From the NCBI GenBank assembly GCA_965216465.1, contig CBDCFW010000004.1, positions 32,001 to 96,000 of the forward strand: a DNA stretch of 64,000 bases. The letters run 5' to 3'. The notes below the pieces were generated by a model that was given only the letters and a program-made list of their open reading frames with translations, searched no databases and had not been told where the DNA came from. This document shows, in pieces, positions 1 to 64,000 of this stretch. How positions within the stretch are numbered: the stretch's first letter is position 1; each line of letters starts with the position of its first letter. The position numbers were made by a program, and so were the translations under genes. The DNA is from Bacteroidia bacterium (lineage in GTDB: Bacteria > Bacteroidota > Bacteroidia > NS11-12g > UBA9320).

Positions 1-2529
1 TTCACAGCAAACAGAACGTCTGAAGGAGGTACATTCGCTGTTGATTCAAACGCCGAAGTGTTGTTGGCGGGAGCTGATAATTTTCCAGCTCTCTTTCTGA
101 CAGTAAGTATAGATACGCACAGTACGGTTACCTATGACGGGTCGGTGGCACAATCAATTCAACCAAGAACTTATGGCAATCTAACTTGCTCGAATGGAAG
201 TCCTAATGCAAAAGGCTTAGCCCGCAGTATTATTGTTCTTGGAGATTTAAGTATCAACACAAATACGACATTAAGCCCAGATACCTCAAGTATTACACTG
301 TATGGTGATTTCACAAACGACGGCAATGTGACACCAGGCACAAGCACGCTTATACTCAATGGTGTCTCGAAAACTTTTACAGGAACGACAACGCTTCATA
401 ACTTGTCTGTGATTGATGGTTCATACTCTGTTTCGTCAGGAACTGTGACTATGGAAGGAAATCTTTACATAGAATCAACCGGCTCATTAAGTTTTGGGAC
501 TAACACCGCTATCTTAGATGGAAATCTGACTAATTATGGTTCGCTAACAAGTAATGGTACAGCGACATTTACAGGAAACAGAGAGCAGCATATTTCACTT
601 CATAGTGCAATCAATAGCACTTCGACAGGTATTATCAATTTCAATGGAACTGTTAAGCCGATTATCAATTCCAGTTCAAGCCCGAATTTCGCAACTGTAA
701 ATATCAATAACACAGCTGGTATTAGTCCTTCGGTACCTTGGTATGTTGCAATTGCAATGAATGTAGATGCAAGTTCAACTTTTGACGGCGGAGCATTGAC
801 TCATACCTTCTATGGGAACTTCGATAATGATGGTGCAGTATACAGTACAGGAAAACTACTGTTTAGTCCAGGGGCACCATATTCTGCAAGTGCGACGGTA
901 TCATTGCTAGGCGATACTTTAAGTGCTGGTGAAGTGGAATTTGGAGGTACTGTACCTTTAACAATAACAGGAAATGCACCGAATTTTGAGACCGTAATTA
1001 TTTCGAATTCTCATTCTTCAGGTATTACGGCACCTAGCTCATGGACAATAGCAAACGATTTGCAAATACAAAGTGGTTCAGAATTTAATGCAGGTTCTGG
1101 CACCAGTCATACTATTGGAGAGAACTTGGTTAATAACGGTACACTTTCAGGTGGCTCTTCATTAATCACCTTTGTTGGTGATACTGTTTCTATTGACGGA
1201 ACAGGAACCAATTCTTTTGAGGATATGAAGGTTGACACCAATACTATTCTGACCTTAAACAACGATATTCAAATATTCTCAGATTTAATACTTGCCGGTG
1301 ATTTAAACAATGCGGACCCAGTTGTAGAATTTTCAGGTTCAGCTCCTGGAACAATTACAGGAATTGCTGGAAACGATACGATTGGAGAATTAAAAACGAC
1401 CAAAGCAAGCGGTGTTGCAACTACCTTAGGTATTCCAATTGTGGTTCAAACTCACCTTAATATGGAATCAGGAATTTTCATTACCGATGCTACCAATATT
1501 ATTGAAATTATGGATGATGCCACATCAACACCTGGCAACGATACAAGTTTTGTTGATGGTCCAGTTCGAAAAGTTGGTAATGATAGGTTTGTATTTCCAC
1601 TTGGAGATACAAGCGAATGGGCTCGTCTGGAGATATCAGCTCCGAGTTTAACGACAGACGCCTTTACAGCGGAATATCATAAAACTTACTATTCAGATAC
1701 AACTACTATGGCAGTGACTCCAATTCCTGTTTTGAATAATGTTAGCCAAATTGAATACTGGACCTGCGATAGAACGGCTGGTACTTCAAATGTTACCGTA
1801 GAACTTTATTGGGAAAATAAGCACAGAAGTGGTATTGATTCGATTAGCTCAGATCTGGTAGTTGCCCGATGGAATGGTTCTGCTTGGGAGAATGCCGGAA
1901 GAACTGAAGCTCAGGGTGATTTGGCGGGGAGCGTTACATCAAATACGGTGTCGTCGTTTAGTCCGTTCACGTTTGGTTCAACTTCCAGTTTAATTAATAA
2001 GCTACCTGTTGAGCTCTTGAGCTTCGATGCAGCATTTAACGAACAGCAAACGGTTGATTTAACCTGGGCTACTGTGTCAGAAGTGAACAACGATTACTTT
2101 GAAATACAGCGAAGCAAAGACGGCAGAGCTTTTGAGTTTGTCGGAACAGTTAATGGAGCAGGTAATAGCTCATCGGAGATTAGCTATGCCTCAGTGGATT
2201 ACGCACCTTATAAGGGCGTTAGCTTTTATCGTTTGAAGCAGCTAGATTTTGATGGGAGCTACGAGTATAGTGATGTAGTAAAAGTTTACTTAGAAGAGCA
2301 GACAAGCCAGCTAAGAATCTATCCCAATCCTGTAAGAGATGTGTTGCGTATTGAGTCGACAATTGATGATGCAAAAGTTGTTGTTTACGACGCCCAAATG
2401 AAAGTAGTAAACTCAAAAAGGTTTGTTTCCGAAACCGATATCGATATGTCTTCTTATCAAGCTGGTATTTACTTAATTTCTTTAGAGTCTTCTAATTTTA
2501 GCAAGATGTACAAAGTGGTAAAACACTAA
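1..2529 (+). CDS. Large secreted T9SS (type A CTD) cargo protein with beta-helix-like repeats; 5'-truncated by the window edge
   Basis: Frame is open from base 1. Gly/Asn/Thr/Ser-rich repeats (e.g. 'GNLTNYGSL', 'GDFTNDGNV'), an 'LPVELLSFDA' Ig-like module and a C-terminal 'IYPNPV...GIYLI...KVVKH' T9SS sorting domain. Confidence 0.85.
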   Translation, partial: FTANRTSEGGTFAVDSNAEVLLAGADNFPALFLTVSIDTHSTVTYDGSVAQSIQPRTYGNLTCSNGSPNAKGLARSIIVLGDLSINTNTTLSPDTSSITLYGDFTNDGNVTPGTSTLILNGVSKTFTGTTTLHNLSVIDGSYSVSSGTVTMEGNLYIESTGSLSFGTNTAILDGNLTNYGSLTSNGTATFTGNREQHISLHSAINSTSTGIINFNGTVKPIINSSSSPNFATVNINNTAGISPSVPWYVAIAMNVDASSTFDGGALTHTFYGNFDNDGAVYSTGKLLFSPGAPYSASATVSLLGDTLSAGEVEFGGTVPLTITGNAPNFETVIISNSHSSGITAPSSWTIANDLQIQSGSEFNAGSGTSHTIGENLVNNGTLSGGSSLITFVGDTVSIDGTGTNSFEDMKVDTNTILTLNNDIQIFSDLILAGDLNNADPVVEFSGSAPGTITGIAGNDTIGELKTTKASGVATTLGIPIVVQTHLNMESGIFITDATNIIEIMDDATSTPGNDTSFVDGPVRKVGNDRFVFPLGDTSEWARLEISAPSLTTDAFTAEYHKTYYSDTTTMAVTPIPVLNNVSQIEYWTCDRTAGTSNVTVELYWENKHRSGIDSISSDLVVARWNGSAWENAGRTEAQGDLAGSVTSNTVSSFSPFTFGSTSSLINKLPVELLSFDAAFNEQQTVDLTWATVSEVNNDYFEIQRSKDGRAFEFVGTVNGAGNSSSEISYASVDYAPYKGVSFYRLKQLDFDGSYEYSDVVKVYLEEQTSQLRIYPNPVRDVLRIESTIDDAKVVVYDAQMKVVNSKRFVSETDIDMSSYQAGIYLISLESSNFSKMYKVVKH

Positions 2530-2563
2530 ACAAAAAGCCGCCAGTTTACACCAGCGGCTTTTG
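2530..2563 (-). terminator. Intrinsic terminator, possibly bidirectional, strongest on the minus strand
   Basis: AAAAGCCGC...GCGGCTTTT inverted repeat. On the minus strand the stem extends with G-U pairs (GCCGCUGG/CUGGCGGC) and is followed by UUUUUGUUU. Confidence 0.8.
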
Positions 2564-2719
2564 CTTCTAAGTAATTAGCTTTATTGCCTGTTAAATATTT
2601 TTGGTCAATACTAAATCTAGAGCATGGCAAAATGCTCAGTTAAATGTTACATGAAAAATTGCGTAGAGTAAGGGAGTGTCCTTATATAGACGTCAATAAT
2701 TTCATCATAAGCTAGTAGT
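2530..2719 (-). ncRNA. Candidate ~190-nt non-coding RNA ('RNA-B')
   Basis: Own promoter (2724-2753) and terminator (2530-2563); no ATG-initiated ORF longer than 8 codons; internal hairpin GAGCAT/ATGCTC (2620-2637); 5' end complementary to the candidate sRNA at 37154-37178. Confidence 0.5.
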
Positions 2720-2723
2720 ACTA

Positions 2724-2753
2724 CAAAGCTAATGAATAATTTCAGTCACGCAA
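2724..2753 (-). promoter_or_regulatory. Bacteroidota primary-sigma promoter (-33 TTG, 19-bp spacer, -7 TAGCTTTG)
   Basis: Minus strand reads TTG (2753-2751), 19 bp, then TAGCTTTG (2731-2724), matching the TTG/TAnnTTTG consensus. Confidence 0.7.
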
Positions 2754-2760
2754 GTAAAAA

Positions 2761-2796
2761 TTCCCAAAAAGAGTGAAAAAATTCCCAAAATGGGAA
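2761..2796. promoter_or_regulatory. Tandem putative transcription-factor sites (TTCCCAAAA twice at 21-bp period; second copy is the palindrome TTCCCA-AAA-TGGGAA)
   Basis: TTCCCAAAA at 2761 and 2782; dyad at 2782-2796; immediately upstream of the -33 element of the minus-strand promoter. Confidence 0.45.
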
Positions 2797-2806
2797 AAAT
2801 TAGAAG

Positions 2807-4027
2807 TTATACGATGATGCTTTCGATTTGGCTTTGACCGAACCAATAGGGGATATCTTCTAAGCCATTTGCAGGTTTTGTGACAATTAAATTGGCTTTC
2901 TTTCCGCGTTGAATACTACCAACTTCGTTCTGCAGCTCTAACGCAAATGCAGCATTGTACGTTAAGGCATTAAAAGCTTCCTCTGGTGTTAGTTTCATCT
3001 GAGAGCATCCTAAAGCAAAAGCTAGACTGAGGTTATGAGAAGGTGCTGAACCTGGATTGAAATCGGAGGCAAGCACTAATGGGATATTTCTGTCGATTAG
3101 TTCCCGGCCAGGAGTGTACGGGATATTCAAGAAAAGCGAGCACAATGGTAAGCCTACTGCAAGAGTTTGGGAATTGGCTAACGCTTTGAAATCTTCATCT
3201 TCCATAACTTCTAAATGATCTACACTTAGAGCATTCATATCAACGGCCAGCTTTACAGCACCAAAACTGCTAAATTGATTCACGTGCACTTTTGGCTTTA
3301 GGCCAAACTTTTGTCCGGCTTCAATTACCCGACGCATGTCATTCAAATCGAAATAGCCCGTTTCGCAAAATATGTCGACATAATCTGCAAGCTTTTCTCC
3401 TGCTATTTCCGGAATCATCTCGTTGCATACAAGATTGATATAACCGTCTTTGTTATTTTTAAACTCAGGAGGAAGAGCATGTGCACCTAAAAAGGTAGAT
3501 TTAATCGGAATAGGAGATAAATGACGCAACACACTAATTACCCGCATCATCTTGAGTTCAGACTCGGTAGAAAGGCCATATCCACTCTTGATTTCAATTG
3601 CACCAGTACCTTGCTTGATTGTTTGTTCAAGTCTCTCTTGAGCGGCTTCAAAAAGCTGTTGTTCGCTCATTTTTCCAAGCTTATCTGCCGAATTCAATAT
3701 TCCTCCACCAGCTTCTGCAATCTCCTGGTAAGACTTTCCATTTAATCGCATCTTGAATTCATTTGCTCGACTCTCGGCGAACACTAAATGTGTATGCGAA
3801 TCAACATACATCGGCATAACCAGACGACCAACACAATTGTGCTCTTGCAGGTCAGTAGTTGGACAATTGTCCATGCTGCCAAAATCTTCAATGAGGCCAT
3901 TACGAATAACTACATAGGCATTATTTATGGTTTCAACCTCGTTTTGTTCTGCCCCTTTCTTAGGTGTTCTCGAGTTTGAGGTAATACCAATAAGTTCTTT
4001 GATATTGGTTAATAAGATGTTACTCAT
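2807..4027 (-). CDS. hutI: Imidazolonepropionase
   Basis: Amidohydrolase motifs 'DSHTHLVF', 'EIKSGYGL', 'TFLGAHA', 'DIFCE', 'ASDFNPGS'. Confidence 0.95.
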   Translation of the reverse strand: MSNILLTNIKELIGITSNSRTPKKGAEQNEVETINNAYVVIRNGLIEDFGSMDNCPTTDLQEHNCVGRLVMPMYVDSHTHLVFAESRANEFKMRLNGKSYQEIAEAGGGILNSADKLGKMSEQQLFEAAQERLEQTIKQGTGAIEIKSGYGLSTESELKMMRVISVLRHLSPIPIKSTFLGAHALPPEFKNNKDGYINLVCNEMIPEIAGEKLADYVDIFCETGYFDLNDMRRVIEAGQKFGLKPKVHVNQFSSFGAVKLAVDMNALSVDHLEVMEDEDFKALANSQTLAVGLPLCSLFLNIPYTPGRELIDRNIPLVLASDFNPGSAPSHNLSLAFALGCSQMKLTPEEAFNALTYNAAFALELQNEVGSIQRGKKANLIVTKPANGLEDIPYWFGQSQIESIIV

Positions 4028-4034
4028 GCTAGTG

Positions 4035-5591
4035 CTATTTAGCGAAGGCTACTGCTCTTCTTTCACGAATTACAGTAACTTTTATTTGACCTGGGTAGAT
4101 CATTTCTTTCATAATTTTCTGTGAAATATCGAAAGACAGAAGGTCTGCTTTTTTGTCGTCGAGTGAATCGCTATCGACAATTACACGGAGTTCTCTTCCT
4201 GCTTGAATCGCAAAAGATTTTTCAACTCCATCAAAACTTAAAGCAAGTTTTTCGAGATCTTGTAAACGTTTTATGTAGCTCTCACTGTCTTCTCTTCTTG
4301 CTCCAGGACGAGATCCACTTATAGCATCACATGCCTGAACAATAGGAGAGAAGAGGTTTGTCATTTCGATTTCATCGTGGTGAGCTCCAACTGCATTGCA
4401 AACCTCAGGGTGCTCGCCAAACTTTTCACATAGCTTCATGCCCAATAATGCGTGTGGCATTTCGCTATCGGTATCAGGTACTTTTCCAATATCATGAAGT
4501 AATCCTGCACGCTTAGCTCTTTTGGCATCCAATCCAAACTCTGCTGCCATTGTAGCACACAAGTTTGCAACTTCTCTACTGTGCTTCAATAGGTTTTGAC
4601 CGTAAGAGCTTCTGAATCGCATACGTCCTACCATTCGGATAAGTTCTGGGTGCAATCCATTTATTCCTAAGTCGATTACAGTTCGTTCACCGTATTCAAC
4701 AATTTCTTGCTCTACATCTTTACGCGTTTTAGCTACAACCTCTTCAATTCTTGCAGGGTGAATTCTTCCGTCAGAAACCAAACGATGAAGCGATAATCGT
4801 GCAATTTCCCTTCGAATTGGATCGAATCCTGAAAGTATAATTGCTTCTGGTGTATCGTCAACAATAATCTCTATTCCAGTTGCTGCTTCTAAGGCTCTAA
4901 TATTACGCCCTTCACGACCAATTATTCGTCCTTTAACCTCATCATTATCGATGTTAAATACAGTTACTGAATTTTCAATGGCTTGCTCTGCCGCAGTACG
5001 CTGAATAGTTTGAAGAATCATTCGCTTTGCATCTTTGTTCGCTGAAAGCTTTGCTTCTTCAATAATCATTTTTTGCTGCGCTAATGCATCAGTTCGAGCT
5101 TCTTGAGCAACGGCCTCAAGCATCTGTGATTTTGCTTCTGCTTTAGAAAGGCCGGCTACTTTTTCAAGTTGATTAATTTGATCATTAATCTTCTCTTCTA
5201 ACTCCGATTTTTTAATATCAATGATTTCAAGCTGCTTGTTCAAATTTGACTTAACGGCCTCAAGTTCCTTTTGCTTGTTTTTTTGATTCTGAATTTTAGA
5301 ATCTAGACTTTGTTCCTTGCGTTTTACCTCATTAAACTTCTCGTCAAGCTCCTTCTCTTTAGATCGGATATCTCGTTGATGTTCGTTCTTTAACTGTAAG
5401 AATTTTTCCTTGGCTTCTAGCTCTCTTTCTTTCTTATAGGCCTTTGCATTTGCTTGCATTTCTTTGGCCTTAACTTCTGCTTCATGTAGAAGCTCTTCTG
5501 CTTTGGTATTGCTATTCTTACTGGCAACTACCCAAGCAACTCCTCCTCCTACGAGGATCCCAGCAACCGCTGCGATTATTATTCCTGTCAT
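4035..5591 (-). CDS. rny: Ribonuclease Y
   Basis: N-terminal TM helix, coiled coil, KH domain '[13 protein letters not shown]' and HD domain 'LLHDIGK'. Confidence 0.97.
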
Positions 5592-5635
5592 TTTCTAGTT
5601 TTAGTTTTATGACCGGATGTATGATTAGAAATTCC

Positions 5636-5917
5636 TTATTTGTTCAGAATAGCCTCAATCGATTGAAGCTTATTCGCTAAGTTTTCAAAGTCTATATCTG
5701 TTTTGTTCTCGTTTTGGTCTTGCGATGCAACTTCTAAGGCAACCATTGCCAGTGCATCTTGCTTGTCTTGCACCGAGAAATTCTCGATGTAGTAACGTGC
5801 TCTTTCGTTTATTTTTTTGGCAGCTCCCCGCACAGCTTCTTCTTCTTGAATCTTGATGCGTAGTGGGTAGTACCTATCACAAATATTTATCTTTATGGAT
5901 ATTTCTTCGTCAGACAT
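5636..5917 (-). CDS. zapA: Cell division protein ZapA
   Basis: 'ISIKINICDRYYPLRI...EEAVRGAAKKINE...DKQDALAMVAL'; conserved position upstream of rny. Confidence 0.9.
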   Translation of the reverse strand: MSDEEISIKINICDRYYPLRIKIQEEEAVRGAAKKINERARYYIENFSVQDKQDALAMVALEVASQDQNENKTDIDFENLANKLQSIEAILNK

Positions 5918-5941
5918 TCCAGTCCGTTGTTATCAAAAAAT

Positions 5942-6226
5942 TTATCGTTTTACTAATTTAAGGCAGCTGTCAATTTCTTTAATCATTCGGTCAATTTCAG
6001 CTTTTAATGCTGTATTATCCGAATTATTGGCAACTCCCTCTGCAAGTTTACTAATTTTATTTGTTTCTGCTAAATTATGCAGCTCAACTTCTTTTTTATT
6101 CAAATCTTCTTTTAGGCGAGCATTCTCTTTCGCCATTTGATCGTGCTGTTCTTCCAACAAAACACACTTTTCTTTAAGCTTAAGTGCAAGATTTTCAATA
6201 TTTTGAAGTTGTTCAAGTACGCTCAT
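5942..6226 (-). CDS. Coiled-coil protein, ZapB-like
   Basis: All-helical coiled coil ending 'IDRMIKEIDSCLKL', lying between pheT and zapA. Confidence 0.7.
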   Translation of the reverse strand: MSVLEQLQNIENLALKLKEKCVLLEEQHDQMAKENARLKEDLNKKEVELHNLAETNKISKLAEGVANNSDNTALKAEIDRMIKEIDSCLKLVKR

Positions 6227-8571
6227 TACTTCCGAATTGTTGCGTTTAGTTTGCTTTCGAAACTAACGATTAGTTTGTCCATTAAAGTATCAATCTCAGC
6301 GTCTTCCATTGTTTTCTTTGGGTTGTATAAGAAGAATGCAACCGCAAATGATTTTTGATCGGCGTTAAGCGGTTTACCCTCATACACATCAAAGAGCAAC
6401 AAATCTTTAAGGTAATGTTGTAGCGTTTGATTTGCTATTTTCTGAATTTCACTAAAGGCTGCTTTTTTGTCTAGAACCAACGAAAGATCACGTCGCACGA
6501 TTGGGAAAACCGGGATGTCATTTAGCTGAATGTTGTTGTTGGCTAGACGCATGGTTTCTTCCCAGTTTACACTTACCGATACAACATCTTGCTTCAGACT
6601 ATGATGCTTCATGGCCTTCTTGTCAATTTGCTCGATGCGAACCAATTTCTTGAAATGTTTTGGAGCAATATTCAGTTTTTTCAGAGCATTATGAGCCACA
6701 CTAACTAACTGTTCGCTGGTAATTTTACTAGACTTAGTACTCCAATGTTCAGGATGGCGAGTTCCGCTAGCTGTCAACTGCAAATAGCTTTGTTCAATAT
6801 AACCCTTCTCGGTTTTGAAATAAACTTTTCCAAATTCAAAGAACTTCGTGTTGTTGTTCTTGCGGTTTACATTATAAGCGACTGATTCTAAGGCTGAATT
6901 AATCAGTTCCATACGCATAACGTCCATGTCGTTGCTTAATGGATTTAGCATATAAACTGCCTTGTTTAACTCAGCTTCTGAATAGAGCTTGCTCGGAACA
7001 AGCGAATTGTTCATGATCTCATTGAATCCAACGGAAGCCAAGTAGTTGCTAATCTTGGTTTGTAGTTTATTTGCCGCGTTGTTGTCAATTATCGAAGGGA
7101 TATAGTTCACCTTCTGTGGAATTGGAATATTGTCGAAACCGTAAATACGAATGATTTCTTCATAAATGTCAACCGGACGATCTATCTCAGGTCTGTAATT
7201 TGGAACCTCCAATAACAAGTTTTGGTTGTTGTTAGCTAGAATCTTAATTTCTAGACTTTGTAAAATTTCTACAGCAGATTCTTTTGGAATTTCATGACCA
7301 ATAAAGCGATTTAGCTCGTCTAACTTGATTTCAATTTGAACAGGTTCAATATGTTCAGGATAAATATCTACTATCTCAGAAGATACTTCTCCTCCAGCAA
7401 CCTCCATCACTAAATTAACAGCTCTTTGCAAAGCGTAAATAACAGCATCAGGGTCTGTTCCACGCTCAAATCGATAACTCGAGTCGGTGTTTAGTCCATA
7501 GCTTTTTGCTGTTTTTCGAATCGATGTTGGATTGAAGTAAGCACTTTCAATAAAGATATTCTTGGTTCGGTCCGTAACTCCCGAATCTTCACCGCCTAAA
7601 ACCCCAGCCAAGGCCATGGGTTCAGATTCATTGCATATCACAAGATTACTTGGGTTGAGTTCTCGATCCTCACCATCTAATGTTGTAAGTTTCTCATTTG
7701 CTTTGGCATCACGCACTACGATTTTCTTCCCTAAGATCTTGTCATAGTCAAAAGCGTGTAAGGGTTGACCTATTTCATGTTGAATAAAATTCGTAATGTC
7801 AACCACATTGTTGATAGGGTTTAATCCTATGGATTGAAGACGTTGTTTGAGCCAAGAAGGTGATTCTTCAATTTTTACATTTGCAATGGTTATACCACTA
7901 TATCTTGGGCAAGCTTCACTGTTTTCAATTTTGATGTCGACGCGCATCTGGCCTCGAGCATCAAAATTTTCGATGCTTGGTTTTTTGTATTTCTTGCCGG
8001 TCAAAGCCTGCAGCTCACGAGCAACACCTAAATGAGAGATGGCATCACCACGATTTGGTATGATTGCAATTTCTATCTGGTAGTCTGTTTCAATATCGTA
8101 CAGGTCTGCAACGGGTTTGCCAATTTCAGTGTTTGCATCCAATACCATAATCCCTTCATGATTAGTACCAAGACCAATTTCGTCTTCGGCACAAATCATC
8201 CCTTCAGAAGCTTCACCTCTAATTTTTGCTTTTTTAATGGTAAAGCTTTCTCCTTCAGTAGGGAATATTGTCGTTCCAACAGGAGCAACTACCACTTTTT
8301 GTCCTGCTTCAACATTAGTAGCACCACAAACTATTGCTAACGGTTCTTCTGTACCAATATTTACAGTTGTAAGATTTAGTTTGTCGGCATTAGGGTGTTT
8401 AGCTTTGGATAAAACTTCGCCCACAACCAAGTTCTGAAGGCCGCCTTTAATGCTTTCAATCTTATCTACGTGCTCTACTTCGAGTCCGCTCATTGTCAAC
8501 CTTTCGCACATCTCTTCAAGAGGTAAGTCGATTGCGATTAAGGATTTTAGCCAGTTATACGATATCTTCAT
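6226..8571 (-). CDS. pheT: Phenylalanine-tRNA ligase beta subunit
   Basis: 'MKISYNWL', tRNA-binding 'HPNADKL...CGATNV', B3/4 'NNVVDITN', 'RFERG', FDX-ACB 'RRDLSLV...FDVYEG'. Confidence 0.97.
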   Translation of the reverse strand: MKISYNWLKSLIAIDLPLEEMCERLTMSGLEVEHVDKIESIKGGLQNLVVGEVLSKAKHPNADKLNLTTVNIGTEEPLAIVCGATNVEAGQKVVVAPVGTTIFPTEGESFTIKKAKIRGEASEGMICAEDEIGLGTNHEGIMVLDANTEIGKPVADLYDIETDYQIEIAIIPNRGDAISHLGVARELQALTGKKYKKPSIENFDARGQMRVDIKIENSEACPRYSGITIANVKIEESPSWLKQRLQSIGLNPINNVVDITNFIQHEIGQPLHAFDYDKILGKKIVVRDAKANEKLTTLDGEDRELNPSNLVICNESEPMALAGVLGGEDSGVTDRTKNIFIESAYFNPTSIRKTAKSYGLNTDSSYRFERGTDPDAVIYALQRAVNLVMEVAGGEVSSEIVDIYPEHIEPVQIEIKLDELNRFIGHEIPKESAVEILQSLEIKILANNNQNLLLEVPNYRPEIDRPVDIYEEIIRIYGFDNIPIPQKVNYIPSIIDNNAANKLQTKISNYLASVGFNEIMNNSLVPSKLYSEAELNKAVYMLNPLSNDMDVMRMELINSALESVAYNVNRKNNNTKFFEFGKVYFKTEKGYIEQSYLQLTASGTRHPEHWSTKSSKITSEQLVSVAHNALKKLNIAPKHFKKLVRIEQIDKKAMKHHSLKQDVVSVSVNWEETMRLANNNIQLNDIPVFPIVRRDLSLVLDKKAAFSEIQKIANQTLQHYLKDLLLFDVYEGKPLNADQKSFAVAFFLYNPKKTMEDAEIDTLMDKLIVSFESKLNATIRK

Positions 8572-8663
8572 TGCAAATGAAGCGGCGAAGATAATTATGG
8601 ATGAGCAATCTTGTGGAATAAGAATACTTTTTTCTAGAGATTTTCTTAACCTTGTAGCATCAT

Positions 8664-9503
8664 ATGGAGGAATTAAACGAAATCGAAGTAAATGACTGGA
8701 TCATTCAACTTAAAGATCTTGGAGTAGAATATTTACCAAAACTAGCCTTAGCAATATTTACCCTTGTCGTAGGATTGTGGTTGATAAAACGCGTTAATAA
8801 AGCTTTTAAAAAAATATTGGAACGTAGGTCAGCAGATCCAACCTTAATTCCATTTTTAGTCGGTTTGGTAAGCATGGGCTTAAAAGTGCTACTTGTCATA
8901 AGTGTGGCTTCGATGGTTGGAATTGCCACTACTAGCTTTGTAGCAGTGTTGGGTGCCGCTGGTTTAGCTGTTGGTCTTGCCCTTCAAGGAAGCTTAAGTA
9001 ATTTTGCTGGCGGGGTGCTAATTCTACTTTTTAAGCCGTTTAAGGTTGATGATTTGATTGAAGTAGATGGAGCCCTAGGAACTGTTCATAGCATTACCAT
9101 ATTGAATACTATCTTGCTAACTCCAGATGATAATACAGCTATTTTGCCAAATGGTGTAGTTGCAAATTCTAAGATATTAAATTACACCAAAGAGAATCAC
9201 CGACGTGTCGATTTGGAAGTGGGTATTGCTTATCATGAAGATGTTGAGAAAGCAAAAGAAGTGATACTAAACGCATTAAAATCAGTTCCTAAGGTGAGAA
9301 AGTCGCCAGAACCGTTTGTTGGGGTCCTAAATTTTGGTGATAGCTCAGTTAATTTGGCTGTAAGACCTTATTGCAATTCAGAAGAATACTGGGATGTGTA
9401 TTTCGACAGTAACGAAGCGGTTAAGAAAGCACTTGACGACGCCAATATCGAAATCCCATTCCCGCAACGTGATATTAATATTAAAAGCGGAAGTCTAGGT
9501 TAA
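8664..9503 (+). CDS. mscS: Small-conductance mechanosensitive channel
   Basis: 'GAAGLAVGLALQGSLSNFAGG', 'PFKVDD', 'IEIPFPQRD'. Confidence 0.93.
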   Translation: MEELNEIEVNDWIIQLKDLGVEYLPKLALAIFTLVVGLWLIKRVNKAFKKILERRSADPTLIPFLVGLVSMGLKVLLVISVASMVGIATTSFVAVLGAAGLAVGLALQGSLSNFAGGVLILLFKPFKVDDLIEVDGALGTVHSITILNTILLTPDDNTAILPNGVVANSKILNYTKENHRRVDLEVGIAYHEDVEKAKEVILNALKSVPKVRKSPEPFVGVLNFGDSSVNLAVRPYCNSEEYWDVYFDSNEAVKKALDDANIEIPFPQRDINIKSGSLG

Positions 9504-9838
9504 AGAAACTGGTTCACCAATTCAGGCGGTCTGCAAACTACAGCCTTATCTCCCTTAACTACGATAGGACGTTCAATTAGCTTTGGATAAGAAGCCATGG
9601 CATCAATGTGCTCATCTTCGCTCATGGTTTTGCCTTTGAAGTTTTCTTTCCAAATAGCTTCACTTTTTCGAATTAATTCAGAAGGCTGAATACCTAGTTT
9701 GTTAATAAGCTTAACCAGTTCTTCTCTGCTAGGAGGAGTTTCTAAGTAGTTGATTATCTCAACCTTGTCAGAAGGAATTAAAGCTAGACATTGTCTGCTC
9801 TTTGAGCATCTATTGTTATGGTAGATTTTAAGTTTCAT
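9500..9838 (-). CDS. ArsC/Spx-family (glutaredoxin-type arsenate reductase-like) protein
   Basis: 'IYHNNRCSKSR' and 'PKLIERPIV'. Confidence 0.85.
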   Translation of the reverse strand: MKLKIYHNNRCSKSRQCLALIPSDKVEIINYLETPPSREELVKLINKLGIQPSELIRKSEAIWKENFKGKTMSEDEHIDAMASYPKLIERPIVVKGDKAVVCRPPELVNQFL

Positions 9839-9841
9839 GGT

Positions 9842-10849
9842 TTAATTTCCTTGAGGAGCTCCCATCACGGTGGTATATTTTAATACTAATTTTTTGTCTG
9901 GGAAGATTCGTTTGTACGCAGATTGAACAGCTAAGGTTGCCTCATGAAATCCGCATAGAATCAGTTTTAGCTTTCCTTCATAAGAATTGATGTCTCCTAC
10001 TGCAAAAATTCCAGGAACGTTTGTAGAATAATCAACTGTATTTACTTCAATAGATTCTTTGCCTAGGTCGAGACCCCATTCTTTTATAGGCCCTAGTTTC
10101 GGGCTTAATCCAAATAGAGGAATAAAGTTATCTGCCTCGATATTAACAAGTTCACCATCGTTCTTAGTTACCTCAACTTGATTCAAGCTTTCCGCTCCGT
10201 TGAGTGCTGATATCTGAGCTTCGGTGATTAATGTGATTTTAGATGCCTTGCTCAGATTCTCTACCTTTTCAACAGAGTCTAAAGCACCTCTAAAACCTTT
10301 TCTTCGGTGTACAAGCGTAACTTCACTCGCAACATCGGCTAAAAAGATGGTCCAGTCAAGTGCACTGTCACCTCCTCCGGCAATTACAACTTTTTTATCT
10401 CTAAATTTCTCAGGGTCTTTGATGATGTAGTCAACCCCATGATCTTCAAATTTTACAAGATTCTCTAAATCAGGTTTTCGTGGTTCGAAACAACCTAAAC
10501 CTCCTGCAATAATTACATTAGGGGCTTTGTGTTGAGTTCCTCTGCTTGTTGTTACGATAAACTGATCATCATCGGTGCGGTCAATTGTTTCTGCACGTTC
10601 ACCTAAAGTGAATCCAGGAGAAAATGGCTTCGCTTGCTCCATCAAATTGTCTACCAATTCACCCGCTAAAATGCTTGGAAACCCAGGAATATCATAAATA
10701 GGCTTCTTGGGGTATATCTCTGCTAGCTGCCCTCCCGGTTGAGGAAGGTAGTCGATTAAATGGCATTTAAGCTTAAGTAATCCAGCTTCAAAAACAGTGA
10801 ACAATCCGGTGGGGCCGGCTCCAATTATTATAATGTCCGTTTCAATCAC
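9842..10849 (-). CDS. Ferredoxin-NADP reductase, thioredoxin-reductase-like (YumC type); probable GTG start at 10849
   Basis: 'IIGAGPTG', 'YPKKPIYDIPGFP', 'GGGDSALDW', 'GKLKLILCGFHE'; no CxxC. Start placed just downstream of TACCTTTG (10862-10855). Confidence 0.88.
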   Translation of the reverse strand: MIETDIIIIGAGPTGLFTVFEAGLLKLKCHLIDYLPQPGGQLAEIYPKKPIYDIPGFPSILAGELVDNLMEQAKPFSPGFTLGERAETIDRTDDDQFIVTTSRGTQHKAPNVIIAGGLGCFEPRKPDLENLVKFEDHGVDYIIKDPEKFRDKKVVIAGGGDSALDWTIFLADVASEVTLVHRRKGFRGALDSVEKVENLSKASKITLITEAQISALNGAESLNQVEVTKNDGELVNIEADNFIPLFGLSPKLGPIKEWGLDLGKESIEVNTVDYSTNVPGIFAVGDINSYEGKLKLILCGFHEATLAVQSAYKRIFPDKKLVLKYTTVMGAPQGN

Positions 10850-10965
10850 GGGTGCAAAGGTAATTAGCAAAAGCATCCGTCGAATGATTTTAGTCATTTT
10901 AAAAAGTGATGGCAATATATGTTCTGATAATGAGTTAAATAATCAACTATTTTTGAAGCGATTCT

Positions 10966-13059
10966 ATGAATTGGAATATAGAGCTAGCATACTCGTGGGG
11001 TTTGGTTTTTATCTGTTTAATTGTGGGAGCAGTGTATGCGGGAATTCTCTATTATCGAAATGCCCAAAACCTGCACACCGATAAGAATCTGATCAAATGG
11101 ATTTTACCGGCAGCCCGGTTTATTCTCGTTTCATTGTTGGCCTTCTTTCTTTTATCGCCAGTATTTAAGTATGTAGGATACAATACAGAAAAGCCAATAA
11201 TTGCTATGATAGTCGATGATTCCAAATCAATGGCATCAAGTGATTCCGCCTCAGCTTTACAGAATTTGAAAGATGAAGTAGAATCTATTCAAAAGGGATT
11301 GCAATCAAAATTTGATGTTCAGGTCATAAAGCTTGGGCAAAATGTTGCAACCAGTTCGAAGAGCGAATTAACATTAAGCGAAACAAGAACAAATCTGTCT
11401 TCCGGTCTAAATTACATGGCCAATAACTATGTAAATGAGAATGTCGCGGCGGCAATTATGATGTCAGACGGCATATACAATCAAGGGCCTAATCCTTCAA
11501 ACGTGCTTACTAGACTAAAGCTCCCGATACATACGGTGCGATATGGTGACACAACCAAACAGGCTGATTTGTTAGTAAAAGAAGTTCAACACAATTCGAT
11601 TGCTTATTTGGGTAATCAGTTTCCGTTTAGAATAGCAATTTCAGCGTTCGGCTTGCCACAACGTGTTACAACTTTGTCTGTGTATCACAATGGAACATTG
11701 AAATTACAAGAAACCGTTTCAATTAATGAGCAAGAATTCTTTAAAGAGCTTGAGTATCTTTTGGTAGCCGACAAACTCGGCAATAATAGAGTTGATGTAA
11801 TTCTCTCTGAAGTGGAAGGGGAGTCGAACACAGTTAATAACAACTACTCTTTTTATATCGATGTGGTCGATAGTCGAAAGAAAATTGCACTTTGGGCAGA
11901 TGCACCTCATCCTGATTTAGGAGCACTAAAGTCGGTTATTGAAGGCAATGACAATTATGATCTCTCCTTTAGCTACAGAAGTTACGAAACACGTACGGAT
12001 TGGGATTTGGTGATTTTGCACAACTGGTTTCAAAATGCAGAACAGTTGAATATTTATGAAGCACTTCACAGTAAGAAAGTAGCAGTGCTCGTTATTTTAG
12101 GAAGTGATTTTAACGCTAAATATTTTAATAGCTCGAGCTCATCAATTAACTTCAGTGGATCGGGATTAAGTTACAATTCCAGCTTACCTGCATTGAACAA
12201 TGAATTTGAATACTTCGAATTGGAAACTGAGGTAGAAACTCAATTGCTAAAATGGCCGCCTTTAAATACGCCATTCGGGAAATTCACTGGGTTTAAACCT
12301 AGCGACGTGGTTCTGTATCAGCAGATTGGCAGTGTTAAAACCACAGAACCGCTAATTTTGGTAAAAGAAGAAGCGAATGGAAATCGACTCGGATTAATAA
12401 GTGGTACTGGGATGTGGCAATGGAGACTTCAAGATTATGCGCAAAATGGCTCGCATTATGCCATAGCACAATTAACTAACAAGCTGGTGCAATACTTGTC
12501 GCTCAAGCAAGATAAAAAGTTGTTGAGCGTAAAACCGGCACAACTAGAATACGAACAAGGCGAAATAGTTAACCTCTTAGGCGAGGCATATAATCAAAGT
12601 TTAGAAGCTTTGGCAGATCAGGAGATTGCGGTTCGTTTAAGAAATGAAGCCAACAAAGAATTTAAGCATATTATGACTTCCAGTGGCGAACGCTATAAAT
12701 TAAAATTGAAAGGATTAAATCCTGGCGTTTATACCTACAATGCAAGTGTCAATATTGGTGGTGAAGTGTTAAAAGACAATGGATATTTTATTGTGCTTGG
12801 ACAAGAGATTGAAATGGCTAGAACACATGCTGACCATGATCTTCTGAAGTACCTGAGTTTAGAAACAGGAGGTAAATCTTATGAGGCAGGTGCAAGTGAA
12901 CAATTGGTAAAAGACCTTACCACAAACGATGCCTATAAAAGTGCAATAGTTGAGGATTTCAGAGTGCAAGATTTGATCGAATTGAAGTGGGTTTTTTGGT
13001 TACTGGTAGCGCTTTTAAGCTTAGAATGGTTCATCCGTAAATGGGTTGGTGGTTACTAA
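10966..13059 (+). CDS. Membrane-anchored vWA-like domain protein (conserved hypothetical)
   Basis: Two N-terminal TM helices, MIDAS-like 'DDSKSM' and 'MSDG', C-terminal 'LLSLEWFIRKWVGGY'. Confidence 0.7.
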   Translation: MNWNIELAYSWGLVFICLIVGAVYAGILYYRNAQNLHTDKNLIKWILPAARFILVSLLAFFLLSPVFKYVGYNTEKPIIAMIVDDSKSMASSDSASALQNLKDEVESIQKGLQSKFDVQVIKLGQNVATSSKSELTLSETRTNLSSGLNYMANNYVNENVAAAIMMSDGIYNQGPNPSNVLTRLKLPIHTVRYGDTTKQADLLVKEVQHNSIAYLGNQFPFRIAISAFGLPQRVTTLSVYHNGTLKLQETVSINEQEFFKELEYLLVADKLGNNRVDVILSEVEGESNTVNNNYSFYIDVVDSRKKIALWADAPHPDLGALKSVIEGNDNYDLSFSYRSYETRTDWDLVILHNWFQNAEQLNIYEALHSKKVAVLVILGSDFNAKYFNSSSSSINFSGSGLSYNSSLPALNNEFEYFELETEVETQLLKWPPLNTPFGKFTGFKPSDVVLYQQIGSVKTTEPLILVKEEANGNRLGLISGTGMWQWRLQDYAQNGSHYAIAQLTNKLVQYLSLKQDKKLLSVKPAQLEYEQGEIVNLLGEAYNQSLEALADQEIAVRLRNEANKEFKHIMTSSGERYKLKLKGLNPGVYTYNASVNIGGEVLKDNGYFIVLGQEIEMARTHADHDLLKYLSLETGGKSYEAGASEQLVKDLTTNDAYKSAIVEDFRVQDLIELKWVFWLLVALLSLEWFIRKWVGGY

Positions 13060-13116
13060 ACTGCGAATTGTTTTAGCATTTTTAAATAAATTGTGCAGTA
13101 ATTAGATAATATTTTA

Positions 13117-13124
13117 TACTTTTG
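13117..13124 (+). promoter_or_regulatory. -7 promoter element of rpsO-pnp
   Basis: TACTTTTG, about 30 bp upstream of the rpsO ATG. Confidence 0.65.
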
Positions 13125-13155
13125 CAGGCCATTTAAAGAAGTATTTATATTTAGA

Positions 13156-13425
13156 ATGCGATTAACAGCGGAAAAAAAGACAGAGATTATAGCTCAATAT
13201 GGAGGAGATGCTAAAAACACTGGGCATGCAGAAGCTCAGATTGCGTTGTTTACTCATAGAATCCAGCATTTAACTGAGCACTTAAAAGTGAATAAAAAAG
13301 ATTTCTCTGCAGAGCTTAGCTTGGTTAAGCTTGTAGGTAAGAGAAGAGCTTTATTGAACTTTGTTGCTAAAAACGATATTCTTAAGTATAGAGAATTAAT
13401 CAAAAAATTAGGTATTAGAAAGTAA
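13156..13425 (+). CDS. rpsO: 30S ribosomal protein uS15
   Basis: 'TGHAEAQIALFTHRIQHLTEHLK..KKD', 'LVGKRRALL', 'LGIRK'. Confidence 0.97.
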   Translation: MRLTAEKKTEIIAQYGGDAKNTGHAEAQIALFTHRIQHLTEHLKVNKKDFSAELSLVKLVGKRRALLNFVAKNDILKYRELIKKLGIRK

Positions 13426-13493
13426 TTCTAATCTAACTACCTAAATCTTCTTGTAAAAAAGTCCCGTTCCGTATAGGCGTAAAAACTTATATA

Positions 13494-15767
13494 ATGAACG
13501 TTTATACTCAAAATTTAGATTATGGAGACGGCAAGGCCGTTTCAATTGAAACCGGAAAACTTGCACGACAAGCACACGGAGCTGTAGTTGTTTCTCAGGG
13601 AAAAATGAAGCTTCTTGCAACAGTTGTCTCAAATAAAGAAGCTCGTGATGGTGTAGATTTTCTACCCATGTCTGTAGATTATCAAGAAAAATTTGCTGCT
13701 GGAGGTAGAATTCCGGGTGGTTTTCTTCGTAGAGAAGGAAGATTATCTAACGCAGAAATTCTAGTTTGTAGAATTGTTGACAGAACATTACGTCCGCTTT
13801 TCCCTTCAGATTATCATTCAGAAACTCAAGTGATGATTCAGTTGATATCAGCTGATGAGAGAGTTATGCCAGATGCACTAGTTGGTTTAGCTGCTTCTGC
13901 TGCAATGACTATTACAGATATTCCGTTTGAAGGCCCAGTTTCAGCACTTAGAGTTGGAAGAATCGATGGCCAATGGGTGATTAACCCATATGCAGATGAG
14001 ATGGAAAATTCAGATGTTGATTTAATGGTTGCAGGAACTGCCGCTGATATCAACATGGTTGAAGGAGAAATGAATGGTATTTCGGAGCAGGAGATGGTTG
14101 AAGCATTGAAGTTTGCTCACGGATATATTAAGAAAGACTGCGATGCGCAGCTTGCTCTTTGTGACCAAATGGGTGGAAGAAAAGCTCCTCGTGAATACAA
14201 TCATGAGACCAACGATGATGCATTAAAGCAAGCAGTAATTGATGCAACTTATCAAAAGTTTTATGATGCTGCGAAAGTTCCTTCAGCAAAAGATGAGCGA
14301 GCAGAAAAATTTAAAGCTATTGTTGATGAGTACATCGAATCGCTAGGAGAAGAGGTAGAGTCAGAAACTATGACTATGGTTAGCCGTTATCTTGCTAAAT
14401 CTAAGAAAGAAGCGGTTAGAAATATGATGCTTGATAACAAGCAACGATTAGACGGAAGAGCCCTGAACGAAGTAAGACAAATATGGACTGAAGTAGATTA
14501 TCTTCCTTCTGTTCACGGATCTGCTTTATTTACACGTGGTGAAACCCAGTCGTTAACATCGATAACTTTAGGTTCGAAACTTGATCAGCAGCTAATTGAT
14601 AGCCCAATGGAAAAAAGCTACAATAAATTTATGCTGCACTATAATTTCCCTTCATTCTCTGTAGGAGAAGCTAGGCCAAATCGTGGTCCGGGCAGAAGAG
14701 AAATTGGTCATGGTAATTTAGCTGAAAGAGGACTAAAAAGAATGCTACCTGATGATTTCCCTTATACATTAAGAATCGTTTCAGATATTCTTGAGAGTAA
14801 CGGAAGTAGCTCAATGGCAACGGTTTGTGCAGGAAGTATGGCAATGATGGATGCTGGTATTCAGGTTAAAGCTGGTGCTAGTGGAATTGCAATGGGGATG
14901 GTTGCCGATGACAAAGGACGATACGCAATTCTTTCTGATATCTTAGGTGATGAAGATCACTTAGGAGACATGGACTTTAAAGTTGTTGGTAACGAGTCTG
15001 GAATCTATGCATGTCAAATGGACATGAAAGTTGAAGGTTTGTCTTACGATGTTTTAGAAGAAGCATTAATGCAAGCGAAGGAAGGAAGAATGCACATTCT
15101 AAGAGAAATGGAAAAAACCATTTCTAAGCCTAATGCAGGACTTAAAGATCACGCTCCACAATTGGAGATGATGCAGATTCCTAAAGATAAAATTGGAGCT
15201 GTAATTGGTTCTGGAGGTAAAGTAATCCAAGAAATTCAAGCTGAGACAGGAGCTACAGTAACCATTGAAGAAGAAGGCGATATTGGAGTAGTAGAAATCT
15301 CTGGTATTGGTAGTGAGCCAATCGCTAAAGCTAAAGAATGGATTCTTGGAATCATTACCGATCCTGAAGTAGGAACTGAATACGTAGGTAAAGTGAAATC
15401 AATCGTTGATTTCGGTGCCTTTGTTGAAATCTTGCCAGGTAAAGAAGGATTACTGCACATTTCAGAAATAAGCTGGGAAAGGCTAGAGTCTATGGAAGGT
15501 GTATTTGAAGATGGCGAAGAAGTGAAAGTTAAGCTTATCGAATTTGATGAGCGTAATGGTAAGCTTCGTTTGTCGAGAAAAGTATTGTTAGAAAAACCTG
15601 AAGGATATGTTGAACGTGCACCACGTGAGCGAAGAGACAATAACAGAGGTAGAGACAATAGAGGTCGCGGAGGAAGAGATAATAGAGGGCGCGACAGAAG
15701 AAACTCTCGCGGAGATCGTAATCATGATCGCGGAGAGAAAAGAAGCAACAAACCTGCTGAAGAGTAG
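13494..15767 (+). CDS. pnp: Polyribonucleotide nucleotidyltransferase
   Basis: 'ETGKLARQA', 'GGFLRREG', 'RREIGHG', 'SNGSSSMA', 'EDHLGDMDFKV', KH and S1 domains; follows rpsO. Confidence 0.98.
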   Translation: MNVYTQNLDYGDGKAVSIETGKLARQAHGAVVVSQGKMKLLATVVSNKEARDGVDFLPMSVDYQEKFAAGGRIPGGFLRREGRLSNAEILVCRIVDRTLRPLFPSDYHSETQVMIQLISADERVMPDALVGLAASAAMTITDIPFEGPVSALRVGRIDGQWVINPYADEMENSDVDLMVAGTAADINMVEGEMNGISEQEMVEALKFAHGYIKKDCDAQLALCDQMGGRKAPREYNHETNDDALKQAVIDATYQKFYDAAKVPSAKDERAEKFKAIVDEYIESLGEEVESETMTMVSRYLAKSKKEAVRNMMLDNKQRLDGRALNEVRQIWTEVDYLPSVHGSALFTRGETQSLTSITLGSKLDQQLIDSPMEKSYNKFMLHYNFPSFSVGEARPNRGPGRREIGHGNLAERGLKRMLPDDFPYTLRIVSDILESNGSSSMATVCAGSMAMMDAGIQVKAGASGIAMGMVADDKGRYAILSDILGDEDHLGDMDFKVVGNESGIYACQMDMKVEGLSYDVLEEALMQAKEGRMHILREMEKTISKPNAGLKDHAPQLEMMQIPKDKIGAVIGSGGKVIQEIQAETGATVTIEEEGDIGVVEISGIGSEPIAKAKEWILGIITDPEVGTEYVGKVKSIVDFGAFVEILPGKEGLLHISEISWERLESMEGVFEDGEEVKVKLIEFDERNGKLRLSRKVLLEKPEGYVERAPRERRDNNRGRDNRGRGGRDNRGRDRRNSRGDRNHDRGEKRSNKPAEE

Positions 15768-15792
15768 GAGCTACTTAAAATATATCTAATGC

Positions 15793-15823
15793 AAAGGGCG
15801 GAGTTTTCTCCGCCCTTTTTTTT
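15793..15823 (+). terminator. Intrinsic terminator after pnp
   Basis: AAAGGGCGGAG-TTTT-CTCCGCCCTTT followed by a T run. Confidence 0.92.
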
Positions 15824-16017
15824 GTGCCTTTTTTTAGCTGTTTTGAAACCAGAAATCGCTTTCAATTCTTGCCTCACATTCTCCCATCGAGGGTAAAAAA
15901 CAAGCTGAATAGACGTCTATAAACGCTAAAAACAAAATTTTACGGGAATTTCTGCCACATTGTAAAGCATTGAAGAACAGATAGTTAAAACTCTTTGTGG
16001 ATTAAATCTGTAAAAAA

Positions 16018-16045
16018 GTGGGAGATAGTGGGAGAAAGTGGGAGA
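16018..16045 (+). promoter_or_regulatory. MraZ operator (three direct repeats)
   Basis: GTGGGAGA three times at exact 10-bp period (16018, 16028, 16038) upstream of mraZ, matching known TGGG(N) MraZ boxes. Confidence 0.85.
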
Positions 16046-16083
16046 TTAAGTTTTACTTTTACAGTAATTATTTAAAAAAGCTA

Positions 16084-16554
16084 TTGTCGAAGCCACTATA
16101 CATAGGAGAATTTGAAGCCAAATTGGATGACAAGGGGCGTGTTGTTTTGCCTGCGGGTTTGAAGCGTCAATTGCCAAAAGATGCGGTGGCTAAGTTGGTG
16201 GTGAATCGCGGTTTTGAGAAGTGTCTAACGTTGTACACTCGTAAAGATTGGGATGTTGAGCTAAATGGCTTGTCGTCGTTGAATCACTTCAATAGAAAGC
16301 ATCGTTTGTTTATTCGTCAGTTTAGCAACGGAGCTACAGAGATTCAGCTTGATAACTCATCGCGTATGCTTATCCCTAAAAAGCTTTGTGAGTATGCTGA
16401 GATTAAAAACGAAGCTGTTTTTTATGCTTATGGCAATAAAATAGAAATCTGGAGCAAGCATCTGTATGAAGATATGATGGATGTGGATGCTGATGATTTT
16501 GCAGATTTAGCTGAAGATGTAATGGGTCAAGAGAATGGAGGTGACGATGACTAA
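16084..16554 (+). CDS. mraZ: Transcriptional regulator MraZ; probable TTG start at 16084
   Basis: 'GEFEAKLDDKGRVVLP', 'LDNSSRMLIP', 'IEIW'. The ORF-track start at 16018 falls inside the operator repeats. Confidence 0.93.
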   Translation: MSKPLYIGEFEAKLDDKGRVVLPAGLKRQLPKDAVAKLVVNRGFEKCLTLYTRKDWDVELNGLSSLNHFNRKHRLFIRQFSNGATEIQLDNSSRMLIPKKLCEYAEIKNEAVFYAYGNKIEIWSKHLYEDMMDVDADDFADLAEDVMGQENGGDDD

Positions 16555-17452
16555 TTATCACATTCCGGTTATGCTTGAAGAGTGCATGGAGGGATTGTCG
16601 ATTGTTGGTTATGGTACTTATGTTGATGTGACCTATGGTGGCGGTGGGCATTCTCGTGAAATTCTAAAGCACTTGGGTGAAGACGGAAGTCTGTTAGCGT
16701 TCGATCAAGATCAAGATGCTGTGAAGAATAGAACGGATGATTCTCGTTTGCATTTCTGCCAAGCTAATTTCAAATACCTTCAAAATTTCTGTTCGTATTA
16801 TGGCGTAACGCAAGTTGATGGCATTTTGGCTGACTTGGGTGTGAGTTCGCATCATTTAGATGCTGAAGATCGTGGATTCTCTTTTCGGTTTAAAGATTCT
16901 GAGTTAGACATGCGAATGAATGCAGAAATGGAACTCACGGCAAAGGATGTATTGAATACTTATGAGCAGCCAGCATTGGCTAAAATATTTAGGTCTTATG
17001 GAGAACTTGATAAAGCGTCGCCTATGGCTAATGCGATATGTTCTCATCGAAAAGTAAAGCAAATTCAAACAGCAGAAGATTTAGAAGTTGCTTTAGATAA
17101 GTTTTTAAACCCAAAGACTAGAAATAAAAGATTGGCTCAAGTTTATCAAGCTATCAGGATTGAAGTGAATCAAGAAATGAAGGCACTGGAAATGATGCTT
17201 GAGCAAGCGGTTAAGTTGTTGAAGCCTGGAGGGAGGTTAGTGGTGATGTCGTATCACTCGCTAGAAGACCGAATGGTTAAAAACTTAATTCAAACTGGAA
17301 ATGTTGACGGTGAGCGTGTAACAGATCAGTTTGGAAATCTGCCGCGTGTGTTTAAAGCGATTACGAAAAAAGTGGTCGTTGCCGGAGAAGATGAAGTGGC
17401 ACGCAATCCGCGGGCCCGAAGTGCTAAACTAAGGATCGCAGAAAAGATATAA
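16547..17452 (+). CDS. rsmH: 16S rRNA m4C1402 methyltransferase
   Basis: 'YHIPVM', 'DVTYGGGGHS', 'DLGVSS', 'SYHSLEDR', 'NPRARSAKLR'. Confidence 0.97.
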   Translation: MTNYHIPVMLEECMEGLSIVGYGTYVDVTYGGGGHSREILKHLGEDGSLLAFDQDQDAVKNRTDDSRLHFCQANFKYLQNFCSYYGVTQVDGILADLGVSSHHLDAEDRGFSFRFKDSELDMRMNAEMELTAKDVLNTYEQPALAKIFRSYGELDKASPMANAICSHRKVKQIQTAEDLEVALDKFLNPKTRNKRLAQVYQAIRIEVNQEMKALEMMLEQAVKLLKPGGRLVVMSYHSLEDRMVKNLIQTGNVDGERVTDQFGNLPRVFKAITKKVVVAGEDEVARNPRARSAKLRIAEKI

Positions 17453-17757
17453 TGGCTAAAGACAAAAAATCTAATTCCGCTTCAGAGACTATGCTTCCGG
17501 CAGAATGGATTTACTACCTCCTCTTTTTAGCAGGACTGACCTTGCTGTATATCTACTTAACGCATAGAACTGACAACATTGTTCGTGACATTGAAAAAAC
17601 CAAGAAAGGCTTGGTTGAATTACGAGCTGAAAATATCACACTGAAGTCTGAGATTATGAAAAATCGATCTCGAGCAAATCTTGAAGAAAGGTTAGAGTCT
17701 CGAGGTGTGAATGAACCAAATAGAGCAATTAAAATCATTAAAACTGAAAATGACTAA
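17452..17757 (+). CDS. ftsL: FtsL-like cell division protein
   Basis: One TM helix plus coiled coil, between rsmH and ftsI. Confidence 0.75.
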   Translation: MAKDKKSNSASETMLPAEWIYYLLFLAGLTLLYIYLTHRTDNIVRDIEKTKKGLVELRAENITLKSEIMKNRSRANLEERLESRGVNEPNRAIKIIKTEND

Positions 17758-19819
17758 TGTGAAAAGAAGCATAATGTGGCGCGTTGTCTTTGGGATGGCG
17801 ATGGTGGTGCTTTTTGCCATTTGGATTTCAGTTCAAATGTTTACCATTCAAATAGCTGAAGGTGATAAGTGGTTGAGTCAGTCAGATAGCCTCACCATCG
17901 TCCGTCAAGATATTAGTCCAGCACGTGGAAATATCTACTCAGACGATGGCAGTTTGTTGGCTACATCAATGCCTATTTACTCCATTCATTGGGATGCAAC
18001 TATTGTAAATCAAGATACTTTCAATTATTACGTTGATGATTTGGCGGTAGAGTTGTCGCGGTTGTTCCCCGAAAACACTGCGGTATACTATCGTACTGCT
18101 TTAAAACGAGCTCGCAGAGATGAGAATCGATATATGTTGGTTCGCCGTAGAGCCAACTACCACGAGCAAAAAGAAATGCGTTCAATGCCAATCTTCAGAA
18201 AAGGAAGATATCGTGGAGGTTTTGTTTCTGAATTAACCACTAAAAGAGTTCGTCCTGCTGGTCAATTAGCGTTCAGAACAATTGGTTATAGAACACAAGA
18301 TAATCCAGGAGTTGGGCTTGAAAGAACGTACAATGAAGATCTTGGTGGTGTAAGCGGTAAGCGACTCGCTCAAAAAATATCAGGTGGATACCGCCCGATC
18401 AATGATGAAAATCTTATCGAGCCTCAAAACGGGCGAGATGTGCACACTACAATCAATATTGACTTCCAAGAGATAGCTCAGAGATCTCTCTCTGCTGCAC
18501 TTGAACGTCACAAAGCAGATCACGGCTGTGTTGTGGTTATGGAGGTTAAGACTGGAAAGATAAAAGCTATTTCAAACCTACTAAATGCTGGTGAAGGAAG
18601 ATTTGTTGAGCGATACAATTATGCAATTGGAGAAAGCTATGAACCGGGCAGTGTTTGGAAAGTGTTTTCAGCAATGGCGGCATTTGAAGATGAGCTAATT
18701 GATGTTGACGATTCAGTTAACCTGTATAATGGCTACCGCAAATACTTCGACCAAGAGATGGTTGATTCAGACCGCGGAAAGTACAAGAAAGCAAGCTTTA
18801 GAGATGCCTTTGCAAGATCTAGTAATGTGGCGTTTTCTTCAATAATTTATGACAACTATGTGTCTGATCCAAACAAGTATATCTCGTACTTGAAAAAGCT
18901 GGATTTGCATGTGGCTACTGGCATAGAAATTTTAGGTGAGCCAGAGCCTGTTTTAAATCACCCAGCGTCTTCAAGCTGGTCTAGATTAACCTTGCCTTGG
19001 TTGGCGATTGGGTATGAAAACCAACACACTCCGTTACAGTTGCTTACTGCATACAACGGAATAATTAACGATGGGTTAATGATTAATCCTCAAATCGTGA
19101 GTCAGGTTACTGATGCCGGACTTGTTATTAGAGACCTGGAGTCAGAGGTTGAAACCAAAAGAGTTTGCTCAAAAGAAACGTCAGATAAAATAAAACTACT
19201 AACTAAAGCTGTATTTGATAAGGGTTCTGCCCGACGATCAAGCTCTTCGGTAGTAACAATGGGAGGTAAAACTGGAACTGCTCAGATTGCGTCTCCTTCA
19301 GGTTACAAGAAAGTAAAACAGTACAACGCAAGTTTCGTTGGTCACTTTCCAGCCGAAGAGCCGGTTTACAGCATCTATGTGATGATTAACAAACCGTCTA
19401 ACGGTTTCTTCTATGCTTCTTCAGTTGCCGCTCCGGTATTTAAAGAAGTTGCTGAAAAAATTTACACCATCAGTGTTAAGCAAGAAGTGACGGATCAAGA
19501 TACAGTCTTGAACCCGCACTACTTGGTAGGGTATTACTCAGATTTTTCTACACTCAACACTGCACTTGGTTTTATGCTACGTGATGAGGTCTCAGCAGAA
19601 GTAATTCAGATTAAAACTGATGGAAGAGTGGATACACGAACCCGCACTGAAGGTCAAATGCCAAATGTGCTGGGAATGGGAGCTAAAGATGCAATGTACT
19701 TACTTGAGCTCTATGGATTAAAGCCGCAGATTAAAGGCTATGGAAGAGTTGTACAACAAAGTCCAAAAGCAGGAACACCAATAAAGCCTAACAACAAAGT
19801 TTACGTCAGATTAAATTGA
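17750..19819 (+). CDS. ftsI: Peptidoglycan transpeptidase PBP3 with PASTA domain
   Basis: 'RGNIYSDDG', SxxK 'EPGSVWK', SxN 'SSNV', 'GKTGTAQ', C-terminal PASTA 'MPNVLGM'. Start taken as MTNVK at 17750. Confidence 0.92.
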   Translation: MTNVKRSIMWRVVFGMAMVVLFAIWISVQMFTIQIAEGDKWLSQSDSLTIVRQDISPARGNIYSDDGSLLATSMPIYSIHWDATIVNQDTFNYYVDDLAVELSRLFPENTAVYYRTALKRARRDENRYMLVRRRANYHEQKEMRSMPIFRKGRYRGGFVSELTTKRVRPAGQLAFRTIGYRTQDNPGVGLERTYNEDLGGVSGKRLAQKISGGYRPINDENLIEPQNGRDVHTTINIDFQEIAQRSLSAALERHKADHGCVVVMEVKTGKIKAISNLLNAGEGRFVERYNYAIGESYEPGSVWKVFSAMAAFEDELIDVDDSVNLYNGYRKYFDQEMVDSDRGKYKKASFRDAFARSSNVAFSSIIYDNYVSDPNKYISYLKKLDLHVATGIEILGEPEPVLNHPASSSWSRLTLPWLAIGYENQHTPLQLLTAYNGIINDGLMINPQIVSQVTDAGLVIRDLESEVETKRVCSKETSDKIKLLTKAVFDKGSARRSSSSVVTMGGKTGTAQIASPSGYKKVKQYNASFVGHFPAEEPVYSIYVMINKPSNGFFYASSVAAPVFKEVAEKIYTISVKQEVTDQDTVLNPHYLVGYYSDFSTLNTALGFMLRDEVSAEVIQIKTDGRVDTRTRTEGQMPNVLGMGAKDAMYLLELYGLKPQIKGYGRVVQQSPKAGTPIKPNNKVYVRLN

Positions 19820-21273
19820 AAACACTAGAAGAAATATTGCCAGTTCTTAATCCACTTAAAGTGGTAGGCTCGGAAGATGTAACTGTTTCGGGAATGACCT
19901 TAGATTCTCGTGAAGTGAAGCCTGGTTATTTGTTCGCTGCAATAAAAGGCAGTGCAACGGATGGCCATTTATACATTTCAAAAGCTGAAAATCTTGGGGC
20001 GACTGTAGTGCTTTGCGAAAAAATTGACGAAGTATCTGAAGGCGTTACTTATGTTGTTGTAAATGATGCTGCAGAAGCTCTTGGCTTGCTTGCTTCAGTA
20101 TTCTACGACTTTCCTTCCCAAAAATTAAAACTGGTAGGAGTTACGGGAACCAATGGTAAAACTTCAATTGCAACGATGTTGTATGAGTGTTTTATGAAGC
20201 TTGGACACAGTTGCGGACTGTTATCTACAATAAAATATTCTATAAACGGAGAGGATACTGTTTCTACACACACTACGCCAAACAGTGTTCGTATAAATGA
20301 ATTGCTTGCCAAAATGGTTGATGAAGGATGTGAGTATGCCTTCATGGAAGTTAGCTCACACGCGCTGCACCAAAGCAGAACTGCAGGATTGCAATTCGAC
20401 GGTGCGGTATTTACCAATATTACTCACGACCATCTTGATTATCACACCGATTTCAGAGAATACCTCTACACTAAAAAGTTACTGTTTGATGGCTTGAAGT
20501 CAGATGCTTTTGCATTGGTAAATAAAGATGATAAAAATGGCCAAGTGATGCTTCAAAACACTAAGGCTACAAAGTATAGCTATAGTCTTAAATCTGTAAG
20601 TGATTTCAAAACACGAGTGATTGAAAGCGATTTCAATGGAATGCTTCTTGATTTAAGAGGAAGTGAAGTTTGGTTGAGGTTAGTAGGCCAGTTTAACGCA
20701 TACAATGTGTTGGCGGTGTACAGTGTGGCATTCTTGTTAGATGAAGAGCACATGGACATTATAACCGCTCTAAGTGCCATTGAACCCGTAGACGGAAGAT
20801 TTCAAAATATTAAAGAATCGGGAGTAACAGCCATTGTTGATTATGCCCACACTCCAGATGCACTTCAAAATGTATTAGACACTATCAATGCAATCCGTAC
20901 CAAAAATGAGCAACTGATTACTGTAGTAGGATGTGGTGGCGATCGCGATAAAGAGAAGCGACCAATCATGGCGCGCATAGCTTCTGAGCACTCTACTCGA
21001 GTAGTAATCACTTCTGACAATCCTAGGTCAGAAGAGCCTTCAGAAATCATAAAAGATATGATGGAAGGTGTGGATCCAACGAATTTCAAAAAGGTCTTGC
21101 AAATAGAAAATAGAGAAGAGGCAATTAAGACAGCCATCGCTCTAAGTAACCCAGGAGATGTAATTCTGGTTGCGGGAAAAGGCCACGAAACGTACCAAGA
21201 AATTAAAGGAGAGCGATTTCCTTTCGATGATAAACAAATACTAATCAAAAACTTAAAACTGCTTAAAAACTAA
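19816..21273 (+). CDS. murE: UDP-MurNAc-L-Ala-D-Glu--meso-DAP ligase
   Basis: '[10 protein letters not shown]', 'MEVSSH', 'DHLDYH', 'DYAHTPDAL', DAP-specific 'DNPR'. Confidence 0.97.
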
Positions 21274-22523
21274 TGCTGTACCACTTATTTGAATATCTAC
21301 AAAGTGCATACGACTTTCCAGGAGCTGGAGTGTTTCAATACATTTCGTTCAGAGCGTCGATGGCTGTAATCTTATCGTTGGTTATTTCTCTTCTGTTTGG
21401 TAAGAGGCTGATTGAAATGTTGAGAAGAAGACAAGCAGCTGAAACCATCCGACAACTAGGACTAGAAGGTGAAAATGCCAAAAAAGGAACTCCTACAATG
21501 GGAGGTCTAATCATCTTGGCAGCTATACTTATTCCTACTCTTCTTTTTGCCAGACTTGATAATGTTTACGTATTGCTAATGATTTTCAGTACCATCTGGC
21601 TCGGACTTATTGGCTTTGTTGATGACTACATCAAAGTTTACAAGAAGGATAAAGGAGGTCTTGCTGGTAAGTTTAAAGTATTAGGCCAAATCGGTATTGG
21701 GGTTGTAGTGGCTCTTGTTCTTCACCTTAATGATGATGTTGTTGTTAGGGAGCAGTTTAAAATTAGCTCTGTTGACGAGGCTCCAGCAGGAGTAGAAGTT
21801 AAAGAAGTAAACGGACAGCTGTTTTATACTGAAGATGTTAAAAGCACAACTACTACAATTCCATTTGTAAAAACGCATGAAGTAGACTACTCAAAATTAC
21901 TGTTTTGGATGGACGATGAAAACGCTAACAAATATGCGTGGTTGGTGTTCATGTTCGTGGCCATATTCGTAATTACTGCAGTATCCAACGGTGCAAATCT
22001 GACGGATGGAATTGATGGGCTTGCAGCCGGAAGTTCTGCAATAATTGGAGTTACGCTAGCAGCTTTGGCCTTCATTAGTGGTAACATCATCTTCTCAGAT
22101 TACTTGAATATCATGTTTATTCCCTACCAAGGTGAGCTGGTAATTTTTGCAGCTGCATTTACGGGTGCATGTATCGGATTCCTTTGGTACAACAGTTATC
22201 CTGCTCAAGTATTTATGGGTGATACGGGTAGCTTAGCTCTTGGAGGAACCATTGCAGTTCTAGCTTTAATGATTCGTAAAGAATTGTTGCTACCGATCTT
22301 GTGTGGAATCTTCTTGGTAGAAAACCTCAGTGTTGTACTTCAGGTAAGCTACTTTAAATACACTAAAAAGAAATTTGGTGAAGGGAGACGAATCTTTAAA
22401 ATGTCTCCGCTTCATCACCATTATCAAAAACTAGGATATGCCGAGCCAAAAATCGTAACGCGATTCTGGATTGTAGGCATCATGCTAGCAATTCTAACCA
22501 TAGTAACCTTCAAACTAAGATAA
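21273..22523 (+). CDS. mraY: Phospho-N-acetylmuramoyl-pentapeptide transferase
   Basis: 'GTPTMGG', 'DDYIK', 'NLTDGIDGL', 'FMGDTGSL', 'PLHHHY'. Confidence 0.97.
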
Positions 22524-23867
22524 TTGAGCAAGCTGATTTCCATATTAGGTGCTGGTGAGAGTGGTGTAGGTTCTGCCATCTTAGCAAAGAAGCAAGGCTT
22601 CGATGTCTGGGTGTCTGACTACGGCACGATTAAAGATCAGTATAAGGCCGAAATGGATAGCTATGCTATTGCGTATGAAGAAGGTACGCACTCTGAAGAC
22701 AAAATTTTAACGTCTTCTGTAATCATCAAAAGTCCTGGAATTGCAGACAGCATACCTTTATTGAAAAAGGCATACGCTGCAAATATTTCAGTGGTAGGTG
22801 AAATTGAATTTGCGTCAAATTACACCGATGCTGTTTTGATAGGAATTACAGGCACAAACGGCAAGACAACTACTACAATGCTAACGCATCATATCCTTAA
22901 GCAAGCAGGATTAAATGTAGGACTTGCAGGCAATGTGGGGTACAGTTTTGCAAAACAAGTGGCTGAACAAAACCACGACTATTATGTACTTGAGCTCAGC
23001 AGCTACCAGTTAGATGGAATGCATACTGTAGCACTCGATTACGCAGTATTGTTAAATATATCTCCTGATCACCTCGACAGATATGAATCGTATGACCACT
23101 ACATTCAATCGAAGTTCAGAATTAACCAAAATCAAACGGCTGAGCACAAGTTCATTTACTGTGCAGATGATGCCGCAATAACTGAATACTTAAATAATCA
23201 TAAATCACCTGCTCAGCAGATTCCTTTTACGATGAGCGATACACCGCTTGAAGAAGGAGCATGGGCAAGTGAGGATACTATAACTATTAACTTAATTAAA
23301 CCAAAAGCACAATTTATTATGTCAATTAACCAATTAACAATTGCTGGCAAGCACAACACTTACAATTCAATGGCTGCAGCTATCATCGCGAACTCTTTGC
23401 TGATTCGAAAAGAATCAATTCGTGAAAGCTTATCTGATTTCAGAAATGTCGAACACCGATTAGAATTCGTTTCTAAAGTTAAAGGCATCAGCTTTATCAA
23501 CGATAGCAAAGCGACCAATGTAAATGCGGCATGGTATGCACTCGAAAGTGCTCAAAAACCAATTATCTGGATCGCGGGTGGTGTAGATAAAGGAAACGAC
23601 TATGAAGCCCTTAAACCATTGGTGAAAGACAAGGTTCGCATCATTGTATGTTTGGGTGTAAACAACATGAAGTTACATCAAGCATTTAGAAAAGATGTTG
23701 ATATGATGATTAATGCAAGCAGTGCTCAAGAAGCTGTAGAATTGGCTTACGGACTTGGTGTAAAAGGTGAAACAGTTCTGCTTTCTCCAGCGTGTGCAAG
23801 TTTTGATCTTTTTGAGAACTATCAAGATAGAGGAAATCAATTTAAACGTGCGGTTCGTTCACTGTGA
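22524..23867 (+). CDS. murD: UDP-MurNAc-L-Ala--D-Glu ligase
   Basis: 'GITGTNGKTTT', 'ELSSYQL', 'DHLDRY', 'NDSKATN', 'SPACASFD'. Confidence 0.97.
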   Translation: MSKLISILGAGESGVGSAILAKKQGFDVWVSDYGTIKDQYKAEMDSYAIAYEEGTHSEDKILTSSVIIKSPGIADSIPLLKKAYAANISVVGEIEFASNYTDAVLIGITGTNGKTTTTMLTHHILKQAGLNVGLAGNVGYSFAKQVAEQNHDYYVLELSSYQLDGMHTVALDYAVLLNISPDHLDRYESYDHYIQSKFRINQNQTAEHKFIYCADDAAITEYLNNHKSPAQQIPFTMSDTPLEEGAWASEDTITINLIKPKAQFIMSINQLTIAGKHNTYNSMAAAIIANSLLIRKESIRESLSDFRNVEHRLEFVSKVKGISFINDSKATNVNAAWYALESAQKPIIWIAGGVDKGNDYEALKPLVKDKVRIIVCLGVNNMKLHQAFRKDVDMMINASSAQEAVELAYGLGVKGETVLLSPACASFDLFENYQDRGNQFKRAVRSL

Positions 23868-25015
23868 GAGAATGGATCAATAAATATCTTAAAGGTGATC
23901 CAGTAATCTGGTTCATTGTATTTGCCTTGTCGGTTTTTGGCATCTTGGCTGTGTATTCTTCTACAGGTACGTTGGCCTACCAAGAAAGAGGAGGAAATAC
24001 AGAATATTACCTGATTAAACACGTAGCTCTCTTAATCTTCGGATTGTTTACCATGTGGCTCACGCATTTAATCAATATAAAATACTTCTCGCGAATAAGT
24101 CAGCTCATGATAATTGCAGTGGTCCCAGCATTAATTTATACTTTAGCTTTTGGGGTAGAAATTAATGATGCTCGCCGTTGGGTGGGAGTTATGGGGTTAA
24201 CTGTGCAAACTTCAGATTTTGCCAAGCTAGCACTTATAATTTACGTTGCTCGATTTATGGCCAAACGGCAAGGAGAAGTTCATAATTTTAAAAAGACATT
24301 ACTTCCTGCTTTAGGGGTAATCTTGCTCATATGCATATTGATTTTTCCTGAAGATTTTTCAACTTCGGCCGTGCTCTTTTTAACCAGCATGCTAGTTTTA
24401 TTTATTGGAAGAATCCCGCTTAAGCAATTAGGCGTATTGGTAGGTATTGGTGTTTTAGTGTTTGGCAGTTTAATAGCTGTTGTCTGGAATACCGATGTTC
24501 AATTTGGTCGTGTTGCGACTATGAAAAGCAGGATAGAAGCCTTTTCACAAGGAAGTGACGATGGAGGAACTTATCAAAGTAGACAAGCAAAGATTGCTGT
24601 TGCTCGTGGTGGATTTACAGGCCAAGGACCAGGAAACAGTCGTCAAAAGAATTTTTTACCATCGCCTTTTGCGGACTTTATTTATGCCATAATAATCGAA
24701 GAGTATGGTTCTATTTTAGGTGGGGTCATGCTCATTGTGTTGTATCTATTGTTGCTGTACCGAGCCTTTGCCATAGTGTTGAAAACAGAAAATCCTTTAG
24801 CCGCATTAATGGCCATTGGACTAGCCTTTAGCTTGGTAGTTCAAGCATTCATTAATATGGGCGTTGCTGTAAATATTTTACCCGTAACCGGGCTAGCATT
24901 GCCTATTGTGAGTAGAGGAGGTACATCAATACTGTTTACGAGCATTGCGTTTGGTATAATTCTTAGTGCAAGTAGAACCATTTATCAAGAAAGAGAAGAT
25001 GCAGAAAAAGTATAA
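23864..25015 (+). CDS. ftsW: SEDS-family peptidoglycan polymerase FtsW
   Basis: Multi-TM; 'ARRW', 'DFIYAIIIEEYG', 'PVTGLALPIVSRGGTS'; dcw context. Confidence 0.93.
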   Translation: MREWINKYLKGDPVIWFIVFALSVFGILAVYSSTGTLAYQERGGNTEYYLIKHVALLIFGLFTMWLTHLINIKYFSRISQLMIIAVVPALIYTLAFGVEINDARRWVGVMGLTVQTSDFAKLALIIYVARFMAKRQGEVHNFKKTLLPALGVILLICILIFPEDFSTSAVLFLTSMLVLFIGRIPLKQLGVLVGIGVLVFGSLIAVVWNTDVQFGRVATMKSRIEAFSQGSDDGGTYQSRQAKIAVARGGFTGQGPGNSRQKNFLPSPFADFIYAIIIEEYGSILGGVMLIVLYLLLLYRAFAIVLKTENPLAALMAIGLAFSLVVQAFINMGVAVNILPVTGLALPIVSRGGTSILFTSIAFGIILSASRTIYQEREDAEKV

Positions 25016-26087
25016 AGTACTAATCTCGGGTGGAGGTACAGGTGGACATATTTTTCCAGCTATTGCAATTGCCAACGAGATTATGGCTCAATATCCTGGA
25101 AGTGAAATAGAGTTTGTGGGTGCTCAAGGAAGAATGGAAATGGAAAAAGTTCCTGCGGCAGGTTATAAAATCCATGGACTTTGGATATCTGGATTACAGA
25201 GAAGACTAACGCCAAAGAATCTTAGTTTGCCATTTAAAGTGCTTTCAAGCTTAATGAAATCTAGGAAAATTATTAAGCAATTTAAACCAGATTTCACAGT
25301 AGGTGTTGGAGGATATGCAAGTGGTCCTCTAAACTACATGGCAAGTAGAATGGGAGTGCCCGTATTCTTACAAGAGCAAAACTCATTTCCTGGAATCACC
25401 AATAAACTGCTGAAAACGAAAGCACAAAAAATATGTGTAGCGTACGATGGAATGGAGCGATTCTTCCCAGAAAATAAAATTGTAATCACCGGAAACCCAA
25501 TTCGTCAAGATATTTTAGATTCCTCACAAAATAGACAAGAAGCTTTAAAACACTTCGGATTGGAGGATGGCAAGAAAACGGTATTGATAGTGGGAGGAAG
25601 TTTAGGAGCTAGAACCATAAATGAGGCTATTGAAGCAAATCTTGAAAAATTAAACTCTTTTGGTATTCAACTATTGTGGCAAACAGGAAAGAATTATGAA
25701 GGAGAGAAAGGGAATTTCCCGTGGGGAAACCGTACGACATTTATAAAAGAAATGGCAAAAGCTTATAGTGTTGCTGACGTTGTGGTTAGTAGAGCAGGGG
25801 CTATGTCTGTTTCTGAGTTATCTGCCTTGGGTAAAGCGGTAGTTTTTGTGCCGTCTCCATTTGTCGCCGAAGACCATCAAACAAAAAATGCCATGAGCTT
25901 GGTTGACAAAAAAGCAGCCTTGCTTTGTAAAGACAGTGCGGCAAAATCGAATATCGGTGATCTAATTCTATCGCTTATATCAGATGAAAATGAATTGAAC
26001 CGATTGATGTCAGAAATCAAGAAGCTAGGTAAGCCAAATGCAGCCAAAACAATTGTCGATGAAATTGTAAAAGCAATTGAGAATTAA
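24999..26087 (+). CDS. murG: Lipid II GlcNAc transferase
   Basis: 'GGGTGGHIFPA', 'GGYASGP', 'EQNSFPG', 'GGSLGA', 'SRAGA'. Start taken as MQKKY at 24999. Confidence 0.96.
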   Translation: MQKKYKVLISGGGTGGHIFPAIAIANEIMAQYPGSEIEFVGAQGRMEMEKVPAAGYKIHGLWISGLQRRLTPKNLSLPFKVLSSLMKSRKIIKQFKPDFTVGVGGYASGPLNYMASRMGVPVFLQEQNSFPGITNKLLKTKAQKICVAYDGMERFFPENKIVITGNPIRQDILDSSQNRQEALKHFGLEDGKKTVLIVGGSLGARTINEAIEANLEKLNSFGIQLLWQTGKNYEGEKGNFPWGNRTTFIKEMAKAYSVADVVVSRAGAMSVSELSALGKAVVFVPSPFVAEDHQTKNAMSLVDKKAALLCKDSAAKSNIGDLILSLISDENELNRLMSEIKKLGKPNAAKTIVDEIVKAIEN

Positions 26088-27453
26088 TATTCGACATATC
26101 TACTTTGTTGGTATCGGTGGCATCGGTATGAGCTCACTTGCACGTTATTTTAATGAAAATGGCGATGTTTCAGTTTGGGGCTACGACAAGACGCCTTCAG
26201 CACTTACCAAGCAACTGAATAAAGAAGGAATACCTATAAGCTTTGTCGACAGTGAGGATCAAATTCCAGCGGAAATAATTGAATGCAAAACCGATAGCTT
26301 AATTGTTTACACCCCAGCAATCCCTAGTGATAATAAGGTGTTAAACTATTTTAAGAAGCACAGTTTTGATTTAAAGAAGCGTTCGGAAGTGCTTGGCCTA
26401 ATTACATCTGAAACTGTAAATTTAAGTGTTGCCGGAACACATGGAAAAACAACAACCTCTTCGATGGTCGCTACAATTTTGCAACATTCAAATGTTCAAT
26501 TCTCGGCATTTCTCGGTGGAATAAGTACCAATTTAGGCAGCAATTATTTCTACCAAAAAGGAAATGGTGATACGCATTACAGTATTACTGAAGCAGATGA
26601 ATTTGATCGTTCATTCTTGCATCTTGAGCCAGATTATGCAGTGGTAACATCTACCGACGCAGATCATCTAGACATATATGGAACCAAAGAGGACATGCAA
26701 GAAACTTATAAAGAGTTTGCGGCATTAGTTGAAGACAATAACAAATTATTTTTTGCCAAAAATAAGGCACAGGGCATAATAGGAAAATCGTATTCGGCTT
26801 ACGAAAACGATTGCGACTACTATGCTAAGATTACCTATAAGAGTGGACGAGGAAGCCACTTCTCGATATATAAAAGAAATGGAGAAGTAGAGATAGAAGA
26901 TTTGTATCTCAATATTCCAGGACTGCACAACGTAGAAAATGCAATTGGAGCAACGCTTATGACATTGAAAGCTGGTGTCGAGCTAGATGCTGTTCGAGCA
27001 GGTTTGAAGAATTTTGCTGGAATTAAGCGTCGATTCGAGTATGTAATCGTTCGAGAAGATTTTGTATACATCGATGATTATGCTCACCATCCAAGTGAAT
27101 TGAAAGCAATAATTTCCTCTGTACGTGACCTCTATCCAAACCGAAAAATAACTGCAATATTTCAACCACACCTATTCTCGAGAACTGCTGATTTTATGGA
27201 TGAATTTGCAAACGAGTTAGACCAAGCGGATGAAGTGATTTTGCTTCCTATTTATCCTGCTCGCGAGCTACCTATGGAAGGAGTAACATCGAATGCCCTT
27301 CTTTCTAAATTAAGCTTGACCGAGTCAAGTTTAGTTGAGAAGACTGAACTGATCAGTACACTAAAAGAGAAAGACTTAGAAGTGTTGCTAACACTTGGTG
27401 CCGGAGATATCGATCGACTTGTTGAACCTATAAAAGAGAGTTATGGCAATTAA
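26077..27453 (+). CDS. murC: UDP-MurNAc--L-alanine ligase
   Basis: 'FVGIGGIGMS', 'AGTHGKTTT', 'EADEFDRSF', 'DDYAHHP'. Confidence 0.97.
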   Translation: MRINIRHIYFVGIGGIGMSSLARYFNENGDVSVWGYDKTPSALTKQLNKEGIPISFVDSEDQIPAEIIECKTDSLIVYTPAIPSDNKVLNYFKKHSFDLKKRSEVLGLITSETVNLSVAGTHGKTTTSSMVATILQHSNVQFSAFLGGISTNLGSNYFYQKGNGDTHYSITEADEFDRSFLHLEPDYAVVTSTDADHLDIYGTKEDMQETYKEFAALVEDNNKLFFAKNKAQGIIGKSYSAYENDCDYYAKITYKSGRGSHFSIYKRNGEVEIEDLYLNIPGLHNVENAIGATLMTLKAGVELDAVRAGLKNFAGIKRRFEYVIVREDFVYIDDYAHHPSELKAIISSVRDLYPNRKITAIFQPHLFSRTADFMDEFANELDQADEVILLPIYPARELPMEGVTSNALLSKLSLTESSLVEKTELISTLKEKDLEVLLTLGAGDIDRLVEPIKESYGN

Positions 27454-28180
27454 AATGAATCCATATATCAGGAAATCGTTGTACGTAGTTTCGTTGGGTC
27501 TTTTAATAACGCTGTTTGTAGTTTTAAGTAATCGTCAGCAAGACGAACATTGCACGGCAATCGAAATTGAAATTGATGCTCCATTGGAAAAGCAATTGTT
27601 GAGTGATGCTATAATTCAAGACAAGCTCGATTTGTGGTATAGTAATGGGCTGTCAGGGGTACAACGAAGCAGCATCAACTTAATGGAAGTAGAAGATAAG
27701 ATTGAAACGCTTCCTGCAGTCAAAAATGCAGAAGTGAGTCTTGACTTAAATGGAGTACTGTCGATAGAAGTAGAACAGCGTATACCTCTTGTGCGAATAA
27801 TTCCAGAGAGTGGAAACTCTTTTTATCTGGATGCGTCGTACACCAAAATTCCGGATCAAGACATTGAAGTTGCCCGAGTTCCAATTGCAAATGGTAGGTT
27901 TTCTGAGGCAATGATTAAGAAAGTATACACCCTATCCACGTATGTGCAAGAAAATGCCTTCATCAAAGCCCTTACAGAACAAATATTTGTAAATACGAAA
28001 GGTGATTTGGTAATAATCCCAAAAATTAAGAATCAACAGATCATCATCGGCGATACCACCGATGTTCCGGAGAAGTTTCAAAAACTTATTGATTTTTATA
28101 ACGAAGGACTAAATAAAATTGGCTGGGATAGTTACCGCACAATAAATTTAAAATATAAGGATCAAGTAGTTTGTAATTAG
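27443..28180 (+). CDS. ftsQ: Cell division protein FtsQ/DivIB
   Basis: TM helix, POTRA-like region and C-terminal 'INLKYKDQVVC'; between murC and ftsA. Confidence 0.82.
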   Translation: MAIKMNPYIRKSLYVVSLGLLITLFVVLSNRQQDEHCTAIEIEIDAPLEKQLLSDAIIQDKLDLWYSNGLSGVQRSSINLMEVEDKIETLPAVKNAEVSLDLNGVLSIEVEQRIPLVRIIPESGNSFYLDASYTKIPDQDIEVARVPIANGRFSEAMIKKVYTLSTYVQENAFIKALTEQIFVNTKGDLVIIPKIKNQQIIIGDTTDVPEKFQKLIDFYNEGLNKIGWDSYRTINLKYKDQVVCN

Positions 28181-28183
28181 AAA

Positions 28184-29461
28184 ATGGAAGAATCAAAAGA
28201 AAAAATTATCGTTGGATTAGACATTGGTACAACCAAGGTGTGTGCTATTGTGGGGAGAGCAAATGAGTTTGGTAAGGTCGATATCTTAGGAATGGGTAAG
28301 GTAGCAGCACATGGTGGTGTTACTCGAGGCGTTGTTTCAAACATTGATAAGACTGTAGCGGCAATTCAACAGGCAATTTTAGAGGCTTCTGAAAAATCAA
28401 ACGTAGATATCAATAAGGTTCAAGTTGGGATTGCAGGAGCTCACATTAATAGCTTACAGCATCGCGGAATGATTATCCGTAACGATGGAGAATCTGAAAT
28501 TAACAACGAAGATCTAAAGAAATTAGAGAACGATATGTTCAAGCTGGCTGTGAAACCCGGTGATCGTATTATACATGTTCTTCCACAAGATTACACCGTA
28601 GATGACGAGCCTGGCATAGTTGATCCTGCTGGAATGGCTGGCGTAAAGCTTGAAGGAAACTTTCACATCATAACCGGCCAAATTACAGCTGCAAAAAATA
28701 TTTACAAATGTGTTGAGAAATCAGGATTAAAAGTTTCTGAGCTTGCACTTGAACCATTGGCTTCTGCCGAGGCTGTTCTAAGTCCAGAAGAGTTAGAAGC
28801 TGGGGTAGTGCTAGTTGATATTGGTGGTGGTACTACCGATGTGGCAATATTTCATGACAATATTATTCGCCATACAGCCATCATTCCTTATGGAGGCAAC
28901 ATCATTACTGAAGACATCAAAGAAGGATGTAACGTTATGAAGGCGCATGCAGAATTATTAAAAGTAAAATTTGGAAGTGCCTTAGCGAATGAATTGAATG
29001 AGAATGAAATTGTAAGCATCCCTGGTATTAGAGGAAGAGAAGCTCGCGAAATTTCAATCAAAAACCTTTCTAAGATTATTCAAGCTCGAATTGAAGAAAT
29101 TATGGAGTTGGTTTACTACGAGATAAAAGCATCCAACCTAGAAAAAAGACTTGCTGGAGGTATTGTACTTACCGGTGGAGGTTCTCAATTGAAACACATT
29201 GCTCAATTGGCTGAGTTTGTAACAGGACTTGACGCACGCATTGGGTACCCTAATGAGCATCTTGCTAAAGGGATGGTAGAAGAGGTGAAAAGTCCTATTT
29301 ATGCTACCAGTGTTGGTCTTGTATTAAGAGGTCTTGAAGGACATCGTGGGAATATCAACAATAGTGGAGAACAATTTATTCAAACCAAAAAGAAAACAGC
29401 GTTATTTGACCGTATAAAGGACTGGTTAAAAGACGAAGTTGAAGTTGCTGACTTTAAATAA
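28184..29461 (+). CDS. ftsA: Cell division protein FtsA
   Basis: 'GLDIGTTKV', 'VDIGGGTTD', 'VLTGGG'. Confidence 0.97.
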   Translation: MEESKEKIIVGLDIGTTKVCAIVGRANEFGKVDILGMGKVAAHGGVTRGVVSNIDKTVAAIQQAILEASEKSNVDINKVQVGIAGAHINSLQHRGMIIRNDGESEINNEDLKKLENDMFKLAVKPGDRIIHVLPQDYTVDDEPGIVDPAGMAGVKLEGNFHIITGQITAAKNIYKCVEKSGLKVSELALEPLASAEAVLSPEELEAGVVLVDIGGGTTDVAIFHDNIIRHTAIIPYGGNIITEDIKEGCNVMKAHAELLKVKFGSALANELNENEIVSIPGIRGREAREISIKNLSKIIQARIEEIMELVYYEIKASNLEKRLAGGIVLTGGGSQLKHIAQLAEFVTGLDARIGYPNEHLAKGMVEEVKSPIYATSVGLVLRGLEGHRGNINNSGEQFIQTKKKTALFDRIKDWLKDEVEVADFK

Positions 29462-29467
29462 AAAATT

Positions 29468-30850
29468 ATGAGTTTTACCGTAGAATTACCAAAAGACAAA
29501 TCATCAATTATTAAGGTAGTTGGAGTTGGAGGTGGCGGAGGAAACGCCGTGAATCACATGTATCGTGAGGGAATCACTGGTGTAGATTTCTTCATTTGCA
29601 ACACTGATGCTCAGGCGTTAGAAAACAGCCCTATTCCAAATAAAATTCAAATTGGAGACTCACTTACGGAAGGTAGAGGTGCAGGCTCTAATCCTGAAGT
29701 TGGAAGAAAAGCAGCTGAAGAGAACATCAACGATATAATCGAATCTCTTGGCGTGAATACCCAAATGGTGTTTGTAACCGCTGGAATGGGTGGTGGTACC
29801 GGAACAGGTGCTGCACCAGTCATTGCCAAAGCGGCTAAGGATATGGGAATCCTAACTGTAGGAATCATAACGACTCCATTCTCTTTCGAAGGAAACAGAA
29901 GATGTGAGGCAGCTTATCACGGTATCGAAGAAATTCGTGAGAGCGTAGATTCTTTATTGGTGATTTCAAACGACAGAATAAAAGACATTTATGGCAACCT
30001 GCCAATAAGCAAAGCATTTGGTTATGCAGATAATGTTCTTGCAACTGCAGCGAAAGGGATTGCCGAAATTATAACCATTGCTGGTAGTATAAATGTTGAC
30101 TTTGAAGACGTTAAAACTGCAATGAGCGATAGTGGTGCAGCCATCATGGGAATGGGCATGAGTGAAGGTGATGATCGTGCGATGCGTGCAATTACTCAAG
30201 CGTTAAATTCTCCGCTATTAGACGATAGCAAAATTCAAGGTGCTAGCGATCTATTGGTGAACATTTCTTATGGAGATGACGAAGCAACAATGGATGAGTA
30301 TGCAACAATTAACGAATACTTGCAGAATGAAGCTGGAAGAGATGCGACATTGAAATGTGGTCTTTGCTACGATGCTAATTTAGGCAGATCTATTTCTGTT
30401 ACTGTTATTGCTACTGGATTTAACAGATCAGAAAACAGATACAAATTCGAGACCGAGAATGAGGTTGAAAATACAGAAGTTGAGTTTGACTTAGGTGCTG
30501 TTGAAGTGACTGAATCAGAAGTTGAAGAGCAACCAGAAGTTAAAAAGCAAACTACAATTTTTGATAACCTGGAAGGGTTCGAGAATGAAGAGAAATTGTT
30601 AGCCGATAAAAAGATTGAGCAAATGAAGCAACGTATGCGTTACTTGAAAGAGCTTAATGAGAATGCTAATAAAGAGAATGGTTTAGAAGAAATGGAAGGG
30701 GTTCCTGCGTATAAACGTAAAGGAATTAACCTTGATGAAGTTCCTCATTCTTCAGATGTTGAAATCAGCAGAACAAGCTTAATAGAAGAACCAGATAAGA
30801 AACCTGAGCTAAGATCGAATAATTCGTTTTTACACGACAACGTAGATTAA
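29468..30850 (+). CDS. ftsZ: Cell division protein FtsZ
   Basis: 'GVGGGGGNAV', 'GMGGGTGTG', 'NVDFEDV', Bacteroidota C-terminus 'NNSFLHDNVD'. Confidence 0.98.
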   Translation: MSFTVELPKDKSSIIKVVGVGGGGGNAVNHMYREGITGVDFFICNTDAQALENSPIPNKIQIGDSLTEGRGAGSNPEVGRKAAEENINDIIESLGVNTQMVFVTAGMGGGTGTGAAPVIAKAAKDMGILTVGIITTPFSFEGNRRCEAAYHGIEEIRESVDSLLVISNDRIKDIYGNLPISKAFGYADNVLATAAKGIAEIITIAGSINVDFEDVKTAMSDSGAAIMGMGMSEGDDRAMRAITQALNSPLLDDSKIQGASDLLVNISYGDDEATMDEYATINEYLQNEAGRDATLKCGLCYDANLGRSISVTVIATGFNRSENRYKFETENEVENTEVEFDLGAVEVTESEVEEQPEVKKQTTIFDNLEGFENEEKLLADKKIEQMKQRMRYLKELNENANKENGLEEMEGVPAYKRKGINLDEVPHSSDVEISRTSLIEEPDKKPELRSNNSFLHDNVD

Positions 30851-30884
30851 TACCTTAGTCTTTTCATATAAAATTACTTTTTAC

Positions 30885-30916
30885 AAAATCCAGACGCTAA
30901 GTCTGGATTTTTTTTT
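30885..30916 (+). terminator. Intrinsic terminator after ftsZ, possibly bidirectional
   Basis: AAAATCCAGAC-GCTAA-GTCTGGATTTT plus T run, between convergent genes. Confidence 0.9.
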
Positions 30917-30919
30917 GGC

Positions 30920-32092
30920 TTAGTCTTTCTTCGATTGCTCTTTTAAGGTGTTTAATACATCCTTACTAAACGAAGCCTTTTCTGGCGACTTAGCCTCTTC
31001 GTGTTCAATGAATTCTTGTTGCTTTTTAATGAGTCTTTCAAGTTGAACTTCGTTATCTAATCGTTCTTTTTTAAGTTCATCTAATTTGGCTTTTTGTTCA
31101 GCTGCAGATAAGCCTTCAAACTCGTCTGGAAGTTCTTCTTTTTTAATACTGTCAAGGTCTACTTTCTTATCAATTACATCTTGAACTAATTCCTTTTTGC
31201 CGTATCGATTGATTTTGCCAGACTTTGTTCTGTTGTATTTGGCCCGTGCCGTATTCGCTTCTGCACTAGCATCACTATAGAATGCCATGCCTTTACTTTT
31301 TTTATCGTACATGAATACTTTTTCAGAGCGGGAACCATAATAAATCTTCGATTCGTCAATACGGTAATTGTAGTAATTAATACTGTCGTCGTATGGTGTT
31401 TTGATGACGTAATCTTCGGCATGTTGCCCTATTTGTGTAAATGCACCTTGGGTTATAGCAGCTATCTTAGTGAAGTGAGGAATGGCTTCTTGACAAGCAG
31501 TTCCTAGCTTTATGCTGTTTATGATGATGTGCTTCTCATTGGCAAGCTCGCAAGACTCTTCGTATTTAACTTCATCATAATCCATATGCGGCGGACAGTC
31601 TCCAACTAAGAAAATGGTTCTAAAAGCATTATCACTTGAACTCCATTTCATTTGATCAACCGCTTCATGTAAAGCTTGATTAACACTTTCTGGAGCATCA
31701 CCTCCTCCCATAGCATCTATTTGTAGTAATTCAGAGTATATGCTGTCAATATTCTCTGTAAGGGGGTAAGAACGTGTAATAAATGCATCTCCTCGATCAC
31801 GATAAAAGATCATTCCAATTTTTACAGAACTTACTTCTTGACTTTGTGCAATGCCTGTTGCGATATCCCAGATTTTGTCTTTAGCAGTTTGAATTAAACC
31901 AGCCATACTTCCTGTTGCATCCAAACAAAATACAACTTCATAATCTTTACGAATAGAATCTTGGTGTGCTACTGCTGCGGCGATGCTGTCGCTTTCTTCA
32001 GTTGCTGCTTGAGCCTCATTTTGAGGGTTAGAGCATGATGTAAAAAAGAAAAGTCCTAATGAGGTAAATAGAATTAAAGATTTCAGCTTCAT
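30920..32092 (-). CDS. vWA-domain lipoprotein
   Basis: Lipobox-like 'FFTSC', MIDAS 'CLDATGSM', 'GGGDAPE', 'LVGDCPPH', C-terminal coiled coil. Confidence 0.8.
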   Translation of the reverse strand: MKLKSLILFTSLGLFFFTSCSNPQNEAQAATEESDSIAAAVAHQDSIRKDYEVVFCLDATGSMAGLIQTAKDKIWDIATGIAQSQEVSSVKIGMIFYRDRGDAFITRSYPLTENIDSIYSELLQIDAMGGGDAPESVNQALHEAVDQMKWSSSDNAFRTIFLVGDCPPHMDYDEVKYEESCELANEKHIIINSIKLGTACQEAIPHFTKIAAITQGAFTQIGQHAEDYVIKTPYDDSINYYNYRIDESKIYYGSRSEKVFMYDKKSKGMAFYSDASAEANTARAKYNRTKSGKINRYGKKELVQDVIDKKVDLDSIKKEELPDEFEGLSAAEQKAKLDELKKERLDNEVQLERLIKKQQEFIEHEEAKSPEKASFSKDVLNTLKEQSKKD

Positions 32093-32153
32093 GCATAGAT
32101 AACTGAAATCTCAAGGTGCTTAGTATGGATTTAAAGATCTTCGTTCTATCGAA

Positions 32154-34562
32154 CTATCCAAAATACCCATAACGAGGGTACAAGAATTCTGTACCGGTAA
32201 TCTTACCTAATCCTTCTGCATAATGACGCATAGCTTCTACAAGCCCTGGAATTAACATGTGATTCTCGTTACTGTCTGTTGGGAAGAGAGCCTTCCATCC
32301 ATTGAAAGTACCTAGGCTAAGATCAAAGTCTTGAAGTTGTTCATACAACCCAGTAATTCTTCCGCAGTAAGCTAATAAACCACTGGTGTTGTAATGGTAG
32401 TTCTCTTCAAGGTTTTTAGCATTCTTTATTTTTAAAGCGTTGATAGCTTTTCTAAAATCTTTAGCCGTTGTAAGTACTCGAATATCATCAGTTAACCCAC
32501 CTGTGAACGACTTAGCCGTGTTAAGAATAGCATTTGGTCTGAGATCAACAAATCCATTGTTACAGATTAACCAGTTAATGAAATCTTCTTTGTCTAAACG
32601 GTAGGTTTTGCAAATTTCTTCAATGGTTTCTAACAGCGTATAGTTATTTGTTAAGATTAAATCTAACGGAGCAAAATAAGGTCCTGCAATAATCTCATCT
32701 TTACCTTCAGAATTGGTGAAAATGATAGGCGTACCCAGTGAGGTAATCGCTCGAACTGTTTGCGTAATTGCTGTATGCAAACCGTTGTAGAAAGTTTTAA
32801 TAAAGCCTTTAAGTTCCCCTTTAAATCCTGTAAAGGCCGCAACGTCTTCAACGGTTTTAATGGTCAACATTTGCCCAAAGGTTGCTGCTAACCCATTGAT
32901 GTCCTTTCCATAATCAAGTACATCCTCGAGTAATAACTCGGGAGTATTGTGGTCAACAAATTGACGCACTTCTTGCTCTTTATATTTAGATGTAACTAAC
33001 GTTGAAACAAGTTTTGGACTTAAGTTTTTAAGCTTATGCATCAAGATAAATAAGCCGTGCATATGCAACTCAGCCTGATGTTTACTTGAACCCAATTCTT
33101 GGAAAGCTTTTGTAGTAAATGCACTGGTTTGGTAACGTCTAAACTCTTTACGGTTGTTGAGTAATGCAAAAACCAAACTTGAGTTATCGGTTTGGGTATA
33201 GTAGCAAATTCCATGTTCATCGAACCATGGGCTTTGCTGGTCGTCACCTAAAAATGCATTGTAAACCAAAACGTGAGCTAGCTCTTCTTGAGATGCAATT
33301 TTCATGTTAAGGTATAGGGAGTAGGCATTGTCTAAAGAAAAGAGACCATTCTCACCACTTCGAAGTGCATAGTTTACATTTAAACTTGGGATATTGTCTT
33401 TTTCATTCCCGAAATTAAAATCTGTCTTTTCAGCAGGATTACCTTTTTCATCAACTACCGGATGCTGTGTAGATACGGTCTTCGATGGAAAGATTTTATT
33501 CAATAAGCGTTGCCCTTTTTTATCTTGAGTAAGTTTCAGGTCAAAAGGTAAAGTGTTGTCTTCATCAGCTATTCTAAACTTACGAGATACACCGCTGCTC
33601 AAAGGCAAGGTGCTGCTTTGGTAGATGTAATCAATTCCAATCGCCGAAGCAGTTACTAAACTTTTTAGTCCAAAGTTTGAATAATGAATGGTAAGCTCAT
33701 TTGCATAGAATTGCTTCTCTTTTAGTAAGTCACCTAAAGAGGAGTGAGCATATCCTAGCTTAATTACAGGTTCGCCACCAATAATTTGGTACATACCTCC
33801 AACAGAGGTAGTGTGTGCCATTAAAACTTCTTCAGAATGATGCTTTTTGATATCTCCAAAGTCTTCAGCAAGACCTTTCAGAATTTCTTTTTTAATTGAA
33901 CGCTCGATAGTTTTTTCGGTATCGCCGTCAGACAAGCCGTGTTTATCTAATAATCGATCAATTGACTCAAAGTGATAAGTCGCAACACTTGGAACAGGAA
34001 TACCGCTAAATACTGCACGAAGCTTTTCGTCTTCGTCAAGACCTAGCTTGGTTTTAATTTCCTTTATATATGCTTCAAATGGAGAAGTGGTTCGTGACGC
34101 TTCCGAAATAAGAAAGTCAATCTTCTCTTGTTTATCGTTAATGCCGTTAAGAGCTTCTTCCAAATTGGTTTGAAACTTTGGAGCAGCTAATAGAATTCTG
34201 AAATGCAGAAGAACAAATCCATCAAACAGAAGCAATAATTTGTCGCTTTCTTTTTCAAGGGTTTCAAACTGTTGCTTGCCAAATACTTGATAAAGTTTTG
34301 TGCAGAATTGCTCTATTTGATCAAAGTTTATACCGGTTATTACCAGCTCTGGTTTTTGGTCTGAAAGAACAGGACTTGAATTCTTGATGTACGAGAACGA
34401 ATCAAGAACCTCAATTACAGCTTGACCACCAACAGCACCGGTACCGCCAAAGAATACCATTTTAAAGTTAAACGGATTGGCATTTTTGCCAGATGCAAGT
34501 TCTTTTAGTTTTAAGTAAAAGGACTGGTGTTTGTGTTTTATAAAATCGTCTTTTGTTAGCAT
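32154..34562 (-). CDS. 802-aa hypothetical protein with N-terminal Rossmann-like motif
   Basis: Long uninterrupted ORF; 'MVFFGGTGAVGG' glycine loop; own TATCTTTG element at 34595-34588. Confidence 0.7.
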   Translation of the reverse strand: MLTKDDFIKHKHQSFYLKLKELASGKNANPFNFKMVFFGGTGAVGGQAVIEVLDSFSYIKNSSPVLSDQKPELVITGINFDQIEQFCTKLYQVFGKQQFETLEKESDKLLLLFDGFVLLHFRILLAAPKFQTNLEEALNGINDKQEKIDFLISEASRTTSPFEAYIKEIKTKLGLDEDEKLRAVFSGIPVPSVATYHFESIDRLLDKHGLSDGDTEKTIERSIKKEILKGLAEDFGDIKKHHSEEVLMAHTTSVGGMYQIIGGEPVIKLGYAHSSLGDLLKEKQFYANELTIHYSNFGLKSLVTASAIGIDYIYQSSTLPLSSGVSRKFRIADEDNTLPFDLKLTQDKKGQRLLNKIFPSKTVSTQHPVVDEKGNPAEKTDFNFGNEKDNIPSLNVNYALRSGENGLFSLDNAYSLYLNMKIASQEELAHVLVYNAFLGDDQQSPWFDEHGICYYTQTDNSSLVFALLNNRKEFRRYQTSAFTTKAFQELGSSKHQAELHMHGLFILMHKLKNLSPKLVSTLVTSKYKEQEVRQFVDHNTPELLLEDVLDYGKDINGLAATFGQMLTIKTVEDVAAFTGFKGELKGFIKTFYNGLHTAITQTVRAITSLGTPIIFTNSEGKDEIIAGPYFAPLDLILTNNYTLLETIEEICKTYRLDKEDFINWLICNNGFVDLRPNAILNTAKSFTGGLTDDIRVLTTAKDFRKAINALKIKNAKNLEENYHYNTSGLLAYCGRITGLYEQLQDFDLSLGTFNGWKALFPTDSNENHMLIPGLVEAMRHYAEGLGKITGTEFLYPRYGYFG

Positions 34563-34609
34563 TATTTCCTGTCTAATTTAGGGCAGGCAAAGATAACAAA
34601 AGAGTGGTT

Positions 34610-34981
34610 TTATGCAGCCACATTGAAATAATTATATAACAGTGATTTTAACTGATTCATATTAGAGGGTTTAGACAAGTAATCGTTTATACCGCCAGCT
34701 TCTAAATCGCTTTCAATTTCGTTGTATGGAAGGCTGGTAAATGCTACTATTGGAGTAGTAGAATCTGACTCACGAATCGCTTTGCTTGTTTCAAATCCGT
34801 TGAGTTTAGGCATAATGATGTCTAATAATATTAAATCGTAGTAATCTTCTTTATAAGCAGATAGAGCAGAAATACCGTCATAAGCTATTGTGTTTTCAAT
34901 GTTAAGGTCGTTTAAGATTTGAGCAATCGAACTTGCTAAAATTTGATTGTCTTCAGCAATCAATACTTTGTAGTTTGACAT
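34610..34981 (-). CDS. Single-domain (CheY-like) response regulator
   Basis: 'VLIAEDN', phosphoacceptor 'LLDIIMPKLNG', 'AFTS', 'YLSKP'; no output domain. Confidence 0.92.
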   Translation of the reverse strand: MSNYKVLIAEDNQILASSIAQILNDLNIENTIAYDGISALSAYKEDYYDLILLDIIMPKLNGFETSKAIRESDSTTPIVAFTSLPYNEIESDLEAGGINDYLSKPSNMNQLKSLLYNYFNVAA

Positions 34982-35015
34982 TTGTTAATAGTTGTAGTTT
35001 AGGTAGAAATATTAT

Positions 35016-35032
35016 TTCAAACCTTTTGCCAA
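35016..35032 (-). promoter_or_regulatory. Putative sigma54 (-24/-12) promoter of the response regulator
   Basis: Minus strand reads TTGGCAAAAGGTTTGAA with exact -24/-12 spacing (GA instead of GC at -12); predicted +1 near 35005. Confidence 0.6.
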
Positions 35033-35112
35033 AATACCAAAATATCTTGAAAGTAGTTGAAAATCAGAATATTGAAGCTAGTGTGGCAAGAAGAGTTGTC
35101 AGGATTATGGGT

Positions 35113-35643
35113 CTACAATTTAGATAAAATTCCAGAATTTAGACTAGCAAACTTCTTTAGCGAGGTCCACATGGCCATCTTTTCTTCTTTTGATTTCAAA
35201 GCTTCCATATTGGGTGAAAAAAGAATGTTTGAATGTTTCTGAGATAACAGTTCTTGTTCTTTCGTCGGCGACAATCCGATGGTCCAAATGCAATCGTATT
35301 GGTCTATAGAATTGGGTACGTCGTTTTCACCAATAATATACTTCGAACAATTGGGGTAAGATAGGGCACCAATAGTTTTAGAAAAATTGGAATTAGCTTG
35401 CTTGAGTTCATCTTTGATGTTATCGCTAGCTATGATAATAAATGGATGTTTCTCGACAATATTAGGCTCAATTTTCTGCTCTTTTTGAGGTTCGTTGAAT
35501 TGCTCGCCTGGGTCTTCAGCTTGAACAGGTTCAGGCTCTGTTGCGGGTTTATCAACTTGTACTTGAGCTTCTTGTCTATCTTGAGGAAGAATTACGAGCC
35601 TTTTGTACAGCAAAGAAATATCATCGGAATTCGGTTCGAACAC
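35113..35643 (-). CDS. Hypothetical protein
   Basis: 176-aa ORF with GTG start 4 nt after TACCTTTG (35655-35648); Pro/Glu-rich linker; ends 'KMAMWTSLKKF'. Confidence 0.65.
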   Translation of the reverse strand: MFEPNSDDISLLYKRLVILPQDRQEAQVQVDKPATEPEPVQAEDPGEQFNEPQKEQKIEPNIVEKHPFIIIASDNIKDELKQANSNFSKTIGALSYPNCSKYIIGENDVPNSIDQYDCIWTIGLSPTKEQELLSQKHSNILFSPNMEALKSKEEKMAMWTSLKKFASLNSGILSKL

Positions 35644-35697
35644 AGAACAAAGGTATAAACATTCTGAAATTAATTGAATTGGGCTTACCTTTGGCCC

Positions 35698-36747
35698 GTG
35701 AATATAGTGTTCTCTCCAGTTGAAGAATCTCGATTATCTCAGGTCGACTTCAACAATCTTGAATTTGGAAAAATCTTTACAGACTACATGTTAGTATCGT
35801 CTTACGATGGAACATCTTGGTCAGATTATAGTATTGAGCCTCTGAAACCATTACCTATTCATCCAGGAGCGTCAATGCTTCACTACGGGCAAACCGTTTT
35901 TGAAGGACTAAAAGCATATAAGTCTGATAATGACCAAGTAAATCTTTTTAGATTGAGAGATAACATGGAAAGATTGAATACCTCGGCAGAAAGAATGCAG
36001 ATGGCACAAATAAATGTAGATGATGCTATAGCTGGTATTACTCGATTTGTAGAAGAACAAAAAGATTGGATTCCAACTAAGAATAATGGTTCGCTCTACG
36101 TTCGTCCATTTATCATTTCTACAGATGATACCTTGAGAGCCAAGCCAAGTGATACGTATAAATTCATTGTTATTGCCTGTCCTGTAGGTTTCTATTATGA
36201 TAATCCCTTAAAAATTTACTTAGAACGTAAGTTTAAAAGAGCTGCTACCGGCGGAGTAGGGTACGCAAAAGCCGGTGGAAATTATGGAGCGTCATTCTAT
36301 CCTGGGGAAAAGATTAAGCACGATGGGTTTGATCAAATCTTATGGACCGATATAACGAACGACTATACACTCGAAGAATTAGGTTCTGCCAACTTCTTTT
36401 ATATGCGTGGTAATGTCTTGGTTACTCCGAAATTAAGAGATAGTATTCTAAAAGGAATTACACGCGATTCAATTATTCAACTGGCAAAAGACCAAGGCAT
36501 CGAAGTAAGTGAAGAGTTAATTACAGCAAAGCATTTTGAAGAAGATCTTTTTCATGGAAGAGTGAAGTGTATGTTCGCCACAGGTACTGCCGCTTCAGTT
36601 ACTTTTGTAAATTCAATAACAATTGATGACAATACGTACACCGTTGATTCAGTTCAGCATGAAGCTGTTCAAGCGTTAAAAGCAAAGATTGATGGAATTA
36701 AGTTCTTGGAAGAGACGGATGCCCACAATTGGAATTTTCTAGTGTAA
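35698..36747 (+). CDS. ilvE: Branched-chain amino acid aminotransferase; probable GTG start at 35698
   Basis: 'FGKIFTDYM', 'LHYGQTVFEGLKAY', 'SLYVRPF', PLP lysine 'AKAGGNY', 'ILKGITRDS', 'TGTAA'. Confidence 0.93.
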   Translation: MNIVFSPVEESRLSQVDFNNLEFGKIFTDYMLVSSYDGTSWSDYSIEPLKPLPIHPGASMLHYGQTVFEGLKAYKSDNDQVNLFRLRDNMERLNTSAERMQMAQINVDDAIAGITRFVEEQKDWIPTKNNGSLYVRPFIISTDDTLRAKPSDTYKFIVIACPVGFYYDNPLKIYLERKFKRAATGGVGYAKAGGNYGASFYPGEKIKHDGFDQILWTDITNDYTLEELGSANFFYMRGNVLVTPKLRDSILKGITRDSIIQLAKDQGIEVSEELITAKHFEEDLFHGRVKCMFATGTAASVTFVNSITIDDNTYTVDSVQHEAVQALKAKIDGIKFLEETDAHNWNFLV

Positions 36748-37103
36748 AAGTATTTAACGTGATAGAAGAGCTTAGCTAGTTGAGTAAGTTTACTATTTGC
36801 GGGTCATTCTTCATTTGTAAAGAGCACAAAACCAGCATTTTATAATTTCGTTGGGTATCTTAATTTTTTATGTCATCCCAAAATGAGACAATTTAACTAT
36901 TCCACATTTAGGCTTGCAAAGTGTTGATAATCTTGGAATTTCCTTTAAATCGGGAGAAATTATCTAAATTTATACCAGATATGGCACATTGGAAAAGTGT
37001 TCGAATTCTGCCATAATTCTAAAAATTAGAATAAAGTGTCTATAAATGGGAATATTTTGAGGGGTTAAAAATGTTAATCGACTGATAATCAGCATAGTTA
37101 ACT

Positions 37104-37120
37104 TTGGCATCATATTTTCA
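37104..37120 (+). promoter_or_regulatory. Putative sigma54 (-24/-12) promoter
   Basis: TTGGCATCATATTTTCA with exact -24/-12 spacing (TC instead of GC at -12). Predicted +1 near 37131 coincides with the start of a hairpin. Confidence 0.6.
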
Positions 37121-37129
37121 TATATAGTA

Positions 37130-37230
37130 GTGTACCGCAAGGTACGCATGGTTAATAATTTTCATCATAAGTAGTAGTTTAGTATTTTATCTTTGAAATT
37201 AAGTCCTGGTCTATAAGGCCGGGACTTTTT
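37130..37230 (+). ncRNA. Candidate sigma54-dependent small RNA, ~100 nt ('sRNA-A')
   Basis: 5' hairpin GUGUACC-GCAA-GGUACGC (GNRA loop), A/U-rich middle, 3' terminator. G-U pairs in both hairpins form only on the + strand. Confidence 0.62.
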
Positions 37231-37234
37231 ATTT
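37201..37234 (+). terminator. Intrinsic terminator closing the candidate sRNA
   Basis: AAGUCCUGGUC-UAUAA-GGCCGGGACUU followed by UUUAUUU; about 450 nt downstream of the ilvE stop. Confidence 0.8.
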
Positions 37235-37257
37235 CGTTAAATTTCTACACTAAAAAC

Positions 37258-38334
37258 TTGAATTTCAGAGCTTATACATATTTCCTACTTGTTTCAATAC
37301 TGCTACTATATCCAAAATTAAGTAGATCTCAACTTTATGAATTAACGGGAGAAGACTTCTATGTTTACTTCGATTCTGATAGCTACGAGCTTACAAAAAA
37401 ACAGCAAGAGGTAATTAAACAGAAGCTAATTGGTATCGGAACAACCAACATCAAGGAGATTTATATTGAAGGGCATACCGATAGTTTTGCTTCAGATAAG
37501 TACAACCAAGTATTAGCTCAACATCGAGCAGAAGCAACTTCAGCATACTTGTTAAGACTGGGTGTGCCTGAAAGATTTATAAAACTTGAAAGTTTCGGAG
37601 AGTCTCAACTCATTTCAGATAACCAGCAGAATAATAGACGTGCAAAAATTTATGTTGTGCACGAAACAGATTTAAAGTCAGTGGTATATCCTCCAAAGTT
37701 TATACGTGTTCGTACAATCAATAGCCAGACTAAAAAGCCTATAAAGGCAAATTTGGGCTTTGGCTATAAGGATAAAGAAATGAAGTTTAGCTCAACTGAT
37801 CGATACGGCTACTCACCGGTGCTTTCTTTGTTGAGTGGTGATCTTGAAATTTCTGCTTCTTCAGATTATTACTTGAGTCAATACATGAAACTTCCTCCGG
37901 GTGATGTCGATAAGCCAGTAGATACACTCGATTATGTTCTTGAACTGGTGCCGGTTAAAATTACAGGGAAGTTTACCTTTAACAGCATCTATTTCTTCAC
38001 CGATAGTGACTCAATTCGACCAGAATCAACCACAGAGCTTCACAAGCTACTAGCAGTATTACAACGCAATAACAGTGCCTACATAGAAATTCAAGGACAC
38101 ATGAATTATCCTATAGACCGCCCTAGAAGTAGCGTACAAGACCGTTACAATATGGAACTGAGTTACAAACGTGCAAAGGCAGTAAATGACTTCTTGGTTC
38201 GAAGTGGAATTGATCAAGAGCGATTAACCTATAGAGGAATGAGTAATACACGAATGAAATTTCCGCTACCTGGAAGTAAGGCTGAAGAAGATCAAAATAA
38301 GCGAGTTGAAGTGTATACGCTTAAGCCCTTATAA
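37258..38334 (+). CDS. Exported protein with two OmpA-like peptidoglycan-binding domains
   Basis: Signal peptide; 'IEGHTD...YNQVLAQHRA...NRR' and 'IQGHMN...NMELSYKRA...NKRVEV'. Confidence 0.85.
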   Translation: MNFRAYTYFLLVSILLLYPKLSRSQLYELTGEDFYVYFDSDSYELTKKQQEVIKQKLIGIGTTNIKEIYIEGHTDSFASDKYNQVLAQHRAEATSAYLLRLGVPERFIKLESFGESQLISDNQQNNRRAKIYVVHETDLKSVVYPPKFIRVRTINSQTKKPIKANLGFGYKDKEMKFSSTDRYGYSPVLSLLSGDLEISASSDYYLSQYMKLPPGDVDKPVDTLDYVLELVPVKITGKFTFNSIYFFTDSDSIRPESTTELHKLLAVLQRNNSAYIEIQGHMNYPIDRPRSSVQDRYNMELSYKRAKAVNDFLVRSGIDQERLTYRGMSNTRMKFPLPGSKAEEDQNKRVEVYTLKPL

Positions 38335-38344
38335 TTTCTCATCA

Positions 38345-40210
38345 TTAGTTGTTGAGATCCCAACGAATATTTAAACGCATAATTCGAGGCATCATAGGAT
38401 AGGTGGGCGAGCTGTAATAAGCATTCGTCATCAATGCCATTTGAGCATGAAAGAATTCAACTCCAAAATTGAAGCTTTTAACCTTCGAATTAATGTATGG
38501 GTTAATCGGTGGATATGCAGTGAAAGATTCGTTTGAATTGTGCCATTGTCTTGTAAGAGCATTGTACACGGGAGCGTTATACTCACTAAACCAAAACGAC
38601 CTTACCCCAACCTGAACCAGGAGATTTTTTTTGAAGGTCTTGAATTGGGTATAAACGTCACAGCTTAATGCAAGATCTGGTCGCGGCAATACCACCTGAT
38701 TTGATGAGTTTTGGAATATAGCTTGTGTAGATATTCCAAAATGCTTACGGGCAAGCTTATAGTTAAGTTTTAATTGAACCAAAGTTACCAAGTCATCATG
38801 TTGGGCGATTGCTGTGTCCGGAGTGAAATAAACAACATTGCCCATGTTCTCGATAAAGGCTGATGCTACAAATTGTTGATTGGCTTTGCCTATTCTTAAA
38901 TCGCCAAAAAGCTTATTGTTAAATGTTTTGTCAAATTGATTTGTCCAGGTTTTACCATTTGAAATGAACTGCTGATAGAGGTATTGCGGCTCTATGAGTT
39001 GCGATCCAATTCCTGCATTGAAAGACCATTGTTTGAGGTTCCCTCCCAACTTCGCATTTAAGTTGTAGTCTCCCGTATTATATCCTAAAATCCCCAGCTG
39101 AAAGCGAGCGTTTAAATCAAACCGATTAAACGAAAGCTTAGCTGCAGAATTAAGGTTTAAATTATTCCAGTTCTTTTCTATACCGTTGTTATAGATTTTG
39201 TGAATTGAATGTTCGAGACCCCCACGTATTGCAGCACCTTGTCGTTTTAAGGCTATTCCAAATTCGTTGGTGATACTATTGTGTTGAATTGAGTCTTTAT
39301 AAGGGTCAAGATTAAAGCCGTAAAATGCTGAATCAGGAAGATTGTCTTCCAGCTCGTTTCTGATTGCATTATAACTTGACTTCAGGTAGGCCTGAGCATT
39401 AAATCTCGACAAATTGTGAATCTCACTGCTATCTTTCACTGCACTATTTAACCGATAGAATTGCACCACCGAGAATTTATTTTGGTATTGGCCACCTAAG
39501 GCACTGGCAAAAGCAGCTGCATTGTTATCGATTTTATTTCTTCCAGATAGCAATTCATAATCTTGAAGCTTGGTTATTCCTCCACTTTCAACATTTTTTG
39601 ATTTGTTCCACAAGTAGGAGAATACAACTTCGTATCTGCGGTCTTTCGAATAATAACCTGTGTAAAATCGCGTATTAAACAAATTACTCATTCTAATGCT
39701 ACCGATGTTGGCAATATTGGAGTAATAAAAGTTTTGATTTTTAAGCCGACGATAGTCTACTCCAAATGTCAAGCGTTTTGAAATCTGTTGAGCATGGGTA
39801 GCCTCAATGCTTAGCATTTCATTTCTGCCCTGAGAATAATTCAGCCGCGTAAATGGTCGATCGGTTTGATATATTTTGATGGAGTCGTTGTAGAAAAACG
39901 CATCCATTGTATTAATTCCCAGTTGAAGTCCTATGTGGTTTTTGTTATCGCCGGATATTGGTAGTGAGTATGATCCCTCTAATCCTAAGTCAAGAAATGG
40001 AAACTGATCAGAATAAGGTGCGTAGTAGTTATAAAAACCATTAAGACTAGTATCAATTTTAGAAACACTATCGTCCATAAAAAACAGGCTTTCCTGATTC
40101 ACAAATGTTGTACTAACCGGCTTGTAACGATGTACATCTGAAGTGTCAAGTATCTGGGCATTTGAGACCCATGCGATACAGGTAAGAATTAGGATAAGTT
40201 GTTTTCTCAA
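38345..40210 (-). CDS. Putative outer-membrane porin / beta-barrel (Bacteroidota putative porin family)
   Basis: Signal peptide, 'PFTRLNYSQG', amphipathic beta strands, C-terminal 'YPMMPRIMRLNIRWDL'. Confidence 0.72.
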   Translation of the reverse strand: MRKQLILILTCIAWVSNAQILDTSDVHRYKPVSTTFVNQESLFFMDDSVSKIDTSLNGFYNYYAPYSDQFPFLDLGLEGSYSLPISGDNKNHIGLQLGINTMDAFFYNDSIKIYQTDRPFTRLNYSQGRNEMLSIEATHAQQISKRLTFGVDYRRLKNQNFYYSNIANIGSIRMSNLFNTRFYTGYYSKDRRYEVVFSYLWNKSKNVESGGITKLQDYELLSGRNKIDNNAAAFASALGGQYQNKFSVVQFYRLNSAVKDSSEIHNLSRFNAQAYLKSSYNAIRNELEDNLPDSAFYGFNLDPYKDSIQHNSITNEFGIALKRQGAAIRGGLEHSIHKIYNNGIEKNWNNLNLNSAAKLSFNRFDLNARFQLGILGYNTGDYNLNAKLGGNLKQWSFNAGIGSQLIEPQYLYQQFISNGKTWTNQFDKTFNNKLFGDLRIGKANQQFVASAFIENMGNVVYFTPDTAIAQHDDLVTLVQLKLNYKLARKHFGISTQAIFQNSSNQVVLPRPDLALSCDVYTQFKTFKKNLLVQVGVRSFWFSEYNAPVYNALTRQWHNSNESFTAYPPINPYINSKVKSFNFGVEFFHAQMALMTNAYYSSPTYPMMPRIMRLNIRWDLNN

Positions 40211-40213
40211 TCT

Positions 40214-40618
40214 TTAATCTTTCGTTACGAAGGTATATGTTTCTGAAACAATGTTGTCGACCAGGTCGCCAGCTATAATTAATACATCGTAGCTGATGCT
40301 GTCAGTCGAAGGAATTGTATACACTGTGTCTAACGTGAATGTGCTATCGCCAATTACCTTGCTGAACGAGAACCCGTTGTCGTTAAAATTGTTTGGAACC
40401 ATCTGAAATTGAACCTCATTGAGCTCGTAATTGTCTGTAAACGTGATTTTTATCGGCAATTGACCTTTTGATAAATATACAGAATCTTCGATAGGCGACT
40501 CGATAGAATAGCTTGGATTTTCGTTGTCTTCAACCGAATCGTATTCAGGAATGTTAAATTCATCCTTGCAGCTAAAGAGTATCATCAGTGTAGAAAAAAG
40601 AAATAGTATTTTTTTCAT
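40214..40618 (-). CDS. Small lipoprotein, Ig-like; probable start at 40618
   Basis: 'MKKILFLFSTLMILFSC' lipoprotein signal. The longer ORF-track start overlaps the divergent gene. Confidence 0.75.
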   Translation of the reverse strand: MKKILFLFSTLMILFSCKDEFNIPEYDSVEDNENPSYSIESPIEDSVYLSKGQLPIKITFTDNYELNEVQFQMVPNNFNDNGFSFSKVIGDSTFTLDTVYTIPSTDSISYDVLIIAGDLVDNIVSETYTFVTKD

Positions 40619-40661
40619 GTTGCAAATAACATAAATTCTGATGAGACTATCTTTGCTCTTC

Positions 40662-41681
40662 ATGTCACAATCCGTTGATTTTCTTATTGTCGGTGGCGGC
40701 TTAGCTGGACACATTTTACAAATCGAGTTGGAACGAGCAGGCTGTTCAACCCTGGTAATTGATAAGAAAAAAGATAACATATCTTCTGTAATTGCAGCAG
40801 GTATAGTTAACCCCATTGCTGGGAAATTCTTTACGGTAACCTGGAGGGCAAATGAAATATTTTCAGAGCTTAGGTCATACTATCAGCGGTTAGAAGAAGA
40901 GCTAGGAGGCAGTTTTTTTAACGCTCTTCCGCTCAAACGAATTTTTGCAACAGCGGGAGAGCAGAATATCTGGTTGTCAAAAGCACATCAAGAAAAATAC
41001 AAAGGTTTTTGTAGTTATGAAGAACATGAGATAGAAGGGTTAAATAACAATTATGGGAGTTTGGTCATTAATCGAGGTGGGCAAATGGCTGTTACTCCAT
41101 TCTTGTCTCTTTGTAAAGCTAAATATCCAAATCGGGATGAGCGATTTAGTCACCAAGAACTTCAACTAGAAGATAAAAAGTATCAAGACATTAATTTCGG
41201 TAACATTGTTTTCTGCGAAGGGGCTGAAGTCCGACACAATAATCTGTTCAATTCATTGCCCTTTACACCCATGAAAGGCGAATTGCTTGAAATTGAGACC
41301 GGTCTTGAACCCCAAGACGCAGTTTTGCTTGGACCCGTTTTTATGCAACATGTGGCTGACAAAATATGGAGAATAGGCGCTACTTATGAACCCAACAAAA
41401 CTTCTATTGTGCCTACTGAAAATAAGAAACAAGAGATAATTGAGAAACTTGAAAAACTCCTAACCTTACCATACACTATCACCAACCACTATGCAGGCGT
41501 TCGTCCAGCAACAGTTGATCGTAGGCCTATAATCGGAAAACATGCTGAAGAAGAGGCTTATGTGTTCAATGGATTTGGTAGTAAAGGAATTAGCTTAATT
41601 CCGATACATGCAAAAGAATTCGTGCAATTTGTATTAAATGATGCTCCTTTGCATACCGAAGTAGTTATAGACCGATTTTGA
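40662..41681 (+). CDS. FAD-dependent oxidoreductase (DAO/glycine oxidase family)
   Basis: 'LIVGGGLAG', 'AAGIVNP', 'KGELL', 'AGVRPATVDRRP', 'NGFGSKG'. Start MSQ is 6 nt after TATCTTTG. Confidence 0.85.
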   Translation: MSQSVDFLIVGGGLAGHILQIELERAGCSTLVIDKKKDNISSVIAAGIVNPIAGKFFTVTWRANEIFSELRSYYQRLEEELGGSFFNALPLKRIFATAGEQNIWLSKAHQEKYKGFCSYEEHEIEGLNNNYGSLVINRGGQMAVTPFLSLCKAKYPNRDERFSHQELQLEDKKYQDINFGNIVFCEGAEVRHNNLFNSLPFTPMKGELLEIETGLEPQDAVLLGPVFMQHVADKIWRIGATYEPNKTSIVPTENKKQEIIEKLEKLLTLPYTITNHYAGVRPATVDRRPIIGKHAEEEAYVFNGFGSKGISLIPIHAKEFVQFVLNDAPLHTEVVIDRF

Positions 41682-43432
41682 AAGTAAGCTTATTATACTA
41701 TTTGAAAGTTCTTTGGGTTTGGTTAAGTGTATTCTTCTTATCCAAAATCTTCTTTTTGGTTATCAATTACGACTCATTTGGTGCCGACTTTAAAGAATTT
41801 CCAGCAATGTGGTGGAACGGTATACGGCTAGATCTGTCGTTTACCGGTTATTTACTTGCACTTTGCTTTCTAATTTTCGCTATTTCTGGGTTGCTTAAAA
41901 AGCCTTCAACGAAATTCTTAAAAGTTCTATTCTTGGTTGTATTTGTTTGTGCTGTGATAATATTAGGAGCTGACCCCTTTTTCTATTTATACTGGGGCCA
42001 GAAAGCGAATTTCTCGTTCATTCAATTTCTAGGCAAAGAAAACGCTGGGGTGTCTTCTGTTGAAACAATTCACTATCTGTACTTTATAGTTTTTGCGGGT
42101 ATATTAGGATTGATTTATGCCAAGCATTGGAGCAAGTTGCTTCAACCTCCAAAGAAGTCGAATTTAGGTTTGAGCCTCGTTCTTGTAGCATTCAGCTTTT
42201 TATTAATTAGGGGTGGATGGTCTATCGTTCCAATCAATATTTCAAGTGCTTTTTATTCTTCAAACAGTTTATACAATAACACCGCTTTAAACCCAGTATG
42301 GAACTTGCTCGCCACCGAGATAGAACGCGACAAACACAAGGCTATACAGTTCTTTGATAGTGCTGAAGTAGCGGAAGGAATCTGGTCTCACCGCAATATT
42401 AAAAGTGATAGCCTTCATCACATGATTAAAAGCAGTTCAAAGCCAAATGTGGTCCTAATCGTTCTTGAAAGTTTTTCAGCTAAAGTGAGCAAAGAGTTGT
42501 CAAATTCGCATAATGCAACTCCATACCTGGATCGAGAGTTGAGGTCAGGTATTTCTTATACCAATGCTTACGCCAGTAGCTTTCGTTCGGATAAAGGACT
42601 TATGGCGATAATAACCGGAGTGCCCTCTGGTGCCCGTCAAACGCTAACAAGCTTTCCTGATGCAATTGCTCGGCAGCCAAGCATTTTCAACATGTTTGCA
42701 GAAGATTATGAAACCTCATTCTACTACGGCGGAGATATGGAATTTGCAAACATGAAAGTATTGTTCAATGATGCAGATATCGTGATGTCAGAAAAAGAAC
42801 TTAAATCTGATGTCTCAGGCCCTTGGGGAAGCCACGACGAGGTTGTATTTGAGCAGTTTTTCTCAGACTTCGAAGCGGCGAACAATCCTCAATTCAAGAT
42901 GCTTTTTTCTTTGAGTAGTCATGAACCGTTTGACGTGCCTTCTCAACAGCGATTTGAAGATCCCTACCTCAATAGTATTAGTTACACGGATAGCTGTTTT
43001 GGTGTTTTAATGACCAAATTAAGGAAGTCTGAAAAATGGAATAACACCATCGTAATTGTTACTGCTGACCACGGTACCATTCGTCCTGAATTCTCAGCAA
43101 ATCAAGATCCTCAGAACTTCAGAATTCCAATGGTTATTACAGGTGGTTTGATAACAGGAGATACGACAATTAGTACCGTAGTAAGTCAAACAGATATTGC
43201 CGCTACCCTAAATGACCTTACCCAATCAAATATTGATTTTCCTCGTCAACAATCATTGTTAGTGCCTTCGGGAAGAGCATTTTATTCCTATTTTGATGGT
43301 ATTACTTTGGTTCGGGACAGCTGTATACAGCAATACGATTTTAGTCGTAAGGAGTATATCGTTCCACAATGCACTGACGCACTTGAAAAAGCCTATTACC
43401 ATCTAGCTAATGAGGCTTTCTTTACTCCTTAG
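41678..43432 (+). CDS. LTA synthase-family sulfatase-like membrane protein
   Basis: About five N-terminal TM helices, 'IRGG', 'PNVVLIVLESF', 'SSHEPF', 'TADHG'. Confidence 0.85.
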   Translation: MKVSLLYYLKVLWVWLSVFFLSKIFFLVINYDSFGADFKEFPAMWWNGIRLDLSFTGYLLALCFLIFAISGLLKKPSTKFLKVLFLVVFVCAVIILGADPFFYLYWGQKANFSFIQFLGKENAGVSSVETIHYLYFIVFAGILGLIYAKHWSKLLQPPKKSNLGLSLVLVAFSFLLIRGGWSIVPINISSAFYSSNSLYNNTALNPVWNLLATEIERDKHKAIQFFDSAEVAEGIWSHRNIKSDSLHHMIKSSSKPNVVLIVLESFSAKVSKELSNSHNATPYLDRELRSGISYTNAYASSFRSDKGLMAIITGVPSGARQTLTSFPDAIARQPSIFNMFAEDYETSFYYGGDMEFANMKVLFNDADIVMSEKELKSDVSGPWGSHDEVVFEQFFSDFEAANNPQFKMLFSLSSHEPFDVPSQQRFEDPYLNSISYTDSCFGVLMTKLRKSEKWNNTIVIVTADHGTIRPEFSANQDPQNFRIPMVITGGLITGDTTISTVVSQTDIAATLNDLTQSNIDFPRQQSLLVPSGRAFYSYFDGITLVRDSCIQQYDFSRKEYIVPQCTDALEKAYYHLANEAFFTP

Positions 43433-45435
43433 TACTTGATAAATTTTTGATTAGCTCCCATAAGCTTAATGAAGTAAGCCCCTGGAGCCAATGAATTGAC
43501 ATCAATTTTATGCGAAGTAGAACTTGTTGTACCGCTCAGCACAATTTGACCAACTTGATTAAGAATCTGAAAATCTACAGGCCCAGCATTTGCCAAATCA
43601 ACAAATAGGTTTGAATTTGTAAATGTAGGATAAACCTTAAATGAAAGTACCGCGTCATCAATCGAACCTTTTGGTCGTCCTTCTGCATCAATAGATAACA
43701 CATTACCAATACTTAGGTTCTCGTATGAACCACTGCCTGTAGTAGTCGTTTTACTTGTTCTGATCATATAATAATTGTCTCCATTCCATGGCATCACATC
43801 AGTATAAGTGGTCCCAACAAAAGGAGTTTCATTTATCAATTCGAATCCTCCAATAGAGTCAGTTGAATGATAGATATAATATCCATTGATGTCATTTTCG
43901 GTTGAGGCAGTCCATGTGAGCTCGACTTCGGTGTTGTTGCTCACTGTCGCTATTTGTATGTTGGTTGGAGGTGCAATCATTGCCGTTCGTAAACTTGGGT
44001 CGCCAAGTAATGCTATATGAGGACATTTTTGATAGAATAAAGCATCATAGTCGTTCACATTATTTTGCGTTCGAATGGCTACGTCTCCAAACGACTCACC
44101 AATGGCTAATGTATGAGTAACCCATTTTGGACGTCCGTTCCATGCAGAAACTAAACCTCCTTCTTCTGATGCTAAACTCGCACGCATAAAGTTGTCTTCA
44201 ATATCATAATCCCCGAAGAAGCTTCCGAAAATATAGCTGAACAAACCTGGGTTTTTGCTTGTAAAATCAGCTGTATTTCCATATCCGCTGCACGATGTGT
44301 ACCATCCAGCACCAGCTCCATATGAGAATAAATAGTTGTTAGATGCAGTAGTATTAAAAATATCGGCTTCAACGATGTGTTCAGGTCCGTAGTAAGCGGT
44401 GAAATCTCTATAAGCTCCTCCTGCAAAACCTTCATCCAGTCCAGAAAAGTTATTCTCAATAATTGCCTGGTCTAAGTAAACAGTTTGTGCCATTTTAAAT
44501 TGGTGAGCTTTGTCTAAATAGCGCTTAGTAAGTTCAATTTCTGATTCAGAAAAGGTATTTAATCGACTTAAGTCTACACGACCGACAGCTATGGTAACAT
44601 CACCTGGAATTTGGTTGTTATCAAATTTGCCATCTCCAATTGCGTTGTTATTCTCAGGTCTTTTGGCAAGCGTTGTGGAGTCAATGTCGGTCCATTGGCC
44701 GTCAATAACTCCGTAGTAAACATCCGCAGCCCAAGCACCACAATGTGAATTGGGGTCTACCTGATAGTGACCATCAGGAGGATAAAGCCAATTCTCATCT
44801 TGACAATACGTACCAGAATACGGAACTGGAATATTACCCAATAAATAAAGTGCGTCAATACCTACAGTTTCATGTTTCAGGTCTATAAATTCACGAACAT
44901 CTGAAACTTCCCAGTCTGAAGGAACGGTTTCAATTAAAACATCCCAGCCATCACCAATTAAATCATGATGCAATTGGCTAATTTCTTGAGGAAGAGCATT
45001 TTTAATATTTTCTGCAACCAATACGAATATAATGCCGTTGTAATGATTTGCAGGTTTATTAATTGCAGCAGATATATATCCATAACCTTCGGCCTTCATT
45101 CCAGACTGAGAAAATGGCTCAGTAACATCTGTGGTTTTTCTTACAGCATATTCATACACTTTTCCTTCTTCAATATTGGAGTCCATATAAGAACTATCTG
45201 TTCCTGAAAGACTAACTAGAGCCGTGCCCCAATTGGTGCTTCCAAGGTCTCGGCGATATACACGATAAGCCGTTGCTTCATCGGTGGCCTTCCAGCGAAT
45301 GTTTATGGTTGTGTTTGATTCGTTGATTACGGCATAAGCCTCAACAGAACGGTAATTATCAAAAGTTTGTGCTTCACTAAAAAAAGACAAACAGAAAAAT
45401 GATAAAATAGGGATTGAGCGTAGTATAATCTTCAT
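43429..45435 (-). CDS. T9SS cargo protein: fibronectin-III modules flanking a peptidase C25-like core
   Basis: Signal peptide from MKIILRS; Fn3-like 'IRWK...YRVYRR' and 'LTWTAS...GYYIY'; 'LYLLGNIPVP', 'ADVYY', 'VGRVD', 'LLGDPSL'; CTD 'VYPT...GAYFIKL...KFIKY'. Confidence 0.7.
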   Translation of the reverse strand: MKIILRSIPILSFFCLSFFSEAQTFDNYRSVEAYAVINESNTTINIRWKATDEATAYRVYRRDLGSTNWGTALVSLSGTDSSYMDSNIEEGKVYEYAVRKTTDVTEPFSQSGMKAEGYGYISAAINKPANHYNGIIFVLVAENIKNALPQEISQLHHDLIGDGWDVLIETVPSDWEVSDVREFIDLKHETVGIDALYLLGNIPVPYSGTYCQDENWLYPPDGHYQVDPNSHCGAWAADVYYGVIDGQWTDIDSTTLAKRPENNNAIGDGKFDNNQIPGDVTIAVGRVDLSRLNTFSESEIELTKRYLDKAHQFKMAQTVYLDQAIIENNFSGLDEGFAGGAYRDFTAYYGPEHIVEADIFNTTASNNYLFSYGAGAGWYTSCSGYGNTADFTSKNPGLFSYIFGSFFGDYDIEDNFMRASLASEEGGLVSAWNGRPKWVTHTLAIGESFGDVAIRTQNNVNDYDALFYQKCPHIALLGDPSLRTAMIAPPTNIQIATVSNNTEVELTWTASTENDINGYYIYHSTDSIGGFELINETPFVGTTYTDVMPWNGDNYYMIRTSKTTTTGSGSYENLSIGNVLSIDAEGRPKGSIDDAVLSFKVYPTFTNSNLFVDLANAGPVDFQILNQVGQIVLSGTTSSTSHKIDVNSLAPGAYFIKLMGANQKFIKY

Positions 45436-45459
45436 CGAGTAAATAATATATTCGTACAA

Positions 45460-47868
45460 ATGTATCGAATATTAGCACGTAAAACGGTTTTGTTATTGTC
45501 ATTATTAGCAATTGGTAGCCTAAATAGTACAGCCCAGAAATTTTGCCAGCACATGCGGTTAAACCATCAAATGGCGATGAATAATACGGTTGATTTACGC
45601 GCTGATACCTTCGATGTATTAGACTATACCATAGACGCTTCATTCTTAAATTACCAAGTAGATAAAAGTATTGATGCGACCTGTGAGCTTACCATTGTTC
45701 AAAAGATTTCTTCTTCAAGTGTTAATCTCGGTTTGCTGGGTCTAAATGTGAGTAAGGTCGAAGTTAATGGTGCCACTGTCAATTATTCTTACTCATCTCC
45801 AAGCCTAAAAGCAGAGCTCAACGGAATTCAAGTAGGAGACACGTTCAAGCTTAACGTGTTCTACGATGGCAATCCCAAAAAAGATGCACAATGGGGTGGA
45901 TTCTATTTTACCGGTGAATATGCATTTAACATGGGTGTTGGGTTTGCTTCCGACCCCCATAACTTTGGCCGTGTATGGTTTCCTTGTTTCGATAACTTTA
46001 CCGACAGAGCAACATATCAGATTAACATCACAGTCGATTCCAGCTACAAAGCTTATGCAAATGGAGTGTTGGTTGGACATGAAAAAAATGGGTCAACTGA
46101 GGTGTTTAAGTGGTCAATGAAAGATCCAATACCAACGTACCTCGCTTCAGTTGCAATTGCGCAGTACGAAGAAGTGGTCATGGAAACTGATGGCATCCCT
46201 GTGGTGCTAACTGCCCTTGCTAAAGACACGGCGAATTTGAGAGCAAGCTTTGAGAACCTACCAAAGTGCATTCGACAATTTGTAAGTTCTTACGGCAGTC
46301 ACAGTTTTGACAGAATAGGTTTCAATATAGTTCCATTCAACGCAGGAGCCATGGAGCATGCTACCAACATTGCATATCCATTTTATGCTATCAGCAACGG
46401 CTCAAAAAACAGCGAAACCCTTTTTGCTCATGAGTTGGCTCATCACTGGTGGGGAAACACCACTACTTGTGGAAGCCAAGAAGATATGTGGCTCAACGAA
46501 GGTTGGGCTTCTTTTTCTGAAAGCTTGTTTTTAGAGGCAGTTTACGGAAGAGCCCGATACGAACATAGCGTTGAAGCAAACCACCGAAATGTGTTGCAGT
46601 TTGCTCACGTCAGAGATGGAGTGAGTTTGCCTGTGAGTGGAATTGGTCATGCAAATACCTACGGAAGCCATGTATACAACAAAGGAGCTGATATGGTACA
46701 CACGCTTAGAGGTTTTATGGGCGATGAAGCATTCTTCGAAGCTTGCCAAACCTTTCAGTCTACTTATAAATTTAAAGATGTGAGCACGGAACAAATGTTT
46801 GCCCATTTTCAATCTTATTCAGCGGTGAGCTTAGAAGGATTCTTTAATCAGTGGATTAAAAAGAGTGGATTTGCTCATTTTGGGATTCATTGGGTGATTC
46901 CTCAAAACGGAAGGTATAGCATCAACATAAAGCAGACGCCTAGATTTAACGAAGAGGTATACACGAATGTACCAGTTATAATTACCGGTTTCTCGAACGA
47001 TTTAGAGCGTTACGATACAACCATTATCCTGAATAACCGAGAACAGACTTTTGTGCTTAATCCTCCATTCGAGGTTGAGTTTTGGTCACTGGATTACGAC
47101 GACTTAATTAGCGACGCACTTACAAGTGCAAATAGAATGATTGGCAATAACCAGGTCATGATAATGCTTGAAGATGGCTTAGCAGAAGTAGGAGTGGACA
47201 GCATAGCTAATGGAGATTCAGCATTTGTGCGTGTGGAGCACCATTGGGCAGGTCCGGATGCGACCTATGGCACGCCTGAGGGAGTTACAATCAGCAGACA
47301 ACGCTATTGGAATATTGAAGGCGTATGGCCTGAAAACACCAAATTGTTTGCAAGCCTAACCTATAGCGGAATTAAAACTACCTCAAGCATGGTTTATGGC
47401 TATCTGGATCATGAATTAATTCGAATTACGGAAGACAGCCTAGTGCTGTTGTACCGTCCTGCAGGAGACAAGCCTTGGGTAATTTACGATGACTACATAA
47501 AAAATATGGGATCTGCCTTTGATAAAAGAGGTACGGTAACGGTTTCAAATTTGAAGAAAGGACAGTATACTTTTGGTATGTACGATGCTAGCCTAGCATC
47601 AGTAGATGATGTACTAATAGAACCTGCTAAGTTTAAAGTTTATCCAAATCCAGCCGATGATATTGTCACCGTTGAGTTTGAAGAAGATCACGACTGCTGC
47701 CTGTTTGAGATTACAGATATCTATGGTTTGGTTGTGAAGTCAGCCAAAATCAAATCAAAGGAAAACATGCAAACAATAGATGTCTCAGACTTGGCTCCAG
47801 GAACATACTTTTTCGGGATGGTAACTGAAAATTTAGGTTACGACCGACAAAAAATCATAATTAAATAA
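45460..47868 (+). CDS. M1-family zinc aminopeptidase with T9SS C-terminal domain
   Basis: 'WFPCFD', 'GAMEH', 'HELAHHWWG...WLNEGWA', 'YNKGA'; CTD 'VYPNPA...GTYF...KIIIK'. Confidence 0.92.
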   Translation: MYRILARKTVLLLSLLAIGSLNSTAQKFCQHMRLNHQMAMNNTVDLRADTFDVLDYTIDASFLNYQVDKSIDATCELTIVQKISSSSVNLGLLGLNVSKVEVNGATVNYSYSSPSLKAELNGIQVGDTFKLNVFYDGNPKKDAQWGGFYFTGEYAFNMGVGFASDPHNFGRVWFPCFDNFTDRATYQINITVDSSYKAYANGVLVGHEKNGSTEVFKWSMKDPIPTYLASVAIAQYEEVVMETDGIPVVLTALAKDTANLRASFENLPKCIRQFVSSYGSHSFDRIGFNIVPFNAGAMEHATNIAYPFYAISNGSKNSETLFAHELAHHWWGNTTTCGSQEDMWLNEGWASFSESLFLEAVYGRARYEHSVEANHRNVLQFAHVRDGVSLPVSGIGHANTYGSHVYNKGADMVHTLRGFMGDEAFFEACQTFQSTYKFKDVSTEQMFAHFQSYSAVSLEGFFNQWIKKSGFAHFGIHWVIPQNGRYSINIKQTPRFNEEVYTNVPVIITGFSNDLERYDTTIILNNREQTFVLNPPFEVEFWSLDYDDLISDALTSANRMIGNNQVMIMLEDGLAEVGVDSIANGDSAFVRVEHHWAGPDATYGTPEGVTISRQRYWNIEGVWPENTKLFASLTYSGIKTTSSMVYGYLDHELIRITEDSLVLLYRPAGDKPWVIYDDYIKNMGSAFDKRGTVTVSNLKKGQYTFGMYDASLASVDDVLIEPAKFKVYPNPADDIVTVEFEEDHDCCLFEITDIYGLVVKSAKIKSKENMQTIDVSDLAPGTYFFGMVTENLGYDRQKIIIK

Positions 47869-49470
47869 CTACTTCAAATCGTAGTCTTCCTCATTTTCGA
47901 GAATCCGCTGTCGACTTGCATTAAAGTCTTCGCTAAATAAACTTCTTTCCGATTTGTATCCGGCATATTTTAAGTGATTTAAGTCGAGGAATGAATAGAA
48001 TAGGTCATCAGACATAAATGAACTCGAAGATCGTGATTGAGCAATACTGTCGTTAAGCCCATAGAGATTTTTGTAGTTATCTGACATCCAAACAATAAAA
48101 GGAATTTCTACATTCGATTTTGGGATTGTTAATGCATAATCATGACCACAATTACCGTTTTCGTCGTAAACATTTTCGCCATGATCGGAAAGATAAACTG
48201 CGGTTGCGCTGATATTCTTTTGGTTTGAGTGCTCATTTACCATGTTAAAGAATTCGTTGACAACAAAATCATTATATAAAACAGAGTTGTCGTAGTGTGC
48301 TTGAGTTCCATCTACTTCACCTTCGCCTTCAAATTTTTTAAACTTTTCAGGATATCTTTTCGAATACGAAGTGTGATTACCCATCAAATGAAGCACGATC
48401 AATTTGTTAGCTGCAGTGTCATTTAAAGCCTCCTTCAGGGGGGCAAACAATCCCTCGTCATATGACTTGACATAAGTTGCTTCGAATGATGTGCTGCCAG
48501 CAGTATTAATGAATTTGGTGACGTCAGCTTTTTTAGCGGTATGGGAAATTAAATTTTCCCAGATTCCGGTTAGTGATTGATTCGATAACCAAAATGTTTT
48601 ATAGCCTGACGAATGAAAAACATCTAAAATGTCGACATAAGTTCCTAAACTGTCGTAGGTATAAATATCCCCTTCAGAAATGCTACTTAATACACAACTA
48701 AGCGTGTTTGAAAAAGGAGTGATAACATTATCAAAGGCTACAATATCCTTCCTTTGTCTTAATAGTGGAGTGGTATTACGGTGATAACCATATAGACTCA
48801 TATGTCTTCGGCTTTCAGACTCGCCGATAATCAGTACGGCCAGATTAGTTGAGGTTTTGGCTTCATTCTCTGTTGCAACATTCTTAGGGTCGTTGGTTTT
48901 AAATATTTCTTGATAAACTGCAATTTGGTCGGCAAGTTGAATTCCAACTTTAAGCGTATGTGGTACGCCTTTTCTAACTAGACGTTGGTTTAAAGCATTT
49001 TCAGCTATAAACCCGATTGCGACAACGGCAAAAAGCCAAATAAACCATTTTGGTTGAATGCTTGAAATTTGTTTCGGTCGAGACCATGCAAGCATAAATA
49101 TGCCGATAAAAGGGAGCAAATACAAAAGTCGATAAGAGAATTTTGTATCCATAAATTCGGAGGCTTCGGCAAAATTTGAATTGGCTACAACAAGAATGTT
49201 TGTGGCATTTAAGGGTGCTTTTACAATACACCAATGGCTGATTTCAACAAGACCAAGAATGAAGAAAAAGATCAATCCGATTTTAATCCAAATGCGTTTT
49301 TGAGTCAAGGCAAAAGGGATTGTAAACAATAAGAGCCAAACAAAATTAATGAGAAAATACCTTGAGTTTACGAGCTCAGCTTCAATCGTAAGTCCAATGA
49401 GCAAAGGAGCAATGGCGAGCAATACAAAGTAAAGAGGAAATATTAGGGATATGTTTTTAAGCCATTTCAA
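47869..49470 (-). CDS. Phosphoethanolamine transferase (EptA/CptA family)
   Basis: N-terminal TM helices, 'IIGESESR..MSLYGY.R.TTP', 'LHLMGNH', 'YDNSV', 'YLSDHGE'. Confidence 0.9.
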   Translation of the reverse strand: MKWLKNISLIFPLYFVLLAIAPLLIGLTIEAELVNSRYFLINFVWLLLFTIPFALTQKRIWIKIGLIFFFILGLVEISHWCIVKAPLNATNILVVANSNFAEASEFMDTKFSYRLLYLLPFIGIFMLAWSRPKQISSIQPKWFIWLFAVVAIGFIAENALNQRLVRKGVPHTLKVGIQLADQIAVYQEIFKTNDPKNVATENEAKTSTNLAVLIIGESESRRHMSLYGYHRNTTPLLRQRKDIVAFDNVITPFSNTLSCVLSSISEGDIYTYDSLGTYVDILDVFHSSGYKTFWLSNQSLTGIWENLISHTAKKADVTKFINTAGSTSFEATYVKSYDEGLFAPLKEALNDTAANKLIVLHLMGNHTSYSKRYPEKFKKFEGEGEVDGTQAHYDNSVLYNDFVVNEFFNMVNEHSNQKNISATAVYLSDHGENVYDENGNCGHDYALTIPKSNVEIPFIVWMSDNYKNLYGLNDSIAQSRSSSSFMSDDLFYSFLDLNHLKYAGYKSERSLFSEDFNASRQRILENEEDYDLK

Positions 49471-50075
49471 ACCCCCTGCTCTTCAATCCATTGTTTTAGG
49501 GTTTCAACACCATGTTTAGTGTTGCTACTGGTTTCGAACATAACCGGAAGTTCGGCATAGTATTTTGATAGTTCTTTCTCAAAATTATTCATGTTCTTTT
49601 CTGTTTCTCTGGCTTTGCGCTTATCTGTTTTGGTGAATACCACACCAACAGGAACCCGGTGCACGCCACACCATTCTAAAAACTCTAGGTCTATTCTTTG
49701 TGGTGGTATTGCCGCATCGACTAATACAAAAACAATAAAAAGATTTTGGCTTCTGAGTAAATAATCGGTAATTAATCCCTCAAACTCCTCCCGCCGTTTT
49801 TTAGATACCTTGGCATATCCATATCCAGGTAAATCGACGAGATAAAGATGCTCTTCAACTCCAAAAAAATTAATGAGTTGGGTTTTTCCAGGTTTAGCAC
49901 TGGTTTTCGCCATATCTTTTTTACTTGCAATGGCATTAATGAGCGAACTTTTTCCAACATTCGATCTTCCAATGAAAGCAAACTCTGGTTTTATTTTATT
50001 GTTTATCTGTACAACAGAACTATAACTCCTGATAAATTTTGCCTTGTCAAAGGCGAGCGTCATATTTGCAGCCAT
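49467..50075 (-). CDS. engB: Ribosome biogenesis GTPase YihA/EngB (start may be 50063)
   Basis: 'GRSNVGKSSLIN', 'PGKTQLIN', 'DLPGYGYA', 'TKTDK'. Confidence 0.95.
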   Translation of the reverse strand: MAANMTLAFDKAKFIRSYSSVVQINNKIKPEFAFIGRSNVGKSSLINAIASKKDMAKTSAKPGKTQLINFFGVEEHLYLVDLPGYGYAKVSKKRREEFEGLITDYLLRSQNLFIVFVLVDAAIPPQRIDLEFLEWCGVHRVPVGVVFTKTDKRKARETEKNMNNFEKELSKYYAELPVMFETSSNTKHGVETLKQWIEEQGV

Positions 50076-50077
50076 AA

Positions 50078-50797
50078 ATGGACAGCAAAGTTAAGCCATA
50101 TGATCCAACAGGTTCTAAAAAAGAACAAGTGAAGCAAATGTTTGATAACATTGCTCACCGTTATGATTTCTTAAATCGTTTTTTATCTATGGGCATAGAT
50201 AAGGGATGGAGAAAGAAAGCTATAAAGATGTTGGCGAAGCAAAATCCCAAAAGAATTCTTGATGTAGCAACAGGTACGGGAGATTTCGCAATTGAAACCT
50301 TGAAAATCAATCCAGATGAAGTAATCGGAGTTGATATTTCTGAGGGAATGCTTGAAATGGGCAGGAAAAAACTCGAAGAAAAAGGAATTTCGAAGATTAT
50401 CCTACAACAAGGAGACAGTGAGAATCTTCAGTTTGATGATAATTCATTTGATGCGGTGATTGTGGCGTTTGGAGTTCGAAATTTTGAAAATCTTCAAAAA
50501 GGTCTCAGTGAGATTCATCGTGTTTTGAAGCCAGGTGGCACAGCAATGGTGCTCGAGTTTTCTAAACCTCGAGGGCTGTTTAAACTTATCTATAATTTCT
50601 ATTTCAATGTAATATTACCTTTGTGGGGAAAGTTGTTTTCTGGAGACAATTCAGCTTATACCTATTTGCCAGAATCGGTAAAAGCTTTTCCAGAAGGAGA
50701 AGCCTTCAAAGAAATTATGTCTGATGTTAAATACAATAATGTGAACGACAGACGTTTAACCTTTGGAATATGCTCAATATACACCGGTACAAAATAA
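50078..50797 (+). CDS. ubiE: Demethylmenaquinone methyltransferase (UbiE/MenG)
   Basis: '[13 protein letters not shown]', 'LDVATGTGD', 'AFGVRN', 'LEFS', 'YLPESV'. Confidence 0.95.
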
Positions 50798-51465
50798 CAT
50801 TAGTAAGTCTGATAGTTCTACTATCAATTGGCGTGCAGGCTCAGGAGATTAATCCGCTGTACGACAGAAAACCTGTGCGTTTCGGTTTCGGTTTGATGGG
50901 AAATTCTGCCAAATTGAAGTTTACAACGAAAGATAACATCTTTCCTAGTGATACCTTACAGAACATCCAATCGTTAAATTATCCTGGATTTGGATTGGGA
51001 GGATTGGTCAATTTTAGGCTAGCCGAAAGTTGGGACCTTAAGACCATGGTAAATATTCAGTTTGCCCGTAGAGATATGAACTATTATTTCAAGCAGGATA
51101 ACCTCAAAACGGCTGAAATGGAGTCTACCTATATCGAAATTCCATTAAGTTTAGAATATAAAGGGGTAAGACATAAGAATGTACGTCTATATGTGTTAGG
51201 AGGAATAACTTATCGCTTCGATTTTACCAGTGATGTTGATACGGATAGAAGTGATACCAAGCCTATTGTTGCTATGTATCCGAATACATTCTCGTACGAC
51301 ATTGGTGCTGGACTCGATATTTACTTCCCTTATTTTAAGTTTTCTCCAGAAATTAAATTGAGTAACGGCTTAGGTAATCAGTTGGTGCCAGATGGTTTTA
51401 TTTTTGCTAACAGTCTTGAAAGAGTTTCACCCAAATTGCTTCAATTTAGCCTGATATTTCAATAG
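50770..51465 (+). CDS. porT: T9SS outer-membrane protein PorT/SprT
   Basis: Signal peptide; beta-barrel pattern 'ESTYIEIPL', '[16 protein letters not shown]'; conserved position after ubiE. Confidence 0.8.
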
Positions 51466-52583
51466 TGTTTTTTAACTTACAACACACCGACAAAGATTCT
51501 AAAGCTAGAGCAGGTGTTATAAAGACAGATCACGGCGTAATTGAAACGCCAATTTTTATGCCTGTTGGTACACAAGGCACCGTAAAGGCCGTCGATCAGG
51601 ATAAGCTTGTTGATGAAGTTAAGGCTGAAATCATCTTAGGTAACACCTATCATTTGTATCTTAGACCGGGGTTAGATATTATTAATCAAGCTGGAGGACT
51701 TCATAAATTTATTTCTTGGGATAAGCCCATATTAACCGACAGTGGAGGTTTTCAAGTCTACTCAATTTCTGATCAGCGTAAAATTACTGAGGAAGGAGTA
51801 ATCTTTAAGAGTCATATTGATGGAAGTAAAATATTGTTTACCCCAGAAAACGTGATGGATACTCAGCGTACTATTGGTGCCGATATTATTATGGCATTTG
51901 ATGAGTGTACGCCATATCCGGCAACTAAAGAATATGCAACAAATTCGATGCACATAACCCACCGCTGGTTAGATCGATGCATCAAACAATTTAGTGAAAC
52001 AGAGCCTTTGTATGGTTACAGTCAGCAATTGTTTCCGATTATACAAGGCAGTGTGTTCCCAGATTTGAGGTTACAAAGTACAGAATACTGTCTGAGTAAA
52101 GATACCGACGGTATTGCTATCGGAGGCCTTTCAGTAGGAGAACCACATGAAGATATGTATGCAATAACTGACCAAATTTGCAGCATAGTACCAAAAGAAA
52201 AACCGAGATATCTAATGGGTGTAGGAACGCCGGTTAACTTGTTGGAATGCATCAGTTTGGGCATTGATATGTTCGACTGTGTGATGCCTACTCGAAATGC
52301 GCGAAATGGCATGTTGTTCACCAAAAATGGTACAATGAATATGAAGAATCAAAAATGGGAAAATGATTTTTCGCCAATTGATGAAGAGCTAACGCCTAAA
52401 TACAGCAAAGCGTATTTACGTCATCTTTTCAAAGCGAAAGAATACTTAGCTGGGCAAATCGCCAGTGAACACAATTTAAAGTTCTATTTGTGGCTGGTAA
52501 AAGAAGCAAGAATGCATATCAAGAATAACACGTTTACCTCATGGAAGAATGAGATGGTTAATAAATTAGATCAGCGATTATGA
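51465..52583 (+). CDS. tgt: tRNA-guanine(34) transglycosylase
   Basis: 'TPIFMPVGT', 'NTYHL', 'TDSGGFQV', 'DEC', 'GGLSVGE', 'RYLMGVG', 'FDCVMPTR'. Confidence 0.97.
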   Translation: MFFNLQHTDKDSKARAGVIKTDHGVIETPIFMPVGTQGTVKAVDQDKLVDEVKAEIILGNTYHLYLRPGLDIINQAGGLHKFISWDKPILTDSGGFQVYSISDQRKITEEGVIFKSHIDGSKILFTPENVMDTQRTIGADIIMAFDECTPYPATKEYATNSMHITHRWLDRCIKQFSETEPLYGYSQQLFPIIQGSVFPDLRLQSTEYCLSKDTDGIAIGGLSVGEPHEDMYAITDQICSIVPKEKPRYLMGVGTPVNLLECISLGIDMFDCVMPTRNARNGMLFTKNGTMNMKNQKWENDFSPIDEELTPKYSKAYLRHLFKAKEYLAGQIASEHNLKFYLWLVKEARMHIKNNTFTSWKNEMVNKLDQRL

Positions 52584-52933
52584 TTTCAGATATATATAAA
52601 AGAACAAAATTACTCAGCAAAACATGCTTAAAGATAGCTTTGGTTCTTCCTCATGATGTTGCTTTGTGCAATTTAGTAAGAGGGCATTTAATTGACCGTG
52701 CAACCGATATGGCCATTAAATCGAAGGGCTTAATGGTGACTCAGCACCCCGATTACTTTATTAAAAAGCTAAGCGATGCAAAAGAAGCGACTGACGGCTG
52801 TCAATATTGGTTAGAGCTTATTAAAGATGAAGAATATCTGGATTCTCATATTATTAATCCAATATTAGAGGAAAGCGAAGCTGTTTCTAATTTATTTGCA
52901 TTAGCTATTCGAAAGATTAAGCCAAATTATTAA
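52580..52933 (+). CDS. Four-helix-bundle protein (23S rRNA IVS-protein-like)
   Basis: All-helical 117 aa; 'FIKKLSDAKEATDGCQYWLELI' resembles the family signature. Confidence 0.6.
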   Translation: MISDIYKRTKLLSKTCLKIALVLPHDVALCNLVRGHLIDRATDMAIKSKGLMVTQHPDYFIKKLSDAKEATDGCQYWLELIKDEEYLDSHIINPILEESEAVSNLFALAIRKIKPNY

Positions 52934-52939
52934 TAAGCG

Positions 52940-54022
52940 GTGAAGCTCACTAAAATCGACTTATATATCATTAAGCGTTTTATTGGTGCCTTTTTATTGG
53001 CACTTGGGCTTTTTACGGTAATCATTATTGTATTCGATCTCGCTGAAAAAATCGAAGATTTTATTGGAAATGAAGCTCCATTTAACGAGGTGATTTTTGA
53101 CTATTATGTAAACTGGGTTCCGTTCTTACTGAATCTGTTTAGTCCGGTTTTCGTATTTATTTCGGTAATATTCTTTACATCCAAAATGGCTCAAAAATCA
53201 GAAATCATAGCCATTTTAGCTGGAGGTGTTTCGTACAAACGACTATTGGTACCCTATATACTTACAGGAGTTTTCTTAGCAGCATTTTCGTTTACTCTTT
53301 CTGCATGGATAATTCCAAAGGCAGATAAAACTCGGGTTAAGTTTGAGAATACTTATATCAGAGATCGCTCAAACTATAAAATGTTGTCTATCAAACGACA
53401 AATTGAGCCTGGAGTAATCATGACGTTAGGAAACTTTGCAATAATGGATAGCTCAGGATACCGATTCAATCTTGAGCATATAGAGAATGGAGAAATAAGG
53501 TCAAAACTTTCAGCAGACCGAATTGCTTGGAACGATAAAACAAATAAATGGAAACTGTCAAACTACTGGATTAGGGAGTTTATTGATGGAATGGAAATCA
53601 TCACAAAAGGAAGTACACTAGATACGATGATTAACTTTAATCCTGAAGATTTTTTCAGAAAGAATGACGACGTTCAAATGTTCAATCTTAAAGAACTGGA
53701 TGCCATGATTCGTATGGAGGAAATGACGGGAACAGGCAATACGTTCTTTTATACAACAGAAAAATACAAGCGTTTTTCGTCACCTTTTGCTATTATCATT
53801 CTGACCATCATTGGGGTGTCTGTAGCATCTAAAAAGACCAGAGGAGGAATTGGCTTAAATCTTGGAATTGGACTGCTTTTAAGCTTTACCTTTTTAATCG
53901 TAATGCAGTTTTTCTTGGCCTATGGCACAAGCGGTACAATGCCTCCAATAATAGCAGTTTGGCTCCCTAATATAATATTCGGGGGCATTGCTTACGCAAT
54001 GTATAAATTTGCCCAGAAGTAA
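52940..54022 (+). CDS. LptF/LptG-family LPS export permease
   Basis: 'IDLYIIKRF', 'SEIIAILAGGVS', 3+3 TM layout, 'AVWLPNIIF'. Confidence 0.92.
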   Translation: MKLTKIDLYIIKRFIGAFLLALGLFTVIIIVFDLAEKIEDFIGNEAPFNEVIFDYYVNWVPFLLNLFSPVFVFISVIFFTSKMAQKSEIIAILAGGVSYKRLLVPYILTGVFLAAFSFTLSAWIIPKADKTRVKFENTYIRDRSNYKMLSIKRQIEPGVIMTLGNFAIMDSSGYRFNLEHIENGEIRSKLSADRIAWNDKTNKWKLSNYWIREFIDGMEIITKGSTLDTMINFNPEDFFRKNDDVQMFNLKELDAMIRMEEMTGTGNTFFYTTEKYKRFSSPFAIIILTIIGVSVASKKTRGGIGLNLGIGLLLSFTFLIVMQFFLAYGTSGTMPPIIAVWLPNIIFGGIAYAMYKFAQK

Positions 54023-54720
54023 TGATGGAGATGGATATACAAGAAGGTGGGTTCTTACTCATTGATAAGCCGTTGGAATGGACAAGTTTTGATGTCGTTA
54101 AAAAACTGCGGAACATCTCTAAAATTAAAAAGATAGGCCACGCAGGAACGCTCGACCCTTTAGCAACTGGATTGTTAATTGTGTGCTATGGAAAGTATAC
54201 CAAGAAAATAGAATTTCTTCAAGCAAAGGAAAAGGCTTATGAAGGTACTTTTGAGCTGGGAAAAACAACTCCTTCGTTTGATTTAGAAACGGATGTGGAT
54301 GGGGAGTTTCCAACCAAACACATTACTACCGACCTTGTTTACGATGCAGTAGATCAGTTTAAAGGTGACATCGTGCAAATTCCGCCGCAGCATTCCGCGG
54401 TAAAAATTAATGGCCGACGAGCATACAAGGATGCCAGAAAGGGCAAAAAAGTTGAACTGAAGTCAAGAAACGTCAATGTTTCAAAATATGATGTTGAGCT
54501 CGATACCTTACCAACAGTAAAATTCAATATTGTATGCAGCAAGGGAACATACATTAGGTCGCTTGCACGTGATTTAGGTAAGGCCTTGGATAGTGGTGCA
54601 TATATGTCTTCCCTTAGGCGAACAAGAATTGGGGAGTATGATGTTAACAACGCTGTTCAAATCTCCGACCTAAAAACCCCAGAGGATTTCTTTAAACTTG
54701 CCATTCAACTCAAGGATTGA
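54022..54720 (+). CDS. truB: tRNA pseudouridine(55) synthase
   Basis: 'IDKPLEWTSFDVV', 'GHAGTLDPLATG', 'CSKGTYIRSLARD'. Confidence 0.97.
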   Translation: MMEMDIQEGGFLLIDKPLEWTSFDVVKKLRNISKIKKIGHAGTLDPLATGLLIVCYGKYTKKIEFLQAKEKAYEGTFELGKTTPSFDLETDVDGEFPTKHITTDLVYDAVDQFKGDIVQIPPQHSAVKINGRRAYKDARKGKKVELKSRNVNVSKYDVELDTLPTVKFNIVCSKGTYIRSLARDLGKALDSGAYMSSLRRTRIGEYDVNNAVQISDLKTPEDFFKLAIQLKD

Positions 54721-55646
54721 AAGTAATACACGACATAACCGAGTTTAACCCTCAAAAGCCAATCGTTTTAACTCAAGGCACTTTTGACGGTGTGCACATT
54801 GGTCATCAAAAAATACTGAAACAGGTTGTTGAAGAAGCCAAAAGCATTGGTGGTGAGAGTGTATTGTTGACTTTCTACCCGCATCCAAGATTGGTACTGT
54901 ATCCAGACGACAACGATTTAAAGTTGTTGACCACAATCGAAGAGAAGGTAGAAATAGTTGAAGAAATTGGAATTGACTACGTCATCATTATGCCCTTCAC
55001 TAAAGACCTCAGTCGATTACGTGCAGATGAGTTTGTTCGTGAAATTTTAGTAAATCAATTGAGCGTAAATAAGCTGATTATTGGATACGATCATCGTTTT
55101 GGAAGAAATAGGGAAGGAGGATTGAAAGAAATGATCCAAATTTCAGAATCATTTGGCTTTGAAGTCTTAGAAATTCCGGCTCAAGATATCGAAAGCAGTA
55201 TCGTAAGCTCTACCAAAATTCGTAATGCATTGCTTGCTGGCAATGTAACCACTGCTAAAAGCTATTTAGGAAGTCCATATACACTAACAGGAAGAGTAGA
55301 AGGAGGCATTCAGAAAGGAACAGAAATTGGATACCCCACAGCGAACGTTCGAGTGAATAGTTCGTTCAAACTCATCCCAGAAAATGGGGTTTACGCAGTT
55401 TGGGTAGTTATTGGTGGAAAAAAATATGGGGGAATGCTCAATATAGGATACAATCCTACGTTTATAAACAAGCAATGGAGTATAGAAGTTCATATTTTTG
55501 AGTTTTCTAAAAACATTTACAACCAAGAAATAACAATAGAATTTGTTGCAAGAACTAGGGATGAAAGGAAATACGAAAACATTTCAGACCTAATAAAGCA
55601 ATTGGAATTAGATGAGACTGAAATTAGAGAAATACTTGAGATGTAG
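54717..55646 (+). CDS. ribF: Bifunctional riboflavin kinase / FAD synthetase
   Basis: 'GTFDGVHIGHQ', 'GYDHRFG', 'SSTKIR', 'GYPTAN', 'IEVHI'. Confidence 0.96.
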   Translation: MKVIHDITEFNPQKPIVLTQGTFDGVHIGHQKILKQVVEEAKSIGGESVLLTFYPHPRLVLYPDDNDLKLLTTIEEKVEIVEEIGIDYVIIMPFTKDLSRLRADEFVREILVNQLSVNKLIIGYDHRFGRNREGGLKEMIQISESFGFEVLEIPAQDIESSIVSSTKIRNALLAGNVTTAKSYLGSPYTLTGRVEGGIQKGTEIGYPTANVRVNSSFKLIPENGVYAVWVVIGGKKYGGMLNIGYNPTFINKQWSIEVHIFEFSKNIYNQEITIEFVARTRDERKYENISDLIKQLELDETEIREILEM

Positions 55647-56466
55647 TGTATTAGCAATTGTTGCTAGTTTAACCTTGTTTGCCGCCTTGGCTCAGACTAC
55701 AAGTGAAATTGTTCCTGAATCAATTGGCTTCGACCGTAACTTAATCCCTGCAAAAAGCATTTATGGCAATTCGTGGGACTCTTTGCACGTCGACAGTCCG
55801 TTTTTTGATAAGAAAAGAATTGCATTCGGCTTTTACCTCGATCTTGTGGAGGATGGATGTGAATATTTTCATCCTTTCGATGGAGTTGTGACCTCTAAGT
55901 TTGGTTGGAGAAGAGGTAGAATGCACAAAGGCATTGATATCGATTTAGAAATTGGAGATCCGGTATATGCTGCTTTTGACGGTGTTGTTCGCATTGCAAA
56001 ATACAATGCAGGAGGTTTTGGAAATTATGTGATGATTCGTCACTACAATGGTTTAGAGACGATTTATGCCCATTTCTCTGAGTCTATTGTAGTTCGAAAT
56101 CAAACTGTTCGTGCAGGTCAGATTATCGGTTACGGTGGAAGTACTGGAAGAAGTACAGGTTCTCATCTACACTTTGAAACACGTTTTTTAGGCCAAGCAT
56201 TTGACCCCACAAAAATTATCGACTTTAATACCTTCTGCTTGAAAGAGAAACAAGTCTTCTTAAATCATACTTGGTTCCCATATATCTCTAAAACAGGTAC
56301 ATCCGTTCGTCCAGTAACTAAGCGCGTGTATCACAAAATTAGAAGTGGAGATACACTATATGGCTTATCGAGAAGGTATGGCGTAAGTGTAAATCAAATA
56401 TGCAGACTTAACGGCATTAGTCGAACCACAATTCTTCGAATTGGTAGGACACTCAGAATTCGTTAG
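55612..56466 (+). CDS. M23 metallopeptidase with C-terminal LysM domain (start uncertain)
   Basis: 'HKGID', 'YAH', 'GRSTGSHLHFE', LysM 'HKIRSGDTLYGLSRRYGV'. Confidence 0.9.
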   Translation: MRLKLEKYLRCSVLAIVASLTLFAALAQTTSEIVPESIGFDRNLIPAKSIYGNSWDSLHVDSPFFDKKRIAFGFYLDLVEDGCEYFHPFDGVVTSKFGWRRGRMHKGIDIDLEIGDPVYAAFDGVVRIAKYNAGGFGNYVMIRHYNGLETIYAHFSESIVVRNQTVRAGQIIGYGGSTGRSTGSHLHFETRFLGQAFDPTKIIDFNTFCLKEKQVFLNHTWFPYISKTGTSVRPVTKRVYHKIRSGDTLYGLSRRYGVSVNQICRLNGISRTTILRIGRTLRIR

Positions 56467-57038
56467 TGAAATTCAAACGTGTTGATAGTGTGGATTATAT
56501 CCGCATTCAAAAACTGATAAATGGGTAGAACGCTATCGCGTGATGTTTTCTCATTAAAGTAGAAAGATCCCCTAAAAAAGTGTTGGATGCCATCGGTGAG
56601 GTAAAAGTTCAATGGAGTGGCAGTTTTACCCTCCAAATCGTAAATCATTCCATAGAAACCCTTTGTGGTATCTGAAAGATCACGCTCGATAATTTCTTCG
56701 GCTACCCGAATGTGTTTGTGAGCAAGTTGGTATGCATCTTCACCTAGACTATCAAGTTCTTGAGTAGTACTAAACGGAATATAGCTTAAGTGTAATGTTG
56801 CGTTAAAAGGCTTGTAGTTTAAATTAAACCAACATGGCTTGTCTTCGTATTTGTACCGTTCCAATTCACTGTATACGGGTATCTCAAAACTGAATGGACA
56901 ATCTGCTTCAATAGCCTTGTACTCCTTTTTTGGGTACATAACGCGCGGGTATGCTTTAGGCTTAGGAGTATAGGAGTTACAAGATGCAATCAAAAATCCT
57001 AGAACTAGGATTATTAAACTATTATTCTTCATCTTCAT
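56463..57038 (-). CDS. gldD: Gliding motility lipoprotein GldD
   Basis: Lipobox 'LIASC', 'PKPKAYPR', 'CPFSFE', 'NFYLTD...HFFRGSFYF'; downstream of gldE. Confidence 0.9.
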   Translation of the reverse strand: MKMKNNSLIILVLGFLIASCNSYTPKPKAYPRVMYPKKEYKAIEADCPFSFEIPVYSELERYKYEDKPCWFNLNYKPFNATLHLSYIPFSTTQELDSLGEDAYQLAHKHIRVAEEIIERDLSDTTKGFYGMIYDLEGKTATPLNFYLTDGIQHFFRGSFYFNEKTSRDSVLPIYQFLNADIIHTINTFEFH

Positions 57039-58425
57039 TTACGTCGACTACAACAGGTTTAATATGAATTTTAACACGTTTTATTCTTCTGCTGTCTGCA
57101 GACTCTACTGTAAACGTAAGATTCTCATAGTTTATTTCAGCTCCTTTTTGAGGAATCTCCTCTTCAATTTCCATTACTAGACCACCAAGCGTATCAGCAT
57201 CTCCTCGAACATCGTCAAAGAAAGCATTATCGAGGTCTAAAATTTTGATGATGTCGTTTAGAGCTGTCTTTCCTTCAAAAACAAAGGTAGAATTATCCAG
57301 TTTCGAATAAGAAAGTTCTTCTTCGTCAAACTCATCTTTGATTTCGCCAAACACTTCTTCCAAAATGTCTTCCATGGTCACAATCCCACTTGTGCCTCCA
57401 TATTCGTCTACCACAACGGCCAGATGTACTCTTTTTTCTTGAAACTCTTCGAGAAGGTCGTCAATCTTTTTGTGTTCAGGAACAAAGAATGCAGGACGAA
57501 TAAGCTCCTGCCAATCAAAGTTGGTTTTTTTATGAATGTATGGAAGGAGATCTTTGATGTACAAGATTCCTTTTACCTGATCAAAGCCATCCTCATAAAC
57601 CGGAATACGGCTATAATTCCAACCCATAATTGTCTTTAAGAGTTGCTGAGCATCTGTTTTTATGTCGATGCAAAACACTTCAGTTCGAGCTTTCATGATT
57701 TGTTTTACGCTCGTGTTTCCAAAGTTTATTATACTTTTTAGGATGTGTTTTTCTTCAATCTCCTTGTTCTCATCTGCAATGTCAATTGCCTGACTGAGCT
57801 CTTCCATTGAAATATTGTGCAAACGCTTTTTAAGGTGTTTGTCGAACAACGAAGAACTTGCTGCAAGCATCAAGACAATAGGCTTAAAGATGGTGTAACA
57901 TATACTCAGAGGACGAGCCATGAGCCTCACTATTTGCAAGTTGTTTTGTGTAGCGTATATCTTCGGGATTATTTCTCCCATAAGCACAAGAAGGAAGGTT
58001 ATTAATACAACCTGAATGAGGAAATTGGGATCAATTGTAAATAATGCGGTTTCAATATCATGAAACGTAAAAAGCTTCTCAAAAAGGTAAGATGAGTAAA
58101 TAACAATGAAGATGTTAATCAGGTTATTCATCAACAAAATAGTGGCCAATAACCGCCGTGTTCCAACTTTTCTGTTGGGTTCGTTAATGAGATCTATAGC
58201 GATTTTTGAAGCTGGGGAATTCTCTTCATTCAGTAAAACTAGGTCATTTGGTGACAAGCTAAAGAATGCATTTTCTGAGCTAGAAAAAAGAGCAGAAAGG
58301 CCTAAAAAAACAAGAATTATTGCAAGTCCGATGAGTCCTGTAACCAACGAAGGACCAAAATCCATATTCAGGATGGACTCGAGAAGAATAAAACTCTGTT
58401 GATAGGGTTCAGAATCAGTTGTCAA
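57022..58425 (-). CDS. gldE: Gliding motility protein GldE (CNNM/CBS/CorC-HlyC domains)
   Basis: 'SSSENAFFSL', 'GEIIPK', CBS pair 'VVDEYGGTSGIVTMEDILEE'; ssb-gldE-gldD synteny. Confidence 0.9.
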   Translation of the reverse strand: MTTDSEPYQQSFILLESILNMDFGPSLVTGLIGLAIILVFLGLSALFSSSENAFFSLSPNDLVLLNEENSPASKIAIDLINEPNRKVGTRRLLATILLMNNLINIFIVIYSSYLFEKLFTFHDIETALFTIDPNFLIQVVLITFLLVLMGEIIPKIYATQNNLQIVRLMARPLSICYTIFKPIVLMLAASSSLFDKHLKKRLHNISMEELSQAIDIADENKEIEEKHILKSIINFGNTSVKQIMKARTEVFCIDIKTDAQQLLKTIMGWNYSRIPVYEDGFDQVKGILYIKDLLPYIHKKTNFDWQELIRPAFFVPEHKKIDDLLEEFQEKRVHLAVVVDEYGGTSGIVTMEDILEEVFGEIKDEFDEEELSYSKLDNSTFVFEGKTALNDIIKILDLDNAFFDDVRGDADTLGGLVMEIEEEIPQKGAEINYENLTFTVESADSRRIKRVKIHIKPVVVDVNEDEE

Positions 58426-58439
58426 TTTTCAAATATTAG

Positions 58440-58886
58440 TTAAAACGGTAAATCGTCGTCCCCTTCGTCCAATATATCGCCCATGGCTACCTCGTTATGT
58501 TTTTCGACATTTTTAGCCACTTCTTTATTTTGAGGTGCTGCAGCAGGTGGTTGTCCTCCGCCAGAAGCACGATCAAGCATGTTCATAGTATTCACACGAA
58601 TTCGAGTAGTGTAACGCTTTACTCCATCTTTCTCCCACTCTTCTGTTTTCAGCTTTCCTTCAACGTAAACCAGTGATCCTTTACGTAGGTATTTTTCAGC
58701 GACTTTAGCCAATCCATCCCACATCTCGAGATTATGCCATTCTGTTTGCTCAACTTTATTGCCGTTACGGTCTGTGTATCTCTCGTTGGTGGCAATGGTT
58801 AGATTTGCAACTGCTCTGTTTTGATCTAAATATCTAACCTCAGGGTCTTTGCCTAGATGACCTACCAATATTACTTTGTTAATCAT
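58440..58886 (-). CDS. ssb: Single-stranded DNA-binding protein
   Basis: '[14 protein letters not shown]', 'TEWH', C-terminal 'DDDLPF'. Confidence 0.97.
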
Positions 58887-59922
58887 TTGATATTCTGTGT
58901 GTTAAGTATTTTGATGTGAGTGCTGAAGTTGGGTACTTATTAGCAAGCTCATCAATTCCTATTTCAAATATATCGTTTTTCAAAAACTTTGGTTTTTGAG
59001 ATAGCTTGAATGTGTAAAAGTTCGCATAAATTTTACGGTGCGACAACAGATGGGTTGCCTCATATTTTGACATAAATTCAAGCTTTTGAGCTTTGAGAAT
59101 CTTGCCAGTATTAGGTAACTCATCTTTTGGTTTATGATCAGACTCTAAAAGTGGAAATTGGTACAGATTCTTCCAAATTCCTTCCGTTCTTTTTTGGATG
59201 TAAGTAGCGTTTTTATATTCGAAAATCAGATATGTGTGATAAATCTCCTTGACTGAGGTTTTAGATGACTTTTTTGGTAACGCAGAAGTCATATTTTGAG
59301 CATGACCCATGCAGCTGTTTTGTAGCGGACATACATCACAATTTGGATTTTTGGGTTTACAAACGAGCGACCCAAGTTCCATAATTGCCTGATTAAAAAT
59401 ATCGGGCTTTTTGGTGTCAAAAATTGAATCAACGGCTTCTCTTATTTTTCGTTTTCCTATGGGTTTGTCAATTGGGTCTTCAATACAAAAGAGACGAGAA
59501 ATTACCCGATAAACATTGCCATCAATTACGGGATGCGGGAGCTTAAATGCAAAGCTTGCAATTGCTGCTGCGGTGTAATCCCCAACTCCTTTTAAATTTC
59601 TGATATCTTGGTAGTTACTGGGAAATTCACCCTTCATTTGAAATCCAATTTCTTGAGCGGTATGATGCATGTTTCGAGCCCTTGAATAGTAGCCTAAACC
59701 TTGCCATAATCGAAGCACATCTTCTTCAGTTGCAGAGGCTAAATCTTCAATAGTTGGGAAGTGAGAAAGAAAGCTTTTGAAGTAGGGCAAAGCTTGTTCA
59801 ACTCGTGTTTGTTGAAGCATGATTTCAGACAGCCAAATAGGGTATGGATCTTGGGTTTGTCGCCAAGGCAGATTTCGGCTGTTTTTTCCATACCATTTTA
59901 TCAGTAACTCGCTTATTCTCAA
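58879..59922 (-). CDS. mutY: A/G-specific adenine glycosylase
   Basis: 'LPWR', 'SEIMLQQT', '[12 protein letters not shown]', HhH 'LKGVGDYTA', FeS motif '[12 protein letters not shown]'. Confidence 0.96.
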
Positions 59923-59973
59923 AATATTTCTTCAAAAAAAAGACCAATAATCCAAAAATTGTTAAAAAAAAAT

Positions 59974-59981
59974 TACATTTG
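59974..59981 (+). promoter_or_regulatory. -7 promoter element of the HU-bS22-rng operon
   Basis: TACATTTG about 28 bp upstream of the HU ATG. Confidence 0.6.
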
Positions 59982-60009
59982 CGTTCCAACTTATAAATCC
60001 TGATTACAA

Positions 60010-60288
60010 ATGACTAAAGCAGAAGTAGTTAACGAAATAGCAGAGCGCACTGGCGTAGAAAAAGCAGTTGTACAAGAAACCGTAGAAAGTTTCTTTAAAG
60101 TTGTTAAAGGTTCTATCGTCAATGGCGAGAATGTGTACTTCAGAGGATTTGGTAGTTTCGTGGTTCAAAGAAGAGCTCAAAAGATTGCGAGAAACATTTC
60201 TAAGAACACGCAAATCACAATCCCAGCACACAACATTCCTAAATTCAAACCAGCAAAGTCTTTCGTAGAAAAGGTCAAGAAGGGGTAA
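60010..60288 (+). CDS. HU/IHF-family DNA-binding protein
   Basis: 'MTKAEVV', 'RGFGSF', 'ARNISKN...IPAHNIPKFKP'. Confidence 0.93.
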   Translation: MTKAEVVNEIAERTGVEKAVVQETVESFFKVVKGSIVNGENVYFRGFGSFVVQRRAQKIARNISKNTQITIPAHNIPKFKPAKSFVEKVKKG

Positions 60289-60304
60289 TTCATAGGATTA
60301 CGAA

Positions 60305-60769
60305 TTGAATAACAAAACCATCATCAATGCTGCGATTATCGTGGCAGGCATTTGCTTAGTAGGTTTACTAAGTTTCAAAGGTTGGAAATCATCAACTAAG
60401 CAAGTTGAATCTCACGATCATGCAACACATGATCATTCTGCAGACGAGGAAACTGCTCACAGCGAAGAGTCATCACTATCTCCTGAAGAACTCGATTTGG
60501 AAGTTGAATTGGCATTGGAAAACATCGCCAAGTACAGAGAGGAAGGGAATGTAGGTCTTATGATGGCTGAAGGTATTCAGAAGCTTTTAGCTGTTGTTCG
60601 ACAAGATCCAGATAATGTAAAAGCCAACTATCATCTGGGTTTATTTTCAATTGAATCAGGACAATTAGAAAAAGCTGAAAAAAGATTTGAAAAATTAGTA
60701 CTTTTGCAGCCCGAAAATCAGGAGTATCAAAAACTACTTTCTGATATTCGCAGCCAATTAGGAAAATAA
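60305..60769 (+). CDS. Membrane-anchored TPR protein with His-rich linker
   Basis: N-terminal TM helix, 'SHDHATHDHS', TPR-like 'PDNVKANYHLGLFSIESGQLEKAEKRFEKL'. Confidence 0.75.
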   Translation: MNNKTIINAAIIVAGICLVGLLSFKGWKSSTKQVESHDHATHDHSADEETAHSEESSLSPEELDLEVELALENIAKYREEGNVGLMMAEGIQKLLAVVRQDPDNVKANYHLGLFSIESGQLEKAEKRFEKLVLLQPENQEYQKLLSDIRSQLGK

Positions 60770-60790
60770 AAACTTTTAAAATATTCAATT

Positions 60791-60883
60791 ATGCCAAGCG
60801 GTAAAAAAAGAAAGAGACATAAAATTGCTACGCACAAGCGTAAAAAACGTCTGAGAAAAAACAGACACAAAAAGAAAAAATAA
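60791..60883 (+). CDS. 30S ribosomal protein bS22-like (30 aa; absent from the ORF track)
   Basis: Translated by hand: MPSGKKRKRHKIATHKRKKRLRKNRHKKKK*. Closely resembles the bS22 seen in the Flavobacterium johnsoniae ribosome. Confidence 0.85.
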   Translation: MPSGKKRKRHKIATHKRKKRLRKNRHKKKK

Positions 60884-60900
60884 TATCATCCTGACGAGAC

Positions 60901-62460
60901 ATGGCCTACGATATGATTATAGACGTAGGATCAGAAGGAGAAAGAATTGCTCTGCTCAAGGACAAGAAACTTGTTGAATTACACCAAGAGAAATCTGACA
61001 ATGGTTTCCAAGTTGGTGAAATTTACTTAGGTAAAGTAAAGAAAATCATGCCAGGCCTCAACGCCGCTTTTGTCGACGTTGGCCACGAGAAGGATGCTTT
61101 TCTACATTATCACGATTTAGGACCATACATAAAGTCCTGGTTAAAAATTACCAAAGATTCTGCTCAAGGGAGTAGAAAAAATGGTGACTTATCTGAGTTT
61201 ACCTTAGAACCTGAAACCCTCAAAACAGGGAAAATCGGTGACGTTCTTAAACGAAACCAACAGATTCTTGTTCAAATAGCAAAGGAGCCTATATCTTCTA
61301 AAGGTCCAAGGCTTACCACAGAAATTTCAATTGCGGGTAAGTACTTCATTCTGGTGCCTTTTTATGATACCGTTAATGTATCTAAAAAAGTAAGCACAGT
61401 TAATGAAAGAAAACGTCTTAAAAATTTGGCAACAAGTCTTAAGACTCCTAAGCTTGGGTTAATCTGTAGAACTGCAGCTGAAAAGAAAGGTGGGCAAGAT
61501 CTTCATCAAGATATTATTGAACTTCAACAACGTTGGGATAGCATATTCAAGATTCTTCCTGATGCCAAACCAAAGGATAGAATATTAGGTGAAGCACAAA
61601 AGAGCTTTGCCATTCTTCGTGACTTGTTAAGCTACGAATTCTCATCCATCACGGTTAACACCAAAAGCTTATACGATCAGCTGAAAGGACATTTAGGAGG
61701 AATTAACAAACAACTTCCTAAAATCCTGAAGCAGTATAGCGGTAAGGAGAACATCTTTAGTCAATTTGGTATTGAGAAGCAGATCAAAAGTTCATTCGGA
61801 AAAACAGTATCATGTCCCGGAGGAGCATATTTAATTATTGAGCATACCGAAGCGATGCACAGCATCGACGTAAATAGTGGCAGTAAGCAGAATAAGTTTA
61901 TTAACCAGGAAGAAAATGCATTGGCAACCAATTTAGATGCTGCTACCGAAATTGCTCGTCAACTTCGTTTACGCGACATGGGAGGCATAATCGTAATTGA
62001 TTTTATCGACCTCAGAACAGCCAGTTTTAAAAAGCAACTCTTTAATACGCTCAAAGAAGCGATGGCTGAAGATAAGGCCAAACATACCATCTTACCGATG
62101 AGTAAATTTGGACTTATTCAAATTACTCGCCAAAGGGTTCGACCAGAGATGTCGATTAAAACCGCAGAAAAATGTCCTACCTGCAAAGGAACAGGTTCGG
62201 TTATGTCTAGCTCGCTGATATTTGATGATATTGAGAAGCATTTAGATCACCTGTTAATGTCTGCGAAACACAGTAAGTTAACATTGATTACTAATCCTTA
62301 CTTAGCTGCATACGCCTCTCATGGCTTCCCTTCAAAAAGGATGTCTTGGTTTATGAAGTACAAAAAGTGGGTTAAGGTGAAATCAGATATCTCACATGGA
62401 ATGTTAGATTATTCCTTTGCTGATGAGCATAATGAAACTATCGACATTGGTCAACCGTAA
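60901..62460 (+). CDS. rng: Ribonuclease E/G family
   Basis: S1 'GEIYLGKV..IMPGLNAAFVD', 'KGPRLT', 'IDVNSG', 'RLRDMGGIIVIDFID', 'CPTCKG'; no long RNase E tail. Confidence 0.93.
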   Translation: MAYDMIIDVGSEGERIALLKDKKLVELHQEKSDNGFQVGEIYLGKVKKIMPGLNAAFVDVGHEKDAFLHYHDLGPYIKSWLKITKDSAQGSRKNGDLSEFTLEPETLKTGKIGDVLKRNQQILVQIAKEPISSKGPRLTTEISIAGKYFILVPFYDTVNVSKKVSTVNERKRLKNLATSLKTPKLGLICRTAAEKKGGQDLHQDIIELQQRWDSIFKILPDAKPKDRILGEAQKSFAILRDLLSYEFSSITVNTKSLYDQLKGHLGGINKQLPKILKQYSGKENIFSQFGIEKQIKSSFGKTVSCPGGAYLIIEHTEAMHSIDVNSGSKQNKFINQEENALATNLDAATEIARQLRLRDMGGIIVIDFIDLRTASFKKQLFNTLKEAMAEDKAKHTILPMSKFGLIQITRQRVRPEMSIKTAEKCPTCKGTGSVMSSSLIFDDIEKHLDHLLMSAKHSKLTLITNPYLAAYASHGFPSKRMSWFMKYKKWVKVKSDISHGMLDYSFADEHNETIDIGQP

Positions 62461-62924
62461 TGGCAATCAAGTTCGTTGTTTTTGACCCTACTAAAGAAAA
62501 ATTCTTTCAGCAAAGTGAGAAAGAATACCTCAAACGATTAACCAAATATTGTAAACTTCAATACATCACTCTTCCTGCATCTAAAAAGTCAGTAAAGCGA
62601 GAAGATTGTTTGAGAATGGAGGAAGAAGCCTTACTTAGACACGTGTCGCCTACTGACCACCTGGTTTTAATGGATGAAAAAGGAGAACAATGGTCGAGCA
62701 GAAAGTTTGCACAAAAGCTTAACGAAAATTTAATTCATCAACCCGATATTACCTTTGTAATAGGCGGTGCATTTGGTTTTTCAGATATGGTTAGACAAAG
62801 GGCTAATGCATCTTGGAGCCTATCAAAACTTACTTTTCCGCACCACTTGGTTCGAACAATATTTCTTGAACAGTTGTATCGAGCGTTTACCATCTTGAAC
62901 GGAGAGAAATATCATAACGACTAG
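62460..62924 (+). CDS. rlmH: 23S rRNA m3Psi1915 methyltransferase
   Basis: 'FVIGGAFG', 'SLSKLTFPH..VR..FLEQLYRA', C-terminal 'KYHND'. Confidence 0.95.
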   Translation: MAIKFVVFDPTKEKFFQQSEKEYLKRLTKYCKLQYITLPASKKSVKREDCLRMEEEALLRHVSPTDHLVLMDEKGEQWSSRKFAQKLNENLIHQPDITFVIGGAFGFSDMVRQRANASWSLSKLTFPHHLVRTIFLEQLYRAFTILNGEKYHND

Positions 62925-63011
62925 GAATTAATCTACAATCTGGTCACATTTCGCGGATATAAATTTGATTTTTAGCAAACTTTGATATGTTTGCAGCGTT
63001 TACAATTAGTA

Positions 63012-63290
63012 ATGGGACGTAAAAAGAAAGACAATTCAGAGGAAAAGAAGAAGATGGGAAGGCCGCCTACTAAACCGGTAACTAAAAGGCTTGCCTATTA
63101 TGTAAATGTGAAAGTGAATAACTCTATGAACTATCAGGTTACAAATGTTTTGATTAGTAAGGATACTATTCCTGAAGTCAAACAATTAATTGCTCGATCT
63201 CCACAGCAAGTTGAGCTACTTGGTTATTGGAATGGAAAAGAGTACGAACCTGTACCCGAATTAGAAGAATTCATTAAAAGCAGAGGATAA
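63012..63290 (+). CDS. Small hypothetical protein with basic N-terminus; probable start at 63012
   Basis: ATG downstream of TATGTTTG (62986-62993); 'MGRKKK...KKMGRPPTKP'; followed by a terminator. Confidence 0.65.
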   Translation: MGRKKKDNSEEKKKMGRPPTKPVTKRLAYYVNVKVNNSMNYQVTNVLISKDTIPEVKQLIARSPQQVELLGYWNGKEYEPVPELEEFIKSRG

Positions 63291-63309
63291 TCTGCGATAA
63301 GAATATTTT

Positions 63310-63337
63310 AAAGGGGTGCACATTGCACCCCTTTTTT
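63310..63337 (+). terminator. Intrinsic terminator
   Basis: AAAGGGGTGCA-CAT-TGCACCCCTTT plus T run. Confidence 0.85.
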
Positions 63338-63340
63338 GTT

Positions 63341-64000
63341 TTGAAAAGTAATTACTCTATATCGTTTTGGCTGCTTTGCATAAGTGCCTTGTTGTTCTTT
63401 TTGAGCTTCAATATTATTATTCCTGAAATGCCCGATTATATATCGAGTTTAGGGGGTGAAGATTACAAAGGTTACATCATTGGTTTGTTTACATTGGCGG
63501 CAGCTTTTTCAAGGCCAATTAGTGGTAAGTTGGCGGATTCAATCGGACGTCGTCCGGTAATGATATTTGGAGGTTTGGTGTGTGTGGTAGTGTCTTTTTT
63601 CTACCCGTTATTTACCACTGTATTTGCATTTTTGTTGTTGCGATTGTTTCATGGGTTATCTACTGGTTTTATGCCGACAGGGTCAACAGCATATGTTGCA
63701 GATATTGTACCAGCTGATAGAAGAGGTGAAGCAATGGGTATCATGGGTATAATGAGCAATCTTGGATTTATGATTGGGAATGCACTAAGCTCATTTTTAA
63801 TGGCACAAATTGGCCTGGTAAACTTGTTTTACCTTTCTGGGATACTCGCATTTTTATCAGTTGCAATCATCTTCAAGCTTCCAGAAAGCAATCACGAAAA
63901 GCAAAAATTTAGATGGGAATTTTTGAGGATTAGAAAAGATGATATTTGGGACAAACGGGCAATTAATCCAGCGGTGGTTACCATGTTGACCGTAATGAGT
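63341..64000 (+). CDS. MFS transporter; 3'-truncated by the window edge; absent from the ORF track
   Basis: TTG start. Hand translation MKSNYSISFWLLCISALLFFLSFNIIIPEMP..., MFS motif A 'GKLADSIGRR', then 'RLFHG' and 'RRGEAMG'. Confidence 0.88.
   Translation, partial: MKSNYSISFWLLCISALLFFLSFNIIIPEMPDYISSLGGEDYKGYIIGLFTLAAAFSRPISGKLADSIGRRPVMIFGGLVCVVVSFFYPLFTTVFAFLLLRLFHGLSTGFMPTGSTAYVADIVPADRRGEAMGIMGIMSNLGFMIGNALSSFLMAQIGLVNLFYLSGILAFLSVAIIFKLPESNHEKQKFRWEFLRIRKDDIWDKRAINPAVVTMLTVMS

Follow-up and report, generated by a model that had tools for sequence, protein, structure and literature searches.

The DNA analysed here (the window, 64,000 nt, C4:32001-96000) comes from a 3.23-Mb Bacteroidia genome of six contigs and 38% G+C, designated G000. 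Near its start, a 277-nt spacer between two convergent genes (2530-2806, designated locus 1) carries 25 nt that recur 34 kb away inside the gene of a small RNA, designated sRNA-A, in such an orientation that a minus-strand transcript of the spacer would be antisense to it. An earlier note, made from the sequence of the window, proposed that locus 1 encodes either a sponge of sRNA-A or a micro-ORF mRNA silenced by it. Two questions follow, namely whether locus 1 has the signals of an independent RNA gene, and whether its complementarity to sRNA-A exceeds what an AT-rich spacer offers by chance.

A predicted transcription unit downstream of a hutI-like gene

The spacer and its neighbours hold the following features.

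Ends at 2529, + strand: gene for a protein with a T9SS C-terminal sorting domain, convergent neighbour of locus 1
2530-2719, minus strand: predicted RNA of ~190 nt, whose longest ATG-started ORF has 8 codons
2533-2562, called on the minus strand only: terminator hairpin of 13 pairs, with an A run on one side and a T run on the other
2682-2708, minus strand: 8-codon ORF MMKLLTSI* (ATGATGAAATTATTGACGTCTATATAA), both ATGs within the predicted duplex
2692-2719, minus strand: predicted transcript 5' end, +1 = A2719, complementary to sRNA-A 37151-37178
2724-2753, minus strand: sigmaA-type promoter-like site of the Bacteroidota -33/-7 kind, with TTG at 2753-2751, a 19-nt spacer and TAGCTTTG at 2731-2724
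2754-2795, minus strand: DR box of 42 nt (TCCCATTTTGGGAATTTTTTCACTCTTTTTGGGAATTTTTAC), in which a 14-nt direct repeat (TTTTGGGAATTTTT) occurs twice, unchanged, at a distance of 21 nt
2807-4027, minus strand: hutI-like amidohydrolase gene, downstream of the RNase Y gene (rny)

The minus-strand signals described in the earlier note are all found: the TTG-19-TAGCTTTG promoter at 2753-2724, the 8-codon ORF at 2708-2682 with its start inside the predicted duplex, and a terminator hairpin at 2562-2533, which the terminator scan calls solely on the minus strand. The promoter motif occurs 90 times in the genome, both strands counted, and ~0.03 occurrences are expected per 277 nt of non-ORF DNA. Because the -7 box of Flavobacterium psychrophilum spans positions -12 to -5 (PMC9723704), we place the predicted +1 at A2719, which is the first base of the match to sRNA-A.

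The predicted 190-nt RNA folds with a minimum free energy of -48.2 kcal/mol (z = -3.85), a value equalled by none of 200 shuffles; the terminator hairpin supplies much of this folding energy, and the 5' segment is partly paired internally in the predicted fold. The hairpin adjoins the end of the + strand gene at 2529 and could serve both this gene and a minus-strand unit. Taken from sequence, an independent minus-strand transcription unit at locus 1 is plausible. Four DNA read runs over 2300-3000 give an identical sequence with zero variants, although these runs may be the assembly's own source.

Rfam contains no family that reaches its gathering score anywhere in the window, and around both loci the matches at E ≤ 10 are at chance level. 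The suggestion that the locus might encode a 6S RNA is refuted, since RF00013 and RF01685 are absent from the matches at E ≤ 10 in 2400-2900. For the Bacteroides sRNA GibS (RF04182), 2528-2635 minus gives 20.5 bits (E = 1.7), short of the gathering score of 115, and this identity is rejected as a chance-level match driven by the terminator.

sRNA-A and its match to locus 1

The genes on either side of sRNA-A encode a class IV aminotransferase and an OmpA-family protein. The locus has the following features.

37010-37051, minus strand: inverted DR-like box, located 78-119 nt ahead of where sRNA-A starts (PWM score 26.4, the fourth best in the genome)
37105-37120, + strand: sigma54-type promoter of sRNA-A, TGGCA-N..-TTTTC
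37130-37235, + strand: sRNA-A, consisting of a 5' hairpin, a nearly invariant core of ~55 nt and a terminator

Judged from comparative sequence, sRNA-A is clearly a real conserved RNA. Its homologues in the genus (n = 13) have the sigma54-type promoter, the 5' hairpin and the terminator in common, and 6 of the 28 predicted pairs show compensatory changes in the 13-sequence alignment. The core is non-coding, because indels occur in its T run. Most relatives have GC at the -12 element of the promoter, where this genome has TC. With up to three mismatches allowed, a 38-nt core pattern is present in 33 of the 151 genomes of the order and, within the organism's family, in 32 of 65 genomes and 11 of 13 genera; it is absent from the sister family (0 of 85 genomes). 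A 34-nt stretch, CATCATAAGTAGTAGTTTAGTATTTTATCTTTGA, is identical across 11 genera of the family and likewise absent from the sister family. Two genomes, G017 and G091, carry two copies, those of G091 in tandem, 329 nt apart. Rfam has no family for sRNA-A.

Two further elements lie in this region. A palindrome, CTGATAATCAG, at 37082-37092, ~13 nt upstream of the sigma54 -24 element, is kept in most of the aligned genus homologues. About 2 kb upstream of sRNA-A, 34610-34981 minus encodes a stand-alone response-regulator receiver protein of 123 aa, the 'response-regulator target' named in the earlier note.

The two loci differ in promoter type as originally described, sigmaA-type at locus 1 and sigma54-type at sRNA-A. 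The match itself is also as reported: apart from two 1-nt indels, 24 positions are identical between 2695-2719 (AATAATTTCATCATAAGCTAGTAGT) and 37154-37178 (AATAATTTTCATCATAAGTAGTAGT) on the + strand, and both copies are intergenic. Smith-Waterman (SW) alignment of locus 1 with sRNA-A gives 26 matches in 29 columns (score 41), and locus 1 can form 24 Watson-Crick pairs with the invariant core, an extended complementarity to a conserved unpaired region; blastn-short finds only the 12-nt exact word (E = 42). We reject locus 1 as a decayed copy of the sRNA-A gene, because no similarity extends beyond the 29 aligned columns. The invariance of the sRNA-A core also means that compensatory changes cannot be scored for the duplex with locus 1.

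When the 60-nt sRNA-A core is aligned with gaps to 64,620 overlapping windows covering both strands of the whole genome, locus 1 is the top non-self match at 41, and the next scores are 39, 37, 36 and 33. Dinucleotide-shuffled cores reach at least 41 somewhere in the genome in 2 of 34 cases. A scan of 107,708 windows that tolerates G-U pairs leaves 9 scoring no lower than locus 1, among them two windows of locus 1 and two of the sRNA-A gene. RNAduplex assigns the pairing of locus 1 with sRNA-A an energy of -32.6 kcal/mol, compared with -32.8, -31.7 and -31.3 at other sites in the genome. The match by itself is thus borderline, only marginally above chance. The expectation that locus 1 would rank at the top of an IntaRNA-style genome scan holds in that it is the best non-self site, but no gap separates it from the background.

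Tests confined to the locus give the following picture. None of 100 shuffles reaches the antisense SW score of 41. RNAcofold predicts 27 pairs between locus 1 and sRNA-A, with one bulge per strand and a net ddG of -17.7 kcal/mol; shuffling the 5' 25 nt of locus 1 yields a mean ddG of -7.9, and the best of 30 such shuffles reaches -16.6.

Co-conservation of locus 1 with sRNA-A is absent in 40 relatives by blastn and in 17 hutI regions. The spacer is matched in 0 of 40 relatives, and a blastn query with the locus 1 region aligns with the hutI coding end alone, in 17 of 24 congeners. Reading the region downstream of hutI in 17 relatives reveals the locus 1 match in none; in all 17 a different convergent gene lies within a few bases of hutI, leaving almost no 3' spacer, and the best core complementarity there scores 13-24, versus 41 here. 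These relatives are species representatives with ~70-77% HutI protein identity and are not mutually independent. In ten other genomes of the genus that match the core motif, the single copy is sRNA-A itself. Of the genomes searched, this one alone contains locus 1, which we read as lineage-specific.

DR-box units and a candidate partner site between mfd and kynU

The DR box of locus 1 lies 11 nt past the hutI stop codon and 2 nt before the -33 TTG. A position weight matrix (PWM) built from family members, for which the 99.999th percentile of scores is -1.8, was run over 6.46 million genome positions and returns three strong DR boxes in addition to the one of 26.4 near sRNA-A.

C6:247229, PWM score 60.3
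Locus 1, PWM score 53.9
C5:239746, PWM score 50.4

The locus 1 and C6 boxes are identical at 36 of 42 positions. The genes upstream of the three boxes (mfd, hutI and an FtsX-like permease gene) are unrelated, and each box is followed by a promoter-like site, a short predicted transcript and a terminator facing a convergent gene. The first five DR boxes found all abut the stop codon of the upstream gene. Locus 1 has the complete layout, with the box by a stop codon, a -33/-7 promoter, a short predicted transcript and a terminator, and carries the most canonical signals of the family, namely identical repeats, a consensus -7 box and a 13-pair terminator. Its DR box and -7 box are 30 nt apart, ~11 nt less than the 40-41 nt of the mfd-linked units. 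A search of genome contigs with the DR pattern gives two records, apparently the G024 and G004 loci.

The DR box is probably the site of a DNA-binding activator, and we take the spacing of its repeats to be reminiscent of AraC- or LytTR-type sites. A sigma54 promoter for the DR units was considered and rejected: the GG-N10-GC spacing, judged by eye in the aligned units, fits G017 alone, and we therefore keep the sigmaA-type reading. The -7 box of locus 1 is the canonical TAnnTTTG. The -7 boxes of three mfd units (L019, L020 and L071) read TACTTTGT, which fits the TAnnTTGY variant as well as it fits a one-off sigmaA box; this variant is described as motif SM5 of F. psychrophilum (PMC9723704).

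The DR family was discovered from the flank of locus 1, which had itself been preselected for its match, and the fair statistic is therefore that of the other family members. A DR unit between mfd and the kynureninase gene kynU is syntenic in ten genomes of the genus, all ten of which also have sRNA-A (in a divergent form in G013). Just behind the -7 box, seven of the ten have (G)AAATACTAAACTACTAC(T)TAT, which is complementary to the segment AUAAGUAGUAGUUUAGUAUUU of the sRNA-A core; the antisense SW scores of these seven are 24-39, reached by at most 2 of 100 shuffles, and same-sense control scores of mfd-linked units are 14-18. The ten units compare as follows (antisense SW score; shuffles reaching it).

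G024: 39; 0 of 100
G000 (C6): 30; 2 of 100
G014: 30; 1 of 100
G017: 28; 2 of 100
G023: 27; 1 of 100
G001: 26; 1 of 100
G004: 24; 0 of 100
G013: 21; 5 of 100
G021: 20; 30 of 100, without complementarity
G007: 17; 50 of 100, without complementarity

Core complementarity is thus absent at the hutI loci of relatives and present in 7 of 10 mfd-linked units. Given these units, the antisense relation of locus 1 to sRNA-A, read from sequence, does not appear to be an isolated coincidence. From the earlier interpretation, a minus-strand unit remains plausible and the antisense relation recurs at the mfd units, while co-conservation of locus 1 does not hold.

The third DR unit of G000 (C5:239746-239945; L055 1501-1695), located after the FtsX-like permease gene, is ~150 nt long, non-coding and terminator-ended. 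Complementarity to sRNA-A is absent from this unit, whose score is equalled or exceeded by 66 of 100 shuffles. Net cofold ddG with sRNA-A is -17.6 kcal/mol for the C6 RNA, nearly the value of locus 1, and -5.0 kcal/mol for C5. By a G-U-tolerant proxy, the C6 site ranks 3,240 of 107,708 windows. The pairing register of locus 1 is shifted relative to that of the mfd units, the overlap being ACUACUA, and the anti-sRNA-A segment of DR units lies 4 to 32 nt from the -7 box.

Coding content varies within the family. The mfd-linked cassettes of G000, G024 and G044 contain an ORF for a hydrophobic peptide of 48-57 aa, homologous among the three; G044, which belongs to another genus, has the same mfd-kynU cassette with two complementarity blocks and the homologous small hydrophobic ORF. 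In G000 this is the C6 unit (C6:247229-247530; L019 1501-1805), whose 48-aa hydrophobic ORF (MKALRKILLVQLFF...) is kept in G024 and G044. A search of 5.8 billion proteins finds one other relative of this small protein. Most mfd-linked units of the genus have no conserved ORF, and tiny unrelated ORFs vary from genome to genome; many of the non-coding versions have a common 3' motif, TTAGTTAAAATAGTTAGGTTA, ahead of the terminator.

A DR-like box at the same offset from sRNA-A as in G000 is present in G008, G024, G001, G044 and G099 (PWM scores 20.6-38.6) and, in a weaker form, in G017 (13.4); at nearby offsets such a box occurs in G077, G113 and G126. One DNA motif therefore joins both kinds of gene, and our inference is that the DR units and sRNA-A may be acted on by a single DNA-binding protein. 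A position 78-119 nt upstream is the usual enhancer-site distance for a sigma54 activator, and G000 encodes four sigma54 activators. A half-box, TCTCATTTTGGGAT, at 36870-36890 minus in the same intergenic region as sRNA-A, resembles the first half of the DR box.

Candidate partner sites also occur in other genera. In L127 (G093:C340:2450-3191), a non-coding RNA lies behind a sigma54-like promoter (TGGCAC-N5-TTGAA). It contains a 32-nt sequence twice in tandem, and both repeats include AAATACTAATATACTACTTA, which is nearly complementary to the sRNA-A core; downstream come ATTATTAACC as a further block and a terminator. From its sequence, the L127 RNA looks like a multi-site decoy. L118 (G077), L122 (G045) and L123 (G047) are signal-peptide ORFs behind sigma54-like promoters, whose first codons are complementary to the sRNA-A core (e.g. 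ATGAAATTATTAAACTACTACTTAA) and which are possible mRNA targets. A family-wide search with the partner-site pattern yields many 3-mismatch matches, and the reversed-pattern control yields about one third as many.

Readings of locus 1 and known systems

We propose that locus 1 (window 2530-2795, minus strand) would be a small, independently promoted RNA gene, a 'DR-box unit', with, in order, an activator-type DR box, a sigmaA-type -33/-7 promoter, a ~190-nt transcript starting at A2719 and an intrinsic terminator. Pairing with the invariant single-stranded core of sRNA-A would involve its 5'-most 25-28 nt, and the gene may have been copied in this lineage from the partner-RNA gene family between mfd and kynU. 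We give about an even chance of being right to the reading of locus 1 as an additional, species-specific copy of a conserved sRNA-A partner RNA, with its 5' end in a duplex with the core. The locus 1 RNA would most likely titrate sRNA-A in the role of a decoy or sponge, or be degraded together with it; the decoy role is the most natural one, because the ORF has only 8 codons.

The opposite direction of regulation would make locus 1 a target, a paralogue of the mfd cassette in which a micro-ORF or decayed small-protein mRNA has its start masked by sRNA-A. Both ATGs of the ORF lie in the predicted duplex, the sRNA-A core contains the anti-start-codon sequence CAU-CAU, and the start regions of locus 1 (ACTACTAGCTTATGATGAAA), C6 (AACTACTGCCGATGAAAG) and G024 (CACTACTTATGAAC) are similar; the homology of the C6, G024 and G044 ORFs and the core-complementary first codons of the signal-peptide ORFs of other genera, with their sigma54-like promoters, point the same way. 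However, M-K-L-L is the only detectable likeness of the 8-codon ORF to the 48-aa peptide, the conserved ORF is missing from most mfd-linked units of the genus, where the tiny ORFs differ, and the small protein has just the one other relative. We consider a target at locus 1, the main rival reading, unlikely, and rate no higher the related proposal that sRNA-A represses translation of the hydrophobic peptide and that the 8-codon ORF is a remnant or a leader peptide. It is similarly improbable, in our estimate, that the 25-nt match is an extreme-value chance event in an AT-rich, lineage-specific spacer and that the complementarity has no function. The shuffled cores that equal the genome-wide score, the close runners-up (39, 37 and 36), the several sites of equal duplex energy and the lack of conservation of locus 1 are all in keeping with chance, as are the two syntenic mfd units (G007 and G021) and the C5 unit that lack complementarity; ATGAAA/TTATT-type starts are presumably common in AT-rich genomes as well. 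What chance does not readily explain is that the best match in the genome falls within 36 nt of one of the three strong DR boxes, on the transcribed strand and beginning at the predicted +1, that independent mfd-linked DR units keep complementarity to the same core, and that a DR-like box is conserved upstream of sRNA-A.

Two other explanations dispense with a separate RNA gene or with RNA pairing. A minus-strand RNA over 2530-2806 could be the 3' UTR of hutI or read-through of the rny-hutI transcript, with no promoter of its own: hutI ends at 2807, the hairpin at 2796-2782 is weak (6 pairs), and 2562-2533 is the sole strong terminator downstream. We regard this as very unlikely, as the spacer has a consensus promoter and a DR box of the kind also found after the unrelated mfd and FtsX-like permease genes, and hutI has nearly no 3' spacer in 17 of 17 relatives read. 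Least probable of all, and in our view hardly credible, is that the shared 25 nt are a DNA-level protein-binding or recombination site. Both copies do have the same orientation on the + strand, but the motif lies within the transcribed invariant core in sRNA-A, its variable distance to the -7 box in DR units (4 to 32 nt) suits an RNA element better than a promoter element, and no dCas12f, TnpB or ECF sigma gene lies beside either locus.

Among known systems, tisB/istR-1 is a trans-encoded type I toxin-antitoxin pair in which the 5' UTR/start region of a hydrophobic peptide gene is complementary to an sRNA. The likeness applies to the mfd-linked paralogue, a small hydrophobic peptide gene with an sRNA-complementary start region. 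Unlike in tisB/istR-1, sRNA-A is on another contig than the mfd-linked peptide gene, and its core is far longer than a single target needs; a hydrophobic ORF is missing from locus 1, as is a conserved ORF from most of the family. A type I toxin-antitoxin system at locus 1 itself is rejected, its ORF having 8 codons and sRNA-A lying 34 kb away.

The closest functional comparisons, drawn by analogy, would be the stand-alone sponges QrrX and RosA. The Qrr sRNAs are sigma54-dependent. According to the QrrX report (PMC9732341), this Vibrio cholerae sponge RNA, found on Hfq by RIL-seq, inactivates the Qrr1-4 sRNAs by base-pairing. The resemblance to QrrX would lie in an independently transcribed small RNA, a conserved sRNA partner and a dedicated DNA-binding activator (PMC9732341); locus 1 differs in that it is known from sequence alone and its activator is a candidate, and also in the related box upstream of sRNA-A itself and in a partner family that includes small-ORF members. 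RosA of Bacillus subtilis is a stand-alone sponge sRNA of RoxS and FsrA, identified by in vivo crosslinking, in a host described as having no known RNA hub protein (PMC8216469); compared with it, locus 1 is unrelated in sequence and phylum, and its case is built from sequence. RNA-guided transcription by dCas12f-sigmaE, in which the guide RNA is genetically linked to dCas12f and an ECF sigma factor (PMC13472631), is rejected, as the neighbours of both loci (aminotransferase, OmpA-family, hutI-like, RNase Y and T9SS protein genes) do not fit. Within a literature coverage that is incomplete, the match listed for a sponge RNA in Bacteroidota concerns Borrelia burgdorferi instead.

A wider circuit can be put forward tentatively, as a possibility rather than an expectation. 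To our knowledge, Bacteroidota lack Hfq, and RNA-based regulation in the phylum is poorly understood. In such a family-wide circuit, one DR-box regulator would control both an invariant sigma54-dependent sRNA and sigmaA-promoted anti-sRNAs, with lineage-specific gains of decoys such as locus 1; at sRNA-A the regulator would work at UAS-like range, and at the partner units from a position beside the -33 element. The case of locus 1 illustrates how a locus-specific match that looks like chance can acquire meaning through its paralogous context. If the pairing of locus 1 with sRNA-A is real, the DR box would offer a candidate operator motif with which to search for its regulator, an sRNA spread across the family, with 34 invariant nt in its core and no Rfam entry, would have come to light, and Bacteroidota would gain a testable system of an sRNA and its partner RNAs.

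Follow-up and report, generated by a model that had tools for sequence, protein, structure and literature searches.

A regulatory RNA gene of about 100 bases, very likely genuine and conserved across one family of Bacteroidota, with a wiring that by analogy resembles the quorum-sensing small RNAs of Vibrio

Small RNAs under the control of sigma-54 and an enhancer-binding protein are known from Proteobacteria, the closest cases being the Qrr RNAs with LuxO and LuxU in the Vibrionaceae, GlmY/GlmZ and CrcZ. GlmY and GlmZ provide a case of one RNA antagonising the fate of another, and GlmY/GlmZ and CrcZ act mainly by sequestering proteins (RapZ, Hfq/Crc) via structured motifs. Small RNAs that derive from riboswitch or attenuator leaders can act in trans as well. 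For the Bacteroidota, most knowledge of regulation by small RNAs comes from a few species, gut bacteria and fish pathogens. That typical -24/-12 promoters work in this phylum is shown by Flavobacterium psychrophilum (PMC9723704), whose sigma-54 regulon serves the envelope and the surface and includes a lipoprotein with an OmpA-like domain. No sigma-54-dependent sRNA is named in the passages of that paper considered here; its supplementary transcription starts may include small transcripts driven by sigma-54. Nor did we find a sigma-54-dependent sRNA described for Bacteroidota in the literature searched.

Here we describe an element in a 64,000 nt stretch of a Bacteroidia genome (the window, at its full length). 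It is very likely, though judged without measurements of expression, that this is a real regulatory RNA gene of about 100 bases, conserved across one Bacteroidota family. By analogy, its wiring resembles that of the small RNAs with which Vibrio controls quorum sensing. Positions ~37131–37234 (+) would form an independent small RNA of ~100 nt, composed of a short 5' hairpin with a GNRA cap, a 53-nt unpaired core and an intrinsic terminator. The reading that fits best, and which we consider likely, is that of an sRNA which acts in trans by base pairing and belongs to a circuit like LuxO/LuxU/Qrr, with expression, ends and targets that are predicted only. The features of the locus are the following:

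36876–36888, + strand: distal copy of the dyad, TCCCAAAATGAGA, ~250 nt 5' of the inferred start
37018–37030, + strand: dyad 1, TCTAAAAATTAGA inside the palindrome ATTCTAAAAATTAGAAT, centre at ~-107; putative site for an enhancer-binding protein, without binding data
37039–37051, + strand: dyad 2, TCTATAAATGGGA, centre at ~-86, 21 nt from dyad 1
37082–37092, + strand: palindrome CTGATAATCAG, centre at ~-44, between the dyads and the -24 element
37105–37119, + strand: sigma-54-type promoter TGGCAT-CATAT-TTTC, with the GG at -24 and TC, not GC, at -12
37130–37147, + strand: 5' hairpin with GNRA loop, GUGUACC-GCAA-GGUACGC, from folding and compensatory changes
37148–37200, + strand: unpaired core of 53 nt, nearly invariant in the family according to the alignments
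37201–37234, + strand: intrinsic terminator, a 12-bp stem (37201–37227) followed by UUUUUAUUU, from folding and compensatory changes
37258–38334, + strand: syntenic neighbouring gene for a 358-aa protein with two OmpA family domain matches (Pfam OmpA, 9e-34)

The likeness to the Qrr system concerns several features. An RNA of about 100 nt stands behind a sigma-54-type promoter with putative activator sites ~100 nt upstream, the RNA has a long unpaired region that does not vary, with a terminator behind it, and the copy number is variable and includes tandem pairs. Furthermore, a response regulator of the NtrC class is encoded beside an Hpt gene, as for LuxO and LuxU, and feedback on the activator mRNA is possible, since UAAACUAC occurs in its leader in six genera. 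However, there is no similarity in sequence or covariance model and the phylum is a different one. The dyads of the present RNA are TCCCAAAATGGGA-like and thus represent another binding site, for which there are no binding data; there is one 5' hairpin, whereas Qrr has several stem-loops; and the present system possesses an antisense-like partner RNA family under the same promoter type. No autoinducer system is known here, and Hfq is presumably absent. With GlmY/GlmZ and CrcZ the element has in common the putative control of a small RNA by sigma-54 and an enhancer-binding protein, but its conserved part is unpaired, has complementary RNA partners and gives no Rfam match. F. psychrophilum belongs to another bacterial family. 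Finally, leader-derived sRNAs are alike in being short terminated transcripts directly 5' of a gene that is perhaps reached by read-through; in contrast to these, the present RNA persists where the downstream gene is not found, and no ligand-binding or alternative structure is evident.

The conservation of the element is shown directly by comparison. Counted as the combination of a variable 5' hairpin, the 53-nt nearly invariant unpaired core and a covarying terminator, the RNA unit is present in 43 of the 65 other family genomes and in 12 of 13 genera, and a covariance model search recovers the same 43 genomes. In 85 genomes of the sister family there was no convincing match, the covariance model yielding just three marginal ones (E 0.006–0.01). 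Copy number varies across the family, with tandem pairs such as the duplicate in genome G044; a search of the window's own genome found one copy only. Within the 510-nt intergenic region conservation is confined to ~37067–37247, and the flanking intergenic DNA is not conserved. The element is also present in contigs of four sequencing runs; no run with this stretch is on record as RNA, and the contigs, in which starts and ends of transcripts are not visible, attest presence only. The contig of another strain has TGGCAT-AATAT-TAGC ahead of the same RNA. Over the whole window Rfam gave no match at gathering score, either to Qrr or to any other curated family; between 36000 and 38000 the best matches overlapping the element had E > 1 and scores far under gathering.

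Covariation, which extends to both helices, and strand are likewise shown. In the terminator, compensatory changes occur at 8 of 10 consensus pairs when 40 sequences are compared and at 4 of 12 pairs in a set of 17 sequences. The covariation score of 0.312 compares with 0.194 in shuffles and was reached by none of 500 of them, and 89% of cells are paired, versus 28–51% when the partners are slid. The hairpin at 37201–37227, followed by TTTTTATTT, is the sole terminator-like site in 36500–37600, where shuffles give a mean of 0.4. As a G+C-rich hairpin that is maintained by covariation and directly followed by a U-run, it fulfils what is asked of an intrinsic terminator; in genus g20 the U-run is weak and interrupted (CUUGUCAUUUAU). 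The 5' hairpin has compensatory changes at two pairs (U-A in 10 and C-G in 7 sequences; C-G in 15 and U-A in 2), and in other genera it is replaced at the same place by CUUUC-GAGA-GAAAG or CCCUUU-GUGA-AAAGG. On the + strand the fold reaches -33.5 kcal/mol (z -5.65; 0 of 200 shuffles equally good), compared with -19.2 kcal/mol (z -3.03) on the - strand. U-G is the most frequent pair at two positions of the terminator (11 and 9 of 17 sequences) and also occurs at one position of the 5' hairpin in the same set. Because of the fold energy and of G-U pairs that exist on the + strand only, the + strand is favoured. Predicted pairing in the core is absent or weak, and the core lacks covariation; its portion CAUCRUAAGUAGUAGUUUAGUAU is common to every member, a divergent genus included. 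In the six copies of genus g14 the promoter is instead a Bacteroidota sigma-A promoter, TTTG...TAnnTTTG, without dyads, while hairpin, core and terminator are kept. Therefore, it is the RNA itself which is the conserved unit.

A preliminary description, made from the sequence alone, had proposed an unnamed sRNA of ~100 nt, transcribed from a sigma-54 promoter and built of a 5' hairpin, an unpaired seed and a terminator. Inspection of the window found every sequence feature it named at its given position, and the proposal is supported by the comparative evidence, with transcript, ends and rpoN dependence inferred from sequence alone. The GNRA hairpin at 37130–37147, the A/U-rich stretch, the terminator at 37201–37230, the restriction of G-U pairs in both hairpins to the + strand and the absence of a named family all held. 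The seed it had put forward, UUUCAUCAU, held in part, as the segment conserved in every member runs further 3'. Two findings that it had listed as refuting the idea, a genome without rpoN and a lack of conservation in relatives, do not apply.

Its claim of an exact sigma-54 -24/-12 geometry held only partly as well. At 37104–37120 the sequence reads TTGGCATCATATTTTCA, with GG at 37106–37107 and TC (37118–37119) at the position where GC is expected. Taken alone, this promoter-like motif could be due to chance: the window has a single TGGCAYNNNNNTTKC, at least one match is found in 51 of 100 shuffles, and there are 24 occurrences of TGGCAY-N5-TTTC in the whole genome. It is the conservation of promoter and dyads across the family that is shown. 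Among 43 distinct copies of the RNA, 36 keep a -24 element at constant spacing to the core, 35 of them as TGG[CT]A[CT] and one as TAGCAT, and most relatives show TGGCAY-N5-TNGC there. The GC at -12 is present with exact GG-N10-GC spacing in 24 of these 36 sigma-54-type copies and missing in 12, and it has been lost in the window copy and its nearest relatives L002 and L003. Moreover, TAACTTTG (37098–37105), a box resembling the -7 element of sigma-A promoters, overlaps the -24 element of the window. Owing to this overlap and to the degenerate -12 element, sigma-54 dependence, inferred from sequence only, is less certain for the window copy than for the family. The transcription start at ~37131, 12 nt past the -12 position, is an inference too, as is transcription itself, there being no RNA data.

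Upstream of the promoter, dyads of the form T-C-Y-C-A/T5-G-R-G-A are found. At least one of them stands at two fixed positions (~-106 and ~-85) in 33 of the 36 sigma-54-type copies, compared with 21% of shuffles, and in most of these copies a dyad begins at the position of dyad 1 relative to the promoter. Proper dyads are found in none of the six sigma-A-type copies. Several g20 loci have a matching third dyad ~70–80 nt upstream of the proximal pair, near -191 on an approximate scale. At the position of the palindrome CTGATAATCAG an TGATAATCA-like sequence is kept in the alignments of most sigma-54-type copies. It might be the site of a bending protein or of a second regulator, which is no more than a guess; no other promoter in the own genome combines this palindrome with a nearby TGGCA. 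The genome encodes RpoN (186 bits to Sigma54_DBD, in an open frame of 486 aa) and four full-length enhancer-binding proteins (230–246 bits to Sigma54_activat). Hence rpoN, at least one enhancer-binding protein and upstream activator-type sites occur together, which meets the genome-context criterion for sigma-54.

The dyads also point to a regulator. Tandem dyads like those of the RNA precede the gene of an NtrC-type activator, overlapping its promoter in two genera, and are found ahead of other loci too; an Hpt gene follows the activator gene, which in the own genome lies at C5:494882-496222. The phyletic co-occurrence of the two is shown: RNA and activator orthologue are both present in 38 genomes and both missing in 19, with six genomes having the RNA only and three the activator only (nine discordant). 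These counts overstate the support, because related genomes are not independent. In genome G013 both RNA and activator are degenerate; in G018 (100% complete) the RNA is present and no activator orthologue was found. We propose that this NtrC-type response regulator, encoded beside the Hpt phosphotransfer gene, would activate the sigma-54 promoter via the two phased dyads (~-106, ~-85). The identity of the dyad-binding protein is thus inferred.

The RNA is predicted to pair in trans via its core, for which a second family of sigma-54-type RNAs, of ~190 nt, provides the best-supported partners. These RNAs are collinearly complementary to the core; in the own genome they lie at C4:260504-261139. 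Seven sequences from six genomes and four genera share the conserved blocks GAUAAAA, AAACUACUACUACU and UUAACCAU, which stand in the order expected of an antisense copy of the core. Their duplexes with the core reach -22.6 to -34.0 kcal/mol, and for each of them none of 40 dinucleotide shuffles was as good. The complementarity is therefore shown; direction and effect of the pairing are inferred, without RNA data. It has to be considered that the partner RNAs are known from six genomes only and that some of them were picked via the very motif that pairs. At their loci, too, Rfam gave no family match. The window itself holds one further candidate, from a duplex and identity search:

2692–2719, - strand: best genome-wide complement to the core, ACTACTAGCTTATGATGAAATTATTGAC, a candidate partner or target transcript

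This complement is identical to the ideal target at 26 of 29 positions (E 0.010 genome-wide) and its duplex has -32.6 kcal/mol, with 0 of 40 shuffles as good. It sits downstream of tandem dyads (2762–2774 and 2783–2795) and a TAGCTTTG box. The transcript region, 2600–2830 of the window, is weakly structured (z -1.8) and, except for the dyads, is not conserved in relatives. Of five strict-dyad loci followed up in the own genome (four intergenic ones and C3:250680), three lie within ~200 nt of top-ranked core complements.

Further candidate partners may be mRNA leaders which have CUACUAC, UAAACUAC or CUUAUGAUGAA beside the start codon. These belong to a small ORF of 48 aa, a PAS/GAF histidine kinase, two type IX-secreted surface proteins and possibly the activator itself. 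As initiation in this phylum does not depend on Shine-Dalgarno pairing, a duplex across the start codon would be a way to block translation. The prediction of mRNA targets is, however, weak. When a seed of 28 nt was used, only three start regions, one of them added by hand, scored better than the best of five shuffles, and the histidine kinase took rank 12. Duplexes of the 53-nt core with 2895 start regions were long and A/U-rich without a clear outlier, and a G-U-tolerant 11-mer scan returned no convincing target. The enrichment of 8-mers in leaders is modest (at most 3.5- to 4.3-fold) and strongest because of AUGAAAA starts. The 13-mer AACTACTACTACT is not enriched family-wide (26 matches versus ~58 for the reversed control); in the own genome all five copies are non-coding. 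Among orthologous leaders of the histidine kinase, seven of eight examined have a CUAC-type motif; from ten matches L174 and L176, whose alignments start at residue 76, were excluded, and the start of L170 is unresolved. The leader of the activator has UAAACUAC in six of 21 genomes, representing six genera, and in 11 of 21 a CUAC stands no more than 30 nt from the start, L215 being omitted as too short. Feedback of the RNA on the activator mRNA is thus possible, but a lead only.

Among the alternatives, the one which survives best concerns the window copy alone. It may no longer depend on sigma-54 and may start ~20 nt further upstream from the sigma-A-type TAACTTTG (37098–37105). TAnnTTTG is the promoter consensus of Bacteroidota and TAACTTTG matches it; furthermore, the GC at -12 is lost here and in L002 and L003, and g14 shows that the family can move this RNA gene to a sigma-A promoter. 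Against this, TGGCAT and both dyads are kept at the exact family positions, the TAACTTTG box is missing from most relatives (alignment, by eye) and there is no TTTG at the expected -33 distance. This alternative remains possible.

Less well supported is a role in cis, in which the element would serve the OmpA-family gene as 5' leader or attenuator, with a common promoter and a terminator that sets read-through. In its favour, an orthologous OmpA-family gene follows on the same strand after 32 of 36 RNA copies and after the divergent copies, the distance from T-run to gene (~15–40 nt in genus g1, ~25 nt in g14; 23 nt to the start codon in the window) leaves no room for a separate promoter in these two genera, and the T-run of g20 is weak. 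However, G058 (100% complete), G059 and G044 hold an intact, even duplicated, RNA and no OmpA-family orthologue was found in them, so that the RNA is independent of this gene. In g20, moreover, GGCAY fused to TAnnTTTG forms a promoter-like site of its own between terminator and gene. The core being unpaired and invariant and the terminator stem variable, a conserved anti-terminator pairing is not possible. As the gene is not always downstream and the core shows no covariation, what would be expected of a cis-leader or riboswitch is not met, and we regard this explanation as unlikely. Co-transcription of the OmpA-family gene by read-through is nevertheless conceivable, and both readings are compatible, since a prematurely terminated leader might also act in trans. 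The start region of the gene, ranking 2036th of 2896 for seed pairing, is not a predicted target. A sigma-54 promoter for it, built from the 3' arm of the terminator, the T-run and GCG, is not claimed, as by eye the spacing fits only ~4 of 9 g1 sequences. With regard to other reading frames nearby, neither a 59-aa minus-strand ORF (36970–37149) nor the 802-aa neighbour (32154–34562, minus strand) matched a Pfam family.

It is very unlikely that the invariant core serves protein binding instead of pairing, for instance by acting as decoy for an RNA-binding protein with a preference for UAG or GUAG repeats. The 53 invariant nt exceed what most seeds need, GUAG/UAGU units are repeated in the core and the phylum is presumably without Hfq; but no candidate protein was identified, and the conserved collinear complementarity in the partner RNA family explains both ends of the core. 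A chance motif beside the ordinary terminator of the upstream gene, or a tiny coding gene, which could be argued from the promoter motif not being significant by itself and from an 8-codon frame (MVNNFHHK) with double stop in the window, is all but excluded by family-wide conservation and covariation, by an upstream gene that stops ~450 nt short of the terminator and is not the same from genome to genome, and by indels of +1, -2 and -3 nt and changes of ATG to ATT or GTG in this frame in relatives.

Returning to the preferred reading of a trans-acting sRNA, one may go further. A circuit of phosphorelay, sigma-54 and sRNA like that of LuxU/LuxO/Qrr would have been built from an unrelated RNA in one mostly uncultured Bacteroidota family, in a phylum without Hfq or Shine-Dalgarno-led initiation. 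In it the RNA and a collinearly antisense sRNA family, both switched on via the same activator dyads, would titrate each other, with feedback on the mRNAs of the activator and the PAS/GAF kinase and with an output on surface and type IX-secreted proteins. Taken as a whole, this bolder picture is possible but less likely than not.

The element represents a well-defined, family-wide RNA with a readable input, consisting of dyads, an NtrC-type regulator and an Hpt protein, and with a candidate RNA partner. Therefore, a circuit leading from a two-component system to an sRNA can be approached directly by experiment, in a lineage whose genetics is little developed. If the antisense partnership is true, nature would here provide two co-regulated sRNAs which pair over ~45 nt, and this would explain the unusual invariance of the core. 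If the parallel holds, the resemblance to LuxO/LuxU/Qrr would be an example of convergent circuit design.

The candidate RNA gene lies in a 510-nt gap between two protein-coding genes and is made up as follows.

Features of the element and its surroundings (window coordinates; a dyad is the inverted repeat T-C-Y-C-(A/T)5-G-R-G-A)
35674-36747: class IV aminotransferase gene, upstream side of the gap
36876-36888: third dyad
37018-37030: dyad 1
37039-37051: dyad 2
37082-37092: palindrome CTGATAATCAG, conserved in the alignments of relatives
37104-37120, + strand: promoter-like motif TTGGCATCATATTTTCA, read in the sequence
37130-37147, + strand: 5' hairpin GTGTACC-GCAA-GGTACGC, then an A/U-rich stretch
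37201-37227, + strand: terminator-like hairpin, then TTTTTATTT; the sole terminator-like site within 36500-37600
37258-38334: gene whose product has two OmpA family domain matches, downstream side of the gap

The preliminary description had read these features as a sigma-54-dependent small RNA, and motif, hairpin, A/U-rich stretch and terminator were all confirmed in place. Its claim of an exact sigma-54 -24/-12 geometry held only in part, as TC stands where a sigma-54 promoter has GC. Nor is the motif evidence by itself: there is one match in the window, and at least one match in 51 of 100 shuffled sequences. Its TTTC variant occurs 24 times genome-wide. The fold energy is -33.5 kcal/mol for the + strand (z -5.65) and -19.2 kcal/mol for the - strand (z -3.03). 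The Rfam comparison which the preliminary description had called for was run and gave zero family matches. About 2 kb upstream, on the - strand, a gene for a stand-alone 123-aa receiver-domain protein (34610-34981) neighbours an 802-aa ORF without Pfam family (32154-34562).

When the intergenic region was compared with related genomes, only about 37067-37247 matched. The alignment shows a nearly invariant stretch, CATGGTTAATAATTTTCATCATAAGTAGTAGTTTAGTATTTTATCTTTGAAATT, flanked by two helices which vary in sequence and retain their pairing; TGGCA is kept upstream, and the remaining flanks are unrelated. The expectation of conservation in relatives thus held, with the element present in 43 of the 65 other genomes of the family and in 12 of 13 genera. 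With 40 sequences as input, a covariance model likewise recovers it in 43 of 65 family genomes; among 85 sister-family genomes its matches were just three marginal ones (E 0.006-0.01), which we took as chance. Copy number varies, with a tandem pair in genome G044 and two copies each in G017 and G056. The exact 34-nt core string was found in 28 public contigs, 26 of them from metagenome-assembled genomes, labelled Bacteroidetes/Bacteroidota, Bacteroidia, Chitinophagaceae, Sphingobacteriia, Flavobacteriales or plain "bacterium". In sequencing run X1 from the same sample, a 459-nt contig carries the 5' part of the RNA (window 37131-37176) behind a consensus-like promoter, TGGCAT-AATAT-TAGC; its upstream sequence differs, therefore a related strain is present in that run.

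For 40 sequences RNAalifold predicted the terminator, with compensatory changes at eight of its ten pairs. We also tested a structure specified by ourselves on 17 sequences sharing one hairpin type: 89.4% of the cells were paired, compared to 28-51% with the partners slid, and the covariation score of 0.312 (0.194 in shuffles) was reached by none of 500. Both partners vary in two 5' hairpin pairs and in four terminator pairs. That G-U pairs form on the + strand only, as originally proposed, was borne out: at two terminator positions U-G outnumbers every other pair. In other genera this position is taken by alternative hairpins (CUUUC-GAGA-GAAAG or CCCUUU-GUGA-AAAGG), hence the 5' hairpin is conserved as structure and not as sequence. 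An 8-codon frame, MVNNFHHK, was ruled out: indels of +1, -2 and -3 nt disrupt it and its ATG is lost, which makes the RNA non-coding. The element is very likely a real conserved non-coding RNA gene, its expression and ends being inferred.

Promoters were surveyed in 43 distinct copies with sufficient upstream sequence. The -24 element reads TGG[CT]A[CT] in 35 of these and TAGCAT in one. Its distance to the core is constant within each hairpin type, and this puts the start of transcription at the base of the hairpin, near window position 37131; this is inferred from sequence alone and the ends are unproven. The exact GG-N10-GC spacing including GC is found in 24 of the 36 copies having a -24 element; the remaining 12, the window copy among them, have TC, GT, AC or GA at the -12 position. 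At least one dyad occurs at two fixed positions, centred around -106 and -85 and spaced 21 nt, in 33 of these 36. Counting all copies, 35 of 43 have at least one dyad (21% in shuffles) and 22 of 43 at least two (4%). In the six copies of genus g14 a Bacteroidota sigma-A promoter, TTTG...TAnnTTTG, replaces the sigma-54 type; hairpin, core and terminator are retained, and both TGGCA and proper dyads are missing. Therefore, promoter type and dyads covary while the RNA stays constant. Absence of rpoN, which would have refuted the proposal, does not apply: the gene is present, together with four enhancer-binding proteins and, elsewhere in the genome, canonical TGGCAT-N5-TTGCG sites. For Flavobacterium psychrophilum, promoters of the typical -24/-12 kind have been documented (PMC9723704). 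Control by sigma-54 and an activator is likely for the family, as far as can be inferred without expression or binding data. For the window copy some doubt remains, because its -12 element is degenerate and a sigma-A-like box, TAACTTTG (37098-37105), overlaps the -24 element; there we only lean towards such control, on the same inferential basis. By eye, this box is missing from most aligned relatives.

The tandem dyad module occurs further in this genome and in relatives. In the related genome G069 it lies upstream of a gene whose product combines a receiver, a sigma-54-interaction and a helix-turn-helix domain.

The candidate activator in this genome (contig C5)
C5:494882-496222: NtrC-type activator orthologue, 78% identical to the G069 protein
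C5:494543-496222, - strand: response regulator and Hpt pair, LuxO/LuxU-like (locus L192)

Two dyads overlap the sigma-A promoter of this activator gene, TATATTTG, and a 112-aa Hpt gene comes next after it. Of the 65 other genomes, 40 have an orthologue at 65% identity or above. With this genome counted, RNA and activator are both present in 38 and both absent in 19; six have only the RNA (G018, G046, G056, G068, G073, G079; completeness is 69-84% in four of them) and three only the activator (G010, G019, G049). The table is inflated by kinship; the same pattern is seen within genus g1. Because of this co-occurrence, also inside g1, we propose that the NtrC-type regulator would bind the dyads and activate the RNA; binding is inferred, not shown. 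In G013 (L013) the RNA homologue retains neither its promoter nor its terminator, and a stop codon interrupts the activator orthologue, possibly a joint decay of the module. A motif scan also brought up by chance a long run of nearly identical 147-nt units at C5:83913-90381; the single gene that contains it presumably encodes a repetitive surface protein.

Complements of the core were found at the following loci.

Putative pairing partners
Window 2692-2719, - strand: best genome-wide complement of the core (26/29, E 0.010)
C6:247229-247519: dyad pair, leader with 15-nt perfect complement, 48-aa hydrophobic ORF, own terminator (L136, L190)
C4:260504-260721: tandem sRNA-like unit 1 (L137, L196)
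C4:260915-261139: tandem sRNA-like unit 2 (L137, L196)

The best complement is immediately downstream of a strict dyad pair (2762-2774 and 2783-2795). This locus may give a small transcript between convergent genes, with dyad pair, TAGCTTTG box and then ACUACUAGCUUAUGAUGAAAUUAUUGAC; an 8-codon ORF, MMKLLTSI, begins inside it. The next best (C6:247340, 15/15) is in the leader of the 48-aa ORF, with a dyad pair upstream; the ORF is conserved in G024, where CUACUUAUGA covers the start codon. Each C4 unit has dyads, TGGCAC-N5-TTGGA, an RNA of about 190 nt and a terminator, and both are upstream of a 1126-aa fused B12-binding/MeaB/methylmalonyl-CoA-mutase-like gene. Their blocks GAUAAAA, AAACUACUACUACU, (UGAUGAA) and UUAACCAU follow the order of an imperfect antisense copy of the entire core, and duplexes with RNA 37131-37200 are predicted at -32.0 and -37.4 kcal/mol. 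The blocks recur, behind a TGGYAC-N5-TTGRA promoter, in homologues from G024, G008, G057, G044 and G063, covering four genera. The core was also shuffled 40 times at the dinucleotide level, and no shuffle paired as well as the core itself with any of seven partner sequences or with the possible transcript of window 2640-2740. The RNA family of the C4 units is the best-supported pairing partner, again by inference from sequence alone, and on balance we favour action by base pairing through the core, with targets untested. The locus C5:239732-239960 (L191) consists of a dyad pair and, behind it, some 150 nt closed by a strong terminator, AAAAGCGGTTCAACCGCTTTTTTTT; it may encode one more small RNA of this regulon.

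Start regions of mRNAs were ranked by a seed scan; as a control, the best values of five shuffled seeds were -18.9 to -21.9 kcal/mol.

Candidate mRNA targets (kcal/mol)
Rank 1: 48-aa ORF, -25.0 (entry added by hand)
Rank 2: 2329-aa protein with type IX secretion signal, -24.6; ACUUAUGAUGAA over the start
Rank 3: 359-aa protein without Pfam match, -22.6
Equal rank 4: 751-aa protein with type IX sorting tail, -20.5, weaker than the best shuffle; UACUACUUAUGA over the start
Rank 12: PAS/GAF histidine kinase with dyad pair upstream, -18.4; locus C3:250680-253256 (L134, L167), 796-aa PAS/GAF/PAS protein, AAACUACUACUACUUA immediately before AUG

A CUAC-type motif is present in the kinase leader of seven of eight orthologues examined, and UAAACUAC occurs in the leader of the activator gene in six genera. 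These mRNAs are possible targets, leads only, and stand weaker than the partner RNA family.

It is possible that the RNA is also a terminated leader of the OmpA-family gene. Downstream of 32 of 36 copies, and likewise of the divergent copies, the same strand carries an orthologue of this gene, and the gene upstream of the RNA varies among genomes. In g1 and g14 the gap to the start codon of the OmpA-family gene leaves no room for a separate promoter, thus this gene is probably expressed there by read-through. Against this, g20 has a promoter-like site between terminator and gene; G058 (100% complete), G059 and G044 retain the RNA intact, G044 even in duplicate, with no OmpA-family orthologue found in them; and the start region of the gene ranks only 2036th of 2896 for pairing with the seed. 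The intact RNA without this orthologue and the poor pairing let us conclude that the RNA has its own function. Membership in the Qrr family was rejected, as there is no covariance-model match and RNA, binding site and phylum differ.

The open-access literature searched, supplements and subscription journals being outside its scope, contained no sigma-54-dependent sRNA in Bacteroidota. The independent RNA favoured here resembles Qrr with LuxO/LuxU in its sigma-54-type promoter with putative activator sites about 100 nt upstream, the proposed response regulator adjoining an Hpt gene, the long invariant unpaired region, the varying copy number and a possible feedback on the activator; RNA, binding site and phylum are all different. 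The element is very likely a new RNA family; by analogy, and with expression, ends, regulator binding and targets inferred, it would work like this known kind of regulator.
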